Shown: piece by piece, positions 1 through 64,000 of the stretch
How the letters are laid out: every line of letters begins with the position of its first letter
How positions within the stretch are numbered: the first letter of the stretch is position 1
Notes under the pieces: model-generated
Databases searched by the model: none
Told to the model about the DNA's origin: nothing
Seen by the model: only the letters and a program-made list of their open reading frames with translations
Made by a program: the position numbers and the translations under genes
Assembly: GCF_004010195.1 (NCBI RefSeq)
Contig: NC_057726.1
Span: 4,547,702-4,611,701, forward strand
DNA from: Chiloscyllium plagiosum
Taxonomy: Eukaryota
Direction: 5' to 3'
Length of the DNA stretch: 64,000 nucleotides

Positions 1-329
1 AGATCAGAGGTTGGAATTTTGTTGTGAATAATACACTCCCTGAAGACCTCCCATCGTGCTGTTGTGTATTTCCCACATCTCTACCCAGGACAAAGCAGCC
101 TGCTTGTTTGGAACCGTGTCCATTTGTACTGTGTTACAAGTCTGGACAATCTACACTGATGCAATCACCCAGAGTCCTTCAACCTTCCAAATCTTCCAAA
201 TCCACCATCAGTTCAGTGGTTTCATGCTCCATGTTGCTAAATTCCAGCTTTTTAAACCAGATTTACTGAATGAATTGAAATGAAATTTAGGATGAAATTT
301 GAAATCTTTATCCTGATCATTGTTTTCCC

Positions 330-1215
330 ATGAGGATCAATGTAGATTGTCAGTGGGCAGAATGTTGGCAAATGGAGTGTTTAAAGTTAGAGGTTATCCA
401 CTTTAGCAGTAAGAATAGAACAGCAGAATATTATTTAAATGGAGGGAGACTTCAGAATGGTGTGGTGTAGACGGATCTGGGTGTCATTGTAAATGACTTC
501 ACAAAACATGGACAAACAGCTATGGCAAGTGATTACAAGAGCAAATGGAAAGTTGGTCTTCAGTGCAAAAGGAATGCAGTTTCAAAGTAGGGAAGACTTG
601 TTATAGCTGTGCAGGGCATTAATGAGACAAGTGGAGGACCATGTATGGAATGGGGCTCCTTACTTAAGGAGGGATACACTTGGGGTGGAAGCAGAGGTTC
701 ATTGGGATGAAGAGGTTTGCCTTATGAGGAAAGGCTGAGCAGGTTAGACTCTGGTGTTTTATGAGATGATCTCATTATAATGAAAGATTCTGAGAGGGTT
801 AGACAAGGTCATTCCCACCCCCACCCCCCCCCCACCCCCCACCCCACCCCCACCTTGGGACCATTGTTTTAGAATCTGCTTCAGTTTGAGATGAGGAGGA
901 ATTTCCTCACTGGGCAGATTGTCAATCTTTGGAATTCTCAAGGAGAAAGTTAGTCCTGCAGATCAGAGTCAAAGCGTGTGATGCTGGAAAAGCAAAGCCG
1001 GTCAGGCAGCTTCCGAGGAGCAGGAGAGTCGATGTTTCGAGCATGAGCTCTTCATCAGGAATCTCTACCCAGGAAGCAGTGGCTGATGCACCATTAACTA
1101 AAATCAAGGATGAAGGGGAACAGGCAGGAAAATGGAGATGTATCAAGTTCGATCTGTATAATCGTACTGAACAGTGGAACAGACTCCCGGGGTGTGGAGC
1201 AATTAGTTTGTAGCT
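330..1215 (+). mobile_element. Degraded CR1-like LINE 3' part, interrupted by a PLE terminus (about 940-1062)
   Basis: CR1-like 3' sequence; PLE terminus contains a decayed hammerhead with GAGC/GCTC stem II. Confidence 0.6.
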
Positions 1216-2383
1216 CCTCTATCTCATGGTTAATGGATTACTAGTCCAGCCATAACCATTAAACTAGCATACCTAAGACTGTATTAAATACACACTCTTA
1301 AAGTGTCTGTGATCACTGTTTTTGGAGCAGGGAAGTTCTTCAGGTTTTGTGCATCTTACAGATCATTATGGAAACCAAGAAGATCACAGGCCAGGGTCCC
1401 TGGTCTGTGCAATGTTAGTTAACCAGTTGCCATATGAACATTTCCTGCCCTTACATATGGCTATTTTATACTGTCCTGCACTGTGTTCTGACTTGCAAAC
1501 AATTTGACTCACAAATGGATTCCAGAACTGTATCCAATTTATAACACTTCCTGCTCATTCCTGCCTCCTATGCTCATTGACCCACACTGGCTCCTGCTCA
1601 GTTTTAAAATCCCTCGAATGGTGTTACCCGTCACTATCCATAAGACATAGGAGTGGAAATAAGGCCATTCGGCCCATCGAGTCCACTCTGCCATTCAATC
1701 ATGGCTGATGGGCATTTCAACTCCACTTACCCGCATTCTCCCCGTAGCCCTTAATTCCTTGTATCTCTGCAATCTCATCCAGTCCCTCTCCCACCACTGC
1801 TCCAAGATATCTGTACTGCTCCAAGTCAGACTCTGGGGGTGTTGCCAGGATGTTCAATCACTCAAACAGTTCCCTCTTTCTTAAACAAGAGGAAATAGTC
1901 ACTGTCTCTGCACTTTGGCCTCTTCAAGATCTATCTTTAGATTATTTCCATTGAGACTTTCACAGAATTGCGATGATGCAGAAGGAGGCCATTTGGCCCA
2001 TTATATCTGTGCCAGCTCTCTGAATGAACATTATAACCTCTGCCACTTTCCTGCCTTTTCCCCCTTAACCCTGCATATTGCTTCTAGTCAAATCAGGATC
2101 TAATGGCCTGACTGAACATGCCTCCAATTATCTTCCAGGTATTTCATTCCAGACCCAAGCCAAACACTTGTTTGATCAAATGTTTTTTCTCAGCTTGTAA
2201 TTGCTTCTTTTGCTGATTATTTTAAAATTGCACCCTTTTGTTCTCAGCCCTTTTACAAACTTCTCCAAATCTACTCCGTCCAGCCCTTAAGTGACTTTGA
2301 AAACTTTGAGAAAATCTCCTTTTAGTTTTCTCATCATGAGTATGACCAGTACAGTAGGTGTAACTATCACTGCCTATATAAAC

Positions 2384-2810
2384 TGAAGGTGGAGGTGCCG
2401 GTGTTGGACTGGGGTGGACAAAGTCAGAAGTCACATGACACCAGATTAGAGCCAAAAATGTGTTGCTGGAAAAGCGCAGAAGATCAGGCAGCATCCAAGG
2501 AGAAGGAGAATCGACGTTTCGGGCATAAGCCCTTCTTCAGGCGTCGATTCTCCTGCTCCTTGGATGCTGCCTAACCTGCTGCGCTTTTCCAGCAACACAT
2601 TTTTAAGCTCTGATCTCCAGCATCTGCAGTCCTGACTTTCTCCCAGATTAGAGCCCAACAGGTTCATTTGAAATCACAAGCTTTCAGAGCACTGCTCCTT
2701 CATCACTTGCCTGTGCGCTTCCCTCCACTTCACCTGATGAAGGAGCAGTGCTCCAAAAGCTTGTGGATTCAAATAAACCTGTTGGACTGTAACCTAGTGT
2801 CTTCTGACTG
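2384..2810. mobile_element. Fold-back PLE-terminal element (family B) carrying a nested family A fold-back insertion (2454-2642)
   Basis: Inverted arms; 13-bp TSD CCAGATTAGAGCC at 2441-2453 and 2643-2655. Confidence 0.75.
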
Positions 2811-3042
2811 TACAGGGGTGACCCCTGTAGCTGTGGAATCATTTTCCGTGGTTTCAGTTACCCGTGGTTTACTGCAGACCGAACATATTATAGGGAACCT
2901 TCCAGAGCCAGGGACCAGGGGACTGCTGGGAAAGTAAGTTTCCCATTGAAATGAATGGGTTTGCACCTATCCGCGGTTCTGGGCGTCTGCGGTAGATTTA
3001 GGAATGTGTCCCCTGTGGGTATGGGCTGGGGGGACTACTGCA
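2811..3042. mobile_element. Tigger/pogo-like MITE (Tc1/mariner)
   Basis: TACAG... to ...GGGGGACTACTGCA termini; internal TTTTCCGTGGTTTCAGTTACCCGTGG typical of Tigger-type MITEs. Confidence 0.5.
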
Positions 3043-3585
3043 TAAACTGGAATAGCGATCTTAGTCTCTGATGACAACATGACCCAAACCACAAGTAGAA
3101 ACTGAGCTCTGTAGTCCCTTCCTCTAAAGGCTTCTTCCTCTTCATTCCCCCCCCCTTTAAAATGCGCCTTACACTTCCCTGTTTCACAAAGCTTTTTAGC
3201 ACCAACATCTTCTCATGTGGCTCCATGTCACATTTTGTTTGAGAAACATTCTCGTGAAAAGCTTTGCAATATTTTATGATGTTAAAGGTACTGTATAAAA
3301 AAGATGTTGAGTTGTGCTGAGAGGAGGGAGGTGCTGTTTGGTTTCTGTCCTTACCTGTGGATTTTTTGATTGTTGCAGTGTGTGTTGGGAGATCCTGAGG
3401 GTTAATGAGACTGATCAAATGGTTGCAGATGTAGTAGAAATCAAATGCAAACACAACTGTTGCCACGAAACCAAAAACCTTTTTGAGAAAAAAAGTGCAG
3501 TAGGAGAACAGTAAAACAACCGATTTGAGATAAGAACAGACAAAAATAGAATCTGATCTTTAACGAACGATGCAAAATTACTCAC

Positions 3586-3678
3586 CCCAGCAGTTTTTGC
3601 AGATGCTGAACTCTTTGTAATGGCATAAATCGAGATCGCAAAGAAAATAACTGCAGCAGTTACACAGCGCAGGAAATC
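3586..3678 (-). CDS. CMTM3: CMTM3 coding exon 3 (DFLRCVTAAVIFFAISIYAITKSSASAKTAG), MARVEL TM3
   Basis: CAG acceptor, GTGAGT donor, 93 nt phase 0/0; close to human DFLRCVTAALIYFAISITAIAKYSDGASKAAG. Final exon not found in 1-3585. Confidence 0.93.
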
Positions 3679-4129
3679 CTGCAAGATTTTTTGACATATA
3701 ATATTTGAAATGTGTGAAAGGAAATTGCTCACTCTAAACAAAGTGTGCAAAACTTGTCAAACGAGCTTGCTTCAATGGTTTGTGCCAGAAAGTAAACTGC
3801 AAATTACAGACAATGCAATGAATTGAAAGGATTTTGACAGAAGTCAGGGTCTGTTCAACAAAGAAAGAAATTGTGTCTTCATTACATCTTTCAGCAGCTC
3901 CCAACTGCAGTTAATGAAGGGTAGTCACTGCTCTAAAGTAGGAAACTCCACAGCCAACCTGAGCACAGAAAGCTCCCACAACAACAAAGTTAGAACGAGC
4001 AGGGGTTGTGTTTATTGGTGCTGATAAAGGGGATGCGACGGGTACCAGAGTGAACTCCGCTGACTCTTCCAAATGGTGCCAGGAGATATTTTAGGTTTAG
4101 TTGGGGCATCACACAGCACCTCGGAAAGA

Positions 4130-4660
4130 CAGTACTCCTGACAGTGTGACACTCCATCTTAATGAACATCTGAGAGGTGTGGCACTCCCTCAACACTGAC
4201 CCTCCGACAGTGCAGCACTCTCTCAGCACTGACCCTTGGACTGTGTGGCACTCCCTCAGCATTGACCCTCCGCCAGTGCCTATTGCACTGACCCTCCGAC
4301 AGTGCAGCACTCCCTCAGCACTGACCCTCTGACATTACTCCCTCAGCACCGATCCTCTGACATTACTCTCTTCGCACTGACCGTCTGACATTACTCCCTC
4401 AGCACCGATTCTCTGATATTACTCCCTTCGCACTGACCCTCTGACATTTCTCCCTCAGCACCGATCCTCTGACATTACTCCCTTCGCACTGACCCTCTGA
4501 CATTACTCCGTCAGCACTGACCCTCTGACATTGCTCCGTCAGCACTGACCCTCTGACATTGCTCCGTCAGCACTGACCCTCCGACATTCCTCCCTCAGCA
4601 CTGACTCTCCGACATAACTCCCTCAGCACTGACCCTCTGGCATTATTCCCTCAGTACTGC
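4130..4660. repeat. Minisatellite, ~29-33 bp unit CTCCCTCAGCACTGACCCTC(T/C)GACA(TTA/GTGCAGCA)
   Basis: About 15 visible tandem copies in CMTM3 intron 2. Confidence 0.9.
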
Positions 4661-5404
4661 ATAGGGAGTGCTGGTCTAGGCTATTGACTGAATCTCTGGA
4701 GTGGGGTCTGATGGGTGAAGGCAAACACACAGTATCAGCAGCAATGTTGGTGGAGGGGGAGCAAATACTTTAAATATTCCAGATGATTAATGGTGATAGA
4801 TGTTAGGGTGAATATCTGTGGTAGAGCCCAGAAGTAAAGGGACACAGCTTGATCATGGGTAATGTCAGGCAGTGCCCCATCACATGAAGGGAGTGGAAAT
4901 CTGGAACCAATGAACCTGGGGCTCATTGGAAAATGTCCAAATTTGAGACTGTCAGATTTCGGTGAGACATTGATGGTTTTGGGAACCAAAGTAGGTAAAT
5001 GGAGTTCAGAGGCACATCAGTCATGATCTCAATGATTGTCAGAATATACCTGAGGGGCTGAATGGCCTCCTCATATCCCAGTTCTGTGCTCAGGTCTGTG
5101 GGAGTAGGTGTTTTTCATTGAGAGATGTATGCCACAGAAGTGAGAGTGGTTACTGACTGAGGTGAGGGGTCATGTAGGATTTGCCCCTGAGTACAGGGTT
5201 CAGATGTTATCTGTGCCACCAGCCCCCCTCCCAAGCACACGCTGTCGTGGTTCTATTCATTCGCAGGACTAGGCATCGCTGGCTAGGCCAGCATTTATTA
5301 CCCATCCCATGTAAGAGTCAAACACATCACTGTGGGTCTGGATTCATGTGTAGGCTAGACCAGGTAAGACTGGCAGATTTCCACCATAAAGGTTCTCAGT
5401 GTAC

Positions 5405-5915
5405 CACAGAGTCAAGAGATGTACAGCATGGAAACAGACCCTTTGGTCTCACCCGTCCATGTCGACCAGATATCCCAACCCAATCTCGTCCCACCTGCCA
5501 GCACCTGGCCCATATCCCTCCAAACCCTTCCTATTCATATACCCATCCAAATGCCTTTTAAATGTTGCAATTGTACCAGCCTCCACCACTTCCTCTGGCA
5601 GCTCATTCCATACCCGTACCACCCTCTGTGTGAAAAGGTTGCCCCTTCGGTCTCTTTTATATCTTTCACCTCTCACCCTAAACCTATGCCCCCTCTAGTT
5701 CAGGACTCTCCCAGCCCAGGGAAAAGACCTTATCTATTAATCCTATCCATGTCCCTCATTATCTTATAAACCTCTATAAGGTCACCCCTCAGCCTCCGAC
5801 GCTCCAGGGAAATCAGCCCCAGCCTGTTCAGCCTCTCCCTGTAGCTCAAATCCTCCAACCCTGGTAACATCCTTGTGAATCTTTTCTGAACCCTTTCAAG
5901 TTTCAGAACATCCTC
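5405..5915 (-). mobile_element. CR1/HER1 LINE 3' fragment
   Basis: ORF RGERYKRDRRGNLFTQRVVRVWNELPEEVVEAGTIATFKRHLD is the CR1 ORF2 C-terminus, followed by the 3' UTR. Confidence 0.9.
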
Positions 5916-6148
5916 GAACCAGATAGACTTTTCATGACAACTGGCAATGGGTTTGCGGTCAACATTAGATTCCAGATTTTAATTGAATTCAAGTTCTATC
6001 ATCAACAGTGGCACAATTCAAACTTGGGTCCCTCAAACATTACCTGTCTCTCTGGACTAACAGCCTCCCGATAACACCACTAGGCCATCAGCACCCCCAA
6101 ACACTGCTGTACATTTTACACCCAGGAATACTGAAAGGTGCTACTTAC

Positions 6149-6304
6149 AATCAAAGGGCCGTGAAAACCTGGGAAATTGTCAATGTACTGTGTCACATAC
6201 ACGTAATAGGCACAAATGGATAGCAGGAACTCGATGAGTGGAGCAGCCATGAATGCAGCCATAGGGGATGCCAGGTAACATATTAAAATGATGAAAGACA
6301 GCAC
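6149..6304 (-). CDS. CMTM3: CMTM3 coding exon 2 (VLSFIILICYLASPMAAFMAAPLIEFLLSICAYYVYVTQYIDNFPGFHGPLI), MARVEL TM1-TM2
   Basis: Pyrimidine tract + CAG acceptor, GTAAGT donor, 156 nt phase 0/0; matches human LSFITFICYVASSASAFLTAPLLEFLL. Confidence 0.93.
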
Positions 6305-6555
6305 CTGGGGTGGGGGGAGAACAAGAGGAAAGTGAACTAGCTGAGGCTGCACAGAAAGCAAGGCCCTGCAAATGACCAATCAACATTGTTCTTCCAGTTG
6401 TCAATTACAATCTCAACCCATTCCCCTCCATCTTCACATTGGACCTGCTCATTTAGAGGGTCTTAGAGAGCACAGGTAGAGACCATTTGGTCCATCACAT
6501 CAATGCTTGCCCTTTGGAAAGATCTATGCAATTAGTTCCACTCCTCTCTCCTGTT

Positions 6556-7248
6556 GTGATAATGTAAACTTCACAACTTTAATAGCTGCTCATGGATTGA
6601 AAAAATCCAACCATTCTGGAATAACCTGTTTCTTGAAATGAAAGAGACAATGAGACACCGTTATAAAGGGATTGAAAGCAACATGCGAATGAACTATCCC
6701 TGGCAAGAAACAACATAAACACGCTATTTCCTGGGAGAGAGGAGGTAATGACTGCTTGCAAAGCTGCTGCCTTGTGACAAGTAAGTAATTAACTTTGCCT
6801 GCAGAAGCAATGTTTTGAAGTAAAGGGGTTAACTGCAGAAAAAACTGTGTTTTTAAATAGACAACTAACTCTGAATATAACAAGGAACAGGGGAGCTGCT
6901 TCTGATAAGAAGGCAAGCTATAAACTGGAGATCTCCAGAAGAGTAATCAATGTTGGGGATGAAAGAATCGATTGAATCATACCAAAACCCAAACAATTCA
7001 GTAGCAGAACTTTGTAGAACAACACTGCACAAAGATCGAAGAGACAGACACTATTGGTTCAAATCGTGGCTAAATTCCACCATTAATCAGGTAATAGCTG
7101 AGTTGGGTTGAGAGGCTTAACTTGTTTACTTGAGGGACTTAGTTTGATTGCTACATGCAGTTAAGTTTAAATCATTGTTTTAGTACTTGATTGTGAAATT
7201 TCTTAATAACTAGTCGAATTAGAGGTAACTTATGGTGATTTACCCACA
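6556..7248. mobile_element. Possible solo LTR inserted into a LINE 3' relic
   Basis: TG...CA-bounded ~690-bp block with a TATA-like motif, interrupting CR1-like sequence; no clear TSD. Confidence 0.3.
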
Positions 7249-7903
7249 GGATTAGCTTTCTTTGTTTCCCTTTCAAGTAGTTCTCCAATTCCCTTTAAAA
7301 GATCATAATGAAACTGCCTCCACCACACTTTCAGGCAGCACAGATCATTAATAACTTTATGCATGAAATAAATCTCCTCAACTCAGTTCTGAAGAGTCAT
7401 ACTGAAGTTGAAATGTTAACTCTGTTTCTCTCTTCACAGATGCTATCTGACCTGCTAAGTTTCTCCAGCCACTTCTGTTTTTATTTCCTATTTCAGGCAG
7501 GAACAATTTTTCCCTCGCTACTCTGTTCATGGTCCTCCTGGATTTGAGGACCACTTGTCAGACCAAACACAAGACTGCCAAATTTCGAATGATTGCAACT
7601 GGGGAAAAGGGTGGTTATTGGTAAGTTGATTCTGATTTGTTTAGGTATTGCTATGGAGAGCAGAGAAGGCACTCCTCAGGTTCCTAGGTTACTCAAAAAA
7701 AAACCCAGCAACACCTTCATTTTGTTTGCAGAGAATGGGTAATAGTGTATGAATATAGCAAATGTGATGAGCTGAACTGGTTCTATGAAATTAGTTACTC
7801 CTGTAGCTGTTAGCACATACAGAATTAACCAGCAAATCTCCAAATCCCATCTAACAGACTTCCTGTTTTAGGTTTTGAAAGTATGGGCTGCTCGGTACTT
7901 TGA

Positions 7904-8104
7904 GGAGAAAGTGAGGTCTGCAGATGCTGGAGATCAGAGCTGAAAATGTGTTGCTGGAACAGCGCAGCAGGTCAGGCAGCATCGAGGGAACAGGAGAATC
8001 GATGTTTCGGGCATAAAAGAAGGGCTTATGCCCGAAACGTCGATTCTCCTGTTCCCTGGATGCTGCCTGACCTGCTGCGCTGTTCCAGCAACACATTTTC
8101 AGCT
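7904..8104. mobile_element. Fold-back PLE-terminal mini-element (family A)
   Basis: ~80-bp near-perfect inverted arms; 16-bp TSD CTGCTCGGTACTTTGA at 7888-7903 and 8105-8120. Confidence 0.85.
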
Positions 8105-8354
8105 CTGCTCGGTACTTTGACTATTTCCACGTGGCCTGTTATTGAAACTTTATTCCCCTGGCACTTTACTCTCTGGCATAAATTGCCACTATCAGTTTGT
8201 GATTTGGCACTCTTGCATTTATCCTGACGAGTGTAAGACCTAAAACTTTGGTGAAATGCTTCCCTTTTTGGAAATGTTCCACGTCTGATTCAAGGATGGA
8301 ATGATCCAACAGAGTGATCTGTGTGAAAACAAAAAAAATGCTGGAGACCAGAGT

Positions 8355-8516
8355 GGGTCAGGGAGCATCCATGGAGAGGGATCACAGGGGGTCAGGGAGC
8401 ATCCATGGAGAGGGATCACAGGGGGTCAGGCAGCATCCATGGAGAGGGATCACAGAGGGTCAGGCAGCATCCATGGAGAGGGATCACAGGGGGTCAGGCA
8501 ACATCCATGGAGAGAG
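8355..8516. repeat. 34-bp tandem repeat (about 4.7 copies) GGGTCAGG(C/G)AGCATCCATGGAGAGGGATCACAG(G/A)
   Basis: Direct inspection; embedded in a PLE-terminus-like sequence. Confidence 0.9.
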
Positions 8517-9008
8517 AACAAGCTGATGTTTCGAGTCCAGATGACTACCCACATCCCTCTGCCCTCCCTCTGGCTGATCTGAACTGGGGCAGTGGGGGAA
8601 GGGGAACATGGTGTTCCAATGCTCCTGGTCTCTGAGGGAGTTCCTGCCCATGGTTTGGCCTTAGGTGAACAGACCCCATCCATATTGCCGGCTGAAACAC
8701 AGGCACTGGGGATCAAGCATTTTATTGGTTCCTGAAGGTTAAAGACCCTGTCCTGGTTACTACAACAGTGACACCCAGGCGACATGTGCCCGTTTCACTG
8801 TGATTTCCAAGATTTCCACCAACCGGACTCTCTCCTTGCCAAAGTAAACACTCAGATAAACAATGCCTGTTTGTTTTGATTTGACACGGTTTGTGAAATT
8901 TCAATTAGCAGCCTCTGGCTTACAGCTCGTACACAGAGAAATGGGGGTGAAGATGCTCGCTGAAAGGACAATGCACACTTTAGCGGTTACACACACACAC
9001 ACACTTAC

Positions 9009-9125
9009 CACTTCAGCTGCCAGCAGCAGACCTTTCCGAGACTTTAAGAAAGCTTTGTCCGGGATAAGTGCACTCAAACCGGTAGAGGCTGCGGGAACTG
9101 ACTCCGGGAACTCCGACTCTCCCAT
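9009..9125 (-). CDS. CMTM3: CMTM3 coding exon 1 (MGESEFPESVPAASTGLSALIPDKAFLKSRKGLLLAAEV)
   Basis: ATG at 9125, 39 codons, donor GTAAGT at 9008; resembles human CMTM3 GLRALLPARAFLCSLKGRLLLAES; CpG-rich surroundings. Confidence 0.9.
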
Positions 9126-9990
9126 TGCAGCACCAGGTCAGGGGAGGGGCAGAGGAGGAGATGGGAGTCGTGCAAATGAAATGAGGTTTTGGGGAGGCTT
9201 TGTCTTTCAGGGAAATGTAAGGACTTTTTCTTTAACAGGGAGCTTCAGCGGGAAACGGAAATGTAGGTTTGCGGAAACTTGGGATCCTCCAATCTGAGAC
9301 AATGGGTTGATCGGAGTGGGGAAAGAGAAAAAACCCAGCCGGACCGACAGGAAATATTATTTTCATAAAAGCGAACAGCATGAGATCAGTTTCATCACGA
9401 TTTTTCTCAAGACGTTCAGCAAATCGCCTTCCAACTTTGCACGAAAAATGCAAACATTTCGTTAAGTTCTGGCCAACAAAGTCTCTAATAACCTTTGCAA
9501 AATAAACCTGCAAAAAGGTTACGAACAACTTTGCAAAAATAAAACACTTCGATATCTTTGGAAATACTTTGCCAAAAAAGTTACTTTTAAAAAAGATGCA
9601 AAAATCGTCATTGAATGTTTTGCAAAAATCTTAACGATAAGTCACTTTTGCATAAAAATTGCCACAGAGGGTCTGAGAAGAGTTTAATTTCCAAATGGAA
9701 CTACACAAATAATGTTTCCGAACATGCCTTGTAAAGCCTCAGCTAAGTTATTCTCCATCACGTTTCTCGCCAAGTTAGGTCACGGTTTTAGAGAGGGATG
9801 GGTGGGGGGTGAGATGTTGGGCTCAGTTCAGTTTCTGACTCATTGCAGCCGCCTCTCGGACAAGCTCCCAGCAGACACAGGGCTGCAGGCAGCGAGCTGA
9901 GCAGTGCATCGCCGAGAGCCTGTGAACACTTTTAGTTCCTGTGTTACACTCGAGGGCGTTAATAATCTGCCGTCAAAATCAGACTTTATC
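9126..9990 (-). promoter_or_regulatory. CMTM3 5' UTR / promoter region
   Basis: CpG-enriched, repeat-free sequence upstream of the CMTM3 ATG; TSS not determinable. Confidence 0.4.
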
Positions 9991-10009
9991 AAGATACCCT
10001 GCTCCAAAC

Positions 10010-10235
10010 GTTTAGATTAGATTCTAGTCTGTAACTCACTCCCTGGTGTATGTTATTCTGTATATAAACCAGCCTAATCCCCTCGATTAAATTCCAGTCT
10101 GTAACTCACTCCCTGGGATCTGTTATTCTGTATATAAACAACCCAAACACCTTGATTAGATTCCAGTCCTTAACGCAGTCCCTGGGATCTGTTATTCTAC
10201 GTACAGTATAAACCACTTGATTACATTCCAGCCTG
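10010..10235. repeat. Degenerate ~75-bp tandem repeat (TTAGATTCCAGTCTGTAACTCACTCCCTGG...TGTTATTCTGTATATAAAC)
   Basis: Three recognisable copies. Confidence 0.75.
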
Positions 10236-11084
10236 AGGGAGCTGGTGTAGATTGAAGGGATTTGGGTTCAATATTTTGAGGGTGTGACAATTCTGATATA
10301 AATCATTTTGGAGCAATAAAGACTGAACACTGCTGTGTTTATGAACAGATGGTGTTCAGCTGTGATCCCCTTGTCTAGTCTCATTGCAAATTGGACTTTG
10401 TGGAGAACAGAGAGAGTTGTTCAGATGCAATGTCCAGCATCCTCAGCTTCTTCATGCATTGTCTGTTAGGAGCAAAGTCTTCTGAACCGATTGAACAAGC
10501 GATTTATCTTAACATCTGATTGCACTGTTTCTCCCCATTAACACCCTGAACCAGTCTGAATCCACACAGACACTGGGAAATGTTCATTCTCATCAGCTCA
10601 GGGCAGTTTCTCTCAGAATGGTAAATCTGCTGCAGCGCAGGTTCCAACTGAACTCATTGAGTCCTCAACCTGAACCACTGAGAGCAATCCTGATATTACA
10701 TGCTCACTCCTTTTCTCAGCCTGACCCTACTCCATCCACATCCTTCCCACTCCTTCCCTTCCTTCCTGTCTGACCCAACACATTCTCCAGTCCCCTCCTC
10801 CCCAAAGCCCTTCAGTAAAATCACAGAATTATGATGCATTGCTTTATTTACTGTCATGTGTGTTTTTTACAAATTCAGTGAAAAGTGTTGTTTAGTGTTG
10901 CCACCATCTGGTACCATCTTAAAACACAGAAAAAACGTCAAAGAGGTTTACAGCACGGAAACAGACCCTTTCGGTTCAACTTGTCCATACCGACCAGATA
11001 CCCAAAATTAATCTAATCCTATTCACCAGCATTTAGCCCATATCCTTCTAAATCCTTCCTATTCAAACATGCATGCCTTTTAAA

Positions 11085-12140
11085 GAAGGACTGTAATTTC
11101 CCCTTCCATGTGGTTGACGATGCCCTCCAACACACATCTCATCCACACCCCGTACCTCCGCCCTCAAACCCCACCCCACGGTCCTCACCTTCTACCCTAC
11201 TAACCTCCGCATACACCACATCACCTGCCTACATTTCTGCCACCTCCAAACGGACCCCACCACCAGGGATATATTTCCCTCCCCACCCCTATCCGCTTTC
11301 CGCAAAGACCGCTCCCTCTGTGACTACCTGGTCAGGTCCATGCCCCCCCAGAAACCCACCCTCCCATCCTGGCACCTTCCCCTGCCACCACAGGAATTGC
11401 AAAACCTGCGCCCACACCTCCTCCCTCACCTCTATCCAAGGCCCCAAAGGAGCCTTCCACATCCATCAAAGTTTTACCTGCACATCCACCTATGCCATTT
11501 ATTGTATCCGTTGCTCCCGATGCGGTCTCCTCTACATTGGGGAGACTGGACACCTTCTCACAGAGCGCTTTAGGGAACATCTCCGGGACACCTGCACCAA
11601 TCAACTCCATTGCCCCGTGGCCCACCATTTCAACTCCCCCTCCCACTCTGCCGAGGACATGCATGTCCTGGGCCTCCTCTATCGCCACTCCCTCACTACC
11701 CGACGCCTGGAGGAAGAACGCCTCATCTTCTGCCTCGGAAACTTCAACCGCATGGCACTAATGTGGACTTCACCAGTTTCCTCATTTCCCCTCCCCTACC
11801 TTACCTCAGTTCCAACCTTCCAGCTCAGCACCATCCTCATGACCTGTCCTACCAGTCCATCTTCTTTCCCACCGATCTGCTCCACCCTCCTCTCCGATCT
11901 ATTCACCTTCATCCCCACCTCCATCCACCTATTGTACTCTTAGCTACCTTCTCCCAGCCCCACCCCCTCCCATTTATCTCTCCACCCCGGAGGCTCCCAG
12001 CCTCATTCCTGATGAAGGGCTCCTGCCCGAAATGTCGATATACCTGCTCCTCAGATGCTGCCTGACCTGTTGTGCTTTTCCAGCACCACTCTAATCCAGA
12101 CTCTAATTTCCAGCATCTGCAGTGCCCACTTTTGCCTATG
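11085..12140 (+). mobile_element. Penelope-like element 3' fragment: GIY-YIG endonuclease plus terminal repeat with hammerhead motif (~12005-12040)
   Basis: AIYCIRCSRCGLLYIGETGHLLTERFREHL...VAHHFN GIY-YIG with Cys-rich linker (C..NCKTC); frameshifted. Confidence 0.9.
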
Positions 12141-13184
12141 GACTTGTTGGGCCAAATGGCCTGTTTCCACGCTGTAGGAATTCTATGATTGAAAACAGTA
12201 AAGATTATCTTATTGTCTTGTCTCAGTAAAGTGAGGTAGTCTTTGGAACAGCTCCCGCTTCTAGCTCCGGCACCAGTCTGGATCCAGGCTCCTCCACCCC
12301 AATGCCTCAACTCCCTGCAGCTAAACCGATGACACTGCTGTAACCGTGCTTCACTCTGCTGTTGCTGGAACGTAGAGTCACTGCCATCTGGCACCATCTT
12401 ACCGTTACCATCATGGCCACCATGAGCTCACGCTGGGCCGATCTCGCCACCATTGCAGGGTTCTGTACCAGGCCCTCCGCTGTTAGGGAACCAGGGCCTA
12501 GTTATGGACCTGGAGCCTCGGCTTGGCCTATGAGTCTGGATCAGGGGATTAAGCCTGTGACCAGCTCCTCGCTTGCTGGGAGACATCGGGTTGTGGTGGA
12601 GCCGTATCTGCATCGTTCTGATGTTGCTGCCGCCAATGCTTGGACACCTTCTCCTTCAACATCCACTTGACGAGAAAAGTGGACCATTATGGTGCAGATG
12701 GAGGCCATTCAGCCCATCATGCATGCACTGGCTCTTCAAATGAGCGTCATTACCGAGTGGCAATCTCTTGCTGTTTCGCCCACACAATATGTTCCAGGTA
12801 ATTAACCAATCCCCTATCATCCCACCCTCCTCCTCCTTTCTGTTTTGCGGCCAAGGTTTATTTCCTGACTAACGTCTCTGCAACTGATTATCACATTCCT
12901 CTTTGTGGGAGTTTGTTGCTGTGTACACTGGCTGCTGTATATCCTACAAGAACTTACATCATGGGCTGTAAATATCTTTGGGACATACTGAAAGTCTGAA
13001 GGAACCGGGACATTGTTTTGTTTGTGTCCGGAAGAGCGCTATTGCAAACAACTTTTGCTGCATTGACTTTGCTTCAAAAAATATTTGTCCCAGATGCTTT
13101 TAATCAATCTGTTTGGAGTTGTTATGAAACCCATCCAGGGGTTCTCATTGGTGCAGTGATAGTGTCCCTATCTCTAGACTGTCC

Positions 13185-14020
13185 AATCATCCTCAGCTTT
13201 TCATCAATGACCTTCCTGTATCATAAGGTCAGGAGTGGGGGTTTTCGCTGATGACTGTACAATATTCAGCACCATTCACGACTCCTCAGATACTGAAGCA
13301 GTCCGTGTTCAAATGCAACAAGATCAGGACAATATCCAGGCCTGGGCTGACAAGCGGCAAGTAACATTTGCACCACACAAATGCCAGACTATGATTATCT
13401 CCAAAAGAGAGAGTCTAACCATTGCTCCTTGACATTCAATGACGTTACTATCACTGAATCTCACATCCTGAATCCTCAAGTCCCCTCCATCTACACGGTA
13501 CAAGTCAAGAATGTGAAGTTATACTCCTCATTTGTCTGGATGGGTGCAGTTCCAATAACACTCAAGTAACTTGACACTATCAAGGACAAAGCAGCCCACT
13601 TGATTGACACCACATCTACAAACATCCACTCCCTCCACCACCGGTGCTCAGTAGCAGCAGTGTGTACCATCTACAAGATGCACAGCAGAAATTCACCAAG
13701 ATCTTTAGGCAGCTCCTTCTAAACCCACAACCACTTCCATCTAGAAGAACAAGGGCAGCAAATACAAGGGAACAACACCCCTTGCAAGTTCCCCTCCGAG
13801 TCACTCCCAATCCATCCTGACTTGGGAATATATCACCGTTCCTTCAGAGTTGTTGGGTCAAAATCCTGAAATTCCCTCTCCAATGGCAATGTGGGTCTAC
13901 CTACAACACATGGACTGCAGAGGTTCAAGATGATAGCTTATCACCAATCTCTCAAGAGCAACCAGGGATAGACAATAACCACTAACCAGACAGCATTATC
14001 CACATCCTAGGAATGAATTT
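13185..14020 (+). mobile_element. Second LINE family (CR1/Jockey-group RT), 5'-truncated
   Basis: GVFADDCTIF...QQDQDNIQAWADKRQVTFAPHKCQ RT motifs; same family at 24735-25225/26413-26570, 34150-34427/36385-37135 (-), 61080-61575 (-). Confidence 0.75.
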
Positions 14021-14132
14021 CTAAAAAAGCCTCGATTAGATCATGATTTGGAGATGCCGGTGTTGGACTGGGGTGTACAAAGTTAAAAATCACACAACAC
14101 CAGGTTATAGTCCAACAGGTTTAATTGGAAGC

Positions 14133-14165
14133 ACTAGCTTTCGGAATGCTGCTCCTTCATCAGGA
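14133..14165 (-). ncRNA. Minimal hammerhead motif, family B (AGCU stem III), within PLE-terminal element 14041-14165
   Basis: Reverse complement CTGATGA-A-GGAGC-AGC-ATTCC-GAAA-GC-TA-GTG; decayed copies near 2731-2765, 40590-40623 and 44620-44670. Confidence 0.6.
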
Positions 14166-14944
14166 CAATGACAACAATCTTCACCACACACTCCTCCCAA
14201 ACCAATACATTCCTGATGTGGTGTGGTGCCCAGAATTGAGTGTTGTTAGTTTGGATGGTATCCAACTATGTCTCAGTGTAACTTTAGGATCACTTCCATT
14301 CTATATTAGCTCCCTTGAAATTCCATTAGTGTTTTTGATTATGTTCCATACTGTGTGTAAACATTTAATAGTGTTTTGAATATCTAGGTAACCATTCCCT
14401 TGCTCTCACCCCATAGCAATTAGGAAATAGTCTGGTTTCTCTTTCTTACAATCCAAGGCATTGATTTTTCAGAGACTGGGATGGATGAAAAAGAAATTTG
14501 AAATAATTCTAGGTGATGCTGGAAACATGAGTGAGTCAGCTCCTGGGAAGAGATATGGCTTCCAGGTACAGCACCGACTCGATGGAGTGAAGGGCCTTTT
14601 CTGTGCTGTACAACTCCAAGTTGCCAATCCTGCAGGATTGACTTGGTGTTTCCAAGAATTTAAGCCAAAATCTCTTTTGCGAGCCAAATCTCAGGAGAAC
14701 AAAACTTAGAAGGCATTGAAAAAATTCATCAAAACAAAAATTCATATACCCATCCAGATACCTTTGAAATGTTGGAATTGTACCAGCCTCCACCACTTCC
14801 TCTGGCAGCTCATTCCACACACGCACCACCCTCTGCATGAAAAAGTTACTCTTAGGTCCCTTTTAAATCTTTCCCCTTTCACCTTAAATATATGCCCTCT
14901 TGGACTCCTGTATCCTGGGAAAAAAATCTTGGCTATTTACCCTG

Positions 14945-15492
14945 TATGGACCAGACCAGAGCCCCTCAAAATATAATAAGAAGGTAGCCTCAACCCTAAC
15001 AGTTTCTCTATTTAAAGGCAAATGTGAGGTGCTGTATTTCAGATGCAATTCGATTGCTCAAGCAACTCAAGCAAAACACACTTTATTCAAACACTATAAT
15101 TAAAATACAACAAAACAAAGAGGAAATTGGAATAACTTAACTCAATTGGAAAACTTAACAGAATGATACATTATTTAACCACTAAACAGTAACTGTTCCA
15201 ATCTTGTAACATCCCATAAACACACCCTTGGCAAAAGGCAGATTCAGAAAACAGATTGCCTTACATGCAACCCCTGCAGCACAAGAGGATAAACATCCAG
15301 AGAAATCTCAGAGAGAGAGTATAACAGCCTGGAGAGATTCACTGCCTTCCAACCCTGCTGAGACCCCAGCAACAGCTGCTGCTGAAAAAAACTAAAAATC
15401 CTGGCTCTGGGAGAACTCAACCACACCCATCCAGGCTGCTTTTATTGTTCCAACTTTAAATAAAAGATCCCAAGGCTTCATAAGCTGTTTGC
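14945..15492. mobile_element. Probable LTR-like repeat
   Basis: Distinct block interrupting a CR1 3' fragment, with poly(A) signal-like motifs; family not confirmed. Confidence 0.35.
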
Positions 15493-15495
15493 CAA

Positions 15496-15890
15496 TTATA
15501 CTCAAGTAAATTGTTTTACTATTTTTTAAGATTAATTTATGGGGTCAACTATTACATGGATACTACTTTTGAGGGGCTCAAATTCATGTCCGTCAAAATC
15601 CATACTGTATCATTAGCAGAAGCTCAATAATTCACTAAAGGAATAAAGAAAAAATGCAATGTATTAAGGTAATTCAAAAAAACCTGGGGTGGAGTGCAAT
15701 GGCCAGGGAACCGGAAAGCCAGAGCAAAACACAACAGGCCTGCACACTGACTCACAAATGTTGATCTGTTATCTGTGAAGAACTAGGGTTGATATTTACA
15801 CAAAATATATGGAAAATTCCAGATTTTCTGACCAAAAATAGGAGGTCGACATTTACTTGTGATCAACTATTACGAGAGTGTATACAGTAT
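15496..15890. mobile_element. Tc2/pogo-like non-autonomous DNA transposon
   Basis: Decayed inverted termini TATACTCAAGTAAATTG / CAACTATTACGAGAGTGTATACAGTA with GTCGAC subterminal motifs. Confidence 0.5.
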
Positions 15891-16724
15891 TTGATTGGCT
15901 TTCAGTAAACATTTCAGCATCTCTGTCTTAAAATCTTATTTTAGAAAAAAAAACCAGAACAAGATGCCCTCCTCAAGCCATAGTAACATCACAACCCTGT
16001 CCATGCCCCTCATGATTTTATAAATTTCTATGAAGGCACCTGTCAGCCTCTGATGCTCCTGGGAGAGCAGCTCCAGCAGATTCCGTCTCCCCATATGGCT
16101 GAAACCTTTCAACATCCTTGTAAATCTTTTCTGTACCCTTTCAGGTTTAATGGCTTTGTTGATATTCTTAATTGACTGGTTCAAAGTGCTGGAGAGGTGC
16201 TGTGCCATAAGTGTCCTCCAGTAATTTAAAACCTTTGCAAAGACCTTATACTCCATGCTGAACAGAGTCAGGTTAAATAAGGAATTCCCTGCACTCGTTT
16301 TGAGAAGCTACTTCAAGGAATTTTTAACCACCCTGCAGGGAGAGGTTATTACATACCTCCAGAGGCATGTGGGACTTGAACCCAAGCCTCTGATTCAAGG
16401 GTAGGACTAGGTGGCCAATGCTGACTTTGTCAGTGATGCCCACATTTCATGAAAGAATAAATTAAATAACAGTCCAGCATTCCCCCAGTTTCCTATGTGC
16501 AGTCCCTCAGCATTGTATTAGCATTGACTGCCTGGATTATATGCTCAGGTCTCAGGACGGGGAATTTAAGACTCACAGCTTTCCAACTTGAAAGTGAGTT
16601 AGTTTGGTACAGGAAGAATGTTCCTGAGGGCCAGGGAGTCCAGAACCAATGGTCATCATTTACTGGGAAAGGATGAACTATTTAGGACTGAGATGATCCA
16701 AAAATAAATTCTTTTAATCTGTCC

Positions 16725-17215
16725 GGGATGTTGTGAAACTTGAAAGGGTTCAGAAAAGATTTACAAGGATGTTGCCAGGGTTGGAGAATTTGAGCTATAG
16801 GGAGAGATTGAATCGGCTAGGGCTGTTTTCTCTGGAGTGTTGGAGGCTGAGGGGTGACCTTGTAAAGGTTTATAAAATCATGAGGGGGATAGATAGAATA
16901 AATAGATAAAGTCTTTTCCCTCGGTTGGGGAGTCCAGAAGTAGAGGGCATAGATTTAAGGTGAGAGGGGAAAGATATAAAAGGGCAACATTTTCACACAG
17001 AGGGTGGTACGTGTATGGAATGAGCTGCCAGAGGAAGTGGTGGAGGCTGGTACAATTGCAACATTTAAAAGGCATCTGGATGGGAATATGAATAGGAAGG
17101 GTTTAGAGGGCCAGATGCTGGCAAGTGGGACAAGATTAGGTTAGGACATCTGGTCGGCATGGACGAGTTGGACCAAAGGGTCTATTTCTGAGCTGTACAT
17201 CCCTATGACTCTATG
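16725..17215 (+). mobile_element. CR1/HER1 LINE 3' fragment nested in an older CR1 relic
   Basis: LERVQKRFTRMLPGLE-coding sequence, 3' UTR ending in CTATGACT repeats. Confidence 0.85.
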
Positions 17216-18281
17216 AGGAGAAATGTCTTCACTCAGACAGTGGAGAGTCTGTGGGATTCACTGGCACAGAAAGCAGTTGAGGCCAAAACATTATGTGCTT
17301 TCAAGAAAGAAATAGGAATAGTTCTTGTGGCTAGAGATCAAAGGATACTAGGGAGGGTGGGATTATGGTGCTGAGCTCAATAAGTCATGGCCACGATGAA
17401 TGGTGGAGCAGGCTTGGGGGGGTCAAATAGCGTATTCCTGCTCATAAATTCTATGATATGTTTTGGTAGTTAGGGGAACTACCACCACTCCCTAAACATG
17501 TTTGTAGATATTTTCTAATCAACCTGTTCAGAAATGTTACTACACACCACTGCAGCAGATGGAATTGAACCCAGGACCCTGCCTCAGAGGGAGGGTCACT
17601 ACCACTTTGCCACAAGAACACTCACGCAAGATATCTCTGGATGGTTTCACTTAGTTATGGATATTAATGAGGGGTAAATTGGCTATTATGTTGACAATCA
17701 TGAATCATCCCATTGGCTTGGCAGGATTGTGTTGAATTTCTGATTGGCTAGACAGCTGATCCATCATAAATATGGCTATGCCATTTGGCCAATGGTGGGA
17801 GTGCATGCAGATGGGGTTTCAGTCACCCATGGTCATGTGGTCTTACCTACAGGGGTATGCCCCTGAGTTGACAATCCTACCCCAAAGGGAGAGAATTGGA
17901 GTTTTATCGATTTGCCAAGGGGAGAATCAGTCAGTCCTGTTATTGCACCTTGCTATTCCCGTTCCTCTGTGCTGTATGGGTACAGCTGTGATCTTCACCT
18001 TCAACCTCAACACCTGGGGAAAGGCCAGGCAAAAGGGGCAAAAATTTGGCAATTTTCTTTTCAACAATAAGGAAAATCCAGCCATGGCTCAGTGGTTCAT
18101 ACACTCATCTCTGAATTGAAAAATTGAGAGTGTCATGTCCCAGTCCTGAGACATGAGGACAAAATCCAGGCAGCGACTCCCAGTGCAGTATGGAGGGAAT
18201 GCTGCACTGTTCATCTGATATATTCTTTTGAGCATCACTGTCAAAGCCAGCATTGGTTGACCATTCTTTCTTTTTCCGTTT

Positions 18282-18755
18282 TTAGTGTGGAAACAGGCCA
18301 TTTGGCCCAACATGTCCACACCAACCATCTGACCCTATTACTCTGCACTTATCCCAAACCAATGCACCTAACCTACACATCCCAAAACACTATGGGCAAT
18401 TTAGCATGGCCAATCCACCCTAACCTGCACATCTTTGGATTGTGGGAGGAAACCAGAGCACCCGGAGGAAACCCGCACAGATACAGCACACCAACCATCT
18501 GACCCTATTACTCTATACTTACCCCAAACCAATGCACCTAACCTACACATCCCAAAACACTATGGGCAATTTAGCAAGGCCAATCCACCCTAACCTGCAC
18601 ATCTTTGGATTGTGGGAGGAAACCAGAGCACCCGGAGGAAACCCGCACAGATACAGGGAGATTGTGCAAACTCCACACTGACAGTCGCCCAAGAATGGAA
18701 TTGAACCCAGGTCCTTGGCGCTGTGAGACAGCAGTGCTAACCACTGAGCCACCAT
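18282..18755 (-). mobile_element. HE1-type tRNA-derived V-SINE with internal 170-bp tandem duplication
   Basis: A box TGGCTCAGTGG and B box GGGTTCAATTCC on minus strand; 18317-18486 repeated at 18487-18656. Confidence 0.85.
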
Positions 18756-18879
18756 TCCTCATTGTCCTTGGACTGAGTGGATTAAGCTATGCTATCGCCA
18801 ATGTGTCATCTTTCAAGTTAAGCAAAGGACCTATCAGGCCTCTCAGCCCAACAGAAAGGTCTCACTGCTAATTTGGGGA

Positions 18880-19075
18880 TGATCAGATTGACCTGGTCAA
18901 TAGTTACCTTTCAACCATTATCATCAGCACAGCTTATCTGTTCATTATCTCACTGATTGATGGGTGTGGGAGCTTACATTGTGCAAGATTAGCTGCTATC
19001 AGTCTGACATTATTTAAACAGGGAGAGCGTTTCAAAAATACTTTAGGATCCCCAGGTTGTAAATTGCCCAATATA
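18880..19075 (+). mobile_element. Deu-domain SINE relic (SacSINE1-like); similar relics near 3870-3990, 12830-13000, 51570-51680, 52320-52545
   Basis: TTATCTGTTCATTATCTCAC...GTGGGAGCTT...TTAGCTGC resembles the DeuSINE central/3' domain as I recall it. Confidence 0.45.
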
Positions 19076-19082
19076 AACTCAG

Positions 19083-19292
19083 TTAGAGACAAACAAAACT
19101 GCAGATGCTGGAATACAAGGTTGACATGCAGGAGGCTGGAAGAACACAGCAAGCCAGGCAGCATCAGAGTGGAGAAGTCGATGTTTCAGATGTAACCCTT
19201 CTTCAGGACTGGGTTCTACCTGAAACATTGACTTCTCCACCTCATGATGCTGCCTGGCTTGCTGTGTTCCTCCAGCCTCCTGCCTATCTACA
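19083..19292. mobile_element. Fold-back PLE-terminal mini-element (diverged family; similar copy at 30078-30242)
   Basis: Inverted arms CAGGAGGCTGGAAGAACACAGCAAGCCAGGCAGCATCA / TGATGCTGCCTGGCTTGCTGTGTTCCTCCAGCCTCCTG. Confidence 0.75.
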
Positions 19293-20049
19293 GTGGAAAT
19301 GCAGGTTAATCATTCTACGAATCAGACAACAGGAGCTTTTCATTTAGAGGTTTTTTTTTTAATTATAAAAGACTTCTAAACCATTCCAACATACAAAAAC
19401 AAGTGATTAAAATTGTGCGGAGCTTTTGAGTTGGAGTGATTGTTAGTCAGTGTGCACATTGCAAAAACATAAGATAAAATGTTCAAGGGGCTGTACTTTG
19501 GTCACACAGAAGTAACCCCATTATCGAGTGATACACAGCCAGCAGCCTGCAGGGGTTAAACATTTCTTTCAACCACTGTGATGGCCAACCTGATATAAAC
19601 ATGTTTATGAGGATTTTCCCTGATGAGTATCTCAGACAAAATCATTAATAAAGCAACCATTTACAACTGGGTTGACCAAAGAAAATGTTTCTCCTTATGC
19701 AGATGTGTGTGTGTGTGAGAGTGTGTGAGTGTGTGTGAGAGAAAGACAGACAATTGGGCATCCAGGAAAAACCTCTCTGCCCAGAAAATGGTGAGAATGT
19801 AGGACTCACTAGGGCAGTGAGAGGTTCAGATGAAACAAAGACATATTTGAGATGAAGCTAAATGAGCAGGTGAAGGAGACAGGAATACTGTGGAGTGTTA
19901 TGTTGAAAGACAAGGAGGCTAGACTGGAACATTAGTATGGAACAGTGGGCTGAATGGCTTGTCCACACACTGTCAGTTCTCTGTAATTCTATGTCTAGAT
20001 GTTACTGAGCAAGAGAAAATTCTGCTGATCAGGAATGTTACACCTGATC

Positions 20050-20178
20050 AAAAGTGAGGATTGCAGATGCTGGAAACCAGAGTTTAGATCAGAGTGGTGC
20101 TGGAAAAGCACAGCAGGTCAGGCAGCATCCGAGGAGCAGGAAAATTGACGTTTCTGGCAAAAGCCCTTCATCAGGAAC
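20050..20178 (-). mobile_element. PLE terminal fragment with hammerhead motif, ~280 nt downstream of the CKLF stop
   Basis: Reverse complement TTCCTGATGAAGGGCTTTTGCCAGAAACGTCAA; flanked by direct CACCTGA. Confidence 0.75.
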
Positions 20179-20457
20179 CACCTGACCCAGCTCAGTGGGA
20201 GCTCTGTTCACACGCCCTGATAACAATATAATCCTTTCTTTGGTGAATCAGCGATGTGATCTTCCACTGTTCTGAAACCTCCAGGTTCTTGTCCATGCTG
20301 TGCGAATGGCCAGAGTAAACGGCAGCACATCATTCCAGGATTGCAAGATAATGACATTCCAAGACGGGAGGAGCTGAAGCTGTGAATCACACAGGGATTG
20401 GGACTGGACTGAAAGATCAGCAGCTGAGCTTGCTCACACAGACAGCTCTCCATGGGG

Positions 20458-20553
20458 TCACCTGCTGGAAGTATTGTGTTGGTTGACAGTGATGAGGCTG
20501 CACATTACATAAGAGTCAGCAATATACAGGGCGACAGCTATGAAACCAAAGAC
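20458..20553 (-). CDS. CKLF: CKLF-like coding exon 4 with stop (VFGFIAVALYIADSYVMCSLITVNQHNTSSR*)
   Basis: Pyrimidine tract + CCAG acceptor; MARVEL TM4 VFG...AD motif; TGA at 20460-20458; total protein 134 aa. Confidence 0.87.
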   Translation of the reverse strand, partial: VFGFIAVALYIADSYVMCSLITVNQHNTSSR

Positions 20554-21064
20554 CTGGAGATTAGACAGAAAAAAGTTTAGCAACCACGGGGATCCGGATC
20601 TTGAGGAATGCTCAACACCACATAACATTGGAACAACAGAGTGTGAAGGGACATGACAGAAAAGTCAAACATATTCTATAAGCTGAGGGAAACCAAAGCA
20701 AGAGGCTGTAGTTACCAATATGGCTGAGAGAGAATTTGGACAAATGGCAAGAGAACATTTTTCAGTGGGTCAAGAGGCTGTGCAATTCAACTCCAATAAC
20801 TGATGCAGAAATTAGTGTCACTTTTCAGGTTGGGGTTAGAGAGGGGAGGGAAGAGGAAGGAAATGGGATACGGGGAGATGGGAAAAAAAGGTGGGTACAT
20901 GCATTTAGGATTACTTACCTGCCAGGAGTGTAAACAGTGATACAGTGTAGTCAGGCTGAAAGATTGGTTTATGTTATAGGCCTGAACTTAATACCCTGCC
21001 CAGAGCTGAGCCTGGTGATTGGAGCTAGGGCGGGAAATTAACTGAGTGGGTAGGGATCCTCTTA

Positions 21065-21392
21065 AGGGTGGTTCAGTGGTTAGCACTACTGCCTCACAGC
21101 GCCAGGGATCCAGGGTCGATTCCAGCTTCAGGTGACTATCTTTGGGGAGAGTGCACGTTGTCTGCGTGGGTTTTCTCTGGGTGCTCTGGGCTTCCTCCCA
21201 CAATCCAAAGATGAGCCAGTTAGGGTGGATTGGCCATGCTAAATTGCCATCAGTGTCCAGGGATGTGTAGTTTAGGTGGATTAGCCATGTGAATACAGGG
21301 ATAGGGTAGGGGTATAAATCTGTATGGGATGCTCTTTGGAGGGTCGGTGTGGAATGAATGGCCTGCTTCCACATTGCAGGGATTCTATGATT
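21065..21392 (+). mobile_element. HE1-type V-SINE
   Basis: tRNA-like head, V-domain, CR1-like tail. Confidence 0.85.
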
Positions 21393-22104
21393 AAGTCCAG
21401 GGTGGGAAGGCCCTAATTAATTAATACCCATTTATGGGTCATATCCCAGCACTTGCTAGTATTAAACCAGGGGCTGGGGCTGTCTCCTGTGCTGGTTTCT
21501 TGGGGTCTCCTCCAGGGCAAAGACGAGGTCTCACATTCAAAGGCCCTCAGTGCCCGATTGAGAGACCCAGTGCCAGAAGGAAGGAGCCCCCTGAGCCAAC
21601 CCTTTATTCCCCCTCATGGACCTCTCCAGCTCCTTGAAGACCCAGTGTCTCCATGTAAGGCCTGCCTCATGCCTGACTGAGCCACAGATCAGCAGAAGGT
21701 TTGATGCGCTTCTTAATGCTTTCTTAACCAGTCTCAATGGGGCAACTATAACTTGTCTCAATGTCTTTGATTTAGGGGTAGAGACATTCAGCCTGATTGG
21801 GCAGTGTGGGTGGTTTGAGTGAAGAGAGCACAGGGTTGGTGAGGGAGCTTTCCCAGAGTTGAATGTTCAATCAAGTCTCACACATGAACACTGAGGGTCC
21901 AGTCTGCACCTGTGCCTCAGATTGACCTGCACTGGTTTATGTGAATGCTCCCCTGAGGAAGAGGCAGGTTTTATTCTTAACAAACTCATAGGGAAACAAG
22001 TAACCAATACAAAGGGTTTAATTCAGAGGAACAGCCATACACCAACGCTCAGGAGCAGCAGTGTGTTCAATCTGCAAGATGCACTGCAAAAATTCACATG
22101 CAAA

Positions 22105-22295
22105 AAGACAGACCCTGAGTAGGGAGAGTGTTTGACTCAGACAGACCCTGGAGTGGGTGAGTGTGAGACTCACACAGCCCCTGGCGTTGGGAGAAATGTG
22201 TGACTCAGGCAGACCCTGGGGTGGGGGAAGTGTGTGACTCAGGCAGACCCTGGGGTGGGGGAAGTGTGTGACTCAGGCAGACCCTGGGGTTGGGG
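22105..22295. repeat. 34-bp minisatellite GTGTGACTCAGGCAGACCCTGGGGTGGGGGAAGT
   Basis: About 5-6 tandem copies in CKLF intron 3. Confidence 0.85.
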
Positions 22296-22491
22296 TGTGG
22301 TGGTGGGGACAGATCCCCCCACCAAGGGGGGGGGGATCCCCCTGGGGTGGATGGGGGTGCGGTATGAGCCTGAGGGAGCAGAGTGCAACTTGTATTTCTG
22401 GAGCAGGTTTTCAGTCACAAATTACCCAGTTAACAGCAAAGCTGCTCTGAGGTCGGTCTCAAATTGTCTGCTGAACCTTCCCAACACTTAC

Positions 22492-22587
22492 TGAACCAGT
22501 GAGGATGCCAGCAGTGATCCTGCTCACTACAGCCGCAATACAGACTATCAGTAACAGCACAGCCGCAAACACAGAATTTACACCATC
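22492..22587 (-). CDS. CKLF: CKLF-like coding exon 3 (DGVNSVFAAVLLLIVCIAAVVSRITAGILTGS)
   Basis: TTTTCTAG acceptor, GTAAGT donor, 96 nt; resembles human CKLF DIINSLVTTVFMLIVSVLAL; not in the ORF track, read by hand. Confidence 0.87.
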
Positions 22588-22699
22588 CTAGAAAAGATTA
22601 AACATCAAATTAAAACCGGAATTCTGATTAAAATCATTATATTTTTAAAAATCTCTCAAGGTGATGGATGTGTCATTGTTGAAGGATCTCAGGGACGAA

Positions 22700-22950
22700 A
22701 TAACAGGGAAGGGACAGCACGGGGTTAGACCCAGAATATAGCTCCCTCTACTCTTCCAAACTGAAAGTAAAGCTCCCTTGAAACTGTCCCCATTAAACAC
22801 TCCCAGGATAGGTACAGCATGTGGGTAGATACAGTATAAAACTTTCCACTACACTGTCCCTGTCAAACATGACAGGGATGCATGGGGTTAGATACAGAAT
22901 AAAGCTCCCTCTACACTGACCCTCATCAAACACTCCCAGGACAGGGTCAG
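22700..22950. repeat. ~70-bp tandem repeat (CAGAATAAAGCTCCCTCTACACTGTCCCCATCAAACACTCCCAGGACAGG...GGGGTTAGATA)
   Basis: Three decayed copies. Confidence 0.7.
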
Positions 22951-24520
22951 TAAGTGAATCGTGATTATTTCCTGTGTTCTTTCGTGGTGTGTGGGTATGA
23001 AAGCATTTATTGTCCCTTGAAGTGCAGAGTTTGCTTGGCCATTTCAGAGGGAAGGTAAGATTCCAGAACATTACCCTGCCCTGGTATCACATGTAGGTCA
23101 GACCAGGTAAAGATGGCACATTTTATTTCTTGAAGGGCAGAAGTGAACCAGATCAGGATTTGTTAAAACGACATTAGAGTAGTTTTTAACTCCAGATCTT
23201 ATGAAATTCAAATTCCAACATTTGCCATGCTGGGCTTTGAACCTATGTTCTCAGAACATGAACTTCTGAAATACTAGCTCAGCGAGATTATGAACACACT
23301 ATCACCTCCTGTACCCTTCATTGGAATGTATAAGATCCAGAGCAGACTTGAGAGAGTGGATGCTGAAAGCATGGTTTCCCCTTTGTGGGACAGACTGGGA
23401 CTGAGGGACACAGTTTTAAATATGAGGTTTCAAATTTAAGACGGAGAGAAGCAGAATTACTCAGAGTCACAGACTATAAGACTATAAGACATAGGAGCAG
23501 AAGTTAGGCCATTCAGCCCATGGAGTCTGCTCTACCATTCAATCATGGCTGATACATTTCTCATCTCCATTCTCCCGCCTTATCCTCATAAACCTTGATC
23601 CCCTTCAGAATCAGGAATCTATCTATCTCCGTCTTAAATATACTCGGTGACCTGGCCTCCACAGCCTTCAGTGGCAGTGAATTCCATAGATTCCCCACTC
23701 TCTGGCTGAAGAAGTTTCTCCTTATCTCCATTCTAAAAGGTCTTCCCTTTACTCTAAGGCTATGCTCTAGAAACAAAGCATGGAAACAGACTCTTCTGTC
23801 CAACTTGTCCATGCCAACCAGATATCCTAAATTAAGTTTGATTCAGATTAGTTTAGATTCTGTACAGTATGAAAACAGGCCCTTGTTTCCAATCTAGACC
23901 CATTTGCCAGCATTTGGCCCATATCCTTCCAAACGCTTCCTATTCATATACCCAATCCAGATGCCTTTTAAAATGTTGTAATTGTATCAGCCTCCACCAC
24001 TACGTCAGGCAGCTCATTCCATACACGCACCACCCTCTGTGTGAAAAAGTTGCCCCTTAGGTCCACTTTAAACCCATACCCTCTAGTTTTGGACTCCCCC
24101 ACCCCGGGGAAAAGACCTTGCCTACTTACCCTCTCTGTGCCCCTCATGATTTTATAAACGTCCGATTATGAGTCTGAGAAACTCTCTTCCCCCATGGAGT
24201 GGTGAAGGCAGGCTCGATGAATATACTAAGGACAGGGGTAGTTAGATTCTTGCCTCCTTAAGGGAGTTAAAGAGCAGGGAGTAGGCAGGAAAATGGAGTT
24301 GAGGCCACCATCTGATCAGTAATGACCATATTGAATGGTGGAGCAGGCTTGAGGGGCCGAATGGCCTATTCCTGCTCCTAAATCATAAACTCATATATAT
24401 TTGTACGGATGAAGATTGATTTCAGGGCCTGCCTATCTGAGTCTTAATACTGGGCCCTCTTAAAGATTACCCATGATTTGATCACACTTGTTGGATTAAC
24501 TTGCAGTTAATTTTACTCAC

Positions 24521-24673
24521 CATCAATGGCCAGAATAACGTCATTTTAGAGTCCAGCTTAAGCAGAAACAAGAGATAGAAGGCCAGCGTGATGAGAATCT
24601 CCATGAGGGGAACTGCTATAAAAACTCCCGAGGATGAAGCAGCAAAGGAAACAAAAACCACAAAAGCTGCAAC
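24521..24673 (-). CDS. CKLF: CKLF-like coding exon 2 (VAAFVVFVSFAASSSGVFIAVPLMEILITLAFYLLFLLKLDSKMTLFWPLM)
   Basis: CAG acceptor, GTGAGT donor, 153 nt phase 0/0; LLKLDSKMTLFWPLM resembles human CKLF VLRLDRLMKWLFWPLL. Confidence 0.88.
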
Positions 24674-25225
24674 CTGTAAACAGGTAAAATATTGTTCACT
24701 CAGTTTAGGGAACTCAGTCTCTTGTTTGTAGAACTGAAGCAGTCTGTGTCTGTATACAGCAAGGTCTGGACAAGTGACAAATAACATTCACACCACACAA
24801 ATGCCAGGCTATAACCATCTCCAACAAGAGACAATTTAAGCATCACCCCTTGACATACAATGGTATTATTGGACCCCCTCCCCAGTATCAACATCTTCTG
24901 GGTTACCATTGACCAGAAGCACAATTAGACTCACCACATAAACACATAAGAGCAGTTCAGAGGCTAGCAACCCTGCAGCAAGTAGCTCACTTCCTGACAA
25001 CACTCAGGAAGCTTGACACCATCCAGGATAAAGTAGCCCATTTGATTAGCATCAGATTCACAAGCACTCACTTCCTTGACCACTGATGGTCAATAGCAGC
25101 AGTGTATACCACCTACAAGATACATTGCAGAAATTCACCAAAGAACCTTAGACATCATTTTCCAAACCCACAACCACTTCCATTTAGAAGGACAAGAGCA
25201 GCAGATACATGGGAAGACCACCCCC

Positions 25226-26412
25226 TGAATGATCGGAACGAGGGCCAGATGGATCTCATTGACTGTGAGATTCTTGATTGGGGCTGTTAACCTGGGTCAA
25301 TTAGGGAACCCTGGTTGACAGATAGAAACAGGGGATCCTTGGAGAAGGAGCACGCGGTGACCACCAACACCCTGGAGTTGTTCAGGGAGAGGTGGGTGCC
25401 GCAGGGAGTGGAGTGCATCATTTCTCCCTCCAACTCTATTTTGATTTAGTCCCTACTCTCCCCTTCGCTGTTTTGATCACACAGCACTGCCCTCTGATGC
25501 GAAGGGCAGTGTTTGTCACTGGCCACCCGGGTGTTTTTCTATCTTCCTGGTGGTGGAAATTGAATAAAGATTTGTGTACTTTGTGTCTTTCACTGTGTCT
25601 CACACCTGCACACACACACCATGGGTGCTGGGGATAAAATAAGCACTACCGCACTTAGGTGGTAGTGTGGGGAAAGGAAAAAAATAAATTAACAGGGGGT
25701 CACACCTGCACACACATACCATGGGTGCTGGGGAAAAAAAATAAGCACTACCGCAATTAGGCGGTAGTGTGGGGGTTATATATAAAAAAAAACAGGGACT
25801 TGCCCTTTGATGTGAAGGGCACTGCTTGTCACTGGCCACCCGGGTGTTTTCCTATATTCCTGGTGGTTGAATAAAGATTCGTGCACTTTGTGTCTTTCAC
25901 TGTGTCTCACACGTATACACACACACCATGGGGAAAAAAAAACAGGAGTGTGAGCACTGCCCTTTGATGTGAAGGGCAGTGTTTGTCACTGGCCACCCGG
26001 GTGTTTTCCTATCTTCCTTTTGGTGGAAATTGAATAAAGATTCGTGCACTTTGTGTCTTCCACTGTGTCTCACACCTGCACACACACACCATGGGTGCTG
26101 GGGAAAAAATAAGCACTACCGCACTTAGGTGGTAGTGTGGGGAAAGGAAAAAAATAAATTAACAGGGGGTCACACCTGCACACACATACCATGGGTGCTG
26201 GGGAAAAAAAATAAGCACTACCGCAATTAGGCGGTAGTGTGGGGGTTATATATAAAAAAAAGGGAAAGAAAGGAAAAAAAGAGAAATGGGGATTTGGAGT
26301 CTCCTCAGTCTGGGACCTGGCTCTGAACTGGCTGGTCAGAGCCCATGTACTGTGCACGTGTAAAGAAAGGGTGACTTGGTGATGGGATACTGGCCTCTGG
26401 GCAATTATTTCA
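25226..26412 (+). mobile_element. Solo LTR (Gypsy-type) inserted in a LINE and split by a Tx1-like insertion
   Basis: TG...TTATTTCA termini, CCAAT/TATA-like GATAGAAAC, AAGAAAGGGTGACTTGGTGATGGGATAC 3' block; host LINE resumes at 26413. Confidence 0.6.
25337..26281 (+). mobile_element. 5'-truncated Tx1-like (L1 group) non-LTR element: ORF2 C-terminus plus modular repeated 3' UTR
   Basis: LEKEHAVTTNTLELFRERWVPQGVECIISPSNSILI* (25339-25449); A-B-A'-A-B modules; A-rich tail; imperfect TSD AGAAA(CA/T)GGGGAT. Confidence 0.6.
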
Positions 26413-26570
26413 CCCTCCAAATCATTCACTATCCTGACTTGGAAATACGTCGCTGATCCTTCACTGTTCCTGAATCAAGATCCTTGATTTCCTTCCCTAA
26501 CAGCATTATGGATCCACCTACAGCACACTGATTGCAGCAGTTCAAGAAGGCAGCTCACTCCCACCTTCTC

Positions 26571-27785
26571 TTTTGAAGAAGTAACAAAGAGGATTGATGA
26601 GGGCAGAGTGGTAGATGTGATCTATATGGACGTCAATAAGGCGTTCGACAAGGTTCCCCATGGGAGACTGGTTAGCAAGGCTAGATCTCATGGAATACAG
26701 GGAGAAGTAGCCATTTGGATACTGAACTGGCTCAAAGGTAGAAGGTAGAGGGTGGTATGGAGAGTTGTTTTTTAGACTATAGGGCCTGTTGAACAGTGTG
26801 GAGTACCACCAGGATCGGCGCTGGGTCCACTACTTTTCATCATTTATATACCTTATGTGGGTGTGAGCATAAGAGGTACAGTTAGTAAGTTTGCAGATTA
26901 CACCAAAATTGGAGGTGCAGTGGACAGCGAAGAAGGTTACTACAGGATCTTGATCAGATGGGCCAATGGGCTGAGAAGTGGCAGATGGAGTTTAATTCAG
27001 ATAAATGCGAGGTGCTGCATTTTGGGAAAGCAAATCTTAGCAGGCCTTATACACTTAATGGTAACGTCCTAGGGAGTGTTGCTGAACAAAAAGACCTTGG
27101 AGTGCAGGTTTATAGCTCCTTGAAAGTGGAGCCACAGGTCGATAGGATAGTGAAGAAGGCATTTGGTATGCTTTCCTTTATTTGTCAGAGTATTGAATAC
27201 AGGAGTTGGGAGGTCATGTTGCAGCTGTGCAGGACATTGGTTAGACCATTGTTGGAATATTGCGTGCAATTCTGGTCTCCTTCCTATCGGAAAGATGTTG
27301 TGAAACTTGAAAGGTTTCAGAAAAGATTTACAAGGATGTTGCCAGGCTTGGAGTATTTGAGCTATAGGGAGAGGCTGAACAGGCTGGGGCTGTTTTCCCT
27401 GGAGCCTCGGAGGCTGAGGGGTGACCTTATAGAGGTTTACAAAATTATGAGGGACATGAGTAGGATAAATAGACAAGGTATTTTTCTGGGGTGGGGGAGT
27501 CCAGAACTAGCGGGCATAGGTTTAGGGCGAGAGGGGAAAGATATAAAAGAGACCTAAGGGGCAACTTTTTCACACAGAAGGTGGTACATGTATGGAATGA
27601 ACTACCAGAGGATGTGGTGGAGGCTGGTACAATTGCAACATTTAAAAGGCATTTGGATGGGTATATGAATAGGAAGAGTTTGGAGGGATATGGGCTACGT
27701 GCTGGCAGGTGGGACTAGATTGGGTTGGGATATCTGGTCGGCATGGACAGATTGGTCTGAAGGGTCTGTTTCGTGCTGTACATCT
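26571..27785 (+). mobile_element. CR1/HER1 LINE, RT region to 3' end, frameshifted
   Basis: [60 protein letters not shown] motifs. Confidence 0.93.
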
Positions 27786-28072
27786 TAGATTAGATTACTC
27801 AGTGTGGAAACAAGCCCTTCGGCCCAACAAGTCCACACCGACCCTCCGAAGAGGGATCCATTCCCCTACATTTACCCCTTCACCTAACACTGCGGGCGAT
27901 TTTGCATGGCCAATTTTTTTAGATTAGATTACTTCCCTAACCTGCACATTTTTGGACTGCGGGAAGAAACCCATGCAGACACGGGGAGAACGTGCAAACT
28001 CCAGTTTGCCTGAGGGGGGAATTGAACCCGGGTCTCTGGCACTGTGAGGCAGCAGTGCTAACCGTGCTACCC
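27786..28072 (-). mobile_element. HE1-type SINE inserted in the CR1 tail
   Basis: (TTAGA)n tail, V-domain, tRNA-like head on minus strand. Confidence 0.85.
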
Positions 28073-28685
28073 GTGACTCTATAACTAGGGACAGGCAATA
28101 AATCCAGGCCAGTCATTGACAGCCATGAGAATGGATAGAGAAAAATCTCAAACAGCTCCCTCCCTCACAGTGCCGAGTTTACCTACACCACAGCAGCTCA
28201 ACAAGCTCACTGTCACCTTCTGAGACTATCACTTAGTACCAAGATGAGGAGGAATTTCTACTTTGTCAGTAATGACCCTTTGGCTGAGCTTCCACAGCCT
28301 TCTGGAGTAGAGAACTCCACTGAATATTATCGAGGCAGAGGTTGATAGATTTTTAGATACCAATCCCACTGTGGAATCTGGAAACAGTGTGAGATAATTA
28401 CATTGAGGTTAATGATCAGCCACCATCTGAAATGGTGAAGGAGGCTCAAAGTGTTGGTCCTATATTCCTAAAATTGCAAGCACATTATTCAAAATTCGTT
28501 GACAAGATGTGGGTATCACTGGCTGGACCAGCATTTGTAATCATCCATAACGACCCCTTGGAAGGTGGTGAGGAGCTCCCTTCTTGTACCACTGCCATGA
28601 TGTGGTGTAGGTAGACTCACAGTGCAGTTAGGAAGCCAGGCTTAAACAGCCACATAGACATGGATGTACCCTATTCTGAATGCAG

Positions 28686-28877
28686 ACCAGAGTGTGGTGC
28701 TGGGAAAGCACAGCAGGTCAGGCAGCATCCAAGGATGAGGAGAATGGGTATTTTGAGCAAATGGGCTTATGCCTGAAACATCGATTCCCCTGCTCCTCGG
28801 ATGCTGCCTGACCTGCAGTGCTTTTCCAGCACCGCACTTTCGACTCTGATCTCCAGCATCTGAAGTCCTCACTTTCG
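28686..28877. mobile_element. Fold-back PLE-terminal mini-element (family A)
   Basis: Inverted arms; 16-bp TSD CCTATTCTGAA(T/A)GCAG at 28670-28685 and 28878-28893. Confidence 0.8.
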
Positions 28878-29290
28878 CCTATTCTGAAAGCAGTTTGGTC
28901 AGTGCATGTCCTGAATTTGGATGGAGCCCTGGTCGGTGATGTGAGTGATGTGGAATTGCTGCAAGATTGATCTTCTCTGGATATTTTCCAGAGTTGAACA
29001 GCAGTGAGAAAGTTATTGTAGAAGCAGGTATACCCACAGAAGCAAAAGGCACAATCACTGCTTTGTAAATGTGACTGTGGAGAGGAAGGGGTCAGATGAA
29101 AAAACAGAAAAAGGAGGCAGAAAAATGCGCAGAGGTGGTACAAACAACAAAAGTACTCAACTAATCGAAAGTAAAACTAAGGATAAGTATTACATGTTGG
29201 CCTGTTCGGTGACACCCATATCCAACACGCGCGCACACACATCCTGCACTAACTAGGGAAAAGATTTGCCCTTGGAGCTCCTGGTTAGCT

Positions 29291-29408
29291 GTGTGTGTGT
29301 GTGTGTGTGTGTGTCCGTCTGATGTCCCCTAGATCATTGACCACGCCCCCCCACCCCCGATAAAAACACCCCACCACCAAACGCCGCCCCGTCCCCCCCC
29401 CCCCCCCA
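29291..29408. repeat. (GT)n microsatellite and poly-C/G-rich tracts at the start of CKLF intron 1
   Basis: Direct inspection; CMTM3 intron 1 also begins with a (CA/GT)n run at 8989-9004. Confidence 0.85.
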
Positions 29409-29462
29409 TCATACACACGCCCTCTCCAAAAGATAATTCCCACTTGTTACATCTTCTCTCAC

Positions 29463-29522
29463 CATTTCTGCAATCTTCAGCACACTTCGTTTGGACTTCA
29501 GAAACAAGTAATTCACTTCCAT
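29463..29522 (-). CDS. CKLF: CKLF-like coding exon 1 (MEVNYLFLKSKRSVLKIAEM)
   Basis: ATG at 29522, donor GTGAGA at 29462; FLKS-x-R-x-x-LK-x-AE is the MARVEL N-terminal signature; lies between CMTM3 and TK2. Confidence 0.82.
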
Positions 29523-30249
29523 TTCTGGGTTCACTCGCACAGAGGATGCCCCTCGTTTCCCTCGGTCTGTGCTCAGCTTTCTCTGTTCTGTAGCTTTGGG
29601 ACTGTCAGAACTTCCTGCTTTTTTAAACTTCCTGATCCTGCCCTGAGTGAGGTGACATGCAGCCCCTCTCTGTCTCTGTCTCTGTCTCTGTCTGAGCGGT
29701 GTGTGCAACGCTGCCCTTAACACCTGGTAACAGTGGGATGAAGGTATTCCCTCTTTATCAGCTCCCCTTGTCACAAATTAGATGAAACGTATTGTACCAG
29801 AGTCCCGTAACTAAATGGAATTGAGTAACACATGTATCAATTACTGCAATTCTCCAATTATAACACGCAGTTATGTATAACCTACACACCCCTCTTCCCC
29901 TTCGGACCAGCAATTTCAGGAAAAGTAACAGAAACGAGATGCCTGATCGAAGCCTTTGCATAGCAACTACCTCAACTGGGATCATTAAATCCCAGAGCCC
30001 ATTTTATATTGGAGGGAGGGAGGGAGTGTGTCCTTACCTCTGACCCCCATAGCAGACCATGTATCAATAAAGTTTGACAAAAAAAACTGCAGATGCTGGA
30101 ATTCAAAGTAGATAAGCGGGAGGCTGGATGAACACAGCAAGGCAGGCAGCATCAGGAAAAGGAGAAGTCACATGCAACGTCGACTTCTGTACCTCCTGAT
30201 GGTGCCTGCCTTGCTGTGTTCATCCAGCTTCCTGCTTGTCTCCCTTGCA

Positions 30250-31180
30250 TCAATACTGTTTACCTTCTGAGCTGCTAAATGTACCTAACACGCTAGCTTT
30301 CAGTGACTTATGAACAAGGACACTGGGTCTACCTGGACAGAAACACTTTCCAATCTCTCACCATGTTATGAAATACCCTGTGCTTTTGTTCCTCCTACCA
30401 AAGTGTGAATCTTACACAAATTCACGTTACATTCTACCTGCTATGATCTTGCCCAATCACTCAGTTTGACTCTATCCTCTGGAAGCCCCTTCACATCTCA
30501 CATTCTCACCAAGTTCTGTACATTTGCAAACTTGGAAATATTACACTTGGTCTCCATGTCCAAATCATTGATATAGACTATGAAGATCTGGAGCCCAAGT
30601 ATTGACCTTGAAGTTCCCACTGGTCACAGCATGTCAGCTGAGAAAGATTTATTTATTCACACTCTTTGTTTTCTGCCTGTTAATCAATCCCGACTTCATG
30701 TTAGTTTGTAAACCCTGATCTACTGCACTTTAATATTATTTACTACATATTGTGTGGACATTTATCAAAAGTCTTCTGAAAATCCAAAATACATCACATC
30801 CACTGTTTCCTCCTTATCAACACTGTTAGTAACATCCTCAATCAACATTATCAGGTATGTTAATGTGACTTCCTCCTCATAAATCTTTGCTGATTCTGTC
30901 CAATAAGACAATTATTTTCTAAATATCCAATAATTGTATACTTTATAATAGATCTGGTATTTTCCCTATTAATGGGCTGTTGGGCTAATGAGTCTGTAGT
31001 TCCGTGTTTTCTCTCTCCCTCCTTTCTTAAACACTTGCAACTTCAAGCACCACCCCATGATAATGGATCCACATTTGTCTTTGCAAATCTTTTCCTCTTT
31101 ACATACCCATAGATGCTTTTGCAATGTGGTTTACTGTTTCCAGCTATTCTATATTCATATTCCATTCTCTTTCTTTATCG
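30250..31180 (-). mobile_element. Old degraded CR1 LINE RT fragment
   Basis: Reverse strand resembles VDVMYFxFQKTFDK and SKFANV RT segments. Confidence 0.6.
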
Positions 31181-31181
31181 A

Positions 31182-31251
31182 TTACTTGGCAGTGAACTGT
31201 AAGATGTCATCCAACCTTACTTGGCAGTGAACTGTAAGATGTCATCCAACC
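31182..31251. repeat. Exact 35-bp tandem duplication
   Basis: TTACTTGGCAGTGAACTGTAAGATGTCATCCAACC x2. Confidence 0.95.
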
Positions 31252-31357
31252 ATTGCATTCTCAATGGCAAAGCCTCAACTAGTCAGAGTCCACTTGCTAA
31301 CCTGTCAGTGCTCTCTTCTCATACAGTATAAATCTTTTGAAAAATGACAATAGGGTA

Positions 31358-31710
31358 GTATGGTGGCTCAGTGGTTGGCACTGCTGCCTCACAGCACTGG
31401 GGAGTCAGGTTTGATTCCAGCCTTGGGTGACTGTCTGTGTGGAGTTTGCATGTTCTTCCCATATATGCACATTTTCCCTTTGGGTGCTCTAGTTTCCTCC
31501 TGCAATCCAAGGATGAGCAGGTTAGGTGGATTAGCCAAGGTAAATTGCCCATACTATTCAGGGATGTGTGGATTAGGTGCATTAGTCAGGCAAAATGTAG
31601 AATAAGAGGGTAGGGGACTCTGTCTGGGTGGGTTACTCTTTGGGGGGGTGGGTCGGTGTGGACTTGTGGGCCTAATGGCCTGTTTCCACGCTGTAGGGAT
31701 TCTATGAAAT
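31358..31710 (+). mobile_element. HE1-type V-SINE
   Basis: GGTGGCTCAGTGGTTGGCACTGCTGCCTCACAG head; GGATTCTATGA tail. Confidence 0.85.
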
Positions 31711-31819
31711 GTTGTTCCCCTTTGTGCCATAAATGGCCGGATGAGTGTAAATTGAAAAGCTTCAACAAAATGTGTTTTTTCTTTAATTGATACAAGAGTA
31801 GGCAGATGATGTTTCACTT

Positions 31820-33420
31820 ACATTGTCTCCTTGGTAGACCTCAGCTGGGGTATTGTGCAGATTTCTGAATGCTAAACCATGGAAGTAATGTAAATGCACC
31901 GGAGAGAGTGCAGAAGCAATTTACGAGAGTGGCCAGGAATGAGATACTTGAATTATGAGGATGGATTGAAGAAGTTGAGATTGTTCTCCTTGGAGAGAAG
32001 AAGGCTGAGGGGAGATTTGATAGACGTTTTCAAAACTATGAGCAGACTGGATAGACAGGGAGAAACTGCTTCCCCTTGTAAAAGAATAAAGATTTAGTGA
32101 TGTGTAAATGAAACAAAGATAATGTGAGAAGAAAACTTTTTCACACAGTGAGTAGTTGGTGTCTGGAATGCATTGTTTAGAAACGTGATGAAAACAGGTT
32201 CAGTTGAGTCATTCAAGTGGGGCGTGGGATAGTTATTTGGATAGAAATAAACACAGAATGTAGAAACAGTACAGTACAGGAACAGGCCCTTTAGCCCACG
32301 GTGTTGTACCGAACATGATGCCAAATTAAACTAATCCCTTCTGCCTGTCCCTACCCATATCCCTCCATTCCTTGCATACTTATCTGCTTATTTAAAAGCC
32401 CCTTAAATGTGGCTATTGTATCTGCCTCCATCACCACTGCCGGAAGTGTGTTCCAAACCCCTACCACTCTCTGTGTAAAATACCTGCCTCTCATATCTCC
32501 TTTGAACTTTCCCTCTCTCGCCTTAAATGCATGCCCCCTAGTATTAGACATTTTAACTCTGGGAAAGAAGATTCTGACTGTCAATCCAAAAATATGCAGG
32601 TGAGGTGAACTGGCCAGGCTAAATTGCCCGTAGTGTTCAGGGATGTGTAGGTTAGGTGCATTAGTCAGGGTAAATATAAGGTAGAGGAATGAGTCTGGGT
32701 GGATTGTTCTTTGGTGGACTTGTTGGGCCAAAGGGCCTGTTTCTACACTATAGGGATTCTATAATTCTATAATCCTATCTATGCATCTGATAATTTTATT
32801 GACTTCTATCAAATCTCCCCTCAGCCTCTGCCGCTCCAGACAGAAAACAGCCTGGGGTTTTCTAGTCTCTCCTTATAGCTCATACCCTCTCATCTAGGCA
32901 GCATCCTGATAAACCTCTTCTTTACCCTCTCCAAAGCATCCACATCCTCCCTGCAATGTGGCGTTCAGAATTGAACACAATATTCTAAGTGTGGTCTAAC
33001 CAAGGTCATATAAAGCTGCAACATGACATCCTGACCCTTGTGCTCAATTTGCCAACCAACAAAAGCAAGCATGCTATACACTTTCTTTACCACTCTCTCT
33101 ATCTACTTGTGTGGCCACTTTCAGGGAGATATGGACTTGAACTCAAAATCCCTCTGTACATCAATGCTGTTCAGCGTCCTGCAATTAATGACATATTTTT
33201 CCTTAACATTTGATCTTCTAAAGTTCAGCACCTCACACTTGCCCAGATTAAACTCCACCTGCCATTTCTCTGACCACAACTGCAACTGATCCGTACCCAG
33301 TTGTATCCTTTGACAACCTTCTACACTATCAACAACGCCATTGATCTTTGTGGTGTCAGCTAACGTATTAACCCACCCACCTGCATTTTCATCCAAGTCA
33401 TTCATATATATCACAAAGGA
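31820..33420. mobile_element. CR1 fragments in both orientations with a nested SINE 3' part (32585-32770)
   Basis: LFSLERRRLRGDLI (+) and QLWSEKWQVEFNLGKCEVL (-) motifs. Confidence 0.8.
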
Positions 33421-34441
33421 GCCTCGACTGTTTGGTGGGTACAACATCAGATTTTCACCCTGCACATCCAGAGTTTGAGGACTAGTTCAGAAACAGTGTG
33501 CAGGACTATGAGGAAAAGGTAGGAGTACAACGTTTGGTGATAAATGGCCTCCTTCTGCATGGTCACCCCTGATATGCTACAAGTTGTTGTTCCCTAATAG
33601 AGAAAGAACCATTGTTCATTTCCTTCTTTGTAGTTGCAGTCTTTGTTCTGTCAGGAAGACAGGGAATATTTACAGTAAATATGTACAATTGTCGCTGCCT
33701 ATTGCATTTATTGTGACTGAGACTAGCAGGACCATAAAGCTGGCAAACAGGAATGGGACTGCAAATATTTATCCTGATAACATCCAAGGGGTGACCATTG
33801 TAAGAGTCATCCTCTTCTGGTTAAGATGTTTATTGTTAATTTTGCCAATTAAGTTTTTTTACACAAAATATATACAGAATCGGAACAGGTAAACCAGCTG
33901 AACTCTGTCACCCTGTCTACAGGCTACCTGAGCCTTCCAGTTCATCTCACATCTCAGCATATTCTTTATTTCTTTCTCCCCAGTGGGTTTATCCAACTTC
34001 CACTTAAATATGTCCATAACTAATCACTTCACCCATTCCCTGTGACAGAGCAATCCACATTCACACTGCTCTCTGGGTTCAGCATGTTCTCCTGAATTCC
34101 CTCTAAAGTTTGTAAGTATGCTATTTATAATTCCAAATATTGGATGCCTCAATAATTTTAAATTTATTCATGGGGTGTGTGAGTCGCTTCTATTGCCCGT
34201 CCCTAGTTGGCCCTTGACAAGGTGGTGCTGAGCTGCCTTCTTGAACTATGTGCTATAGGGAGACCCAAAAATGCCCTGAGGGAGGGGATTCCAGGATTTA
34301 TGCCCAGCAACACTGTAAGAATGGTGATATATTTCCAAGTCTAAATGATGAGACACTTGGAGACAATCTTGCAGGGGATGGCATTCCCATGTAGCTGCTG
34401 CCATTGTCCTTCTAGATAGAAGTGGTCATGGATTTGGAAGG

Positions 34442-36370
34442 GTCAAGAGTGTGGTGCTGGAAAAGCACAGCAGGTCAGGCAACTTCCAAGGAGCGGGAAA
34501 ATTGACGCTTCGGGCAAAAACCTTTCAACAGGAATGAGTCTGGGAGCCTCAGGGGTGGAGAGATAAGTGGGAGGGGGTGGGGCTGGGGAGAAGGTAGCTG
34601 ACAGTGTAATAGGTGGATGGAGGTAGGGCTGAAGGTGATAGGTAGGAGAGTAGGGTGGAGTGAATTGGGAATCCCTCTGCTCCTATCTACTCCCAGTAGG
34701 ACCAGTTGTACCACAGAACACACCAGATGGACTCCTTCTTTAGAGACTGTAAATTCCCCTCCCACATGGTTGAAGATGCCCTTCAACGCATTTCACCCAT
34801 GTCCTGCACCTCCGCCCTCAAACCCCACCTCTCCAACCACAACAAGGACAGAACACTCCTGGTCCTCACCTTCCATCCCACCAACCTCTGCATAAATCAT
34901 ATCATTCTCTGAAATTTCCGTCACCTCCAAATGGACCCCAACACCAGGGATATATTTCCCTCCTCACCCCAATCCACAAAGATCATTCCCTCTGCGACTA
35001 TCTGGTCAAGTCCATGCCCCCCAAAAACCCACCGTCCCCTCCTGGCACATTCCCCTGCCAATGCAAGAATTCCAAAACCTGTGCGCACACCCCCCTCCTT
35101 ACCTCCGTCCAAGGTCCCAAAGGAGCTTTCCACATCCATCAAAGTTTCACCTGTACTTCCACATGTTATTTATTGTATCCGATGCTTCCGATGCAGTCTC
35201 CTTTACATTGGGGAAACTGGACGCCTTCTTGCAGAATGCTTCAGAGAACATCCCTGGGACACCCGCACCAATCAACCCCACCACCCCGAGGGTGAACATT
35301 TCAACTTCCCCTCCCACTCTGATGAAGACATGCTGGTCCTGGGCCTCATCCACCACCACTCCCTCACCACCCGACACCTGGAGGAAGAACGCCTCATCTT
35401 CCATTTTGGGACCCTTCAACCCCAGGGCATCAATGTGAACTTCACCAGTTTCCTCATTTCTCCTCCCCAATTTTACCCCAGTTCTAACCTTCTAGCTCAG
35501 CAACATCCTCATGACTTGTCCACCTGTCAATCTACCTTCCCAACTATCCGCTCCAACCCTCCTCTCCGAGCTATCACCTTCACCCCCACCTCCATCCACC
35601 TATTGAACTCTCAGTTATCTTCTTCCCAGCCCCACCCCCTCCCACTTATCTCTCCACCCCCAAGGCTCCCAGCCTTATTCTTAATGAAGGGCTTTTGCCC
35701 GAAACATCGATTGTTCCCTTCCACTCCACCAACCTCCGTACACATCGTATCATCCTCCGCCATTTCCGCCACCTCCAGGGATATATTTCCCTCCCCACCC
35801 TATCCACTTTCCGCAAAGACTGTTCCCTCTGCAACTACCTCGTCAGGTCCACAACCCCCAACATACCACCCTCCCCTGCCACCGCAGGAATTGCAAAACC
35901 TGTGTCCACACCTCCCCCCTCACCTCCATCCAAGGCCCCAAAGGAGTCTTCCACATCCATCAAAGTTTCACCTCCAATTCCACACATCATTTACTGTATC
36001 TGTTGCTCCTGATGTGATCTCCTCTACATAGGGGACACTGGACGCCTACTTGCAGACCGCATCAGAGAACATCTCCAGGACACCCACACAAATCAACCTC
36101 ACCACCCTGTGACTGAATATTTCAACTCCCCCTCCCACTCTGCCGAGGACATGCAGGTCCTGGGCCTCCTCCTTGCCGCTCCCTCACCACCCGACGCCTG
36201 CAGGAAGAACGCATCATCTTCCGCCTCAGGACCTAACCTCATTCCTGATGAAGGGCTTTTGCCTGAAATGTCGATTTTCCTGCTCCTCGGATGGTGCCTG
36301 ACCTGCTGTGCTTTTCCAGCACCACACTCTTGACTCTAATCTCTAGCATCTGCAGTCCTCACTTCCGCCT
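34442..36370 (+). mobile_element. Composite Penelope-like insertion: inverted terminal repeat plus two tandem GIY-YIG/terminal segments
   Basis: VIYCIRCFRCSLLYIGETGRLLAECFREH; second copy from ~35720; 14-bp TSD ATGGATTTGGAAGG at 34428-34441 and 36371-36384. Confidence 0.88.
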
Positions 36371-37409
36371 ATGGATTTGGAAGGCCCTGTCTGAAGATTT
36401 TCATTGAATTTCTGCACTGCATTGTGTAGGTCATGAAGGGAGTAGATGTGGTGCCAAACAAGTGGGCTGCTTTGTCCTGGATGGTGTTGAGCTTCTTGAG
36501 TGTTGTTGGAGCTGCACCCATCCAGGCAAGTGGGGAGTATTCCCTCACACTCCTGACTTGCAGATTGGACATTTTTGGGGAGTCAGGTGAGCTACCTTTT
36601 GCAATATTCCGAGCCTCTGACCTGCTCTTGTGGCTGTTGTGTTTATGTGACAAATCCAGGGAGTTTCTGGTCAATGGTAACAGCCAAGATATTGCTAATG
36701 GGGAATTCAGTGGTCGGATAATACCATTGAATATCATGTGTCAATGGTTAGATTATCTCTTATTGGAGATGGTCATTACATGGCAATTGTGTGGTGTGAA
36801 GGTCACTTGTCAGCACAAGCCTGGATATTGTCCAGATCTTGTTGCATTTGAACATGGACTGCTTTGGTATCTGAGGAGTCACAAATGGTGCTGAACATTG
36901 TACAATCAGCAAACATCCCCACTTCTGATGTTATGATGGAGGGAAGGTCATTGATGAAGCAGCTGAAGGTGGTTGGTCCTAGGACACCTCCTTGAGGAAC
37001 TCCTACAGAGATGACCTGGAGCTGAGATGGCTAACATCCAATAACGACGACCACCATCCTATGTGCCGGTATGACTTCAATCATTAGAGAGCTTTCCCCT
37101 TCATTCCAGTTTTGCTTGGGCCCCTTGATACCACATTTGTTTTTTGACTCATGAAATCTGACAATCATACTTTTTAAAAGTTTGATGTTATCTTTATGGA
37201 TTTTTCTCCAAACATTTTATGTGAGCTTAATGAAAGCATCTTTCCATCATTTGCATTGTAACACTGATTGTACAGCACAATAATTACAGGATGATCACTT
37301 GCTAGAACAGAGGTCAAAACTAGAATACCTACATGGTAGAAGTAGGCTGTTCAGCCCATCAAATCTATCCGTACATTTTCCTGTGGTTAACCCACCTGGC
37401 CTGGACAAT

Positions 37410-37680
37410 CAAGATCCACAAGCCTGACCACCCTGGCCGACCCATTGTCTCAGCATGCTCCTGCCCCACTGAACTCATCTCTACCTACCTCGACACTGTC
37501 CTATCCCCCCTAGTCCAGGAACTCCACACATACGTTCGAGACACCACCCACGCCCTCCACCTCCTCAAAGACTTCCGTTTCCCCGGCCCCCAACACCTCA
37601 TCTTCACCATGGATATCCAATCCCTCTACACCTCCATCCGCCATGACCAGGGCCTCCAACCCCTCCGTTTTTTCCTCTCT
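37410..37680 (+). mobile_element. Penelope-like reverse transcriptase fragment (motifs 1, 2, A)
   Basis: KIHKPDHPGRPIVSACSCPTELISTYLD...YVRDTTHAL...FTMDIQSLYTSI. Confidence 0.88.
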
Positions 37681-38420
37681 ACCCTTAGCACTATTAGTGT
37701 GTGCAACACTACCTCATGTGTGATAATGATTGTTTCTGGGTCCTCACCTACCTTCGTCTCTCTGTCAATTGCTGGCATGTTCTTTGTCTCTTCCACTGTG
37801 AAGACCAACAAAAAATACTTCTTAACTGCTTCAGCCAGTTCCACATATTCCATTACAAAATCCCCCTTCTCATCCTCTAAAGGACCAATGTTTACTTTAG
37901 CAAGTCTTGAGAAGATTTGTAGCTCAGATTGAGGTTCTGGATGGAGGTTTGCTTGCTGAGTAAAATAAAAATGTTTAGCCACTCTTTTTCGTTTTATGTT
38001 TTTATAACAACCTTTGATATCTTTCTTTATATTCTGAACTAGTTTATTCTCATAATCTAGCATACTTTTATTTATAACACTTTTTATAGTTTTCTGTTGA
38101 ATTTTAAAACTTTCCCAATCTTCCAGTTTCCCGCTACCTTAGCCACTTTATCAGCTCTCTCTTTCAATTTGATAGCCTCCCTTATTTCCTTACACACCCA
38201 GGGAAGATTACCCCTTTTCCTACATTCTGCCCATTTCACTGGTATGTACTTTTGCTGAGCACTGTTTGTCAACTGTCCCACCATAAAGTCTTTGCTTCCA
38301 GTCTACTTTAGCTAACACTTCCCTCATCCTATTGTAGTTTTCTTTGTTTAAGCACAGGACCCTGGTATTGGATTTTATATTTGTACTTTACATCTGTATT
38401 CTAAATTCAACCATATTACA
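37681..38420 (-). mobile_element. Degraded CR1 ORF2 fragment (EN-RT linker)
   Basis: DYENKLVQNIKKDIKGCYKNIKRKRVAK and VNIGPLEDEKG...YFLLVFT. Confidence 0.75.
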
Positions 38421-38734
38421 CATTTATTATTTAAATAAATGGTTGAAAAGACCTATAGTTTATCAAGTGCATAGGAGACATTTATGTAGAATAACATCCT
38501 CCCTTAGTCAATATTAAATTGACTGCTGCAGCTGCTGATACTGATTAATTTTGACAACCTATCGGAGTTAGAATTTTAATAATGACTCCGTATTGTGCAA
38601 CTCCATCTAGTGGTATGACTGCAAACCATCGCAGCCCAACAAGTAAAGGTAAACCAGAGACTTGACTTCATGAAAGTCTGATAAGTGAATCCTTGTCGTT
38701 GCAGACCAAAAGTCAGCTGTGGCTAGATTTAAAT

Positions 38735-38968
38735 ACCTTCATCTCCTCCTCCACTCACCTATTGTACTCTATGCTACTTTCTCCCCACCCCCACCCTCCT
38801 CTAGCTTATCTCTCCACGCTTCAGGCTCTCTGCCTTTATTCCTGATGAAGGGCTTTTGCCCGAAACGTCGATTTCGCTGCTCCTTGGATGCTGCCTGAAT
38901 TGCTGTGCTCTTCCAGCACCACTGATCCAGAATCTGGTTTCCAGCATCTGCAGTCGTTGTTTTTACCT
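38735..38968 (+). mobile_element. Young PLE terminal repeat with intact hammerhead
   Basis: Nearly identical, inverted, to 48855-49013. Confidence 0.85.
38838..38873 (+). ncRNA. Minimal type I hammerhead ribozyme motif in PLE terminus, intact core (family A)
   Basis: ATTC-CTGATGA-A-GGGC-TTTT-GCCC-GAAA-CG-TC-GATT: core, stem II, loop-less ACGU stem III, GUC site. Confidence 0.75.
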
Positions 38969-39291
38969 GGACAATCCAACTAACCTGCACATTTTTCTGA
39001 CTGTGGGAGGACTCAGTCACAGGAGAATAAATAAACTCAATTTAGGGAATCGAACCCAGGTCCCTGGTGGTGTGAGACAGCAGTACTAACCACTGAGCCA
39101 CCACATCTCTGTTGCGTCGCTGTAGTCTTACCAGACCATAGAGGGGCTGTTGTTTCATTAGTGATAAGTGACTGGTAGTGGTGGCCCTCAGGCGAGGGAA
39201 GAGGTTGAGAAGGAGACTATTTATGCTAACCTCAATCTGGTGATGGGAATTGAACCCAAGCTATTGGCATCACAGCACTCTACAAAACCAG

Positions 39292-39597
39292 CATGGTGGC
39301 TCAGTGGTTAGCACTGCTACCTCATGGTCCCAGGTTCGTTTCCAGCCTCGGGCGACTGTCTGTGTGGAACTTGCACATCCTCCCTGTGTCTGCGTGGGTT
39401 TCCTCCGGATGCTCTCATAGTCCATAGATGTGCAGGTCAGGTGAATTGGCTATACTAAATTTTCTGTAGTGTTAGGTGCATTACAATGGGGTAAATGCAG
39501 GGGAATAGGTCTGGGTGGGTTGCTCTTCGGAGGGTCGGTGTCGACTTGTTGGGCCGAGTGGCCTGTTTCCACACTGTCTGGAATCTAATCTAATCTA
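39292..39597 (+). mobile_element. HE1-type V-SINE directly upstream of TK2 exon 1
   Basis: A/B boxes, V-domain, (AATCT)n tail. Confidence 0.88.
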
Positions 39598-39900
39598 AAA
39601 CCGACAATCCGGCCAACGAAGGGAATGTTATGAACGAGTTTGAGAAGATGAGCTCCAACCCTGCCCAGTGACTGAGAGGCGGGATGGTTTCAAACTGTTT
39701 CCGAGTCAGAGGTTTGAACAGGTTCTTCCGTTTTGCAGCTGATGTAGATTGTGAGTGTGTGTAATTGCTGCTGCTGCTGCTGCTATGCCTCTGGCCGTGC
39801 GGGGACTTCTCGGGGTCTCTGTCCGCTGCTGCAGTTACTTTCACCGCCTGGTGCCCAGGACCCGGAGCCGGCCGGGCTCCGCAGGTAGGAAGCACACAGC
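39598..39900 (+). promoter_or_regulatory. CpG-rich TK2 promoter / 5' UTR with (GCT)6 directly before the ATG
   Basis: Local CpG enrichment in a CpG-depleted background; GGCGGGA and TTCCG motifs; bounded upstream by an HE1 SINE. Confidence 0.55.
39785..39884 (+). CDS. TK2: TK2 coding exon 1, Arg-rich acid-free mitochondrial presequence (MPLAVRGLLGVSVRCCSYFHRLVPRTRSRPGSA)
   Basis: ATG in CpG-rich stretch with G at -3, donor CAG|GTAGGA, phase 1 as in human TK2 exon 1. Confidence 0.8.
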
Positions 39901-40523
39901 TACATTGTAACTCCCAGGGATGCACCGTTAGATACATTTACAATCCTCTGGCCTGAATGTTAGATGGCTAATCATTTCAGACGTGCCTCATTTAATGCCC
40001 ACGTTTTGGAGTTTTTAGGGTGAAATCCCTCTTTAGATTATTTTCTAACTTCCCTTTTTCTTGTTTAAAATGGACTGACACCTCCTAACCCTTTGCTGGG
40101 CCCCTGGCTTTCTCCCTGTGACCGCCACTGGGTCGTATAGCTGTGTGTGTGTTTTTCTCTCGCTTTCTACGTTTCTGTGCATCATTGCTGGATTCCTATT
40201 GCTTTGTGTGTTTATCTCTCTCTGTCTCAACACTAGGTCCCTATTACTCTGTGTGTGTCTCACTGTCTGCATCCTCGCTGGTCATTCTGTCTCCCTGTTG
40301 CACCCATTCCGGCTCTGTTGTCTGTCCTTTTTTGTCTTCATCATGGCTCTGGCTCGGCCAGCATTTACTTCCTATCCCTAATTGCTCAGAGGGCAGTTCA
40401 GCCTCACCCTCATTGCTGTGGGTCTGGAGTCATGTGTCGGCTGGACCAGATAAGGTGGAGTTTGCTTCCCTAAAGGACAATAGTGAACCAGATGGGTTTT
40501 TCCTGACAAATGGCAATGCCATG

Positions 40524-40713
40524 TTAAAATCACACAACATGTGAGTGTGGAGAATAAGATTATAAGACAAAATCTTATTCTCCACAGCCACCAGATGAAG
40601 GAGCAGTGCTCTGAAAGCTAGTGCTTCCAAATAAACCTGTTGGACTATAACCTAGTGTTGTGTGATTTTAACTTTGTCCACCCCAGTCCAACACCGATGT
40701 CTCCAAATCATGA
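40524..40713 (+). mobile_element. Family B PLE-terminal element inserted into an older repeat
   Basis: AGATGAAGGAGCAGTGCTCTGAAAGCTAGTG decayed hammerhead; flanking direct repeat CAATGCCATG. Confidence 0.7.
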
Positions 40714-40905
40714 CAATGCCATGGTCGTCATTAGATTCTTAATTCCAGATCTTTTGTTATCAAATCCAACATTGCTGTGGTGGGATTCAAATCAGAGTTC
40801 CCAGAACATTACCTGGGTCAACAGTCTAGTAATAATACCACAAGGCTATTGTCTCCCCCTTTTGTTCTTTTACTCTTTTAATAATGGACTTCCTTCTTTT
40901 CCTAG

Positions 40906-40949
40906 CTCGACTGTACAGCAATAAATCCAAAGAGGTTGAGAAGTTGGTG
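40906..40949 (+). CDS. TK2: TK2 coding exon 2 (ARLYSNKSKEVEKLV)
   Basis: CCTTCTTTTCCTAG acceptor, GTATGT donor, 44 nt converts phase 1 to 0 as needed; resembles human KEQEKEKKSV. Confidence 0.75.
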
Positions 40950-42594
40950 GTATGTATCACAGTATTGGCTGCCCCCTAGTGATGAATATATGTGTATTGT
41001 ACAGAAGCTGACTTAACTGTTAGAACATTACATTGCAAATGTAATGTATTTCAGACCAGCAAAAGAACAAGAATGGGCTCTTCCATAATTTTCCTGATTC
41101 AAGGTAGGTGAGGGTTTACAGTGTCATAGTAGCTGCTTATGAAAGTTTCCCTTTAGCTGATCCCAGTAAGTTTATGCGTAATGTAAAACAGCTAGCAAGG
41201 TATTTTTCTCAGGGTTCAGGACTGAATACTGTAATCAACTGTGATGAAATGTCAGAGTCCCAGAAAAACAAATTGAGGAACAGCAGAAAAATTAGGGGAA
41301 ACTAAGATCCCCAATGATGTTCAATCTGAAAGTTGACCTGAGGAGGATTGAACATCAGCTTGGTTCAATTTCTCTCACCCCTGTGCAGACAGCTGTTTTA
41401 AGTTGTACATCCAGGAGTTGAGCATGTGACAATGCAGGCTGCAGGAATATGGGACTATTGTATTGTAAGGTTTATGCTTCTGAACAAAGATGTTAAACTG
41501 AGATTTTATTTTGCTGCCATTTTGTCCGATAACACAGCTCAGAGAATAGCAGGGAATTCACTCCCATCTTCCAGGTAACTTGCCTTCCTCAATAAGAGGT
41601 GTTATGATTCCAAGTGGTGATGATATTGGACAGGGCAGACCCTTGAATAAAAATCTGACTAGACAGATCATCTGTTTATGAGAGAAAATGAGAACTACAG
41701 ATGCTGGAGATCAGAGTTAAAAAGTGTGGCACTGGAAAAGCACAGCAGATCAGGCAGCATCTGAGGAGCAGGAGACTCTTCATCAGGAATGTGGATATGG
41801 GGTTCTGTTTTTAATTTGGTTAGCATGGTGGTTACTTACTGAAATGTATTCACACAAGGCTGCAGATGTTCTTAAATGACAGCGTAAGTTTATTATACAA
41901 AAGTGTTTGGACAACACATCTATGTTTGTGGACTATGTGAAAAATTGTAAGATATTGGACTGTTTGGTCACTTTCCAGATTAAACAGGGTTTTCAACCAA
42001 TGGAGAAGGGAACTCATGTGGTTCCTTGGAAATGAAATCAATAATTTGATGTGAGTTGTGATCTCCCTGCCAGTTACAGAAAGACAAGGGACTTTGGAAA
42101 ATCAGCCAAGTCAATCGCTTATGGAGCTGAGAGGTGTGGTTTGTTGCCCTTAGCTTTGGAAGAGACTTATGTGGCCTCTGTACTGAACGTTCCCTCAACC
42201 TCTTTCTGGTTTTGGCTTCTGTTTCAAAGATCGAAGGAATCAGAAATAATAAAACTTCCAAAGCTTGGAGTAAAGCTACAATGTTTCTGTCCCCTTCTGT
42301 TGGTTGAAGAAATTGGGAACCTGGTAAAGCTTCCACGTTGCAGTGTTTGTACGACCTTGTAAACTGTGAGAAGCTGAACTGTGGCCACTTGGAATAGTTT
42401 GCTTGGAAGTTCTTCCATTGGTCAATTTAGTCAACAAGAAATCTGTGTCCTGTGAAAATTAGTTAACTTGTTTGTTTTGCAAACCGTTGCCTAATAAGGG
42501 TGTTTTCTTTTGTCTTTTTTGAAAAGATAATCTCGACAGAGTCCTTCTGTTTTGTTATGTGTGAGTTCATTTGCGTTGGGATTAAAATTGCTCA

Positions 42595-43165
42595 GACCGT
42601 TGAGCGTAGGAGTTGGGACATCATGTTGAGGTTGTATAGAACATTAATGTAGCCACTTCTCAGTTACTATGTACAGTTCTGGCTGTCCTGTTTTAGGAAG
42701 GATTCAGAAAAGATAAATCTTTTGTTGGAAGGACTCGAGGGTTTGAGTTCTAAGGATAGGCTAGGATTTTTTTCACGGGAGGGTAGGATGTTGAAGGTTG
42801 AACTTGTAAAAGTTTATAAAATCATGAGGGGTATAAATAAGGTGAATAGCAAGGGTTATTCTCTAGAGTGGGGAAGTCTAAATCTGGGGTGCATATTTTT
42901 AAGGTGAGGGGAGAAAGTCCCTTCTAAATCTGAGGGGCAATTTTTTCACACACAGGTGATTCATATGTGGAATGAACTGCAGGAGTAAGTAGTGAATGCA
43001 GGTGCAGATACAGCATTTAAAAGGTATTTGAACAGGATACATAAATAGGAAAGAATAGAAAGATATGGGCCAAATGCAAGCAAGTGGGACTAGTTCAGAC
43101 TGGAACACTTGGTCAGCATGGGCGAGTTGGACCGGAGGGTCTGTTTCTGTGCTGTATGACTTTCT
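42595..43165 (+). mobile_element. CR1 LINE 3' fragment
   Basis: VYKIMRGINKVN motif and 3' UTR. Confidence 0.8.
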
Positions 43166-43580
43166 AACTCTCTCACTGTATAAGGTGGGTCGCTGTTCTA
43201 ATTGTGAATCATAATTTAGATACTGGCAGAGAATTTTTGTTATGCATAGCATTACAAAAGAGAAAAAAAAGTCAATTTTACTGATTAAATCAAAACATTT
43301 ATACCAATGGTGCAGCAAAACAAAATGTCAACCTGTTTCCCAACCCTAACCTTTCACAGATACTCAATTCCAGAGAAATTTCACTCCCATTTTAACTCTT
43401 TAATTTAACTGACTCCTTCCATTTCTTTACTTTGGACTATATAGTTTCACAATTCCTTTCAAAGTCTGTTGAAGCCTGCACAGTCCTGATAGCTGAAACG
43501 TTTCATTCCTAATAACATGCTCTCCTAGCTTAGAAGCTTCACAAACCGAAACACTTGGTAACTGGTTCCCTGAACTAAAA

Positions 43581-43910
43581 GATTAGATTAGATTAGACTA
43601 CTTTTAGATTACTTACAGTGTGGAAACAGGCCCTTCGGCCCAACAAGTCCACACCAACACGCCGAAGCGCAACCCACCCATACCTCTATATTTACCCCTT
43701 ACCTAACACTAGGTGCAATTTAGCATGGCCAATTCACCTGACCTGCACATCTTTGGACTGTGGGAGGAAACCGGAGCACCCGGAGGAAACCCACGCAGAC
43801 ACTGGGAGAATGTGCAAACTCCACACAGTCAGTCGCCTGAGGCGGGAATTGAACCCAGGTCTCTGGTGCTGTGAGGCAACAGTGCTAACCACTGTGCCAC
43901 CGTGCCGCCC
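43581..43910 (-). mobile_element. Young full-length HE1-type V-SINE
   Basis: Starts GGGCGGCACGGTGGCACAGTGGTTAGC on minus strand; (TAATC)n tail; close to the 60415-60727 copy. Confidence 0.92.
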
Positions 43911-44269
43911 ACAAGCTTGATTCTTTTGCTAGAAGAGTCCTTTCTCCTTTCTGAACTGAACTCAAAACCAAACATAGTGGCTTTCTGGTGTATTGTAAAC
44001 TCAAAAGTATAAACATTCTATCCATCAACACTTCAGGGGTACTGCTAGGCACTTGAATGAAGTCACATATTTTTTGGAATTGATACATTTAGGTCACTGT
44101 TCCATATAACCTTCTGACTTTTTTTCTTTTAAATACAAATGTATCAGCATAATATATATTGTACACTTTGCATTACACCCGCTCCAAAGAAAAAATGGAA
44201 AGGCATTACTAAATTCCTGTTCACTTTCTCTGATTTTTTTCATTATCATTATATGTTGTGTAAACAGAA

Positions 44270-45330
44270 GTACATTTAGATTAAACACAGATTTTCATAA
44301 CAGCCATGTTGTCCCTGCAAGTCCAGTTTGTTCACAGATTTGGTTTCATTAATTTCTGTTGTTGACAAAGCATTTGCTCTAATGTTGTCCTTACCAGTCA
44401 CAGGAATGATTTCAAATTGTATGTTTGTAACATTAAGCTTCATTTCTTGTTGCAAAGTATCTCCAAAAAAAGCTGACAGATTCTCGTTTGTATACATGAC
44501 AAACTTTTAAAATTTGGTCTAACAAATTAACGTTGAGCCAATACAAGAATCAGTGTCTCATTCACTATCAGGTCAAAAATCACATGATACCAGGTTGTAG
44601 TCTAACAGGTTTATTTGAATAAACTAGCTTTTGGAGCGTTGTTTCTTCATCAGGTGCGCTGAAAGTTAGTGTTTTCAAATAAACCTGTTGGACTATAACC
44701 TGGTGTCGTGTGATCTTTGACCTCGTCCAACCCAGTCCAACACTGGCACCTCCCCATCCTTCTCTATTATTCAGTATTTCTATTGACGAACATTTGGTAT
44801 TTGTGAAAAATAACTGTCCGTTTGATCCCTTATATTTAATTTTATATTTTAGTCAAACAGCAGGGATACTGATGTCTCTGGCATCAGTAGCCAGTTTGAA
44901 TGACTTCCTATTATTCAGTGTGACTAAAACCAGTGCAGTAGTTAGCACAGTTTTGAAGTTGTCAAAGGCACATTGCCCTTCTTTTGTCAATTCAGTTTAT
45001 GCCATTCTTCAGTAAATCTGTCAGAGGAACCATTTCTGCACTGAATTCCGGAATGGAGTCCTGATAAAATCCACTTACGACATTCGCATTTTGACTTGGG
45101 TTAGGGGAAATCTAGTACGTCCCTTTATTCCGTTGCTCTGTGCACTATGTGTGAGCTTGTCCTGCAGTGTGGCCCAAATAAATTGCTTTGCTTTGGCAAA
45201 TTCGCTTTTTGTTAGATTTATGACCAAACTGATTCTTGTAGCCAGTCAAACAGTTTGTTCAAGATGTTCTTGCCAGGTTCGGCTGAACATAGCTAAGTCA
45301 TCAATGTAAACAATGCTGTTACACTATGCT
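44270..45330 (-). mobile_element. Degraded Gypsy LTR-retrotransposon RT-connection/RNase H, interrupted by a family B fold-back (~44570-44760)
   Basis: GFYQDSIPEFS, QCAFDNFKTVLTT...SFKLATDARD, FEIIPVTGKDNIRANALS match Gypsy GFYRKFVPNFS / FKLAVDAS / HIAGKDNVIADALS. Confidence 0.72.
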
Positions 45331-45747
45331 CCAGTAAATTTGGTTAATATTGGAAATTTGCTGGTCATTTTTTATTCCAGATTGCATGACTTCACATTGG
45401 TAAGGTCCATCTGCTGTTACGTAAGCCGATATTTCTTTGCTTTATCAGTAAACGTAACTGCCCACTATTTGTTTTACAGATCACTTTTGGCCACACATTG
45501 TGCACATGTACATGTCTAGTTCTTTCAATACAGTCATCTAGTTATGGAATCTGTTATGAATCTGCTTTCCATAACAATTTGACTTTGTGATTATAAATAC
45601 CAAATCTTTGTCGTCCATCCAGTTTTGACACTATCACAAAAGGTGAGCTGCAGTACTATAAGCATTCAGTGATATCAATATCCATTGCAAATTTAATCTC
45701 TTCCCTAAATTGCGCTAACTTCTCTGGATTGGATCTGTAAGGATGCT

Positions 45748-46160
45748 GTCAAAGAGTGTGGTGCTGGAAAAGCATAGCAGGTCAGGCAGTACCCGAGGAG
45801 CAGGAGAATCGATGTTTTGAGCATAAGCTCTTCATCAGGAATGGGAAATGGCCCAAAGGGGCTGAGAGGAAAATGGTAGGGGAGGGTGAGGATGCAATAG
45901 GTGGATGAAGTTGGGGATGAAGGTGATAGGTCGGAGAGGAGGGTGGAGCGGATAGATGGGAAGGAAGATGGACAAATGGGACAGGTCAATTTGGCACCAA
46001 ATTGGAAGGTTGGATCTGGGATAAGGTGGGGGGAGCAGAAATGAGAAGCGTGAAATCCACATTGATACCTTGTAGTTGGAAGGACACAATACTGAAGATG
46101 AGGCGTTTTTCCTCCTGGCGTCGGGTGGTAAGGGTTTGGCAGTGGAGGAGGCCTGGGACC
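45748..46160 (-). mobile_element. PLE 3' fragment with terminal repeat
   Basis: TRRQEEKRLIF-like GIY-YIG tail; decayed hammerhead CTGATGAAGAGCTTATGCTCAAAACATC. Confidence 0.8.
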
Positions 46161-46374
46161 TACTGAACCCTCTGAAAGGATCTTGTTTTATGGATAACAT
46201 GTTCCCAACATTAACCTTATGTACAGTCAAAGATGCTTTTCAGGTGGCCTATTTGTTGATTTATAAGTCTGTAATAGTTTTTTGACTCACTTTGATTTCT
46301 CCCCCCACCCACCACTCTCTTAAATTCCAATGAGTATTGCCCCAGTCTATATAATTAGCACCTCCACATTGTTC

Positions 46375-46595
46375 AAAACTGAAAGAACTGTAAATCAGAA
46401 ACAAAAACATAAGTTGCTGGAAAAGCTCAACAGGTCTGGCAGCATCTCTGAAGAGAAATCCGAGTTAACGTTTCAGGTCCAGTGACTCTTCCCTTTGAGG
46501 GAGGGTCAATGGACCCGAAATGTTAACTTTGATTTTTCTTCACAGATGCTGCCAGAGTTGCTGAGCTTTTCCAGCCACTTCTGTTTCTTTTTTCC
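46375..46595. mobile_element. Fold-back PLE-terminal mini-element (family D); single arms at 7385-7500 and 53933-54070
   Basis: Inverted arms GTTGCTGGAAAAGCTCAACAGGTCTGGCAGCATC; decayed hammerhead TGAGG-GAGGGTCAATGGACCC-GAAATGTT. Confidence 0.7.
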
Positions 46596-47299
46596 ACATT
46601 ATTCAGTCAGATTACTGGAAGATTGATTTTTGAATTTTCAGTTACTGATTTCCTTTCTCAATGGTTCTGGTTTTCACTTCCCTCCCTTTTTTCACTACTG
46701 TAAATAAGCTTTTCTCCTCACTATCCACCCTGTCATAATATCTCATTTACATATTAACACAACAAAGTCATTCACTTGATTTTGATTTGATTTGATCTAT
46801 AATTGTCGCATGTACTGAGATCCAATGAAAAGTATTGTTTTGCATGCTACCCAGACAAATCATATCTCATGTAAGTACATCAGGGTAATAGAACAGAATA
46901 TAGAATACAATGTTGCAGCTGTAGAGAAGGTGCAAAGAAAGATCAACTTTAGTCTCTGAGAGTCCTGTTCATAAGTCTGAAAACAGTGGGGAAGAAGCTG
47001 TTCTTGAATCTGTTGTGTTTGCAAATTTATGTATATTCTTCTTAATGGAAGAAGGTGGTAGAGAGTATAATCAAGGTCTTTTATTATGTTGGCTGCATTC
47101 CCAAGACTTTTCTCCCTATTTTGAGTACCCTGGATCTAAACAATATCATTGAGGTTCTTTTTGCAGTGATGTGTGCTGGTGAACTTGGAAATAGGTAACA
47201 ATGCAAACAAAAACAATACCATGACCATGTCCTCAGCAACAAGATCCCAGCTATTAGCTGCTTTATCTTCTCCCATTTTCATAATCGAGATGGTTGGCA

Positions 47300-47745
47300 A
47301 ATGAGGAGAGATTGAGTAGAATGAGGCTACACTCATTGGAATGTAGGAGAATGAGGGGGCTATCTTATAGAAGCATACAAAATTGAGAAGGGAATAGATA
47401 GGATAGAAGCAGGGAGGTTGTTTCCACTGGCAGGTGAAACTAGGATTAAGGGGTAGAGCCTCAAAGTAAGGGGGAAGCAGATTTAAGACTGAATTCAGGA
47501 GGAACTTCATCCAAAGGGTTGTGAATCTGTGGAATTCCCTGCCCAGTGAAGAAGTTGAGGCTACCTTATTGAATGTTTTTAAGGCAAAGATAGATGGGTT
47601 TTTTGAACAGTAAAGGAATTAAAGGTTATGGTGAGTGGGTGGGTAAGTGGAGCTGACTCCATGAGAAGACCAGCCATGATCTTACTGAATGGCGGAGTGG
47701 GCTCGAGGGGCCAGACGGCCTACTCCTGCTCCTAGCTCTTACTAT
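47300..47745 (+). mobile_element. CR1 LINE 3' fragment
   Basis: RRMRGxLIEAYKI...RRNFIQRVVNLWNSLP. Confidence 0.8.
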
Positions 47746-48912
47746 GTTCACTCTTCAACTGCTTTTTGATCACCCCTTGAAGTTAGGTTAGTTTCTCTCG
47801 GAAACTCAAAGTAAAAGTTGAAAGTGTAGCTCCTGAGCTTTGGTTTATAAAATACCATTTAATCAATTTGTTACATTTCCTCCCCTGATGTCCATATGTC
47901 AGTTTTAAAGTACTGAATACTATGGACTCATTAGGTTACACGGGAATTCCATTATCCCAACCACTGGAAATTCCTGATAACAATGGTCAATGGGGAAAAG
48001 GCAGGAAAGTGGATGTGTGAAATGTCTGATCAGCCATCATCCTATTGAATGGCAGAGCAGGCTTGAGGGGCTGAATGGCCTAATCCTGTTCCTATTGCTT
48101 ACGGTCTTTATTAATAAGCTTATTAAATTTGATTCCACCTTTCCGGTATTCCAGATTGTGGTGGTAAACTGAAGATGTAAATTGTACTATTCCCAAGTTA
48201 TTCATTAATTCTTTGGCTACTTGTGACATAAGATCAAATCAAATTTAATATTTTTATTTATTTGGTGAAAGTATACCTTGAAAAGATGAACTATCGTTTC
48301 CAATATTATTTTGGATGTAAGTTTTTAATGAGGGCACTGCCTCAGGAAACTTGTTCAAGCATATATAATGGTTAGAGGATATTGATTCCCAATCCTAGTT
48401 TTATATAGAGGCCCTAGATATCCTGTTAAGACCCTGCTGAACAGTACTTTGAAAGCAGGCATTGGAGTTAAAGGCACAAGTTTAACTGATGCTTGGTGTT
48501 TCCCTACTGCCTGAAATAAATGCAAAATTTATTTTCAGGGATAACTTTCAGGGATCTATGTACATGTAATTTTGTAATTTTATGAGCAATTTGCAAAGTT
48601 TTGTTATAATACAGATGCATGATGGTCCATTGTAAACTCAGCAGTATAAACATTCCATCCATTAACACTGCAGGGCCCCTGGAGGCATAGAACATTACAG
48701 CGCAGTACAGACCCTTCGGCCCTCAATGTTTCGCTGATCTGTAGAACCAATATGAAGCCCATCTAACCTAGACTATTCCATTTTCATCCATATGTTTATC
48801 CAATGACCATTTAAATGCCCTTAAAGTTGGCGAGTCTACTACTGTTACAGGCATTCTGGATCAGTGGTGCTGGAAGAGCACAGCAGTTCAGGCAGCATCC
48901 AAGGAGCAGCGA

Positions 48913-48948
48913 AATCGACGTTTCGGGCAAAAGCCCTTCATCAGGAAT
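48913..48948 (-). ncRNA. Minimal hammerhead motif, intact, same sequence as the 38838 copy
   Basis: Reverse complement reads ATTCCTGATGAAGGGCTTTTGCCCGAAACGTCGATT. Confidence 0.75.
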
Positions 48949-49013
48949 AAAGGCAGAGAGCCTGAAGCGTGGAGAGATAAGCTAGAGGAGGGTGGGGGTG
49001 GGGAGAAAGTAGC

Positions 49014-49446
49014 NNNNNNNNNNNNNNNNNNNNNNNNNNNNNNNNNNNNNNNNNNNNNNNNNNNNNNNNNNNNNNNNNNNNNNNNNNNNNNNNNNNNNNN
49101 NNNNNNNNNNNNNNNNNNNNNNNNNNNNNNNNNNNNNNNNNNNNNNNNNNNNNNNNNNNNNNNNNNNNNNNNNNNNNNNNNNNNNNNNNNNNNNNNNNNN
49201 NNNNNNNNNNNNNNNNNNNNNNNNNNNNNNNNNNNNNNNNNNNNNNNNNNNNNNNNNNNNNNNNNNNNNNNNNNNNNNNNNNNNNNNNNNNNNNNNNNNN
49301 NNNNNNNNNNNNNNNNNNNNNNNNNNNNNNNNNNNNNNNNNNNNNNNNNNNNNNNNNNNNNNNNNNNNNNNNNNNNNNNNNNNNNNNNNNNNNNNNNNNN
49401 NNNNNNNNNNNNNNNNNNNNNNNNNNNNNNNNNNNNNNNNNNNNNN
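49014..49446. other. Assembly gap (N run)
   Basis: 433 N. Confidence 1.
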
Positions 49447-51890
49447 GAGGGAAATATATCCCTGGTGGTGGGGTCTGTTTGGAGGTAGCGGAAATGTCGG
49501 CGGATGATTTGGTTTATGCATTCCATGCCCCTACTACTCTGAGTAAAGAAACTGCCTTTGACATCTGTCTTAGATCTATCACCCCTCAATTTAAAGCTAT
49601 GTCCCCTTGTGCTAGCTATCATTATCCGAGGATAAAGGCTCTCACTGTCCACCCTATCTAATCCTCTGATTATCTTATACGTCTCAATTAAGTCACCTCT
49701 CAACCTTCTCTTTAATGAAAACAGCCTAAATTCCCTCAGCCTTTCCTCATAAGACCTTCCCTCCATACCAGGCAACATCCTAGTAAATCTCCTCTGCACC
49801 CTTTACAAAGCTTCCACATCCTTCCTATAATGCGGTGACCAGAACTGTACACAATACTCCAAGTGCGGCTGCACCAGAGTTTTGTACAGCTGCAACATGA
49901 CCTCATGGTTCCAAAACTCAATCCCTCTACTAATAAAAGCTAATACACCGTATGCTGCCTTAACAACCCCATCAACCTGGGTGGTAACTTTCTGGGATCT
50001 ATGTACATGTACACTGAGATCTCTCCGCTCATCTACACTACCAGGAATCTTACCATTAGCCCAGTACTCTGCATTCCTGTTGCTCCTTCCAGAAATGAAT
50101 CACTTCACACTTTTCCGCATTAAACTCCATTTGCCACTTCTCAGCCCAGCTCTGCAGCTTATCCAAGTCTCTCTGTAACCTACAAAATCTTTTGGCACTG
50201 TCTACACCTCCACTGGCCACCTTATCATCTGCAAATTTACTAACCCATCCTCTATGCCCTCACCTAGTCATTTATAGAAATGACAAACAGCAGTGGCCCC
50301 AAAACAGATCCTTGTGGTACCCCACTAGTAACTGAACTCCAGGATGAACATTTCCCATCAACCACCACCCTCTGTCTTTTTTCAGCTTGCCAATTACTAA
50401 TCCAGACCGCTAAATCGCCCTCAATCCCAAGCCTCTGTATTTTGTGCAATAGCCTACCGTGGGGAACCTTATCAAATGCTTTACTGAAATCCATATACAC
50501 CACATAACCACTTTACCCTCATCCACCTGTTTGGTCACCTTCTCAAATAACTCAATAAGGTTTGTGAGGCATGACTTACCTTTCACAAAACTGTGCTGAC
50601 TATCCCTAATCAACTTATTCCTCTCTAGATGATTATAAATCCTATTTCCTTATAACCCTTTTCAACACTTTACCCATAGCCGAAGTAAGGCTCACTGGTC
50701 AATAATTACCAGGGTTGTCTCTACTCCCCTTCTTGAACAAGGGAACAACATTTGCTATCCCCCAGCCTTCTGGCACTTTTCCTGTGGACAATGATGACAT
50801 AAAGATCAAAGCAACTTGAGTGCAGTCACATGCTTACTATTGTACTTGGCCACTGTTCCAAATGACCTTCTAATTTGTTTAAATTCACAGAACTGACCTA
50901 AAGCCCTCTACCTCGATTTCAACATCCAAATCCCAAACATAATATTTATAGTATAAACCTTTCATCTCACTGAACACAATATTTTCAGCAGAGAACCAAA
51001 GCATTTGGCATGTCTGTTTATAGTGGCCTCTGTTGAATTTACTCATGCCACTCCCCATATTTTTCCCAATTCCCTGTAATGTTTGTTTTTCCTTTCCAGA
51101 TGATGATCCAGTTACCTTTTTAAAAGTGCAGCATGTCTTGCCACATGCTCTGACATCTCATTTCAGGATCTAGCTCTTGTCTGCATGGAAATGTTTTTGT
51201 TCCTGTTGTCTTTGCTTCTTTTGCCAATCACCTTCAAACTGTGCCCTCTGGTTCCAGATTCTATCACCAGTGGGAACAGAATTTCCATATTTCCAGATAC
51301 CTTTGGATATCTACTTTTGGATACTCTCATCAGATCTCCTACTGCGCTTCAAAGAGAAGAGACTTAAAAAAAAATTTTTTTTTAATTGATTTGTGGGACT
51401 TTGGCATCACTGGCTGACCAGCATTGATAGCCCATCCCAATTTGCCTTTGACCTTCACATCTCTACATCTTCACTCTGTCCACGGGACTGGATTAGTATT
51501 GCCAAAGCAGATGTTATTAAGTCCTAATAGTCCACACTCATTCCCATTCACTCCTCCTATTTTACAGGATCTCAATGATGACATGCGCTGTCCAGTCATG
51601 AATAAATTGCTGCTGTTTGTGGGAGTTTGCTGTATTCAAATTGAATGCTGCATTTCTGACATTGGAACACAACATGCTTCAAAGGTTCTACAGCACTCCC
51701 TGCAGATGTGCGGATAATGTCTGAATTTTGTACTGCCCTGTGTTTTAAGGGTCACTCTTGTTGGGCTGGGATCTGAGCAAGACTCAGCAAAAGCTGGTTT
51801 CAAGACTTGAGTTGCAATGCTTCTGAGATATCATTGACAACCTAAATATCATTCCAGCCCATGGATCTGGGAAAATCACAGAGAAATGTG

Positions 51891-52213
51891 GGGCGGCACG
51901 GTGGCTCAGTGGTTAGCACTGCTGCCTCACAGCGCCAGGGACCCGAGTTTGATTCCAGCCTCGAGTGACTGTCTGTGTGGAGTTTGCAAGTTCTCCCTGT
52001 GGGTTTCCTCTGGGTGTTCTGGTTTCGTGCCACAATCCAAAGATATGCAGGCCAGGTGAATTGGCCATGCTAAATTGCCCATAGTGTCAGGTTCCTAGTT
52101 AGGGGTAAATGTATGGGACTGGGTCTGGGTGGGTTACTCTTTGGAGGGTTGGTGTGGGCTTGTTGAGCTGAAGCGCCTGCTTCCATAGTGTAGAGAATCT
52201 AATCTAATCTAAT
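51891..52213 (+). mobile_element. HE1-type V-SINE
   Basis: GGGCGGCACGGTGGCTCAGTGG head, (AATCT)n tail. Confidence 0.9.
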
Positions 52214-52864
52214 CAAATCAAAATACAGGGACAAAAGATGCAAGCATGTTTTTTAATAATATTTAAATATCTGTAAACTAATCTGCAGTAAGCAAGACTG
52301 TGACTGGGATTTGGAGAGTTAATCCTACTTCCCAAAGTTTATCCCTTATTCAGAGTCTCAAGGGAAAAATCAGATGATCTGATTCTTTTCACACTTGCTG
52401 TTGTGTGGAACTTGTTTTGCCTGTCTTCACTAATGTGATTTCCTATTTTTATAATAGTAACTACACGTCAAAAAATGCTTCATTGTTTGGAAAGTGTTTT
52501 GTATGGTCCGGTGGTCATTGTAAAATGCTGTTTGCTAAGTGTAATTCTTTTCAACTGCACCACCCTCCAAAAGAAAAGCAGATGTGCGGCTAGACCAGGA
52601 CAGGGTTGGTAGAGTTTACACGCGCACTGGGTGTGATAAAATGATTTGCTGCTCCAGATAAGGCCAACTTCCAGATGATGTTCTTGAACACTATGCCTAG
52701 TTAGCCCGTTCTGATACACTTGCATTTTGTGAGCTGAAAGGGAGATCGAGATCAATGGGCACATATTCTTAATTCTTCCAGATTCCTCTTAGATTTAAAC
52801 CTTAAGTAGAGAATGATTTGCAGAAGAAAACAAGAGTTTCATCTACCTTTATATTTCTTTTCAG

Positions 52865-52939
52865 ATTTGTGTTGAAGGGAATATTGCGAGTGGGAAGACG
52901 ACATGCCTGGAGTACTTTGCAAACTCGTGCAACATTGAG
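52865..52939 (+). CDS. TK2: TK2 exon 3, P-loop ([25 protein letters not shown])
   Basis: 75 nt, AG/GT; Walker [11 protein letters not shown] of deoxynucleoside kinases. Confidence 0.97.
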
Positions 52940-53038
52940 GTAAATGGAGGACTCTGCGATAAGTTTTTAAATTCATTCTGGGAATCTGGGCATTGCTGCT
53001 GTTTATTGTTTAAGCCTTATTGCCGTGAGAAGACAGTA

Positions 53039-53596
53039 CTGGTATCCCCCGCTTTTCGAATGTTTGCTTTACGCCAAGTCGCTTCTAAAGAAGGCCTACA
53101 TTAGGACTCGTTTTCGCTAACTGAAAGAGGATTTTCACTTCTACGGAAAAGCACGCGCAGCGAGAATGGCATTGCTGAGTGCCTTCCCCAGAAGTGTTAA
53201 TAGGTAACTCTCTTCCTCTCTCTCCTACACCCCAGTCTCCCGTACCACCCTCCACCCCAACCAGCCTAAGGTACCATCATCACCACCACCATGTCTCAGC
53301 CTTCCAATGTGCTCACTGTCTTCCCAATTCTGGTAAATGAAACTCCACTGTACATACATTATTTCCCCTTTAAATAGGCTGTGTATTTACCATATCATTC
53401 CTGCTTTTACCATATGTTAGTGTTAGTTTAGGTTTGGGTGTTACGTGGTGTGATTTGGTAGGCTATTTTTTGGATCTGGAAATGCTCAAATTTTTTTCCC
53501 ATCTAAATGAATGGCAAATGCTTCTTCACTTTATACCATTTGGCTTATGAAAGGTTTCATAGGAACGCTCTACTTTCCAATAGCAGGGGGCACCTG
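53039..53596. mobile_element. Tigger/pogo-like non-autonomous DNA transposon
   Basis: TA flanks; imperfect TIRs CTGGTATCCCCCGCT / reverse complement CAGGTGCCCCCTGCT. Confidence 0.65.
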
Positions 53597-54535
53597 TATC
53601 AGGAATACTGAGAATCAGTTCAATCCCTGTGATCATTCTGGTAATGGTTTGAGACAGCTGGGGTGGCTTGTCGGCTAATAGCCCTTATGAGAACCTTTCA
53701 GTGGACCAAACCCTGTCCACGTCACTCCCACTCAACCCAATCCCAATCAAACTCCTTCTCACTCACTTCCATTGTCCCAATCCCAATCTGATGTACTCCT
53801 CCTTTTAGTATTGCTGTAAGGAACTTGGGTAAAGAAATTGCTCCTGAATTCCCAGTTGGATCTATTGGTGAATTTCTTGTGGTTACAGCCTTTGGTTTGA
53901 TCATTTCACTGGAACAAAGGATTTGATTTGCTATTCTGAGGAAGGATCATCGGACCTGAAATGTTAACTTTGACTTCTCTTTACAGATGATGCCAGACCT
54001 GCTGAGCTTTTCCAGCAACTTCTGTTTTTGTTTCTGATTTACAGCATCCACAGCTCTTTCAGTTTTTAATTGATTTGCTATACCTGAGTGAGTCTGTAGG
54101 ATCTCTCCAAGGGATAATATCTCCTTTACCAATAGTCCATGTTTCATTTAACCAATCTAACACAAGAGTTCCACTGTTGAAAATAACTGCTTGACAAATG
54201 TACTGAGACTGGTGAGCAGTTTATTTGATTTTTTGTTTCCATGTATGAAGGAATTCAACCAACACCATTCTGACCCCCCCCCCCCCCCCCCCGTTTCCTA
54301 TAGAAACTTTTATCTAAGATTGATCATGTTCAGTTTTGAACTTTCTAGTGAAGCCCCAGTGCCAACATGTTGTTTGTTTTGGAAAGGGTGCTCTGCTGCT
54401 CCTTGAGTGGAGAACTCTTCCTGGCCTCACCTCCTAACCTCAATTGTAAGCTTACAGCTCCTTATTTAGGACTCTTCACCCCAAAGAAAATACCTTCTCT
54501 CTGCAGTAACAATTCTTTCAACTCCTTTCAGTCAT

Positions 54536-54706
54536 TCAAAGTTTGTGCGAAGATTTGTAGCTCGGGTGCTTGTTGTTGTGGTTCTGTNNNNNNNNNNNNN
54601 NNNNNNNNNNNNNNNNNNNNNNNNNNNNNNNNNNNNNNNNNCTTCGCAGGAGGCTCCCAAGCACTGATGATGTCGCCTAACCAGGGGACGAAACGTTTGC
54701 AACAAA
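54536..54706. mobile_element. PLE-terminal element (family E) spanning the N gap 54588-54641
   Basis: 16-bp TSD AACTCCTTTCAGTCAT at 54520-54535 and 54707-54722; carries a hammerhead motif. Confidence 0.8.
54661..54700 (+). ncRNA. Minimal hammerhead motif of a different PLE family, sense in TK2 intron 3
   Basis: GCA-CTGATGA-T-GTCGCC-TAACCA-GGGGAC-GAAA-CG-TT-TGC; stem I GCA/UGC. Confidence 0.7.
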
Positions 54707-54926
54707 AACTCCTTTCAGTCATCTTTAATGACATCCTATAGATGGCCCTTTAATATTGTGTACTCAGTGGATGATAAACATAGTCTGTATAGTTTGTCTT
54801 TCTGTTGTTAATCTGACAACCCAGGTATCTTTCGGGGAAATCTGCAATGCACTCACTCCGAGGCCACTACGTCACAAATACGTTTGTCTTGATAGTGATT
54901 ATGGAAATGTCGTTCTTCTTTGCATT

Positions 54927-55007
54927 CCTATTGGTAAAGGCGATCTTATCCCTCCTATTGGTAAAGGCGATCTTATCCCTCCTATTGGTAAAGGCGATCT
55001 TATCCCT
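54927..55007. repeat. Perfect 27-bp x3 tandem repeat CCTATTGGTAAAGGCGATCTTATCCCT
   Basis: Three exact copies. Confidence 0.95.
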
Positions 55008-55115
55008 TGGAGAGATCGTACAGACATATTCAGGTATAGTCAGACTTCTCATGCCCCATTATTGAGGTCCCACACTGTCTGTTCTTTTTAAAGATGTTTT
55101 TCTGTCTCTTGGCAG

Positions 55116-55169
55116 GCCCTGACAGAGCCTGTGCCAAAGTGGAGGAATATTTGGAACCACAACCTGCTG
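55116..55169 (+). CDS. TK2: TK2 exon 4 (ALTEPVPKWRNIWNHNLL)
   Basis: 54 nt, CAG/GTAAG; EPV-x-KWRN motif. Confidence 0.95.
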
Positions 55170-56111
55170 GTAAGACCAAGGACTTTCACTTCCAAGGTGC
55201 AGGTAGTGGGATCAGTTTGTGAGCTTTTGGAGGGGAAGGGTCCAGACTTTCCGAGGGGGATCGGATTGAGCTCCATGTCAGATTGTAGGTTCTGCATAGG
55301 AAAGATGGAAAGGGTTCCACAGTAATGTAGTTCAGGGAGGTACTGGTGATGTGGAAACTTTGGGATACAACTGAATTGGGGCGGGGGGAATCTTGGGATA
55401 CACTGCAGACAGCTTTGTAGACCAGAGCTCACAAGCTCTTCCACTGAAAGGATCAAGGGCAGCAGGCACATAGGAACTCTGTCACCTCCAAGTTACCCTC
55501 CATCCTGTCTTGGAAATATATTGCTGTTCTATCCATTTGGTTGAAATTGTTTTGTGTTCAAATGAGTATCTGTCTTGCCTCGATCTGGGAGGGAAAGTTG
55601 ATGATATGCCTGGTTAAGAAATGACTTGAAGACTTAGTAATAGACTTTGATCATCACTGTACAGACTTGTCATTCCTTTCTGTGGACATACCGACTGTAG
55701 CGACCCCTGGGCCTACTCCTGCTCTCCAGTGTCAGTGAGTCACTAACCCCATCAATCCTGGGGCGAGCAGCACAATGGGATCAAATTCACCATCCACACT
55801 GTGGCTGCTCAGGAAGAAGACCCATCTCTCCCTAGAGGGCAGCAAGGGCTGAGCAATAAATGCCAACTTTACCGTGATGCCTGCCACCCAATAATGGTCT
55901 GTTTTACTTTGGGAGGGTGGGGTTAATCCACTCACCGTTCTCCTCGTGCTCAGTTTTCCAATCACGAACCCTGAAGCATGTTACAGCAACAACAGAGAGG
56001 TTGAGCTTGTCAAGGACAAGGTAGCTGAGCAGTAATAACTCATCGCCTGAATGTGCCATTGGGAAACTGGACTTCCAAGGTGTATTCATGCCTAAATAAT
56101 TTTGTTGGCAG

Positions 56112-56201
56112 GCATTGATGTATGAAGATCCCTCACGGTGGGCGATTACTCTCCAGACCTATGTCCAGCTCACGATGTTACAACAGCATATTCTGCCTCA
56201 G
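56112..56201 (+). CDS. TK2: TK2 exon 5 ([30 protein letters not shown])
   Basis: 90 nt, AG/GT; [11 protein letters not shown] identical to human TK2. Confidence 0.97.
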
Positions 56202-56269
56202 GTACACACACTGAACAGAAAATAAAGTGTCTTCATTTTAAAGAAGAAAAGTAATTGTCTGCACTGAAA

Positions 56270-57330
56270 ATTAATACGTTTAATCTGTATTGGACCTTGT
56301 TTAGAGCACACTTGGAGTACTCTGCTCAGTTCCTTGATCTGCAGATTACAAAAAGGAGACTGTAAACAAAGGAATTGACTTGCAGGGACAATCTTAGAAT
56401 TGAGAGATTGTAACTATTAGAAGGATTGAAGAGGCTGATGCTCTTTTCCCTAGAATAAAAAGAACTGAGAGTTGATTTAAAGGTGCTCTTTAAGGTTATG
56501 AAGGCGTTTGAAATAGCTGACAGGGAGATATGTTTCACTTGCTAGGGTAAGGTCCAAAATTTGATATAGCCTCTTTTTTTTAAGAAAACCCAGTAGGGAA
56601 TTCAGGAGAATTTTCTTTATCTCGAGAGTGGTGAGAATGTGGAACATGCTCCCACAATTAGCATCAAAACATTTAAGAGACCCTAACTAAACATATGCAT
56701 GAATTACAAAAAGCTAGCATCCAAATTCAACGGATAATAGGGAAGGCAAATGGAATGTTGGCCTTTATTTCAAAGGGAATTGTGCTAAAATTATACAAGG
56801 CACTACTGAGACCACAGCTGGAATACTGTGGACAGTTTTGATGCCTTTTCTAAGGAAGACTATTCAGGCATCAGATGCAGTCCAGAGAGGGTTCACTAGG
56901 ATTATACTGGGTGTGAAAGGACAGTCTTATGAGGAGACTTGAACTCATTGGGGTTTAGAGGTATGAGAGACGACGTTATTTAAACATACAAGGAGACTTG
57001 ACAGTATTGATGTGGAAAGGTTGTTTCCCCTTGTGAGAGAATCCAGGACCTCAAAATAAGGGTCAACCCCACCTTAAGGCAGAGATGAGAAGGAATTTCT
57101 TCCCTCAAAGAGGAGGGAATCTGTGGGGTTCTTTACCACAGAGGGCTGTCGAGGCTGGCTCATTCAGTATACTCGAAGCTGAGATAGACAGATTTTCAAT
57201 CGTTAAGGGAGTCAAGGGTCATGGGGAAAAGGCGGGAAAGTGGAGTTGAGGATGATCAGATCAGCCATAATCACATTGAATGGCGGACCAGACGCATTGG
57301 GCTGAATGGCCTGCTTCTGCCCTGGGATTC
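56270..57330 (+). mobile_element. Two degraded CR1 LINE 3' fragments
   Basis: LEYCGQF, VQRGFTRII, EMRRNFFPQR motifs. Confidence 0.7.
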
Positions 57331-57479
57331 TGAGGTAAAAAGGTGCAGAAAGTTATTTTAATCAATTTAGCTGAAACAGGGAAGATGCTTATGAAAAACG
57401 CTAACGCTGGTGTACAGCTGTGGGGCCCAATTGCCTGTTTCTGATCTGTACATTCTCTGTGATATTTTGTCTTTTGAAG

Positions 57480-57553
57480 ACCGTGCCGATCCGAATGATC
57501 GAGAGGTCAATTTACAGCGCAAAATACGTCTTTGTGGAGAATCATTACCGAAG
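57480..57553 (+). CDS. TK2: TK2 exon 6, ERS motif (TVPIRMIERSIYSAKYVFVENHYR)
   Basis: 74 nt, AG/GTGAG; conserved ERS motif. Confidence 0.96.
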
Positions 57554-58479
57554 GTGAGCATTGCTGGTTGTGGCCAACAAAACAAACTCTTGTTTACACT
57601 CTGATTCACCATTCGACTTGACAGGAATCTGCCTCCTATAATCCAGGGAAGATGACCATGTTTGTTCTTTAATTACCTATAATACCGACTTTCAAGTAGC
57701 TGAAGACTGGGAAAGAGCTAAGAGAGGAGGGTAATACACTTTGGAGACTGGGTGATTGAATATTGATCTTGCTAAAATGTGTAATACAATGTTTTCTCTA
57801 AGATTAGTTATTAACCTTCGTACTCAAACTCAATAAGGTCCATCCCAACTCTTCTTATCTCCATTATCTCCTTCAAAGCTCCCAAACTCTGTATCCCTCC
57901 AATTCTGGTCTCTAAGAGTATTGCTCATTATGCCTGATTGCACTTCAGAGTGCTACGTTGATTGGTAAAGCATTCCGCAATGTGCTGAGGATGTGGAAGG
58001 TGCAATATAAATGGATGTGTTTCTTCTTCATTCCTTTGTTGGTGGCAATGGCTTCAGTTGCTTGGGCAACCTCTAAACCTCTTTGTCTCCCGAAAACCTT
58101 TCTCCACTTGCCTCACCTCCTTCTAAGATGCTTTTTAACACCTACGCTTTGATCAAGCCCCATTCACCTGTTCTCACATGCCTCAATGTCAATAAATCTA
58201 ATCCAGATGAAGTATTCACAATAGCAAAGGATTCAGATCACAGGTGGAAAATTGCAATTTTTGTCAGTTATTTTCAAAAGGAATTAGTTGCCTGAAAAAC
58301 CAAACATTCCAGGACGTTGTGAGGGAGTAGGAGCCTCGCCTAAACTGTTGGCTGAGGAGGAAAACACCAGCACAGATTCAATGGGCTGAGTGGCCTGCTT
58401 CTGACTCTGAAATGATGAAGTAGCTATCTGCTGATTAGCAATCAGCCCTGAAATTAAAGGCGACCACTGCCTCCTTCTT

Positions 58480-58590
58480 GTGGGGCAGTGGTAGAATCCC
58501 TATCCCTGGACTGGGAGGTTTGGGTTCAAGTCCCACCTGCTCCAGAGCTGTGTGACAACATTTCTGAACAGGTTGATTAGAAAAAATAGT
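58480..58590 (+). mobile_element. Short tRNA-derived SINE of a second family (copies at ~16320-16410 and ~17510-17620, minus strand)
   Basis: GGGCAGTGGTAG A-box-like and GGGTTCAAGTCCC B-box motifs. Confidence 0.55.
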
Positions 58591-58764
58591 TTAAATAAAA
58601 ATTTAAGGAAAAAAATGTAGGTGTCAGCTCCCCCCCACCCACCACCTTCAATGGGCTTTGTACCTAAACTAATCAATCGGAAAACATGGTGATTTACTGC
58701 AGATGGGGGGAGAAAGAAAGATTTTCAGTTGTGTGTAGTGCACTTCATATATATTTTTAAAAAA

Positions 58765-59752
58765 TGGTCACAGTTGGGAGGTGTAGTGGACAGTGAAGAA
58801 GGTTACCTCAGAATACAACAGGATCTTGATCAGATGGGCCAATGGGCTGAGAAGTAGAAGATGGAGTTTAATTCAGATAAATGTGAGATGCAGCATTTTG
58901 GGAAAGCAAATCTTAGCAGGACTGCTGCCTGACCTGCTGTGCTTTTTCAGCCTAATCTAGACTATGATCTCCAGCATCTGCAGTCCTCACTTTTCCCTAC
59001 TTAATGGTAAGGTCCTAGGGAGTGTTGCTGAACACAGAGACCTTGGAGTGCAGGTTCATAGCTCCTTGAAAGTGGAGTTGCAGTAGATAGGATAGTGAAG
59101 AAGGCATTTGGTATGCTTTCCTTTATTGGTCAGAGTATTGAGTACAGGAGTTGGGAGGTCATGTTGCGGCTGTACAGGACATTGATTTGACCACTGTTGG
59201 AATATTGCATGCAATTCTGGTTTCCTTCCTATCGAAAAGATGTTGTGAAACTTGAAAGAATTCAGAAAAGATTTACAAGGATGTTGCCAGGGTTGGAGGA
59301 TTTGGGCTATAGGGAGAGGCAGAACAGGCTGGGACTGTTTTCCCTGGAGCATCAGAGGCTGAGGGGTGACCTTATCGAGGTTTATAAAATCATAAGGGGC
59401 ATGGATAGGATAAATAGACAAAGTCTTTTCCTGGGGTGGGGGAGTCCAGAACAGAACTAGAGGGCATAGGTTTAGGGTGAGAGGGGAAAGATATAAAAGA
59501 AACCTAAAGGGGCAACTTTTTCACACAGAGGATGGTTGTGTATGGAATGAACTGCCAGAGGATGTGGTGGAGGCTGGTGCAATTGCAACATTTAAAAGGC
59601 ATTTGGATGGGTATATGAATAGGAAGGGTTTGGAGGGATATGGGCCGGGTGCTGGCAGGTGGGACTAGATTGGGTTGGGATATCTGGTCGGCATGGACGG
59701 GTTGGACTGAAGGGTCTGTTTCCGTGCTGTACATCTCTATGACTCTATGACT
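58765..59752 (+). mobile_element. CR1/HER1 LINE 3' part with a small PLE terminus inserted (58923-58998)
   Basis: LEYCMQFWFPSYRKDVVKLERIQKRFTRMLPG; (CTATGACT)n tail ends ~70 bp before TK2 exon 7. Confidence 0.92.
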
Positions 59753-59821
59753 CTTATAGTGCAGCGTAAGTGTCCATACGTGGTGGAACAGTGAGTAATA
59801 TTTATCTTTTGCCCTATTCAG

Positions 59822-59910
59822 TTCCACTATGCCAGCTGTGGATTATGCCGTGCTCACCGAGTGGTTTAATTGGATCGTGGCGAACATCCATATTCCAGTC
59901 GATTTGATTG
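59822..59910 (+). CDS. TK2: TK2 exon 7 ([30 protein letters not shown])
   Basis: 89 nt, CAG/GTAAG; matches MPEVDYVVLSEWFDWI...VDLIV. Confidence 0.96.
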
Positions 59911-59929
59911 GTAAGAGCTGCTAATTGAC

Positions 59930-61080
59930 ATGGGGGAGGACTTTTAATGCAATGGGAAGCGAGAGGGAGGTCTGGGTCATTCCTACAGACAGAGTGGATG
60001 TGTTCTCCAAAGTGGGAACCGGGTCTGTTTGGTCTCACCAAGTAAAGGAGACTGCATTGTGAGCAGCGAATGCAATAGACTGAGAAGCAAATAGACTGGG
60101 CCAAAGGATGTACAAGTGGAATGGTTTTTCATCAGGGAGATATGTTTGGTGCTTTGGAGAGTGAGGAGGGAAGAGGTGATTGGCCAAGGGTTCACCTTAT
60201 ATGATTACACAGGAAGGTGCAGTAGGGGAATGAGGAAGTGTTATGAGTGATAGAGGAGTGGACCAGGATGTTCTGGAGGGAATGGTTCCTGTGGAATGAT
60301 GATCCAGATGGGAGGGGAGGATGTGTTTGGTGGTGGCATCCTGCTGGAGGTGGGAGAGAACGATCCTTTTAATGTCGAGACTGGTGGGCTGGAGGTGAGG
60401 ACAGCCATTGTGGTTTAGATTAGATTAGATTACATTAAATTACAGTGTGGAAACAGGCCCTTCGGCCCAACAAGTCCACACCCACCCGCCGAAGTGCAAC
60501 CCACCCATACCCCTACATTTACCCCTTACCTAACACTACGGGAAATTTAGCATGGCCAATTCACCTGACCTGCACATCTTTGGACTGTGGGAGGAAACCG
60601 GAGCACCCGGAGGAAACCCACGCAGACACGGGGAGAACGTGCAAACTCCACACAGTCAGTCGCCTGAGGCGGTAATTGAACCCGCTGTGAGGCAACAGTG
60701 CTAACCACTATGCCACCGTGCCGCCCCACTGGAAAGGAAGAGAAAAGGTGAGGGCAGGAGATCGATTGGACATGACTGAGGTCTGTGCCACTCACAATGA
60801 GGGATGGGAGGGGGAGTTCCTTGGTTAAAGAAAAAGAAGGACATGTCAGAGGCAGCCTGGCAGCATACAGCATAGAGGGAGAAACTTGGAAAATAGAATG
60901 GAGTCCTTGCAGGCAGCAGGGTGTGAGGAAGTGTAGTCATGGTAACTGAGAGGTTCGGAGGGTTCATAATGGACATTGTGGACAGCCTAGCCCCAGAATT
61001 GGAAGCAACAAAGTAAAGGAAGGGAGGGAGAGAATTGGAGATGGACCACGTGAACATGAGAGAAGGATGGAAATGAAAGC
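59930..61080 (-). mobile_element. Old PLE relic (GIY-YIG and RT C-terminus) split by an HE1 SINE at 60415-60727
   Basis: VYCIRCSQCSLLY...HFGEHIHSVCRNDPDLPLASH. Confidence 0.7.
60415..60727 (-). mobile_element. Young HE1-type V-SINE
   Basis: Full head-to-tail structure. Confidence 0.92.
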
Positions 61081-61979
61081 AAAGTCAATGCCATTAGGGA
61101 GGATTTCCAGGACTTTGACCCAGTGGCACTGAAGGAACAGCGATATATTTCCAAGTGAGGGTGGTGAGTGACTTGGAGGAGAACTTGTTCCCACGTATCT
61201 GCTGCCCTTGTCCTTCAGGATGGAAGTGGTTGTGGGTTTGGAAGGTGCAGGCTAAGGATCTTGAGTGAATTTCTGCAGTGCATCTTGTAGATGGTACACA
61301 CTGTTACAAAGCATTGGTGGTGGAAGGAGTGGATGTTTGTGGATGTGGTGCCAATCAAGTGGGTTACTTTGTCATGGATGGTGTCAAGCCAGTTGTATTG
61401 TTGGAACTGCACCCATCCAGGCAAGTGGGGAGTATTCCATCACACTCCTGACTTGTGCCTTGTAGATGGTGGACAGGCTCTTGGGAGTCAGGAGATGAGT
61501 TGTTCAATCCCATATTACTAGCCTTTGACCTGCTTTTTTAGCCACCGTATTAATATGGCTAGCCCTGTTCAGTCAAGTGTAATGGATGGTGGCAGACAGG
61601 ATCATGGGATTGAGACCATAATCAGGTAAACAGTGATCTTATTGGATTGTGGAACAAGTTCTTAGAACTAAATGGTTGCTTCCTGTTCCCAAGTCCTACT
61701 TTCTTATTGCTGGAAAAGGGAGATACAGAGGGACAGGATCAAGCACAATTGTGATGCCCTTTGTGGTGGAATTTCTCACTTCCTTTCTAGTGAAGAACAT
61801 TGGGTGTGGATATCAGTTGTCCTCGGTACCATTGCAAGTGTGCACTTGCTGGAGTCTCGACGCAGCTCAGGTGTGCAGTGGGAAGAGACTAGCCGGGGTG
61901 GCGGTGTGGTTGGCAGTTTAAAAGAACAAAAAAGCCACATTTTGCAGGATCCTAACATCTCAACCTCATTCCTCCTCAG

Positions 61980-62059
61980 TGTATCTTCAAACCACTCCAG
62001 AGACCTGTCAGGAGAGACTGAAATCCCGGTGTAGGACTGAAGAGAAAGTGATTCCCTTA
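61980..62059 (+). CDS. TK2: TK2 exon 8, lid region ([27 protein letters not shown])
   Basis: 80 nt, CAG/GTGAGT; R-x-x-x-R-C-R-x-E-E lid motif. Confidence 0.97.
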
Positions 62060-62394
62060 GTGAGTATGAACATGCACAGGGGTTTGGGTCAGGTCGATGT
62101 GAAGGGCATTTGCTTTGGTTCGAGACTTTCTGACAATGGCTCATCCTCACTTATTCATTTATCATCATCATTTGTATCAATTGTCAGCGATCAGACATAG
62201 GGGAGGTGGTGGCAGAATGATATTGTCAGTGGACTATCTGTGATCCAGATGTCACGCTAATGCTTAGGGTTACAGGTAGCCAATAGAATTTAATGTCCAT
62301 GAAACCATTATAAGAATGCATTGGAGAGAGTGCAGAAGTGGGCCAAGCTCAGGCAAGTGGGACTGGTTTAGTTTGGGAACATGGTCGGCGTGGA

Positions 62395-62938
62395 CTAGAG
62401 TCATAGAGTAATAGAGATGTACAGCACGGAAACAGCGTGCCAAGCCACTCACCACCCTCACTTGGAAATATATCGCTGTTCCTTCGGTCTAACCCAACCC
62501 AATCTAGTCCCACCTGCCAGCACCCAGCCCATATCCCTCCAAACCCTTCCTATTCATATATCCATCCAAATGCCTTTTAAATGTTGCAATTGTACCAGCC
62601 TCCACCACTTCCTCTAGCAGCTCATTCCATACACGTACCACCCTCTGTGTGAAAAAGTTGCCCCTTAGGTCTCTTTTATATCTTTCCCCTCTCACCCTAA
62701 ACCTATGCCCTCTAGTTCTGGACTCTCCGACCCCATGGAAAAGACTTTGCCTATTTATCCTATCCATGCCCCTCATAATTTTGTAAACCTCTATAAGGTC
62801 ATTCCTCAGCCTCTGACGCTCCAGGGAAAACAGCCCCAGCCTGTTCAGCCTCTCCCTATAGCTCAAATCCTCCAACTCTGGCAACATCCTTGTAAATCTT
62901 TTCTGAACCCTTTCAAGTTTCACAACATCTTTCCGACT
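62395..62938 (-). mobile_element. CR1/HER1 LINE 3' fragment
   Basis: KLERVQKRFTRMLPELEDLSYRERLNRLGLFSLERQRLRNDLIEVYKIMRG. Confidence 0.92.
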
Positions 62939-63228
62939 AGTTGGACCGAAGGATCTGTTTCCATACTGTGTGATTCTATAAACGATTATATACGCTATTA
63001 TTTAAATGATTCTATAAGTGATTTACAGGAATGATTCCATGAATGAGAAACTTCAGTGATGAGGCAAGTAGCAGAAAACAATTGATGCTTAGAGTCTAGC
63101 TCATGAAGGACTTGGTACCTACTGGGATAGGGAGAGTTGGAGGAGAGGGGTGAGTTTGGAAATTGGGGAGGAAAATTACTTCAGTTTTGTGCATTCCTCT
63201 CACTGTTGACTGTGTCCAATTTTGTCAG

Positions 63229-63309
63229 GAGTATTTAGAAGCTCTTCATCAGCTTTATGAAGACTGGCTGATCAGAGAGACCTCCTTCACAGTACCTGCC
63301 CCTGTGCTG
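63229..63309 (+). CDS. TK2: TK2 exon 9 (EYLEALHQLYEDWLIRETSFTVPAPVL)
   Basis: 81 nt, CAG/GTGAG; matches EYLEAIHHLHEEWLI. Confidence 0.96.
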
Positions 63310-63369
63310 GTGAGCAACTTAACTGGAAATGATATTACTAACTCGTGAGTCGCAAGAGGTAGGATTGGA

Positions 63370-63850
63370 TCTGATGTAATAATGAGGAGTGGGGTAGAGA
63401 TGGTTACAGTGACTCGTACTGTAATAAAAGGTGGATATGGATTATTGTAATGGTGATGTAATGAGGGCTGGCTGTAATGGCTGGTGTTTTAATAAGGGGC
63501 AGAGTAGATATGGCTGTACTGGTTGGTGTTATAAGGAGCGGAGGGGTAGAGGAAGAGGCAATTAGATAGCTTCTATTGTAATGAAGGGTCGAGATAATTT
63601 GAATAGCTGATATTGTAATGTGGGGTGGAGTGTAGATAATTGTAAGAGCAGTATTATGAATGGTATGGATAATTCCGGTAGCTGGTATTGTAATGAGGGG
63701 TAGAGATTATTCGAATAGCTGATATTGTAATAAGGGGTAGAGATTATTTGAATAGCTGGTATTGTAATGAGGGGTGGAGATAATTAGGATTGTTGGTACT
63801 GTAATGAGGGGTGGAGGTAATCATGGTACTGTAATGAGGGATGGAGATGG
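63370..63850. repeat. Degenerate ~37-40 bp tandem repeat (GCTGGTATTGTAATGAGGGGTAGAGATAATTCGAATA)
   Basis: About 10 copies filling most of TK2 intron 9. Confidence 0.8.
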
Positions 63851-63931
63851 TGTTGAACGAGTATTATCACAGACTTGATCCTCAGCTGGTGCTGTGTATC
63901 CTTTGCTCATTGTTTGAACCGTTTGTTCTAG

Positions 63932-64000
63932 GTGATCCCTGCAGATCATGATGTTCAGAAGATGCTGAAACAGTACGAGGACCAAAAGGAGAAGATTCTG
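63932..64000 (+). CDS. TK2: TK2 exon 10, truncated by window end (VIPADHDVQKMLKQYEDQKEKIL...)
   Basis: TAG acceptor; matches VIEADHHMERML...RIL. Confidence 0.93.
   Translation, partial: MIPADHDVQKMLKQYEDQKEKIL

What the first reader, a model, noticed from the sequence alone, without database searches (positions are those of the whole stretch)
38838..38873. Loop-less minimal hammerhead ribozymes in at least four Penelope-related families, with compensatory stem changes
Seen: CUGANGA + one extra nucleotide + stem II + GAAA + a 4-nt palindrome ending in the UH cleavage site recurs more than 10 times. Family A has stem II GGGC/GCCC (38838, 48913-, 2510-, 12005) or the compensated GAGC/GCUC (1030-, 45810-) with ACGU. 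Family B has GGAGC/GCUCC, AGCU and stem I CAC/GUG (2731, 14133-, 40590). Family D has GGGUC/GACCC (46495). Family E has GUC..CC/GG..GAC (54661). Established: PLEs carry minimal type I hammerheads whose short palindromic stem III cleaves as a dimer, and an extra nucleotide between A9 and G10.1 is tolerated in a viroid hammerhead. Inference: several distinct shark PLE lineages keep the same ribozyme architecture, and intact copies may still self-cleave.
Basis: partly seen in the sequence, partly recalled or inferred. Interest (0 to 1): 0.72.

Follow-up and report, generated by a model that had tools for sequence, protein, structure and literature searches.

The report
Shark Penelope retrotransposon hammerhead ribozymes
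These are real, very abundant copies of the tiny self-cutting RNA motif already known from the ends of Penelope-like jumping genes; the individual copies are decaying leftovers, but their ends suggest the motif likely sits in the first few dozen letters of the element's RNA and is usually copied uncut.

Summary
The motif is real: 9 strict cores in the window against 0.07 in shuffles, and about 3x10^5 genome-wide by extrapolation. It is the known minimal type I hammerhead of Penelope-like element pLTRs (PMC4209133). Families A, B, D and E all lie behind GIY-YIG-type coding DNA; long RT+EN copies exist for A and E. A and D are sisters, so there are three lineages. In family E the 'extra nucleotide' is the U of the ORF's first AUG. 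The focal copy is the 3' end of a composite insertion that carried 1.06 kb of host DNA from another contig. The scan had already noted the junction pattern on other DNA. Cleavage was not tested.

The parts
38838..38873 (+). Focal minimal type I hammerhead, family A; predicted cut after 38869; stem I is 2 bp, a U-U mismatch and one more pair
38735..38965 (+). Family A pLTR stub: TATA-like box, predicted start at 38838, hammerhead, tail
37676..38734 (+). Captured host DNA (LINE piece plus unique DNA), 99% identical with the stub to a locus on contig C33
37411..37675 (+). Family A reverse-transcriptase fragment at the 5' end of the composite insertion
37400..37410 (+). Left copy of the 11-bp target-site duplication of the composite insertion
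38966..38976 (+). Right copy of the 11-bp target-site duplication
11089..12093 (+). Family A 3' fragment with Zn-linker and GIY-YIG frame, hammerhead at 12005-12040 (palindrome decayed)
34745..36330 (+). Family A fragments with two hammerheads (35673-35717 decayed; 36241-36276)
48853..49013 (-). Family A stub with intact hammerhead, 160 of 161 bases identical to the focal stub
2416..2643 (.). Head-to-head family A pair; predicted to fold as one long hairpin that locks the cut site
7904..8110 (.). Head-to-head family A pair, both arms truncated inside the hammerhead
975..1064 (-). Family A, GAGC/GCUC subfamily; palindrome decayed
45754..45843 (-). Family A, GAGC/GCUC subfamily; G12 and palindrome decayed
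19120..19291 (.).
2643..2811 (.). Head-to-head family B pair; each arm has one core change
14041..14165 (-). Family B stub, core intact, stem I lost
40582..40713 (+). Family B stub, U4 changed
44570..44758 (.). Head-to-head family B pair, decayed
46381..46592 (.). Head-to-head family D pair; first box broken
53934..54059 (+). Family D stub, core intact, stem II and palindrome decayed
54520..54722 (.). Family E insertion: inverted tail, then intact hammerhead 54661-54700 on +, 16-bp target-site duplication at both ends

Best explanation
These motifs are the minimal type I hammerheads of the terminal repeats of several Penelope-like retrotransposon lineages, conserved between lineages and decaying neutrally in single copies, and they likely occupy the first 30-45 nt of the element's transcript and are usually reverse-transcribed uncut. 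Shown: motif, link to GIY-YIG/RT coding DNA, compensation between lineages, neutral decay, pile-up of 5' ends at the first base of stem I, and a family E reading frame that starts at A9-U-G10.1. Inferred (about 0.8): the pile-up is the transcription start; RT starts internally in the tail, as shown for Anolis Poseidon, so the first tail of a transcript gives a ~100-nt stub and the second gives a long copy. Inferred (about 0.5): a lone motif has no stem III and would not cut; cutting would need two motifs paired through ACGU or AGCU, or help from the element's protein, and would trim tandem or read-through RNA to unit length while removing the cap (family A) or cap plus start codon (family E).
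For: Motif above chance. GIY-YIG Pfam E=5e-4 upstream of 12005; GIY-YIG-type frames for B, D, E; close shark proteins carry RT and GIY-YIG. Family E full-length copy L261: two direct 534-bp repeats 2503 nt apart, each with the motif; 837 codons from A9 to the stop in the next stem II, with three in-frame stops in L261 and in L265. Family A: ATG 164 nt after C3; of 20 loci with the ORF start 7 reach the motif, 4 with an upstream pLTR, 2 starting at -4, 1 at about +8. 5' ends: 119 of 199 A-type arms at -10..+9, 56 at -5..-2; 36 of 67 B arms at -12..+8; contigs of other runs show joints into 38833-38841. Pair 10.2-11.2: GC 142, AU 6, AC 6, GU 3 in A, p=3.7e-6; 33/7/4/2 in D, p=1.8e-4. Eleven representatives: 86% of cells paired, 27 double changes against 9.6 shuffled, 0 of 500, slid controls at most 46%. 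Neutral decay: 38/1148 against 126/3080; G12>A 13 against C11.1>U 14.
Against: No cleavage or start site was measured. The cap-derived G test is inconclusive (A 11 G against 6 A, p=0.14; D 5 against 1, p=0.058). Sequence upstream of -5 differs among subfamilies, so some 5' ends could be alignment breaks; the listed flanks mostly look unrelated. Family E does not show the pile-up in the random sample (0 of 9 near the motif), though two long copies start at -7 and 0. Stem I of the focal copy has a predicted pairing probability of 0.02-0.03 as a monomer. In one search the number of pairs with a double change (6 against 5.4, 261 of 500) does not exceed shuffles; rows were hand-picked and related. 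No RT-bearing copy of B or D was sought.
Confidence: 0.85

Rival explanations
1. The 5' ends pile up because RT stalls or jumps at the folded hammerhead, or at a dimer of two hammerheads, not because the RNA begins there.
For: Junctions of 47 listed head-to-head pairs (one row duplicated; 40 distinct types) mostly sit at the first box, five with the same 3-nt microhomology.
Against: The peak lies just past the 5' edge of the fold, where RT has already passed it; it sits about 30 nt behind TATA-like boxes in A, B and D; two near-full-length A copies also start at -4.
Confidence: 0.15
2. The ribozyme cuts in vivo often enough that cut RNAs serve as templates, and the excess of 5' ends just behind the cut site records this.
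For: 29 starts at +28..+38 against 18 at +10..+27 (p=8e-4, window end chosen after seeing the data; +28..+32 p=0.018). One low-depth contig joins exactly at the family E cut site.
Against: The excess is flat over 11 nt with no peak at +28, unlike the sharp peak at -4/-3; a stall at the 3' foot of the fold predicts the same. No pile-up of read starts or ends in one single-cell poly(A) run, which is ill suited. PMC11167929 found no reads at the Anolis cut site.
Confidence: 0.3
3. The fold is kept as a protein-binding or promoter-proximal element and catalysis no longer matters in family A.
For: The commonest A subfamilies have U-U at 2.3-1.3 (82 of 109 copies). Cleavage is dispensable for insertion in vitro (PMC11167929); Naiad elements thrive without the motif (PMC8557442).
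Against: The first box is intact in all 14 lineage consensuses while only the free position N7 takes U, A or G (partly imposed by the descriptor), and the homology-collected A copies vary at N7 and loop II but not at catalytic positions.
Confidence: 0.15
4. The copies are a domesticated or host-selected set of ribozymes.
For: 36 of 115 family A copies are fully intact.
Against: Core and tail decay at the same rate and the lethal G12>A is as common as the tolerated C11.1>U.
Confidence: 0.03

Closest known systems
min-HHR of metazoan Penelope-like elements (Cervera and de la Pena 2014, PMC4209133; Xena, Poseidon, Neptune of fishes, coelacanth, Xenopus)
   Same: Type I core without stem III loop, palindromic 15.2-16.2, extra nucleotide between 9 and 10.1, G10.1-C11.1, several consensus families per genome with compensatory changes, mostly solo truncated copies, opposite-strand pairs.
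   Different: Shark genome (not named in the parts read; one of three supplement files could not be searched); shorter stem II (4-6 bp) and stem I (2-4 bp); about 1-3x10^5 motifs by extrapolation against 4,000 and 9,000 reported, with a different descriptor.
Poseidon of Anolis carolinensis, PAc (PMC11167929)
   Same: [quoted passage not shown]
   Different: Family E is tested here only by sequence; family A has its ATG 164 nt downstream, outside the motif.
pLTR-mediated capture of host DNA in Adineta vaga (PMC3846280; reviewed in PMC6431247)
   Same: Host sequence moved in trans with pLTR sequence as the cis element and a new target-site duplication.
   Different: Here the donor locus is identifiable, the captured DNA lies upstream of a single non-coding stub, and the 5' side is an RT fragment, not a second pLTR.
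Non-LTR retrozymes (bioRxiv 10.64898/2026.07.22.740005)
   Same: Type I hammerheads derived from Penelope pLTRs; reported in one chondrichthyan genome.
   Different: Retrozymes are tandem arrays; the copies here are dispersed stubs, head-to-head pairs or element ends.

Membership tests
Minimal type I hammerhead of PLEs | CUGANGA and GAAA boxes with a UH site | tested here: met
Minimal type I hammerhead of PLEs | No stem III loop; palindromic 15.1-16.1 | tested here: met
   ACGU in A, C, D, E, F, G after allowing CpG decay; AGCU in B
Minimal type I hammerhead of PLEs | Extra nucleotide between A9 and G10.1; G10.1-C11.1 pair | tested here: met
   68 of 71 strict hits have the extra base; pair table
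Minimal type I hammerhead of PLEs | Stems I and II supported by covariation | tested here: met
   lineages are related and one measure of five did not separate from shuffles twice over (pairs, pair types)
Minimal type I hammerhead of PLEs | Self-cleavage as a dimer or with protein help | not testable with these tools
   No dimer fold was computed; reads were uninformative
EN+ Penelope-like elements | One ORF with RT and C-terminal GIY-YIG | tested here: met
   Families A and E; copies examined carry stops or frameshifts
EN+ Penelope-like elements | One ORF with RT and C-terminal GIY-YIG, families B and D | tested here: inconclusive
   GIY-YIG-type frames only; Pfam gave no hit for the B fragment; RT not sought
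EN+ Penelope-like elements | pLTRs in partial tandem or inverted, with a tail on one end | tested here: met
Neptune clade (A, D) | CX2-5CxxC linker before the endonuclease | tested here: met
   Present in A; partly seen in broken D copies
Penelope/Poseidon clade (E) | No Zn linker; RT groups with Poseidon references | tested here: inconclusive
   Linker absent and AUG placed as in PAc; no tree with reference elements was built
Non-LTR retrozymes | Tandem repeats with a hammerhead in each unit | tested here: not met
   Window copies are dispersed or head-to-head

The most novel reading that the evidence does not exclude
The Penelope hammerhead is a 5'-end switch: it fills the first 32 nt of the family A transcript and contains the start codon in family E, so pairing of two RNAs would cut off cap and AUG and turn messenger into template or waste. 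The excess of genomic 5' ends just behind the cut site would then be a fossil record of such cuts in the germ line, and dead stubs would act as handles that move upstream host DNA, as at the focal locus.
Probability: 0.25. Interest if true: 0.65.

Novelty: new member of a known kind. Interest (0 to 1): 0.33.

Why it matters
The motif itself is known. What the hammerhead does for endonuclease-bearing Penelope elements is still called unclear (PMC8557442). This genome offers about 10^5 natural copies whose ends place the motif at the predicted transcript start, show that it is mostly copied uncut, and point to constructs that can test a decapping or trimming role. The focal locus is also a clean donor-daughter case of host DNA moved by a non-coding stub.

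Tried and rejected
Rfam scan: no hammerhead family. An apparent A-plus-B chimeric junction at L301 proved to be a later B insertion with its own short duplication. An extended stem I from upstream-to-tail complementarity was considered by eye and dropped, because the upstream bases lie before the predicted start; it was not computed. Cap-G test inconclusive. Family D 5'-end list is mixed with A copies at +39 and beyond and part of the output was cut, so it was not counted. Run search: no RNA holder listed; one raw single-cell run laid 587 and 331 reads with no start or end pile-up, a second laid none. The 14-lineage shuffle (91 of 98 cells paired against 47.5) is partly circular for stem III and pair II.2 and is not relied on. 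The 14-row alignment shifted the three B rows by one column, so omits them. No covariance model, tree or dimer fold was made. Literature searches for Penelope+hammerhead+shark (4 papers), +truncation+inverted (4 papers, 3 listed) and +transcription start+pLTR (3 papers, 2 listed) showed no paper on shark motifs or on a start at stem I; subscription papers are not covered.

Full report
Observation. The focal stretch is a complete minimal type I hammerhead with its predicted cut after 38869. Nine strict cores occur in the window against 0.07 in 30 shuffles, and 123 in 1,347,503 sampled bases against 0 in the reversed sequence; an earlier, slightly looser scan of the first 80 stretches gave 71 against 2. 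The 140 stretches were taken at round coordinates on contigs C1-C34, so the extrapolation (about 3.2x10^5 strict cores; about 1x10^5 with a Watson-Crick palindrome and at least 3 bp of stem I) is rough. Several cited copies are decayed or truncated; 3 of 11 keep core, palindrome and stem I.

What carries the motif. Upstream of the family A copy at 12005 lies a frame with a C-x4-C-x2-C linker and a GIY-YIG domain. Longer copies of B, D and E end in similar frames. The nearest database proteins are from bamboo and epaulette sharks at 85-90% identity and carry RT and GIY-YIG, so the genome is shark-like. Searches with two of them returned long copies. L261 has two direct repeats 2503 nt apart, each with the motif; its frame starts at A9-U-G10.1 and runs 837 codons to a stop in the next stem II, with three internal stops, as in L265. 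In family A the ATG lies 164 nt after C3. A, C and D share a tail; E has relatives F and G; B stands apart. The clade names rest on the linker rule in PMC8557442 (passages), not on a tree.

Compensation and selection. In family A, pair 10.2-11.2 is GC 142, AU 6, AC 6, GU 3 among 157 of 187 copies (p=3.7e-6); in D it is 33, 7, 4, 2 (including non-random loci). Each reflects one or two old events. Across 11 hand-picked representatives 86% of stem cells pair and 27 show double changes against 9.6 in shuffles, while the counts of covarying pairs and pair types do not exceed shuffles. Single copies are not protected: of 254 profile hits, 115 full family A copies show 3.3% change at ten non-CpG core positions and 4.1% in the tail (five diagnostic columns dropped; p=0.28), and G12>A equals C11.1>U. 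Selection acts on source elements, not on insertions.

Where copies begin. Of 251 A-type arms in the sample, 233 passed the filters; 17 next to N and 17 running to the edge of the 200-nt test window were set aside. Of the other 199, 119 start at -10..+9 from C3 and 56 at -5..-2. B gives 36 of 67 at -12..+8. TATA-like boxes lie about 30 nt upstream and an initiator-like sequence (consensus recalled) has its A at -4 in A and D. Two near-full-length A copies start at -4, and contigs of other runs join into 38833-38841. I took the start-site reading from earlier scan notes and tested it here; the cap-G prediction was inconclusive. With the internal RT start shown for PAc (PMC11167929), this explains the mass of ~100-nt stubs and implies that most templates were uncut. 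A weaker, flat excess at +28..+38 may record cut templates or a stall.

The focal locus. The stub ends a 1.55-kb insertion with an 11-bp target-site duplication: RT fragment, 1.06 kb of host DNA, then the stub. The same 1293 bp, with 12 differences, lie on C33, where the host LINE runs on through the junction and the stub has its own duplication on both sides. The unique part has only these two full matches among 40 scored candidates, and one DNA run shows only the C33-type variants (presence, not absence). C33 is thus the donor. The likeliest route is RT restarting in the donor's tail on a host read-through RNA, passing the uncut motif and switching to element RNA; a DNA-level event or misassembly is not excluded, and the differences cluster unevenly. 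Capture of host DNA by pLTRs in trans is described (PMC3846280, PMC6431247; passages).

Mechanism. A lone motif lacks stem III, and the focal monomer is predicted to keep stem II but not stem I. Published monomers did not cut, dimers cut weakly (PMC4209133, parts 1-2 of 4 read), and PAc needed its protein. I commit to conditional cleavage by pairing or protein help that trims tandem RNA and strips the cap, plus the AUG in family E. This role is inferred.

Comparison and verdict. Every architectural feature in the finding is in PMC4209133. The 2026 preprint (part 1 of 5 and passages) reports hammerhead retrozymes in one chondrichthyan; PMC6155905 (passages) adds nothing on sharks. The scan has made the junction reading on other DNA. 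New member of a known kind; interest 0.33.

Noticed in passing
window 37400-38976; L002:441-1734: Composite insertion (RT fragment, 1.06 kb host DNA, stub) with an identifiable donor on contig C33.
   Followed up: yes
L261:1183-3700; window 54670-54672: In family E the hammerhead codes both the ORF's first AUG (A9, extra U, G10.1) and, in another frame, the last codons and stop of the previous unit.
   Followed up: yes
window 38773-38933 and 48853-49013: Two convergent family A stubs 10 kb apart are 160 of 161 bases identical, closer than the focal stub is to its donor; conversion, a third template or gap filling.
   Followed up: no
L122:9517-9554: A young family A subfamily has a perfect 4-bp stem I, unlike the U-U of the commonest ones; best candidate for an assay.
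   Followed up: partly
L266:1368-1411, L023:967-1010: Further Poseidon-like families F and G; pair 2.3-1.3 is G-C in E, C-G in F and U-A in G.
   Followed up: partly
L190, L162; joints 38874-38879 back to 38833-38838: Short tandem duplications of the hammerhead at 5' junctions, which could form a double hammerhead in cis.
   Followed up: no
window 2390-2811: A family A head-to-head pair lies inside the tail of a family B head-to-head pair.
   Followed up: no
window 53967-53990 (family D tail): The D tail has a pyrimidine run ending in CAG then ATG, like a 3' splice site; not conserved in A.
   Followed up: no
one search hits P0008, P0019, P0021: Predicted host proteins of related sharks include long family E pieces; exonisation or annotation error.
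   Followed up: no
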